From the NCBI GenBank assembly GCA_046497275.1, contig JAWOFX010000036.1:1-14756 (forward strand): a stretch of 14,756 bases of DNA. The letters run 5' to 3'. This DNA comes from Promethearchaeia archaeon (GTDB lineage Archaea; Asgardarchaeota; Lokiarchaeia; Sigyniarchaeales; SOKP01). Under the pieces are notes generated by a model. The model made no database searches. It saw nothing but the letters and a program-made list of their open reading frames with translations, and was not told the DNA's origin. How positions within the stretch are numbered: the first letter of the stretch is position 1; each line of letters opens with the position of its first letter. Positions 1 to 14,756 of this stretch are shown here, piece after piece. The translations under genes were made by a program, and so were the position numbers.

Positions 1-13
1 AGTGAATATCAAT

Positions 14-190
14 ATGGTAAAATGTGAATGTCCCGCTTGCTATTTTGTATTTGAATTAGATGATGGAACGATTGTGGGGGAAGTTATCCCTTGTCCCGAT
101 TGTGGTGTAGATTTAGAAATTACGGCAATTGAAAATGAAGAAGCATCTGCTGAAGTGGCAGAAATGGCAGAGGAAGATTGGGGAGAATAA
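14..190 (+). CDS. lysW: Amino-group carrier protein LysW/ArgW (lysine/arginine biosynthesis)
   Basis: About 58 aa acidic protein with Zn-binding CPAC...CPDC and the diagnostic C-terminal EEDWGE. ATG at 14 is preferred over GTG at 2 because it gives the typical short N-terminus before the first CxxC. Confidence 0.93.
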   Translation: MVKCECPACYFVFELDDGTIVGEVIPCPDCGVDLEITAIENEEASAEVAEMAEEDWGE

Positions 191-277
191 AATTTTGTAA
201 AAACTCCTTTTAAATTTTAAGACATCTATCAAATAATATTGCAGTCCTTTTCTTATCCTTAGTATTTCAATATTTAG

Positions 278-286
278 TTTTTTTTT
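278..286 (+). terminator. Possible oligo-U terminator between convergent lysW and uvrC
   Basis: Run of 9 T on the + strand downstream of lysW. Archaeal intrinsic terminators are U tracts, but T runs are common in this AT-rich DNA. Confidence 0.2.
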
Positions 287-298
287 ACTCAAAGAATA

Positions 299-2122
299 TT
301 ATTTTATCTTTTCCTTTATTTTTTCAGCAAGATCTTGGTTTATTATCTCACAAAGATCCTTTTTAGATGCTTTTTTTATCCCATCAATACTTCCAAATCG
401 TTTTAATAGTTTATTTCGGGTTGCCGGACCTATTCCTTTAATATCTTCTAGAACTGACCCAGTATATTTTTTTTTCCTTTTAGTTTTATGAAGTCTGACA
501 GCAAACCTATGTGCTTCATCTCTTACATGTTTAATTAAATTTAGCACTGGTGAATCATCAGGTAAAAGAATTGAGTCCTCTTTATCTGGTATGAAGATCT
601 CTTCAAGCCGTTTTGCTATACTAATAACAGGTATTTTTATACCTAGATCGTCTAAAACTTTGGTTGCAGCATTTAATTGTCCTTTTCCACCATCTATTAA
701 TATTAGATCGGGTAATATTCCATTTCTCTCTAACATTTTAGAATATCTCCTATAAACAACTTCCCTCATCATTGCCACATCATCGGGTGTTGATTTGGAT
801 CGAATATTATAATGACGATAGTTTTTCTTATATGGTTTTCCCTCAAGAAAATAAACCATAGAACCAGTTGCATCTTTTCCTTCTATATTAGAAATATCAA
901 ATCCTTCAATAATCCGAGGGATTGTTGATATATCTAACAAATTCTTGATAGATTCTAATGTTTCTTCCATCTGCTCCTCTTCCTTCACTTTTAACCCCTC
1001 CATTTGTATTTGTTGATTCACGATAACTTTCGCGTTTTTTTGAGCAATTCTAAGTAGGGCATATTCATCGCTTTTTTTCGGTGTCCTAATATTAAGATGT
1101 CGTTTCTTATCTGTAAGATATTCATATAATAGTTCTAAAGAGGAATATAGTTCAGGTAAGATTATAATATCTGGTAAATTATGGAGGATATCTTGATAAT
1201 ACTGCTCTAAGAGGGAACTTAAAATTTCTTGTTTTTTAATTAACTTTTCCTCTAAATTTAAGGTAAAAGGGCTTTTACTTGTAAATTTACCGTCACGAAT
1301 ATGCACAATCACTACAGCAGCATATTTTTGTTTACTATGGTAGCCAATTATATCTTTATCCAACTCATCATTTAAAAGGACATGTTGTTCTGTAGTAGTA
1401 TTTTCAATGGCTTGCAGTTTATCTCTCCAATGAGCAGCAACTTCATAATCTTTACTCTGCGCTGCTTGTTCCATTTTATTTTTTACTTCTTTCTTTAACT
1501 CATTCGTCTCTCCTTTTAAAAACATTTCGATTTGCTTAATATTTTCCTTATATGTTTTACTTTCTATTTCTTCAATACAAGGTCCTGGACATAACTTAAG
1601 TTGATAATATAAACAGGGTCTATCTCTTTTTCTTACTTTCCTTTTACAAGAACAATAGGGAAAAATTTTTCTTAAATCTCTAAGAATTCTCTGTATTTCT
1701 TTCTTATCTGTATATGGACCAAAAAATAAATTTTCTGAATCATAGTGACTTGGATTTCTCATAAGTCTAATTCGTGGAAATTTCTCTGAAGATGTGATCA
1801 TAACCCATGGATAGCTCTTGGAATCTCTCATAAAAACATTAAATCGTGGACGATACTTTTTTATCAAAATATTTTCAAGAATTAATGCTTCCTTTTCATT
1901 TTCGGTCACGATAAATTCAATTGAGTTTATCCGTTTTACAAGATCAGTTATTTTTTCTTCATAATATGGGTCATTAAAACTTTTATTGGTGAAATAGGAG
2001 GAAACTCTTTTTTTTAGGTCTTTAGCTTTGCCGATATAAATGATTTTATTATTTTTATTTTTAAACTGATAGATTCCTGGTTCATTTGGTAGACTTTTTC
2101 GTTCTAAATCCAAGTTGTTCAT
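299..2122 (-). CDS. uvrC: Excinuclease ABC subunit C
   Basis: N-terminal GIY-YIG (PGIYQF...IIYIGKAKDLKKRVSSYF), Cys cluster (CLYYQLKLCPGPC), UVR coiled coil, RNase H-like nuclease (IEGFDISNI, LILIDGGKGQL, RDEAHRFA) and C-terminal HhH (IKGIGP). Confidence 0.97.
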   Translation of the reverse strand: MNNLDLERKSLPNEPGIYQFKNKNNKIIYIGKAKDLKKRVSSYFTNKSFNDPYYEEKITDLVKRINSIEFIVTENEKEALILENILIKKYRPRFNVFMRDSKSYPWVMITSSEKFPRIRLMRNPSHYDSENLFFGPYTDKKEIQRILRDLRKIFPYCSCKRKVRKRDRPCLYYQLKLCPGPCIEEIESKTYKENIKQIEMFLKGETNELKKEVKNKMEQAAQSKDYEVAAHWRDKLQAIENTTTEQHVLLNDELDKDIIGYHSKQKYAAVVIVHIRDGKFTSKSPFTLNLEEKLIKKQEILSSLLEQYYQDILHNLPDIIILPELYSSLELLYEYLTDKKRHLNIRTPKKSDEYALLRIAQKNAKVIVNQQIQMEGLKVKEEEQMEETLESIKNLLDISTIPRIIEGFDISNIEGKDATGSMVYFLEGKPYKKNYRHYNIRSKSTPDDVAMMREVVYRRYSKMLERNGILPDLILIDGGKGQLNAATKVLDDLGIKIPVISIAKRLEEIFIPDKEDSILLPDDSPVLNLIKHVRDEAHRFAVRLHKTKRKKKYTGSVLEDIKGIGPATRNKLLKRFGSIDGIKKASKKDLCEIINQDLAEKIKEKIK

Positions 2123-2297
2123 AAGTTATTTTCTCAAAAACTATAATCATCGAATAATATTTTTTTTTACTATTATCAAAAATAAGAGTGTGATTTTAAG
2201 CTAACTTAAATTAATGAATTAAGATTTATTTAAATAAAACAAGATTCATCAATAGTATAATTAATATAAGAGTATATTTACTTACTAAATTATAATA

Positions 2298-2471
2298 ATG
2301 GTTAAAAAAATTAGAATTTGTCCGAAATGTAAAAAACCTACTTTACGTCCTGCTTTTAATGTAAGTGGATGGTTAGGACCTGATTATTTCGAATGCACGG
2401 AATGTGGATATACTGGTTCATTTTATATCGAGATTGATCCTGAAGATTATGAACTAGAAGAGCAAGAATAA
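2298..2471 (+). CDS. Small Zn-ribbon protein of unknown function (57 aa, not in the ORF track)
   Basis: Manual translation from ATG 2298 to TAA 2471: MVKKIRICPKCKKPTLRPAFNVSGWLGPDYFECTECGYTGSFYIEIDPEDYELEEQE. It has two CxxC pairs (CPKC, CTECGY) and an acidic tail. Confidence 0.85.
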   Translation: MVKKIRICPKCKKPTLRPAFNVSGWLGPDYFECTECGYTGSFYIEIDPEDYELEEQE

Positions 2472-2523
2472 GTTTTAACTATTATTTTTAATTTGAATGT
2501 AGTATTTTTTAAGAGGGTAAAAT

Positions 2524-3477
2524 ATGAAAAAATTACAAGAAGAGATTAAAAAAATCACCTCTTTAGAAGTTCAAGGGGCCACAAATGTTGCTTTGAATGC
2601 AATTCAATTATTAATGGATTATGCTTGTAGGATTGAGAATCAGTGCAAAAGTTTTGATGATTGGAAAGAAAAATTAAATGAAGCAAAATCTCTCTTATTT
2701 AAAACGCGATCCACTGAACCGGCCATGCGCAACGGTCTTAACTATATCATGAAAAAATTAGAAGAAAATAAAGAGAATATTGAGAAAGGAAAGATCTTAG
2801 AATTGATTGAGACATTTCAAGAAGAATATAAGATGATGATTGAGACTGCAAGAGATAAAATAGCTGAAATTGGAGCAAGAAGATTCCCCGAAAATACTTC
2901 TGATAATGATTTTGTTGTGATGACTCACTGTCATTCTTCATTTGTTGATGCAATTTTATTAAAAGCGAAAGCACAAGGAAAAAATTTTAGAGTAATAGCA
3001 ACTGAAACTCAACCGAAACTCCAAGGCAGGAAAACTGTAAAAAAATTAGTGGATGCTGGTATCGAAGTTATTCATGTTGTAGATAGTGCTATGCGTTGGG
3101 CTGTTAATCATTATGAAGTTGATTTAATACTGATAGGAGCAGATTCTGTGACCTCTGAGGGAACAGTTCTAAATAAGATTGGCTCACGATTATTAGCATT
3201 GGTGGCACATGAAGAGCATGTTCCATTCTATGTTGCTACAACTTTATTAAAATATAATCCTGAGACCTCTTTTGGAATTCTTGAGAAAATTGAGATGAGA
3301 GATCCACAAGAAATATGGAAGAATCCTCCAAATGGAGTGAAAATCCTTAATCCCGCTTTTGAAACGGTGAGCAGAAGATATATTGATGGGCTTATCAGTG
3401 AGGCAGGAATTTTTGCTTCAAGTCATGTCCATACATATTTTAATAAATTTTATCCCGAAATAGCTTTAAATTTTTAA
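2524..3477 (+). CDS. e2b2: Ribose-1,5-bisphosphate isomerase (eIF-2B alpha/beta/delta-like family)
   Basis: MTHCHS (catalytic Cys), IGADSV (catalytic Asp), NKIGS, EMRDP and NPAFE motifs match R15P isomerase. RuBisCO is about 1 kb away. Confidence 0.88.
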   Translation: MKKLQEEIKKITSLEVQGATNVALNAIQLLMDYACRIENQCKSFDDWKEKLNEAKSLLFKTRSTEPAMRNGLNYIMKKLEENKENIEKGKILELIETFQEEYKMMIETARDKIAEIGARRFPENTSDNDFVVMTHCHSSFVDAILLKAKAQGKNFRVIATETQPKLQGRKTVKKLVDAGIEVIHVVDSAMRWAVNHYEVDLILIGADSVTSEGTVLNKIGSRLLALVAHEEHVPFYVATTLLKYNPETSFGILEKIEMRDPQEIWKNPPNGVKILNPAFETVSRRYIDGLISEAGIFASSHVHTYFNKFYPEIALNF

Positions 3478-3480
3478 AAA

Positions 3481-3487
3481 TTTTTTT
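3481..3487 (+). terminator. Possible oligo-U terminator after the R15P isomerase gene
   Basis: T7 tract starting 4 nt after the stop codon at 3477, in a convergent intergenic gap. Confidence 0.3.
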
Positions 3488-3511
3488 AACTTTTATTATC
3501 ATGTTATATTC

Positions 3512-4453
3512 TCAAGAAAGAATTGTTTTGAAAAAACGAGAGTTATATTCTTCTTTATCAATCTCCTTACAGACTTCTATTTTTGCTCCATCTTTTAAAT
3601 CATCAACCAATCTGCCCGATTCAGATCCTTCTCTCTCTATAACCCTTATATGCCTCGTTTCCGTTTTATAGATATCTTCTGCTTTAATAATAACTGCTGC
3701 AATTAAATCCCATAATGCTATATTACCCTTTTCTATTCTTTTCCCAAAACGTTTCATAATTTTAACTAAAAATTTGCAGATGTTATTATCTTGATTTTGC
3801 TTTAATTTATGGACAAACTCTGGTGTTATAGGAAGTGTATTAGTCACATCTAAGGGGATTAAAACTATTGATATTCCAGATTGAAAAACGATATTTGCTG
3901 CGTGAGGATCGCAATAAATATTCCATTCTGCAAAGGGATTTTCTATAGATTTACTAACATCTTGAATATTTCCCTTCACATCAATTGCACCTCCCATTAT
4001 ATAAATTCTTTCAATTTTTTCTTTTACTTGAGGATATTTTTGCAGTAAATTTCCAATATTTGTCAACGGACCAATAGCTAATAATATAATCTTCTCAGAT
4101 GATGAATCTATAGTTTGATACATTAATTCTATTGCCTTTATTTCCTTTGGTTTTTGTTTAGTTTTAGGAAATTTAATAAAAAGCCTTCTATCTACAGCAA
4201 ATCTTATAATTCTTGGAAATCGATGAGTGCAGTTGAGAGGTTTTGAATCGCCATATGAGACAGGAGTTTCTTCTTTATCGATGATTTTTAATAATCTGAG
4301 ACAATTTTTCGCCCCTATTTCTCCATGGGCTTCTCCAGTTCCAGAAATAGCTATAGCTTTTATATTTATATCATTTCTTTTTGCTGTGAATAAAATAGCA
4401 GCCCAATCATCTGGAGCCATATCTGTATCAATTATTATCGGATTAGATTCAAT
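3512..4453 (-). CDS. iunH: Inosine-uridine-preferring nucleoside hydrolase (IUNH) family protein; start uncertain
   Basis: IGPLTN, MGGA, AEWNIYCDP, PLDVT and WD motifs. The frame stays open upstream of the ATG at 4420 and encodes ...ESNPIIIDTD-MAPDD, completing the DxDxxxDD Ca-binding motif. The true start must therefore lie upstream of 4420; ATT at 4453-4451 is a candidate. Confidence 0.9.
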   Translation of the reverse strand: MESNPIIIDTDMAPDDWAAILFTAKRNDINIKAIAISGTGEAHGEIGAKNCLRLLKIIDKEETPVSYGDSKPLNCTHRFPRIIRFAVDRRLFIKFPKTKQKPKEIKAIELMYQTIDSSSEKIILLAIGPLTNIGNLLQKYPQVKEKIERIYIMGGAIDVKGNIQDVSKSIENPFAEWNIYCDPHAANIVFQSGISIVLIPLDVTNTLPITPEFVHKLKQNQDNNICKFLVKIMKRFGKRIEKGNIALWDLIAAVIIKAEDIYKTETRHIRVIEREGSESGRLVDDLKDGAKIEVCKEIDKEEYNSRFFKTILS

Positions 4454-4499
4454 GTCGGAATTAATAAAAATTCACCCTATAATTAAATATTAAATCTAA

Positions 4500-5774
4500 C
4501 TATCCCCATTTTTCAAGGGCTTTTTTTAATTCTATATGAGATTTTGAATATTCTTCCAAACTTATCTCATCTAAGGTGGCATTAAGTGCTTGAGTGATTG
4601 CTCTTGCGCCATTTTCTGTGCCATTTGGATGTCCGTGACATCCTCCTCCGAATTGAAAGACCATATCTCTTCCCAGTATTCGAATCAATTCAGGTATATC
4701 CAATGGACTCAATCCTCCAGAGGCCACAGGAAGGACGGGTTTTATATGATACCAATTCTGATCTAATAAAGTTGAATTATTTCCTTTAATATTTTTTTCT
4801 GTGATAACTTTATTAATATCTAACACTTCTTGCTTTTCTCCTTCCATTTTTCCAATCACTGTTCCTGTATGTAATTGGTCCATGCCTATCAATCGTGATA
4901 ATTTGGCTAATGCAAGCATTGTTAATCCATGTTTTTTAACACGAGTGAAAGCTGCGTGCATAGCTCTATGTGCATGAATTGCGACATTTTTGGATTCTAA
5001 ATAGTCACGCATCTCCATTAGAGCAGAAAATCCAACGGTTACTATATCAATCATTACATATTCTCCCCCTTGGTCGATTACTTGATCTGCTCTTTGTTTC
5101 ATTATACTTACTTTTGACGTTATATTGGGCATGTATATTTTTTTATCTCCTGTTTCCTCCTCTATTTGATCTCGTCTCTCAAGGGTTTTTTCAACTCTCT
5201 TTTCGAATTTATTAAATTTCATACTGGTTAAATTTTCATCATCTTTAACTATGTCGAGACCACCACGCCATGCTTGAGCGCATATTTCTGCATGTTCTTT
5301 TTCATTTAGTCCAACTTTTGGTTTTACAATAGTTCCCAAAAGAGGTCGGTTTTTAATAGCTGTCAATTCTCTTATTCCATTAATCCCAAATTTTGGACCT
5401 CTATATGAATCAATGATACTCTTAGGAAATGAAATATCTAACAATCGTAAATACTTCAATTTTTTCATTCCATATATATTCCCGGCAATAGCGCTTAATA
5501 TCTGAGAGATGTTATCAGCTTCAAATAAATCCTCTGTGTATGCTATTTTTATGATATTTTTTGAATCATCAATATAAAAAGCAGAAGGTTTAAGATTTTT
5601 AGCAATATCTTCTGACATAGTTAGAATTTTTGTCCAAGTTCCAATCGAGCTTTCTTTAGCTATTTCCATACAAGCTTGTTGTAGATCCTCGCACTCTGGT
5701 GCTTTTTCCACATAATACATCGCAATTAAATCCTTCTGATTTGGTTCATAATCTAAATTTACATAATCAACCAT
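4500..5774 (-). CDS. rbcL: Ribulose-1,5-bisphosphate carboxylase, form III (archaeal type)
   Basis: ESSIGTW, GTIVKPKVGL, catalytic GLDIVKDDE, HAHRAMH, HTGTVIGKMEG (loop 6 Lys), PVASGG and QFGGGCHGHP. 424 aa with no small-subunit gene nearby. Confidence 0.96.
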   Translation of the reverse strand: MVDYVNLDYEPNQKDLIAMYYVEKAPECEDLQQACMEIAKESSIGTWTKILTMSEDIAKNLKPSAFYIDDSKNIIKIAYTEDLFEADNISQILSAIAGNIYGMKKLKYLRLLDISFPKSIIDSYRGPKFGINGIRELTAIKNRPLLGTIVKPKVGLNEKEHAEICAQAWRGGLDIVKDDENLTSMKFNKFEKRVEKTLERRDQIEEETGDKKIYMPNITSKVSIMKQRADQVIDQGGEYVMIDIVTVGFSALMEMRDYLESKNVAIHAHRAMHAAFTRVKKHGLTMLALAKLSRLIGMDQLHTGTVIGKMEGEKQEVLDINKVITEKNIKGNNSTLLDQNWYHIKPVLPVASGGLSPLDIPELIRILGRDMVFQFGGGCHGHPNGTENGARAITQALNATLDEISLEEYSKSHIELKKALEKWG

Positions 5775-5840
5775 TTAATTCACGTATTTAATTTTTTGTA
5801 GATTGGATTTGATTTTTACATTATTAAAGATGCCGATCAT

Positions 5841-5852
5841 AAAAAATTTATA
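5841..5852 (+). promoter_or_regulatory. Candidate BRE/TATA promoter for the eL22-citG unit
   Basis: A6 tract followed by TTTATA (5847-5852), about 35 nt upstream of ATG 5887, in the divergent rbcL/eL22 gap. Confidence 0.3.
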
Positions 5853-5886
5853 GTATTTTTAATTCTTTTAATAAGTGATACAGATT

Positions 5887-6198
5887 ATGAGCGATGAAAC
5901 AAAAACAATCTATGTTAATGTAAAAGACCTAAGTTTTAAGAGTGAACAACATATTGATGATTTAATGCAATTCATAGTTGAGCAAATCCCACAATTAGAG
6001 GTAAATCGTGAAGGCAATGATTTAGAAATTACCATGCCATCCGATCTTTCTAAAAGAGCTATAAAACTTAGAATAAAAAAATTTCTTTATAAGAAGGATT
6101 TAAAAGAAGATTACCGCCCCATTGCCTATAGAGAAGACGATAAAAATGGGTTTACTATTAAAGAAAGGAAAAAATTCGAATTCACCTATTATTATTAA
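5887..6198 (+). CDS. rpl22e: Eukaryote-type large ribosomal subunit protein eL22 (L22e) homologue
   Basis: LSKRAIKLRIKKFLYKKDLKEDYRPIA aligns by eye with the eL22 core [27 protein letters not shown], and the size (about 103 aa) fits. ATG 5887 is preferred; GTG 5875 is possible. Confidence 0.8.
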   Translation: MSDETKTIYVNVKDLSFKSEQHIDDLMQFIVEQIPQLEVNREGNDLEITMPSDLSKRAIKLRIKKFLYKKDLKEDYRPIAYREDDKNGFTIKERKKFEFTYYY

Positions 6199-6248
6199 TT
6201 TAAATCTTATTAAACAAAGATTATATTAATTGTTAACTTTTTTTAGAT

Positions 6249-7226
6249 GTGTCTATCCAAGATAATTTAAATATAGATCTTGAGAATGTTGAAGATATTA
6301 TTAGATGCACCACTTTATCAAGCCTATTAGAAATATCTGGATACCCTAAACCCGGAAATATTCATAGAACGAAGAATTTTAATAACACTCGTTTTGAACA
6401 TTTCTTAGCGGGAATAGCTGCAATCCAACCCGTTTTTTCTAATTTTTGTAATAGAATATACAAATCAACCAAAATTCAAAAAAAAAAGCCTAATTTTAAT
6501 TATTTAGATCTTGGTAAATTTTTTATAGAATCTACGAAGGAAATGATTAAGTGGCAAAAAGGAGGCAATATTTTATTAGGCCATATATTAATTTTAGGAC
6601 CATTAGCTGCTAGCGCCACAATATCACTTAAATTAAGCAAAACAACCCTTGAGGAGTATAAAAATATATTAAATCAAGTGATTGATGATGCTACCGTTTC
6701 TGATACTATAAATCTTTATGAAGCAATCAGATTTTCACAACCCGGAGGATTAGGCAAAATTGATAAATATGATTTGACTGATAAAAATTCAATAAAAGAA
6801 ATAAAGAGAGATAAAGTAAAATTGAGAGAAATTTTCGTATTATCTCAAAATTATGATTTAATTAGTAAAGAGTATTCGACGGGATTCCATATCATTACAA
6901 ATGAAGGATTACCATTTTTTTTGAAAAGCTTTAATAAATCAAATGATGTGAATATCGCCACAGTACACACTTTTTTAAAAATATTATCGAATCATCCAGA
7001 CACTCTGATTATTCGAAAATCGGGGATGAAAGCAGCTGAAATGGTTTCAGAAAAATGCTCTAAAATTCTTAAAGCCGGTGGTCTTACAACTTATGAAGGA
7101 AAAAAATTAATTTATGAATTAGATGAAACTTTACAAGAAAAGAATGGAAAATTAAATCCAGGCACCACTGCGGATTTGATAGCAGGGATTATTTTTGTAG
7201 CGTTAATATTAGGATTAAAATTTTGA
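6249..7226 (+). CDS. citG: Triphosphoribosyl-dephospho-CoA synthase (CitG/MdcB) family protein, archaeal type
   Basis: LEISGYPKPGNIHR N-terminal motif, TNEG..., DTLIIRKSG and C-terminal NPGTTADL motif. GTG start. Confidence 0.85.
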   Translation: MSIQDNLNIDLENVEDIIRCTTLSSLLEISGYPKPGNIHRTKNFNNTRFEHFLAGIAAIQPVFSNFCNRIYKSTKIQKKKPNFNYLDLGKFFIESTKEMIKWQKGGNILLGHILILGPLAASATISLKLSKTTLEEYKNILNQVIDDATVSDTINLYEAIRFSQPGGLGKIDKYDLTDKNSIKEIKRDKVKLREIFVLSQNYDLISKEYSTGFHIITNEGLPFFLKSFNKSNDVNIATVHTFLKILSNHPDTLIIRKSGMKAAEMVSEKCSKILKAGGLTTYEGKKLIYELDETLQEKNGKLNPGTTADLIAGIIFVALILGLKF

Positions 7227-7260
7227 AAGTCGTCTTTGTCGAATTTAATATTTAGGGATT

Positions 7261-8262
7261 TTAAAAATCAGGCCCAATTTGTGTGTAGATCGTTCCAAAA
7301 TTCATTTTTCGAACAGGGGATTTTTTCATTTCAGTCCAAATCTTTCCATCCCATTTAAATATTTTATTTGAGTGGGGATTCCGCTTCCTAATATCAATAT
7401 CCTCATCTATTGTACCTAAAAAACGCCATAAAAAGTTTTTACTCCCTCGTGTTCCTCCATGGTGCCAACTTCCCGGCAATTCAGATTCAAAGCGCCATTC
7501 ATTTGAATCATAATTATACACTAGATGTTGTCTTTTAACTGGACCTTTGAAATTCTCTCTCTTTGAATTATAAAATGCCGCATTAATATTCCAACCACCT
7601 ATGATATGGAGTTCATTTTGCCATTTATCTCCTGAACCATCAGTTGTTGGAATTGGACATGGTTTCATCACCTCCCAAATGTCGTCTATTGGATTATAAC
7701 GCTGATTTAGTGCCCCTTCATAAGTGTTTTGCTCAGGTTTATTTCCCGTATTTCCAGTTGAATAATAAAGCCATCCATTATGATAGGAAGGGAGTGGAAA
7801 TGATTGAGTATAGGGCGCATCTGCCATTTTTATATTCCATCTATCATTTAACAAGTCATATTGCCAATTCCAATTAACACGGCTAAATGGTCCTTGGATG
7901 TCATCTCCTCCAAAAAGATATAAATACTTATTATCGACGACTGGATAAAATTTGCCTAATTTACTACGTGCTTTTGGCATTTCATTATAAAGATCCCATT
8001 TATCTTCTCTAATATCATATACTTGGACGTAAGCAGAGCATCCAGAATGAGGTTTAGTTTTTCCTCCGAAGCAATAGATTTTATTATTAAAAAATGTCCA
8101 TCCTGCTCCTTGTACGGGATAAGGCATCGATTCCAATTGATCATTTTCGCTACTATACCATTTATTTGCACCGATATCATAAACAGTTGTATCTGCAACC
8201 GTATATTTATTTTCGATTTTACCGCCAATTGCCCAAATAAATTCGCCTTTTTTTGTTTTCAT
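7261..8262 (-). CDS. Stand-alone Kelch-repeat beta-propeller protein
   Basis: About six repeats with the hydrophobic-GG...YD/YN...W pattern (AIGG, CFGG, LFGG, YSTG, IIGG, FLG). No obvious signal peptide. Confidence 0.88.
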   Translation of the reverse strand: MKTKKGEFIWAIGGKIENKYTVADTTVYDIGANKWYSSENDQLESMPYPVQGAGWTFFNNKIYCFGGKTKPHSGCSAYVQVYDIREDKWDLYNEMPKARSKLGKFYPVVDNKYLYLFGGDDIQGPFSRVNWNWQYDLLNDRWNIKMADAPYTQSFPLPSYHNGWLYYSTGNTGNKPEQNTYEGALNQRYNPIDDIWEVMKPCPIPTTDGSGDKWQNELHIIGGWNINAAFYNSKRENFKGPVKRQHLVYNYDSNEWRFESELPGSWHHGGTRGSKNFLWRFLGTIDEDIDIRKRNPHSNKIFKWDGKIWTEMKKSPVRKMNFGTIYTQIGPDF

Positions 8263-8442
8263 AACGTTATTCTCTCTTTGTTTACAATTAATATTATTCT
8301 AGTTCATTTTAAAAACTATTTAGAAAAATGGGGAGATTAATTAAATAAAATCGATGAGAATTAAATCAAAATTCTTCTCAAAATCTAAAAATTTTTCTTA
8401 AATGAATCAATTTTTATTATATCTATATATAGGAACGATCAA

Positions 8443-8826
8443 ATGAAGTTTTGTAAAGAATGCGGTGCGCTGATGTTGCCTGGTAAAGATAAAAATGGGA
8501 ATAAAGTATTTAAATGTAAATGCGGAGTTATTGAGAAATTTTCTGAAGATGAATCGGAAAATTATAAGATCTCAACTGAAATAAAGCGAGATTTAAAATT
8601 TGAAGTCGTAAATGCTAAGGACATCATCGATTGGAAGGAAAAAAATCTAAAGAGCACGATTAAAAATTTTAAATGCCCAAAATGTGGTTATAACAAGGCA
8701 TCATTAGAGACTAGGCAAACTAGAAGTGCAGATGAAGGAATGACAGTTTAAAATATTACATTTTAAATCATTAAACATTTTATTGTCTGCCTTCGATGTG
8801 GTAGAATGATTAAAATCGGCAGTTAA
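8443..8826 (+). CDS. tfs: Transcription factor S (TFS/RpoM, TFIIS-like), intron-containing: join(8443..8744,8775..8826), 117 aa
   Basis: N-terminal Zn ribbon CKEC...CKCG and C-terminal CPKCG...QTRSADE. The unspliced ORF stops at 8751 lacking the last CxxC. The missing part (HFIVCLRCGRMIKIGS*) lies in the same frame from 8776 to 8826. Removing 30 nt gives ADEGMTHFIVCLRCG, matching the family spacing ADEPxTxFYxCxxCG. Confidence 0.9.
8745..8774 (+). other. Bulge-helix-bulge (tRNA-type) intron in tfs mRNA
   Basis: Sequence AGUUUAAAAUAUUACAUUUUAAAUCAUUAA. Central 4-bp helix AAUG(8739-42)/CAUU(8769-72), 3-nt bulges ACA(8743-45) and AAA(8773-75), inner stem G8746-U8768 plus UUUAAAAU(8747-54)/AUUUUAAA(8760-67), outer pair G8738-C8776. 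Cutting after the second nucleotide of each bulge excises exactly 30 nt and restores the frame. Confidence 0.85.
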
Positions 8827-8925
8827 ATAGAGTTAGTCAATTCAACTTTGAACTAATTTAAAAAATTCTTAATTTTAAAGATAAAAGTTTTTTGTTAATT
8901 AAAAAAATGGTTAATAGTCTAAAAA

Positions 8926-9222
8926 TTAGTTTAAGAGCATATCAGTGATCCTATTTTCATCAGTTTCCTTGAGAAAGTTTATTTGAATAATTTTGTCTTC
9001 ATTATGGACACCAGATAAAAATGAAATTTGATTTGAACTTATATTCAATTTATTTTGAAGTAATTTGATTAATTCTTTATTTGCTTTATTTCTTCGAGCT
9101 TTTGATTTTAAGGATAAGGCTAAGAAATTTCCATCTTGTTCAATTTTTTGTTTACGAGAATTGGGTTTCACATATATAGTTAAAATATAACTTTTATCAG
9201 ATTTTTTCTCTATAAAACTCAT
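8926..9222 (-). CDS. DUF167 / UPF0235 (YggU-like) protein
   Basis: IYVKPNSRK, NKANKELIKLL and ISFLSG...K..I pattern, 98 aa. Confidence 0.88.
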   Translation of the reverse strand: MSFIEKKSDKSYILTIYVKPNSRKQKIEQDGNFLALSLKSKARRNKANKELIKLLQNKLNISSNQISFLSGVHNEDKIIQINFLKETDENRITDMLLN

Positions 9223-9245
9223 TATATTAACAAACTTGTAGTTTT

Positions 9246-10658
9246 TTAAGTGTTTTGAATATATTCATCGGCATTAATTTTAAGTCTTTTATAGGAAGCT
9301 CTTGATAATCTAATTCCTCCCGCTAATTTATGTCCCCCTCCGGTCCCTCCTAAGTTTTCTATTATTCGACTAATGACTCTGTTTACTCCGAAACCATTAT
9401 TTTGTTCTAAAAATTTTCTCGTACAGCGTATACTCAATTTAATAGTTTGAGATTTGCGTTCTAATCCTCCTAAAAATAATATTTTATAGGGATCTAATAA
9501 TTCATTTACACTACTAAAGGATGCCGTATCTGACCAATTGCTTGGAGGGATTTGCCCTTTCACATCAATAAATATACTTTTTTCTGTTTCATAGCGCGGT
9601 AATTCATTAGAAAGAATTTTCAAATTTTTTGCTAAGTTACTAACATAATCGTAATAGACATTTTTAGCGTATCGAGTAATTCTATTTAATTGAATACTAG
9701 AAACAGCTGCGCTGATATTTTTAAAACATAAAATATTAAGCATTAGAGCATGTTCGAAGGCAAATTTTAGTAATCCATTTTTCTGAGGTAATAAAGCATA
9801 ATGACCAAAACTTTCAAAATTTCCCTCTGATTGAATTTTTTCTATTTCCGAATCGTTTAATTTACTTACTTTTTTATTTGGATCAATATTCAAATCATTT
9901 AAAAAGGATTTAATTCTTTTATCATTCTTTCCTCCAAATTGTTTAAGAAATGGTAATATACTATATTTTAATCCATTTTTTATAGTATCATGCATACTAC
10001 CAAATAGCAATAAACCTGCTTTGTCTATAAAAATCTCTTCTCTTAATAGCTCCTCATAGATCTCTCTATTGAAGGATTGAAGTTTATCCATTGGTTTGAG
10101 GGAGTCTCCTGCAATACCTATAATTGTCAACCATCCTTGCTTAATTATCTGAGGTTTTATTTCTTTTGCAAATAAAAAGGCTAGTGTTGCGCCTGCTATA
10201 TGATCCAAACCATCAAACCCATAAACAGTTGGATTAACAAAATTAAGATTCTTAGGATATTCTTCTGGAGGTGTTTCACAGTCAACCTCATGATGGTCTA
10301 AAATATAAAATTTTTCTTTTCTTTTTTCTATTATTGGAATTAATTCTGAAAGATTTGACCCAACATCGGTAAATATAAAAGCTGTTTTTTCAGTACTTCT
10401 ATTAGAAAAAATCCCTCTTAAATACGCCTCCCAAGAGACAGATCGATTATAAATAAAATAATCATAATTCAAATTCATCTTATATAATAGGTTCTGGATT
10501 AAATGAAGACATGAGATGCCATCCGCATCATTATGAGAAATTGTGATAACCTTATTAAAATTAGATGATGAATCACTAAAATTATTAATAGCATTATCAA
10601 GATTATTTAAAAATTCCTTCCGATCTGGTTTTTTATTCATTTTAATCAATGTCTCCAT
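9246..10658 (-). CDS. recJ: Archaeal RecJ-like DHH/DHHA1 phosphoesterase (RecJ/GAN/Cdc45 superfamily)
   Basis: SHNDADG, FTDVGS, LDHHE, GIAGD and C-terminal GGGHKLAGG (DHHA1) motifs are all intact. Confidence 0.85.
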   Translation of the reverse strand: METLIKMNKKPDRKEFLNNLDNAINNFSDSSSNFNKVITISHNDADGISCLHLIQNLLYKMNLNYDYFIYNRSVSWEAYLRGIFSNRSTEKTAFIFTDVGSNLSELIPIIEKRKEKFYILDHHEVDCETPPEEYPKNLNFVNPTVYGFDGLDHIAGATLAFLFAKEIKPQIIKQGWLTIIGIAGDSLKPMDKLQSFNREIYEELLREEIFIDKAGLLLFGSMHDTIKNGLKYSILPFLKQFGGKNDKRIKSFLNDLNIDPNKKVSKLNDSEIEKIQSEGNFESFGHYALLPQKNGLLKFAFEHALMLNILCFKNISAAVSSIQLNRITRYAKNVYYDYVSNLAKNLKILSNELPRYETEKSIFIDVKGQIPPSNWSDTASFSSVNELLDPYKILFLGGLERKSQTIKLSIRCTRKFLEQNNGFGVNRVISRIIENLGGTGGGHKLAGGIRLSRASYKRLKINADEYIQNT

Positions 10659-10965
10659 ATGAGAAATAATTAATTTAATTTATAAGACTCCCTAATTAAC
10701 CAGTATGTTCTTTTATCTGTATATCTTTATTCTAAAGGAAGATATCAGATTTATCGTTCATAATTTCGATTTTGATTTGAAGGAGTGAAACAAATTTGAA
10801 TATATTCTAATAAATTTAGTATTACTATTTTAACTTTTATCTAATGAATTTTAGAAGATAAATATTGGAGAAAATGAAAATTAAAATTCAAGAAAATATT
10901 ATTAAGATTTAATTTGATATAAATTAGGTTTGTAAGAACATTATATTTTTGAGATGGATAGTTAA

Positions 10966-12651
10966 ATGAAAAAGCATCATATTAGTAAAAAGATACAGAT
11001 TATTATTATTATTAATCTTATCATTTTATCATCATTTGCATTTATTTTTCTGTTAAATAATAATAAGGATTCGCAAACTAATTCTGATGTAGAACAACAT
11101 TCATTACTAAAAATAAATGCTTTTTCAAAAGATGAGTATTCATCAATATTACAAGAAGAGAAGAGTGGATTAGGAGAGATTTCTGTATTAAACATCTCTT
11201 TTCATGAAAGAGGATTCGATAATTCCTCTCAGTTTAATGAGTTAGATAAAGATATCGGAAAGGATTTAAATATTACATATGATGGAACTTCATTTGTAGA
11301 AACTATGGTGAATGCTTCAAGAAATTATCTAAAGGAAGGATATATTAACAATAACGTTGTAAGAATAAATTTAAACGAAACTCTTCTAGTTAATTTTGAT
11401 AATACAACTTCTGAAGGAGGGCTTGCTGGTTTTTTAGTTTATCTCCCCCGTTTAACTTCTATAGAAATTTTGGAGATTTATGTGGGAGGGTCAATTTTAA
11501 CAGAAGATGAATACTCTATTGTTAATGATGGTTTTTTAAAATTTGATTATTTTGATTATTTTGATTCACCAGAGGATGGGCAATTTTCTATGAATATAAT
11601 TTATTCTTATGAACTCAGTTTGATAAATTGGAAGATTGACCAACTTAACATTGATGATTTAGTTGCTAATCAATCAATGCAAAATTTTACAGCTAAGTAT
11701 GCATACACATTCTTACTTAAAGGAAATAAATTTTCAGGGAATCTACCCACAAGTGAAATAGAGGCAGATAATTTAAATGTTAATTTATTAGTCTCTCTTT
11801 TTGATCATCAACTCTTAAATAATTTCAGTCTTGCTTTAAATTCTGAACAAATAGATAATATTGAGAATTATCAAGTTTCATATGGTAAGTTTAATATTTC
11901 TCTGAAAGATTCATTTTCTGCTAATTCAAGCATCTTCCATTTGAACTTTACTTCCAATTTTTTAATAGCATTTCAAGATCCTGTGAGATATTCATGGGCT
12001 ATCGATAGATTGGTTAGTGGAAACAATATACGAGAAAGAATATATTTTCCTCAAATCCTTGAGGGACCAGAACATCTCTTATTGAAATTCACCTTTTATC
12101 AAGAAACAATTGAAGATGAACAAATTGATGACATCTCTTCGCAATTTAATAGAATAGTAAATCATTTACCTATATCTGAAATTGAAGAACCATACATTAA
12201 TCAGGGTATTTTGGTTTATACACCTTCTTTAATCTTTGGAGAGTATGGCTGCCCCTTCACTATAAGATATGAAGCAACGAATGATCTTAGAATAATTATA
12301 ACCGATAATATAAACATGCCCTTATGGAATTTAGATGTACAGATTTTTTATTATAATACGGTATATGGAACTTATATTTCGAATAACTTCACCCAACCCA
12401 TAGCACCTTTAGTAGCAAATGAAAATGGAGAGATTATATTAAGATATTTACCAAATGGGGAATATAAAATTGATATTTTTCGAAGGGGAATTAAAATCAA
12501 ATCAGTGAATATCAGCACAGAACAAGAGACTCATTATATTTCAACTAATGTTATCCATTTTCCAAGCGTCATTCTTTCTTTTGGATTAATTAGTATCGTA
12601 ATTTTGCTCATTGGATTTTTTATTTATCTACGAAATAAAAAAGTGGCATAA
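10966..12651 (+). CDS. Membrane-anchored extracellular/surface protein of unknown function
   Basis: Basic N-terminus plus hydrophobic segment (IIIIINLIILSSFAFIFLL), C-terminal TM helix followed by RNKKVA, at least 14 N-x-S/T sequons, and a beta-sandwich-like C-terminal segment (TDNINMPL...NENGEIILRYLPNGEYKIDI). Confidence 0.8.
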   Translation: MKKHHISKKIQIIIIINLIILSSFAFIFLLNNNKDSQTNSDVEQHSLLKINAFSKDEYSSILQEEKSGLGEISVLNISFHERGFDNSSQFNELDKDIGKDLNITYDGTSFVETMVNASRNYLKEGYINNNVVRINLNETLLVNFDNTTSEGGLAGFLVYLPRLTSIEILEIYVGGSILTEDEYSIVNDGFLKFDYFDYFDSPEDGQFSMNIIYSYELSLINWKIDQLNIDDLVANQSMQNFTAKYAYTFLLKGNKFSGNLPTSEIEADNLNVNLLVSLFDHQLLNNFSLALNSEQIDNIENYQVSYGKFNISLKDSFSANSSIFHLNFTSNFLIAFQDPVRYSWAIDRLVSGNNIRERIYFPQILEGPEHLLLKFTFYQETIEDEQIDDISSQFNRIVNHLPISEIEEPYINQGILVYTPSLIFGEYGCPFTIRYEATNDLRIIITDNINMPLWNLDVQIFYYNTVYGTYISNNFTQPIAPLVANENGEIILRYLPNGEYKIDIFRRGIKIKSVNISTEQETHYISTNVIHFPSVILSFGLISIVILLIGFFIYLRNKKVA

Positions 12652-12654
12652 GAA

Positions 12655-12981
12655 TTGATTGTTATTTTTGTTGATAATATTGAGAAATTTATAGATTTTT
12701 TAGATAGAAGAGTGATGGATGAGATTTTCTATGAATTTAAAAAGATAGGAAAAGGAGCTGATCTCTCCAGTAATGTCGAAATAGAAATAATTATCCATTT
12801 CCTTTCAAAGCTTGAAGGATTTTTGATTTTATATGAAACAGATTTAAACTTATTAAAACCAAGTAATTCTAATATTGATGAAGAGGTTGTCAAGGATCTG
12901 AAGCGTATTTTTGCAAAAATTGATGATTCTATTAAATTAACGAAGGGCAAAATAAGAGAAATCTTTCTCTCATATAGCTAG
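12655..12981 (+). CDS. Hypothetical protein (108 aa)
   Basis: Open frame with TTG start 3 nt after the upstream stop, ordinary globular composition, and it fills the gap up to the convergent aIF2-gamma. No family recognised. Confidence 0.65.
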   Translation: MIVIFVDNIEKFIDFLDRRVMDEIFYEFKKIGKGADLSSNVEIEIIIHFLSKLEGFLILYETDLNLLKPSNSNIDEEVVKDLKRIFAKIDDSIKLTKGKIREIFLSYS

Positions 12982-12984
12982 AAC

Positions 12985-14547
12985 CTAATCTTCTTTATCG
13001 ATTCTTAATCCGTAACCTATTAATCGATATCTTCTATTGATTATTCGAGAAATTGCGAAAATGAATTCTTTAGGTACACAAATTGGTGGATTTAATTCAA
13101 TTATATACGTATCTTTAAGTATTTTTTTTACTGTACCAGCACATCTTTCAGTTCCTACCACCATTAAGAGCCGCTCACCATGTTTTAATTCATGAACTTT
13201 AATCATCTCTTCGGTACCAATAACTCTATCGAGAAGATGAACCTCTAATTCAACTTGATTTAATACAGGTGGTAATGTCTCTAGTTTTCCTGCTAAATTT
13301 CCGATTAAAGCATCCCCTTTAGTTAAAGCAGGATCTAGTTTTGTTCCAAGACCGATTAATCCTCCGGGTTTAGCTTCTTCCAAGAAGTTGTTTCCTTGAC
13401 TGATACTAATGATTTGGGAATTTATAGGAGTATACCCATCTTTCCGTTTCAACCCGGGTTTAATTTCAATCATATCTCCCACATTTACCTTCCCTTTTAA
13501 TACAGAACCTCCGATTACTCCACCAATTAGATTATTAATTTCTGTCCCCGGTTTATTTACATCGAAAGATCGAGCAATCAAAAACTCGAAATCCTCAGAT
13601 TTATCTAATTTAGTAGTGGGAATAAATTCTTCAAATGCTCTAACGACTAATTCCAGATTAGCTCCAAAAATGGCTGATGTAGGTATAATAGGAGCACTTT
13701 CCGCGACAGTTCCTTTGACGAAATTCTTAATTTGGTTATAGTTATTCTCTGCCTCTTCTTTACTCACTGCATCAATTTTATTTTGGATGATAATAATATT
13801 CTCAATCCCTGCAATATCCAATGCTGCTAAATGTTCTCTAGTTTGAGGTTGTGGACACATTTCATCAGCAGCGATTAATAAACATGCTCCGTCCATAAGG
13901 GATGCACCACTTAACATGGTTGCCATCAATATTTCGTGACCTGGAGCGTCAACAAAAGAAATATTTCGCTTGAATTCGGCTTGTCCCTTGCATTCTGGAC
14001 AATGGAAGCGAGGTTCCCCTTTTTTCCTCTCAGTTTCTAACATATGTAATGTTAAATACATATCACAAGTAGGACAATATAAAATAGTAGCATTAGAATA
14101 ACCTAATTTTATGGATATGCCTCGTTCTTGTTCTTCTGAATGACGGTCTGTCCAATCCCCTGTAAGTGCTTCGACTAGGCTTGTTTTACCATGGTCTACG
14201 TGCCCTACAAGCCCTACGTTACATTCTGCTTGTTGTTTGATCAATTCTTTAAATTCTGCACTAGTTTTATCTTCTTTAGGTTTTTTTTCTTTTTTGATTT
14301 CCTTTTTTGGTTTTTCTTTTTCCTTTCTTTCTTCTGGAACTGCCTTCCCTTCCTTCTGAGGCTTTCCTAGTAGATTTCTCGCATCTTCAATATATTTAGA
14401 AGCTGTTGATTTTCCAATCCCTTTCACTTGTAATAAATCCTTAACTTTCAAACTTGCGAGTTTTTCAACACTATCTATACCAGCCTCTCGTAAGCTCTCT
14501 GCCGTTGCCTTCCCAATGCCAGTGATATCTTCTAATTGTAATGTCAT
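12985..14547 (-). CDS. eif2g: Translation initiation factor 2 gamma subunit (aIF2-gamma) with N-terminal HhH domain and K/E-rich linker
   Basis: GHVDHGKT, EEQERGISIKLGY, DAPGHE, QNKID, RSFDVNKPG and GGVIGGS, plus a Zn knuckle CPTC...CPEC. There are about 105 extra N-terminal residues. Confidence 0.96.
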   Translation of the reverse strand: MTLQLEDITGIGKATAESLREAGIDSVEKLASLKVKDLLQVKGIGKSTASKYIEDARNLLGKPQKEGKAVPEERKEKEKPKKEIKKEKKPKEDKTSAEFKELIKQQAECNVGLVGHVDHGKTSLVEALTGDWTDRHSEEQERGISIKLGYSNATILYCPTCDMYLTLHMLETERKKGEPRFHCPECKGQAEFKRNISFVDAPGHEILMATMLSGASLMDGACLLIAADEMCPQPQTREHLAALDIAGIENIIIIQNKIDAVSKEEAENNYNQIKNFVKGTVAESAPIIPTSAIFGANLELVVRAFEEFIPTTKLDKSEDFEFLIARSFDVNKPGTEINNLIGGVIGGSVLKGKVNVGDMIEIKPGLKRKDGYTPINSQIISISQGNNFLEEAKPGGLIGLGTKLDPALTKGDALIGNLAGKLETLPPVLNQVELEVHLLDRVIGTEEMIKVHELKHGERLLMVVGTERCAGTVKKILKDTYIIELNPPICVPKEFIFAISRIINRRYRLIGYGLRIDKED

Positions 14548-14687
14548 AGTATAAAAGTTAAAGATTATTAAATGTGAATAGAATGGGTTATTTCTACTTC
14601 CTTATGAAAATTAAGACTTGATTTTTTATTAAATTAATTAAAATTACAAAATATTAATTAATTCAATTAAAAAGAGACAATATAATT

Positions 14688-14756
14688 TTATTTAATGGTT
14701 TTTATAGTTTTAAGCGCTCCCGGTTTTTTTTCTAACTCTTTATAGGAGACACGTAA
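14688..14756 (-). CDS. Possible 3' end of an upstream gene running in from the window edge
   Basis: Minus frame open from the edge, LRVSYKELEKKPGALKTIKTIK*, in a stretch more GC-rich than the adjacent spacer. Too short to identify. Confidence 0.3.
   Translation of the reverse strand, partial: LRVSYKELEKKPGALKTIKTIK

What the first reader, a model, noticed from the sequence alone, without database searches (positions are those of the whole stretch)
8739..8776. Canonical BHB intron inside a protein-coding gene (TFS) in a probable Asgard archaeon
Seen in sequence: a 30-nt, roughly 90% AU insert with two in-frame TAA stops (8749-51, 8764-66) splits the C-terminal Zn ribbon of TFS. The RNA forms a textbook BHB: 4-bp helix AAUG/CAUU, opposite 3-nt bulges ACA and AAA, and a 9-bp intron stem with a 5-nt loop. 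The standard cuts (after C8744 and A8774) give ...AUG AC|A CAU UUU..., restoring MTHFIVCLRCG with family-correct spacing. Established: the archaeal splicing endonuclease EndA cuts BHB motifs after the second bulge nucleotide and RtcB ligates; the best-known mRNA case is crenarchaeal cbf5. Inference: this lineage splices mRNA of a core transcription factor with tRNA-splicing machinery. Automated annotation would call the gene truncated, so similar introns may be hidden genome-wide. This bears on intron evolution in the closest prokaryotic relatives of eukaryotes.
Basis: partly seen in the sequence, partly recalled or inferred. Interest (0 to 1): 0.95.

Follow-up and report, generated by a model that had tools for sequence, protein, structure and literature searches.

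The report
tRNA-type intron in TFS-like gene
A 30-base intron of the kind normally cut out of tRNAs interrupts a transcription-factor gene of a Loki-type Asgard archaeon; comparison with relatives indicates that it is spliced from the messenger RNA, and the sole EF-1alpha gene and the RNA polymerase A' gene of the same genome carry similar inserts.

Summary
Window 8745-8774 is a 30-nt, 90% A+T insert with two in-frame TAA stops. It splits the C-terminal zinc ribbon of a TFS-family gene. It folds as a 4-bp central helix, two 3-nt bulges and a 9-bp inner stem.

The motif alone is at chance level in this 30% G+C genome. The evidence is comparative:
- 14 of 135 genomes of the family carry the insert at the same site.
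- Close relatives are precisely intronless and show the predicted junction.
- The inner stem and one central-helix pair covary.
- One relative has a 31-nt, frame-shifting version.
- Exon 2 has dN/dS of about 0.07 in intron carriers.

The sole EF-1alpha gene and the RpoA', lsrF, DGGGP-synthase-like and E2-like genes carry similar 30-32-nt inserts. This is best read as an EndA/RtcB-spliced mRNA intron (confidence 0.88).

Caveats:
- No RNA data could be consulted.
- The outer helix is imperfect.
- The gene is a divergent TFS paralogue, and a canonical TFS lies elsewhere.

The scan has noted this kind of intron before, in this genome and in another Loki-type genome. I found no paper on Asgard mRNA BHB introns in the library searched.

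The parts
8443..8744 (+). Exon 1 of the TFS-family paralogue. It holds the N-terminal RPB9-type zinc ribbon, the linker, the first CxxC of the C-terminal ribbon and the acidic SADEG loop. It ends after the second base of the Thr codon (phase 2).
   Evidence: Translation; Pfam PF02150 and PF01096 positions 1-27 of 39; orthologues in 24 of 24 sampled family genomes.
8745..8774 (+). 30-nt BHB intron, 90% A+T, with in-frame TAA stops at 8749-8751 and 8764-8766.
   Evidence: It is precisely absent from the orthologues of G002 and of Logan SRR25621645. It is present at the same site in 14 of 135 family genomes. Boundaries were confirmed by script.
8775..8826 (+). Exon 2: the third base of the Thr codon, then HFIVCLRCGRMIKIGS and the stop. 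It supplies the second CxxC of the TFIIS-type ribbon.
   Evidence: The protein is identical to the C-terminus of the intronless G002 orthologue. dN/dS is 0.07 among intron carriers.
8739..8742 (+). 5' strand of the central 4-bp helix (AAUG, exon). It pairs with 8769-8772.
   Evidence: The first pair is A-U in 4 carriers, U-A in 4, U-G in 1 and mismatched in 5.
8743..8745 (+). 5' bulge ACA. The predicted EndA cut lies between C8744 and A8745.
   Evidence: Geometry. The cut-after-second-bulge-base rule is calibrated within this genome by the EF-1alpha insert, where only that cut restores the P-loop GKST.
8746..8768 (+). Intron hairpin: 9-bp stem (8746-8754 with 8760-8768) and 5-nt loop AUUAC (8755-8759).
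   Evidence: The stem is 99% paired across 14 carriers, with three compensatory pairs. The loop varies between carriers and differs by one base in a near-identical strain.
8769..8772 (+). 3' strand of the central helix (CAUU, intron).
8773..8775 (+). 3' bulge AAA. The predicted cut lies between A8774 and A8775.
   Evidence: The same ...AA|A 3' end is seen in the EF-1alpha, RpoA', lsrF and E2-like inserts of this genome.
8734..8738 (+). 5' strand of the imperfect outer helix. It pairs with 8776-8780 as G-C, a G.A mismatch, A-U, A-U and G-U.
   Evidence: the pair 9-52 covaries, but 4 of 14 carriers are mismatched there; energy.
8728..8735 (+). 5' strand of a distal exon-exon helix (GCAGAUGA, pairing with 8783-8790). 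It may clamp the two exons together.
   Evidence: Present in both the MFE fold and the BHB-constrained fold. Complementarity averages 7.35 of 8 in carriers and 6.41 of 8 in intronless orthologues (not corrected for relatedness).

Best explanation
The gene at 8443-8826 encodes a divergent paralogue of transcription factor S. Its coding sequence is interrupted after the second base of a Thr codon by a 30-nt bulge-helix-bulge intron (8745-8774).

Proposed mechanism. In the pre-mRNA, exon bases AAUG pair with intron bases CAUU to form the 4-bp central helix. This helix is flanked by two 3-nt bulges, a 9-bp intron hairpin, a weak outer helix and a distal exon-exon helix. The (alpha-beta)2 splicing endonuclease EndA cuts after the second base of each bulge (after C8744 and after A8774). 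RtcB then joins the exons and probably circularises the intron. The product reads ...SADEGM-T-HFIVCLRCGRMIKIGS, a 117-residue protein with a complete second zinc ribbon. Unspliced RNA would give a 102-residue protein lacking half of that ribbon.

What is shown:
- the sequence and its geometry;
- homologous inserts and precise absences in relatives;
- covariation;
- selection on exon 2;
- presence of the enzymes.

What is inferred: the cleavage, the ligation, the exact cut sites and any regulatory use.

The intron is old within the family and has changed state repeatedly. Repeated precise loss is the most likely reading. It is one of several 30-32-nt introns of the same build in protein-coding genes of this genome.
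For: 1. Intronless orthologues. The orthologue in the same genus (G002, 82% identical protein) reads exactly the predicted junction. A second intronless lineage at 87% identity lacks exactly the same 30 nt.

2. Distribution. A covariance model finds the insert at the same site in 14 of 135 genomes of the family, in six genera. It was found in none of 24 genomes of six other families of the class.

3. Independent assemblies carry it: a JGI metagenome contig, Logan SRR7048228, Loki's Castle SRR1555744 and two further records. An assembly artefact is therefore excluded.

4. Structure. The BHB is 95.8% paired over 14 carriers. No shuffle in 500 reached the observed covariation score, and slid controls pair at 29-51%. 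There are three compensatory pairs in the inner stem, and the central-helix pair changes A-U to U-A. The rival exon-exon pairing shows no compensatory change and is broken in 5-8 of the 14 carriers.

5. Frame. G020 carries a 31-nt version, so only exact removal restores the frame.

6. Selection. Exon 2 has dN 0.087 and dS 1.19 (ratio 0.07) among carriers, the same as in intronless genes. Spliced lengths are 116-117 residues, as in intronless orthologues.

7. Machinery. Two EndA paralogues are present. One is nearest to PDB chain 3p1z_B; the other lacks the His of the catalytic motif. There are also two RtcB genes. Asgard EndA is described as (alpha-beta)2 with the loop that gives broad specificity (PMC5829648).

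8. Other genes in the same genome. The only EF-1alpha gene above the NCBIfam cut-off is split inside GHIDHG|KST by a 32-nt frame-shifting insert of the same build. RpoA' is split inside GHFGH|IELARP by 30 nt, and G002 is intronless there.
Against: No RNA evidence exists. The one metagenome scan for the junction found only the unspliced DNA form.

The outer helix has a G.A mismatch. The unconstrained fold prefers exon AAUG paired with exon CAUU by 4.4 kcal/mol.

In five carriers (genera g11 and g5) the first central-helix pair is an A.G or A.A mismatch.

Motifs of this quality occur at chance frequency in this A+T-rich genome.

An intact canonical TFS exists elsewhere (G000:C83), so the cell does not strictly need this gene.
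Confidence: 0.88

Rival explanations
1. The interrupted gene is a decaying paralogue. A small A+T-rich hairpin was inserted, the gene is dead or works as a 102-residue stump, and the canonical TFS on contig C83 does the job.
For: An intact canonical TFS that passes the NCBIfam TFS_arch cut-off is present. The interrupted paralogue type scores below that cut-off. Annotation pipelines already treat such genes as 100-103-residue proteins.
Against: Exon 2 is not decayed: dN/dS is 0.07 among carriers and the second CxxC is intact in all of them. The insert is not strain-specific, being shared by six genera with conserved structure. The single EF-1alpha gene carries the same kind of insert, and that gene cannot be dispensable.
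Confidence: 0.04
2. The insert is skipped during translation (ribosome hopping over a hairpin with a stop codon, as in phage T4 gene 60) rather than removed from the RNA.
For: A stop codon follows within two codons of the 5' boundary and lies inside a stable hairpin. Hopping would also explain why exon 2 is conserved.
Against: The only downstream ACA that matches the take-off Thr codon (8775-8777) would resume in the wrong frame (read). The exon base that covaries with the intron's 3' end (AAUG/CAUU to UAUG/CAUA) has no role in hopping but is exactly what a BHB needs. The EF-1alpha, RpoA', lsrF and E2-like inserts share BHB geometry and the AA|A 3' end rather than matched take-off and landing codons.
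Confidence: 0.03
3. The RNA is cut at the BHB but splicing is deliberately inefficient or conditional. The competing exon-exon helix and the BHB fold act as a switch that sets how much full-length paralogue is made.
For: Two mutually exclusive folds lie within 4.4 kcal/mol, and the non-BHB fold is the more stable. A negative regulatory role was proposed for the cbf5 intron (PMC2738675).
Against: The exon-exon AAUG/CAUU pairing is not maintained in 5-8 of 14 carriers and shows no compensatory change. Frequent precise loss without visible consequence argues against an essential regulatory role.
Confidence: 0.05

Closest known systems
cbf5 pre-mRNA intron of Crenarchaeota (Desulfurococcales and Sulfolobales; Watanabe et al. 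2002; Yokobori et al. 2009, PMC2738675)
   Same: It is a BHB intron inside the coding sequence of an archaeal protein gene. It must be removed to give the functional protein. It is patchily distributed among relatives, with inferred secondary losses. The host has an (alpha-beta)2 EndA with broad specificity.
   Different: The gene differs (a TFS-family paralogue, not the pseudouridine synthase) and so does the phylum (Asgard, not Crenarchaeota). Splicing here is not shown experimentally. This intron is one of several in the same genome, whereas a 2020 paper still called cbf5 the only coding-region case (PMC7714728).
BHB intron in the 5' UTR of HVO_1309 mRNA of Haloferax volcanii (PMC7714728)
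   Same: It is an mRNA substrate of the archaeal splicing endonuclease outside tRNA and rRNA.
   Different: That intron lies in an untranslated leader and was confirmed in vivo and in vitro. This one interrupts a codon inside a zinc ribbon and is supported only by comparative evidence.
Non-canonical tRNA introns of Asgard archaea (PMC11291895; bioRxiv 10.64898/2026.10.13.758758)
   Same: The motif, the presumed enzymes and the pattern of repeated gain or loss at sites able to form a BHB are the same. In this genome ARAGORN finds only 26 tRNA genes, 14 of them with introns, as expected for a lineage with heavily interrupted tRNA genes.
   Different: The host RNA is a messenger, so removal must be exact to the base to keep the reading frame. 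Those papers do not treat protein-coding genes.
Canonical archaeal transcription factor S (NCBIfam TIGR01384), and the inhibitory paralogue TFS4 of Sulfolobus (NF047723)
   Same: It has two zinc ribbons and the acidic DE tip (RSADEG) that canonical TFS inserts into the RNA polymerase active site.
   Different: It is only 30% identical to the genome's canonical TFS. The intronless orthologue scores 55.3 bits against a cut-off of 64.75. The C-terminal tail is ...CG.M.KIGS instead of ...W.E. Unlike TFS4 as I recall it, the acidic residues are kept.

Membership tests
Archaeal BHB intron (EndA/RtcB substrate) | [quoted passage not shown] | tested here: met
   AAUG 8739-8742 pairs with CAUU 8769-8772, with bulges ACA and AAA. 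The helix is kept in 14 carriers, but its first pair is mismatched in 5 of them.
Archaeal BHB intron (EndA/RtcB substrate) | Flanking helices h (exon side) and h' (intron side) | tested here: inconclusive
   h' is a 9-bp stem, 99% paired with compensatory changes. h is G-C, G.A, A-U, A-U, G-U and contributes almost no stability. A distal 8-bp exon-exon helix may substitute for it. The motif is best described as a relaxed hBHBh'.
Archaeal BHB intron (EndA/RtcB substrate) | Removal at the canonical cut sites restores a functional product | tested here: met
   The predicted junction is identical to the intronless G002 gene. The full PF01096 ribbon is seen in that orthologue. The 31-nt variant in G020 also restores the frame.
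Archaeal BHB intron (EndA/RtcB substrate) | The host encodes a splicing endonuclease and an RtcB ligase | tested here: met
   Two PF01974 genes (one catalytic-like, one lacking the His) and two PF01139 genes are present.
Archaeal BHB intron (EndA/RtcB substrate) | Cleavage by EndA and ligation demonstrated on RNA | not testable with these tools
No spliced-form contig or protein was found.
Transcription factor S (TIGR01384 equivalog) | N-terminal RPB9-type ribbon, C-terminal TFIIS-type ribbon with four Cys, and an acidic DE loop | tested here: met
   PF02150 and PF01096 match. The SADEG loop is present. The fourth Cys pair is supplied only by exon 2.
Transcription factor S (TIGR01384 equivalog) | Score above the curated equivalog cut-off | tested here: not met
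   The intronless orthologue scores 55.3 bits against a cut-off of 64.75. The genome's other TFS scores 79.3. The gene is therefore filed as a TFS-family paralogue, not as TFS proper.
cbf5-type pre-mRNA intron | Located in the cbf5 gene of Desulfurococcales or Sulfolobales | tested here: not met
   The gene and the phylum both differ. It works like the cbf5 intron but is not a member of that set.

The most novel reading that the evidence does not exclude
Loki-type Asgard archaea carry a genome-wide population of 30-32-nt BHB mini-introns in protein-coding genes. The genes affected include essential ones: the only EF-1alpha gene, RNA polymerase A', a lipid-synthesis prenyltransferase and a ubiquitin-conjugating E2-like protein. 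The tRNA-splicing enzymes would then act as a routine mRNA-splicing system in the closest prokaryotic relatives of eukaryotes. The introns are gained at sites whose exons can already supply half of the motif and are lost precisely, giving presence/absence polymorphism between congeners much like eukaryotic introns. The tfs-paralogue intron is one well-documented member.
Probability: 0.7. Interest if true: 0.9.

Novelty: new member of a known kind. Interest (0 to 1): 0.8.

Why it matters
Coding-region BHB introns in archaea were documented for one gene, cbf5, in one phylum. A 2020 paper still describes it as the only such case (PMC7714728). Here the same mechanism is inferred for a transcription-factor paralogue in Asgard archaea. 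Its distribution has been visible since the 2015 Loki's Castle data but is annotated as truncated 'hypothetical' or 'RPA12/RPB9/RPC11 family' proteins of 100-103 residues.

Two consequences follow.

Practical: gene callers truncate or split core genes in these genomes, including EF-1alpha and RpoA', which are standard phylogenetic markers. This can affect completeness estimates, marker extraction and Asgard-eukaryote phylogenies.

Conceptual: a lineage close to the eukaryotic stem would be using protein-only tRNA-splicing enzymes on messengers, with intron gain and precise loss over short evolutionary distances. That makes questions about early intron dynamics, and about RtcB-type mRNA ligation (compare HAC1/XBP1 splicing in eukaryotes, from my own knowledge), testable in cultured or enriched Asgard archaea.

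Tried and rejected

2. Junction scan. One metagenome scan used a pattern that accepts both the spliced and the unspliced form. It found one contig, which was unspliced DNA of a near-identical strain.

3. Spliced-form proteins. No full-length protein in the homologue list is identical to the spliced product of any carrier lineage. The full-length hits belong to intronless lineages on ordinary DNA contigs.

4. Motif-only genome scans do not discriminate. Loose BHB criteria gave 59,049 hits against 58,322 in reversed sequence. Strict criteria gave 92 against 91. Adding an ORF-repair filter left thousands of candidates. Restricting to hairpin-type introns gave only a small excess at 30 nt (11 against about 5 per length). 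That set includes the tfs and DGGGP-synthase-like sites but misses EF-1alpha, RpoA', lsrF and E2-like because their motifs are relaxed. I therefore give no total count.

5. The first, pure-Python scan timed out.

6. Copies of the intron elsewhere in the genome. nhmmer found only the tfs site, so the intron is not a repeated mobile element in G000.

7. Rfam and ARAGORN gave nothing on the G057 locus, and ARAGORN found no tRNA in the window.

8. In-frame read-through or stop-codon recoding was rejected because of the 31-nt (G020) and 32-nt (EF-1alpha, E2-like) inserts.

9. Ribosome hopping was rejected on frame and on covariation (see the rival explanations).

10. A second same-frame ORF pair in the window (10966-12651 and 12655-12981) was checked as a possible further intron. 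It looks like a normal gene end followed by a separate small gene.

11. My automatic search found only a 28-nt, frame-breaking BHB register there. Its motif is relaxed, and I did not resolve it.

Full report
WHAT IS IN THE SEQUENCE

The window is contig C130 of a 3.85-Mb assembly with 188 contigs, 98.9% completeness and 30% G+C. An ORF starts at 8443 and stops at TAA 8749-8751. A second in-frame TAA lies at 8764-8766. The same frame then reads HFIVCLRCGRMIKIGS up to the stop at 8824-8826.

Pfam finds an RPB9-type N-terminal zinc ribbon and a TFIIS-type ribbon that ends at profile position 27 of 39.

- AAUG 8739-8742 pairs with CAUU 8769-8772.
- The bulges are ACA and AAA.
- The stem has 9 bp and the loop is AUUAC.

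The outer helix is poor: G-C, G.A, A-U, A-U, G-U. RNAfold prefers another fold, in which exon AAUG pairs with exon CAUU 8776-8779 and a long exon-exon helix forms (-14.9 kcal/mol, z = -2.6). The best fold constrained to the BHB core reaches -10.5 kcal/mol and keeps the distal exon-exon helix 8728-8735 with 8783-8790.

IS IT MORE THAN CHANCE?

Not by structure alone. With loose BHB criteria the genome gives 59,049 hits and its reversed sequence gives 58,322. With criteria as strict as this motif the counts are 92 and 91. The case rests on comparison with relatives.

COMPARATIVE EVIDENCE

Distribution. All 24 sampled genomes of the same family hold an orthologue of this gene. Reading those loci showed two classes. 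Most run straight through...GGNATGACNCAYTTY... Six have about 30 extra bases at exactly this point. A further intronless lineage at 87% identity (Logan SRR25621645) lacks exactly the same 30 nt.

A covariance model built from the six carriers was run over 135 genomes of the family. It found 14 full-length matches in six genera (g1 2, g3 4, g7 1, g12 1, g11 5, g5 1) and 40 matches of 43 nt, which is the intronless form. It found no carrier among 24 genomes of six other families of the class.

The insert is also present in independent assemblies:
- a JGI metagenome contig with one substitution, located in the loop;
- Logan SRR7048228;
- the Loki's Castle metagenome SRR1555744, with two further records.

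There the gene is annotated as a 102-103-residue hypothetical protein. An assembly artefact is excluded.

Structure. Over the 14 carriers the BHB is 95.8% paired. No shuffle in 500 reached the observed covariation score, and slid controls pair at 29-51%. The inner stem is 99% paired, with three pairs changed on both sides.

The first pair of the central helix is A-U in four carriers and U-A in four. In those four, the exon Gly codon is GGU instead of GGA and the intron ends CAUA instead of CAUU. It is U-G in one carrier and mismatched in five.

The competing exon-exon pairing of AAUG shows no compensatory change and is broken in 5-8 carriers.

The distal exon-exon helix is more complementary in carriers (7.35 of 8 pairs) than in intronless genes (6.41 of 8; Mann-Whitney p = 0.0007, not corrected for relatedness). 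Even the intronless value is high, so the coding sequence seems to have offered a ready site.

Reading frame and selection. G020 has a 31-nt insert with a six-base loop, so its exon 2 lies in another frame on the DNA. Only exact removal gives the conserved C-terminus.

Among carriers, exon 2 has dN 0.087 and dS 1.19 (ratio 0.07). This is indistinguishable from intronless genes and from the end of exon 1. The spliced products are 116-117 residues long, like the intronless proteins, and all keep the second CxxC.

On a gene tree the intron state changes nine times, and at least five changes are forced by well-supported branches. Intron sequences cluster by genus. An old intron with repeated precise loss is therefore the simplest history, although transfer between lineages is not excluded.

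MACHINERY

The genome has two EndA-family genes of about 200 residues. One is closest to PDB chains 3p1z_B and 3ajv_B, which I recall as the Aeropyrum pernix catalytic subunit. It keeps the Tyr/His/Lys context. The other is 28% identical to the first and lacks the His. This is the (alpha-beta)2 layout reported for Asgard and TACK archaea, which confers tolerance of relaxed BHB motifs (PMC5829648). Two RtcB genes are present.

ARAGORN finds only 26 tRNA genes, 14 of them with introns. That fits a lineage with heavily interrupted tRNA genes (PMC11291895; bioRxiv 10.64898/2026.10.13.758758).

THE SAME KIND OF INSERT IN OTHER GENES OF THIS GENOME

Earlier first-stage notes of this scan pointed to further candidates. 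I tested several.

- EF-1alpha. The only match above the NCBIfam cut-off starts at profile position 20. The first 19 positions lie upstream in another frame, separated by 32 nt (G000:C83:19114-19145) placed inside the P-loop GHIDHG|KST. The motif is AUGG/CCAU with bulges UAU and AAA. Only a cut after the second bulge base restores the invariant Lys. This calibrates the cut rule within this organism.
- RpoA' is split inside GHFGH|IELARP by 30 nt (C83:1644-1673). G002 is intronless there.
- lsrF carries 30 nt (C98:30530-30559), absent in G002.
- A UbiA-type prenyltransferase is split inside its NDxxDxxxD motif (C111:36426-36455).
- A ubiquitin-conjugating E2-like gene carries 32 nt (C79:2991-3022). 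It is intronless in G002 and eight other genomes. The same insert position occurs in G012 and G017. G057 has a 30-nt insert 11 nt upstream.

All of these inserts end in ...AA|A.

A motif-free comparison of 386 kb of G002 with G000 gave four clean 30-nt stop-containing extra segments in G000. An essential single-copy gene with a frame-shifting insert means that this organism must remove such inserts from its mRNA. This is the strongest indirect support for splicing of the tfs-paralogue insert.

WHAT THE GENE IS

The genome has a second, intact TFS on contig C83. It passes the NCBIfam TFS_arch cut-off with 79.3 bits against 64.75.

The interrupted gene type scores 55.3 bits and is 30% identical to that TFS. 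It keeps both ribbons and the acidic SADEG loop. It is therefore a TFS-family paralogue that is probably still able to reach the polymerase active site; that part is inference. Public records label it variously as transcription factor S, RNA polymerase subunit M, or RPA12/RPB9/RPC11 family.

The nearest public records are labelled Lokiarchaeota, Hermodarchaeota, Hodarchaeota or Promethearchaeota. The Asgard assignment therefore holds.

RIVALS

- Pseudogene. The other half fails: exon 2 is not decayed and the insert is not strain-specific.
- Ribosome hopping. This fails on frame and does not explain the exon-intron covariation.
- Read-through. This is excluded by the 31-nt and 32-nt inserts.
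- Conditional splicing through the competing fold. This is possible but unsupported.

KNOWN RELATIVES AND NOVELTY

The mechanism is that of the crenarchaeal cbf5 intron (PMC2738675). A 2020 paper still called cbf5 the only BHB intron in an archaeal mRNA apart from a newly found 5'-UTR case in Haloferax (PMC7714728).

Seven searches of the held library found nothing on BHB introns in Asgard protein-coding genes. The Asgard intron papers found deal with tRNA genes.

I therefore rate this as a new member of a known kind, and part of what looks like a much larger, unreported set. This scan has noted the same kind of intron before, both in this genome and in another Loki-type genome, where a follow-up reached a similar verdict.

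LIMITS

Splicing is inferred, not observed. The one metagenome scan and the protein search found only unspliced or intronless DNA forms. Statistics across relatives are not corrected for shared ancestry. I give no genome-wide count because my motif scans do not separate signal from background.

Noticed in passing
G000:C83:19114-19145 (+), outside the window: The only EF-1alpha gene above the NCBIfam cut-off is split inside its P-loop (GHIDHG|KSTMMG) by a 32-nt frame-shifting insert with BHB geometry (AUGG/CCAU, bulges UAU and AAA). Only a cut after the second bulge base restores the invariant Lys.
   Followed up: yes
G000:C83:1644-1673 (+), outside the window: The RNA polymerase A' gene is split inside CMGHFGH|IELARP by a 30-nt insert (GGGC/GCCC, 9-bp stem). 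The G002 orthologue is intronless.
   Followed up: yes
G000:C79:2991-3022 (-); L058:586-630 (G057); L105 (G012); L112 (G017): A highly conserved ubiquitin-conjugating E2-like gene has two different intron positions 11 nt apart within the family. G000, G012 and G017 have a 32-nt insert after ...MMHVE. G057 has a 30-nt insert after ...ALKGM. Nine other genomes, G002 among them, are intronless.
   Followed up: partly
G000:C98:30530-30559 (+); G000:C111:36426-36455 (-); G000:C17:13150-13179 (+); G000:C156 near 83531 (-): Further 30-nt stop-containing inserts. One is in lsrF. One is in a UbiA-type prenyltransferase, inside its NDxxDxxxD motif. One is in a small zinc-ribbon gene. One is in an unnamed gene. 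The lsrF, C17 and C156 inserts are absent from the G002 orthologue. The C17 motif is relaxed, and my automatic search found only a frame-breaking register.
   Followed up: partly
whole genome G000: ARAGORN finds only 26 tRNA genes in a 98.9%-complete genome, 14 of them with introns. Many tRNA genes are probably hidden by multiple or non-canonical introns.
   Followed up: no
window 12985-14547 (-): The aIF2-gamma gene (GTP_EFTU and eIF2_C domains) is 520 residues long and carries an N-terminal helix-hairpin-helix domain (HHH_5, residues 4-57). I do not recall this domain in archaeal aIF2-gamma.
   Followed up: no
window 8728-8735 with 8783-8790: There is an 8-bp exon-exon complementarity around the intron site. 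It is more complete in intron carriers (mean 7.35 of 8) than in intronless orthologues (6.41 of 8). It may act as a clamp for splicing, and since it is partly present without the intron it may have pre-adapted the site.
   Followed up: partly
window 7261-8262 (-) and 4500-5774 (-): A Kelch-repeat beta-propeller protein lies directly upstream of the tfs paralogue. The same arrangement occurs in the two near relatives from Logan runs SRR25621645 and SRR7048228, whereas in the more distant Loki's Castle-type loci CitG directly precedes the tfs gene. A form III-like RuBisCO large subunit lies next to a nucleoside hydrolase and an IF-2B-family (ribose-1,5-bisphosphate isomerase-like) gene.
   Followed up: no

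Follow-up and report, generated by a model that had tools for sequence, protein, structure and literature searches.

In a genome of the Promethearchaeota (Loki-type Asgard archaea), the gene for a TFS paralogue carries a 30-nt insert that splits the C-terminal zinc ribbon of the encoded protein, and the coding sequences on the two sides of the insert are able to pair with each other. The locus raises the question of whether the insert is an intron of the bulge-helix-bulge (BHB) type, and of what part in its splicing could be played by the exon pairing and by a CAUU motif that occurs both in the insert and in the downstream exon. The gene lies in a window of 14,756 nucleotides, by which we mean the whole stretch of DNA that was analysed; searches of the window against Rfam and for tRNAs gave no match.

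The split gene and its distribution

The unspliced ORF (8443-8751, forward strand) is terminated by an in-frame TAA (8749-8751) inside the insert, and its Zn_ribbon_TFIIS match covers only positions 1-26 of the 39 in the profile. The absent half of the zinc ribbon (FIVCLRCG...) sits 30 nt downstream, in frame with this ORF. The parts of the gene are as follows:

8443-8744, forward strand: exon 1 of the TFS/RPB9-type paralogue (Pfam Zn_ribbon_RPB9 and Zn_ribbon_TFIIS), with the N-terminal zinc ribbon, the QTRSADEG hairpin and the first half of the C-terminal zinc ribbon
8745-8774 (equivalently 8746-8775), forward strand: putative BHB intron of 30 nt, with an unchanged codon position in 14 family genomes and in 8 metagenome alleles
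8775-8826, forward strand: exon 2, (T)HFIVCLRCGRMIKIGS and the stop codon, containing the second CxxC of the zinc ribbon; it shares its frame with exon 1 and equals the C-terminus of the protein of the intronless orthologue L002

Excision of 8745-8774 yields ...DEGMTHFIVCLRCG..., in frame and identical to the intronless orthologues, and the predicted spliced product (...DEGMT joined to HFIVCLRCGRMIKIGS and the stop) matches the intronless orthologue L002 letter for letter.

A total of 135 family genomes were searched using an intronless orthologue as the query; orthologues were present in 121 of these genomes and 122 were scored. The insert occurs at the same codon in 14 of the 122 (30 nt, and 31 nt in one). 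It is missing to the letter in 107 of the 121 tabulated orthologues, which are uninterrupted here and encode precisely what splicing is predicted to yield; L076 is a further intronless orthologue, with a DEGPT variant. A pattern scan of metagenomes supplied eight more distinct intron-bearing alleles, among them L210, which is nearly identical to the window's own allele, and brought the total to 22. The intron-bearing alleles span six genus-level groups (g1, g3, g5, g7, g11 and g12). They do not form a clade on the upstream gene region (AU test, p = 1.5e-71) and the best tree has 11 state changes, a scatter which implies that the intron has been lost, or has moved, many times.

The in-frame stop at intron nucleotides 4-6 is kept in all 22 intron-bearing alleles (columns 40-42 of alignment A2), as TAA in most; G079 has TAG and G055 has TGA. 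Both A>G substitutions preserve the stop as well as a G-U pair of the intron hairpin, so that an unspliced mRNA would always end at the same truncated product.

Two assemblies deserve mention in this context. The G055 assembly contains both an intron-bearing and an intronless copy (G055:C351 and G055:C106; loci L034 and L042), which points to a strain mixture, a contamination or a true duplicate. The L039 contig (G093:C110) ends exactly at ...GGAATGAC, the 5' splice site, and this may be an assembly break arising from polymorphism in the presence or absence of the intron.

Three public gene calls (P0005, P0106 and P0120), annotated as 'RNA polymerase subunit M' or 'RPA12/RPB9/RPC11 family', have a length of 101-102 aa as compared to 116-117 aa for the intronless proteins, and this length is that of the window's own ORF stopping in the intron. 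They have probably been cut at the intron, with exon 2 missed by annotation, in which case gene callers truncate this TFS paralogue at 101-102 aa. A search of the protein collection for a 117-aa protein matching the window's own spliced product found none.

The genome to which the window belongs (3.85 Mb, 98.9% complete) has genes for the endonuclease and the ligase of BHB splicing, namely two EndA-domain ORFs (PF01974) of about 200 aa (C46:30392-30622 and C168:8310-8564) and two RtcB genes (PF01139; C100:5154-6461 and C145:7959-9266). Asgard EndA has been described as the broad-specificity (alpha-beta)2 type (PMC5829648); the two EndA ORFs fit that endonuclease, the type assignment being taken from the same report. 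In this genome ARAGORN detects only 26 tRNA genes, of which 14 have introns and some of the intron sizes are implausible. Many of the tRNA genes are probably too interrupted for ARAGORN, in line with a 2026 preprint on Asgard tRNA introns.

The predicted bulge-helix-bulge fold

The insert and its flanks can be folded as a BHB motif comprising the following elements:

8739-8772, forward strand: central helix H, AAUG 8739-8742 with CAUU 8769-8772 (register 1), compared in 22 alleles
8743-8745, forward strand: 5' bulge ACA, with the predicted cut between C and the last A (cut rule, PMC2738675)
[quoted passage not shown]
8746-8768, forward strand: intron hairpin h' of 9 bp, 8746-8754 with 8760-8768 and loop 8755-8759 (P 0.8-0.99)
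8731-8784, forward strand: proximal exon-exon helix h, compatible with the BHB, formed by G8738-C8776, a bulged A8777 and GAUGAAG 8731-8737 with UUUUAUU 8778-8784

Two 3-nt bulges are thus placed on opposite strands with a 4-bp helix between them, and the core is flanked by h' (9 bp) on the one side and by h (G8738-C8776, the bulged A and 7 bp) on the other, in an arrangement other than the predicted minimum free energy (MFE) structure of the window's own allele. Archaeal BHB motifs are cut between the second and third bulge nucleotides (PMC2738675). Cutting both bulges in this way would give the correct mature sequence in frame here, and in every allele the wobble position of the Thr codon is then filled by the last nucleotide of the 3' bulge, whichever base it is.

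When the complete model of BHB core, intron hairpin and proximal exon helix (Model A) was compared across homologues, 98% of it was paired in the 14 family alleles and 96.5% in all 22, as against only 29-55% when the 3' partner was slid by 1-3 columns. In hairpin h', 98.5-99% of the cells are paired and three pairs show two-sided changes (A-U/G-C/U-A; U-A/C-G; U-A/A-U). Three of the four pairs of helix H are formed in every allele. The remaining first pair (columns 30/64) is A-U in 5, U-A in 4, U-G in 1 and mismatched in 12 of the 22 alleles; in those with U-A, a synonymous GGA>GGU change in exon 1 is coupled with CAUU>CAUA in the intron, and this swap lends direct support to register 1. All four pairs of H are therefore standard in 10 of 22 alleles, and the other 12, with three pairs and an A.G or A.A mismatch, represent a relaxed BHB motif. 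On the comparison of homologues, the BHB fold is thus a supported prediction. A BHB shifted by one position (AUGA/UCAU) was considered for the alleles with the A.G mismatch and was rejected, as its cut sites break the reading frame.

The same comparison bears on whether the 30 nt are an intron at all. They might instead be a decaying insertion in a pseudogene, or a stretch whose stops are read through, and the genome does hold a second TFS-like gene, which is intronless and 35% identical (C83:12204-12485, reverse strand). However, exon 2 is open, in frame and conserved in 22 of 22 alleles, and the length of 30-31 nt, the BHB geometry and the covarying hairpin have been kept across six genus-level groups. 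Read-through would also add 10 residues to the zinc-ribbon hairpin, and the remaining ORFs of the window are normal under table 11. We regard this alternative as very improbable.

Exon pairing and the competing register

Two further pairings involve the exons in the window's own allele:

8723-8794, forward strand: distal exon-exon helix, GCAGAUGA 8728-8735 with UUGUCUGC 8783-8790, extended by GAAG 8723-8726 with CUUC 8791-8794 (P ~1.0 in the window's own fold)
8737-8781, forward strand: competing register 2, GGAAUG 8737-8742 with CAUUUU 8776-8781, which excludes helix H (P 0.88-0.98 in the window's own allele)

A first-pass annotation of the sequence had named distal exon pairings, the two copies of CAUU and the two registers in which AAUG can pair with them, and all of these are indeed in place. 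The exon helix that is conserved in all alleles is, however, the proximal helix h, which was absent from its list. Cells of helix h are paired at 100% in the 14 family alleles and at 99.4% in all 22, with one-sided G-C/G-U changes only, and all 8 of its pairs are formed in 14 of 14 intron-bearing compared to 50 of 107 intronless alleles. The 8 bp of the distal helix (GCAGAUGA/UUGUCUGC) all form in 8 of 14 intron-bearing alleles (groups g1, g12, g3 and g7) and in 6 of 107 intronless ones. Its GAAG/CUUC extension is lineage-specific, being fully paired in 3 of the 14, and alleles of the g11 type lengthen the stem differently, with GCAG/CUGC.

The strength of exon pairing was expressed as the duplex energy between the 24 nt at the 3' end of exon 1 and the 24 nt with which exon 2 begins, in a comparison among alleles that are related. 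The mean is -15.5 kcal/mol for intron-bearing and -8.3 for intronless alleles. Each of the 14 intron-bearing alleles has a stronger duplex than its nearest intronless neighbour (mean difference -8.4), such nearest-neighbour contrasts being a weaker control of relatedness than independent pairs, of which just two lie on well-supported branches. The duplex of the window's own allele (-19.7) was also compared with a synonymous null obtained by resampling with the window's own codon usage (-9.6 +/- 2.9; P = 0.0018); GAAG/CUUC and the 8-bp distal helix occur jointly in 0.4% of the synonymous samples.

The difference in duplex strength stems from synonymous codon choices. Constraint at synonymous sites across homologues had been proposed in the first-pass annotation as a check on the exon pairing, and the codons that go with the intron are Asp GAU (14/14 intron-bearing vs 83/107 intronless), Ile other than AUA (AUA in 0/14 vs 35/107), His CAC (8/14 vs 21/107), Phe UUC (6/14 vs 15/107) and, as the codon of the 5' bulge, Thr ACA (13/14 vs 20/107). 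The sequence of the 5' bulge itself thus seems constrained beyond its pairing context. In close pairs such as L033/L046, the differences are concentrated at synonymous positions within the initial 18 nt of exon 2; these two alleles differ at 8 of 30 nt at the start of exon 2 and at 8 of 105 nt upstream. Since helix h varies by one-sided changes only, with no double compensation, the case for selection is carried by this codon bias. On these grounds the exon-exon pairing looks selected, as the outer helix h of an hBHBh' splice motif, which is in agreement with the earlier proposal that it matters. The pattern indicates that carriage of the intron goes with reshaped synonymous codons in both flanking exons, which build up and extend the stem between them.

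The same observations may be read without any selection on pairing. The complementarity would then be forced by the protein, in which DEG faces HFI, and would otherwise reflect common ancestry: recombination would have spread the intron together with the exon sequence around it, as one or two cassettes in which the codon differences hitch-hiked. Only two exon-2 types, AUC AUC UGY and CAC UUC AUY, are found among the intron-bearing alleles, exon-pairing register 3 appears in 47% of the alleles that lack the intron and in 58% of the synonymous resamples, and helix h lacks double-sided covariation. Flanking exon sequence that travels with the intron as a cassette (co-conversion) could inflate the number of independent cases. 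Both cassette types are nevertheless strongly self-complementary despite differing in sequence and register, and each has a distal extension of its own (GAAG/CUUC with GCAGAU/GUCUGC, or GCAG/CUGC). The 14 paired contrasts in a single direction and the P value of the window's own allele likewise speak against an origin without selection. An equally strong duplex does occur in one intronless allele, L002 (G002:C51, the orthologue of window positions 8722-8799), which keeps the full distal stem (GAAG/CUUC and GCAGAC/GUCUGU) and, at -19.5 kcal/mol, has the strongest duplex of the 107. L002 is, however, the sister of the window's own allele, which suggests a recent and precise loss of the intron. 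In our assessment, the explanation by protein sequence and descent is improbable.

In all 22 alleles the cleaved exon halves are predicted to stay paired, at -14.5 to -25 kcal/mol. The proposal of a clamp that aids ligation holds for the exons as such, which are predicted to keep the halves together; it fails for register 2 as the clamp, this register being intact in 4 of 22 alleles. A clamp is the role expected of helix h and is inseparable here from its role in cleavage.

The two copies of CAUU do compete for AAUG in the predicted energies. RNAfold of 8715-8800 places the non-cleavable register-2 fold at about 95% and the BHB fold at about 1%. The MFE structure (-20.2 kcal/mol) is the register-2 fold, with z = -3.0 against dinucleotide shuffles, 3 of 200 of which fold as well. 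The pairs of register 1 have P of about 0.01 in this allele and the distal pairs about 1.0; helix h is weak, with 3 G-U pairs, and is not chosen by RNAfold. Constraining the RNA to the BHB carries a penalty of +5.8 kcal/mol at 37°C or of +6.3 at 20°C. The low share of the BHB reflects either an error of the energy model or inefficient splicing of this allele. As a control, too small to calibrate these values, RNAfold was applied to the tRNA introns of the same genome, only 3 of which have a strict BHB, and gave P(H) of 0.01, 0.83 and 0.97. In a series of growing transcripts, helix H has P of 0.5-0.7 until about position 8786 and the fold then flips to register 2 once GUCUGC 8785-8790 is present. 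As H is favoured early in the transcript, splicing could still take place, either co-transcriptionally or on RNA captured by the enzyme.

Among the other alleles, register 2 is strongly favoured in mg210, G005 and G017, which together with the window's own allele (G000) show P of at least 0.94 and a BHB cost of +5.3 to +8.2 kcal/mol. P(H) is 0.33-0.64 in g3 alleles and reaches 0.75 in some g11 alleles. The ACA loop that had been foreseen after excision is recovered, in that the spliced or nicked product of the window's own allele is predicted to fold into a hairpin with an ACA triloop; this geometry is confined to g1, g12, g3 and g7 alleles and is perfect in four.

Conservation of register 2 does not follow from these energies. 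It is fully intact in those 4 of 22 intron-bearing alleles (3 of 14 in the family) as compared to 58 of 107 intronless ones, and is thus rarer with the intron within the family (Fisher 0.025, uncorrected for relatedness). It is broken at columns 31/70 (A31-U70) in 15 of 22 alleles and at columns 30/71 in 5 of 22. Resampling of synonymous codons with the window's own usage creates register 2 in 62% of samples, a frequency in keeping with the reverse complementarity of AUG (Met) and CAU (His) and with the common use of GGA and UUU. Register 2 is enriched over neither the intronless genes nor this codon null. His CAC, which is the commoner His codon among intron-bearing alleles, breaks register 2 and turns a G-U of helix h into G-C, and if anything suggests a pressure against register 2. 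A conformational switch, the other function proposed for the duplicated CAUU, would have two mutually exclusive folds that are both conserved or covarying, and only register 1 is conserved with covariation; the proposal is not upheld. Across the alleles compared, register 2 would appear to be an unconserved by-product of ordinary codons and a lineage-specific side effect. That a competing fold is thermodynamically dominant in one genome does not by itself make it a designed switch.

Two further readings were rejected. A second BHB built on register 2 turns the bulges into internal loops and gives a product without CxxC. As for a target-site duplication, the ends of the intron share only 1 nt with the flanks and both copies of CAUU lie away from the insert boundaries.

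Register 2 might nonetheless be functional in the window's own lineage (G000, mg210, G005 and G017), as a zipper or a switch. Before cleavage it would throttle splicing and so determine how much truncated factor is made relative to the full-length one; once the RNA is cut, AAUG would leave the intron and zip onto exon 2, eject the intron and present the ends in the ACA triloop to RtcB, as in XBP1, for which this principle has been shown experimentally together with RtcB (PMC4687415). The energies quoted above for the four alleles agree with such a role, the nicked exon halves fold into exactly the extended register-2 stem, the length series suggests that H forms first and is displaced later, and partial triloop geometry is also seen in g3 and g7 alleles. 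Opposed to this are the presence of register 2 in only 4 of 22 intron-bearing alleles, its greater frequency without the intron (54%) and as a default of codon usage, and the CAC and GGU changes which destroy it in other intron-bearing alleles. The four alleles belong to one part of the gene tree and may simply keep ancestral common codons; their variation is uninformative, with mg210 differing from the window's own allele outside the registers only. We consider a functional register 2 in this lineage unlikely. Less likely still is the full proposal, in which the exon-2 CAUU acts as an XBP1-like zipper and throttle at once, so that most full-length RNA is kept from adopting a cleavable form, only nascent or enzyme-captured RNA is spliced, the intron is ejected, the ends are aligned and the ratio of half-ribbon to full-length TFS is set. 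If true, it would amount to a regulated decision on mRNA splicing in a close prokaryotic relative of eukaryotes.

The explanation that we favour, with fair confidence, is that tfs carries a BHB intron, that the exon pairing is its outer helix h and that the competition of register 2 for AAUG is a side effect. Helix h would display both 3-nt bulges for the splicing endonuclease to cut, and would keep the exon halves together until their ends are joined by RtcB. Part of the pairing would be forced by the protein, the D-E-G codons being complementary to the H-F-I codons, and the rest tuned by synonymous codon choice in the intron-bearing alleles. The CAUU of the intron would have to pair with AAUG to build the central helix; that of the exon would be plain His-Phe (CAU-UUU), with a cause unrelated to the intron copy. 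In the window's own allele, default codons would let exon 2 beat the intron for AAUG at equilibrium. The cleavable fold would then be a minority state, which would need either to be caught by the enzyme or to be exploited in the nascent transcript, ahead of the synthesis of 8785-8790.

Relation to known systems

BHB splicing of archaeal mRNAs was found for cbf5 only in the literature searched, which yielded no publication on introns of the BHB type in tfs or in mRNAs of Asgard archaea; the 2026 preprint deals with Asgard tRNA introns only. One intron site with 22 intron-bearing alleles and 107 intronless orthologues offers a further comparison.

The known counterpart of register 2 is the zipper of XBP1 mRNA, whose exon bases leave the intron to pair with the opposite exon, so that the intron is expelled and the ends are brought into line for RtcB (PMC4687415). 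XBP1/HAC1 splicing (Peschek et al. 2015, PMC4687415) likewise employs a protein endonuclease and RtcB, and register 2 would re-pair the exons in a similar manner. In XBP1, however, IRE1 recognises twin stem-loops where tfs has a BHB, and the XBP1 zipper is conserved across metazoa and has been tested by mutation, whereas its analogue in tfs is a predicted register intact in 4 of 22 alleles.

The predicted fold resembles the canonical hBHBh' introns at position 37/38 of archaeal pre-tRNAs in its 4-bp helix and two 3-nt bulges, and its outer helix h consists of exon sequence, like the anticodon stem of those pre-tRNAs. With the intron removed, the exons would form a loop of 7 nt (AAUGAC+A) on the closing pair G8738-C8776, with a nick 1 nt away from the 3' stem, and would mimic a tRNA anticodon loop. 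In contrast to pre-tRNA introns, tfs has no tRNA body, its helix h is coding sequence with a bulged A after the first pair, and in the window's own allele h is weak, with its 3 G-U pairs, and is outcompeted by another register in the predicted energies.

The nearest documented relative is the BHB intron in the cbf5 pre-mRNA of Crenarchaeota (Watanabe 2002; Yoshinari 2006; Yokobori 2009, PMC2738675). The patchy distribution of that intron has been read as secondary loss, and the intron has been tied to a hetero-oligomeric, broad-specificity endonuclease (PMC2738675). The intron in tfs is similar to it in the predicted cut between the second and third bulge nucleotides, in its patchy distribution and in the link to a broad-specificity endonuclease. 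It differs in that the gene is a TFS paralogue of Promethearchaeota, for which splicing is predicted only, and in that over 100 intronless orthologues are available as a reference for its exon arms and reveal the tuning of synonymous sites in these arms.
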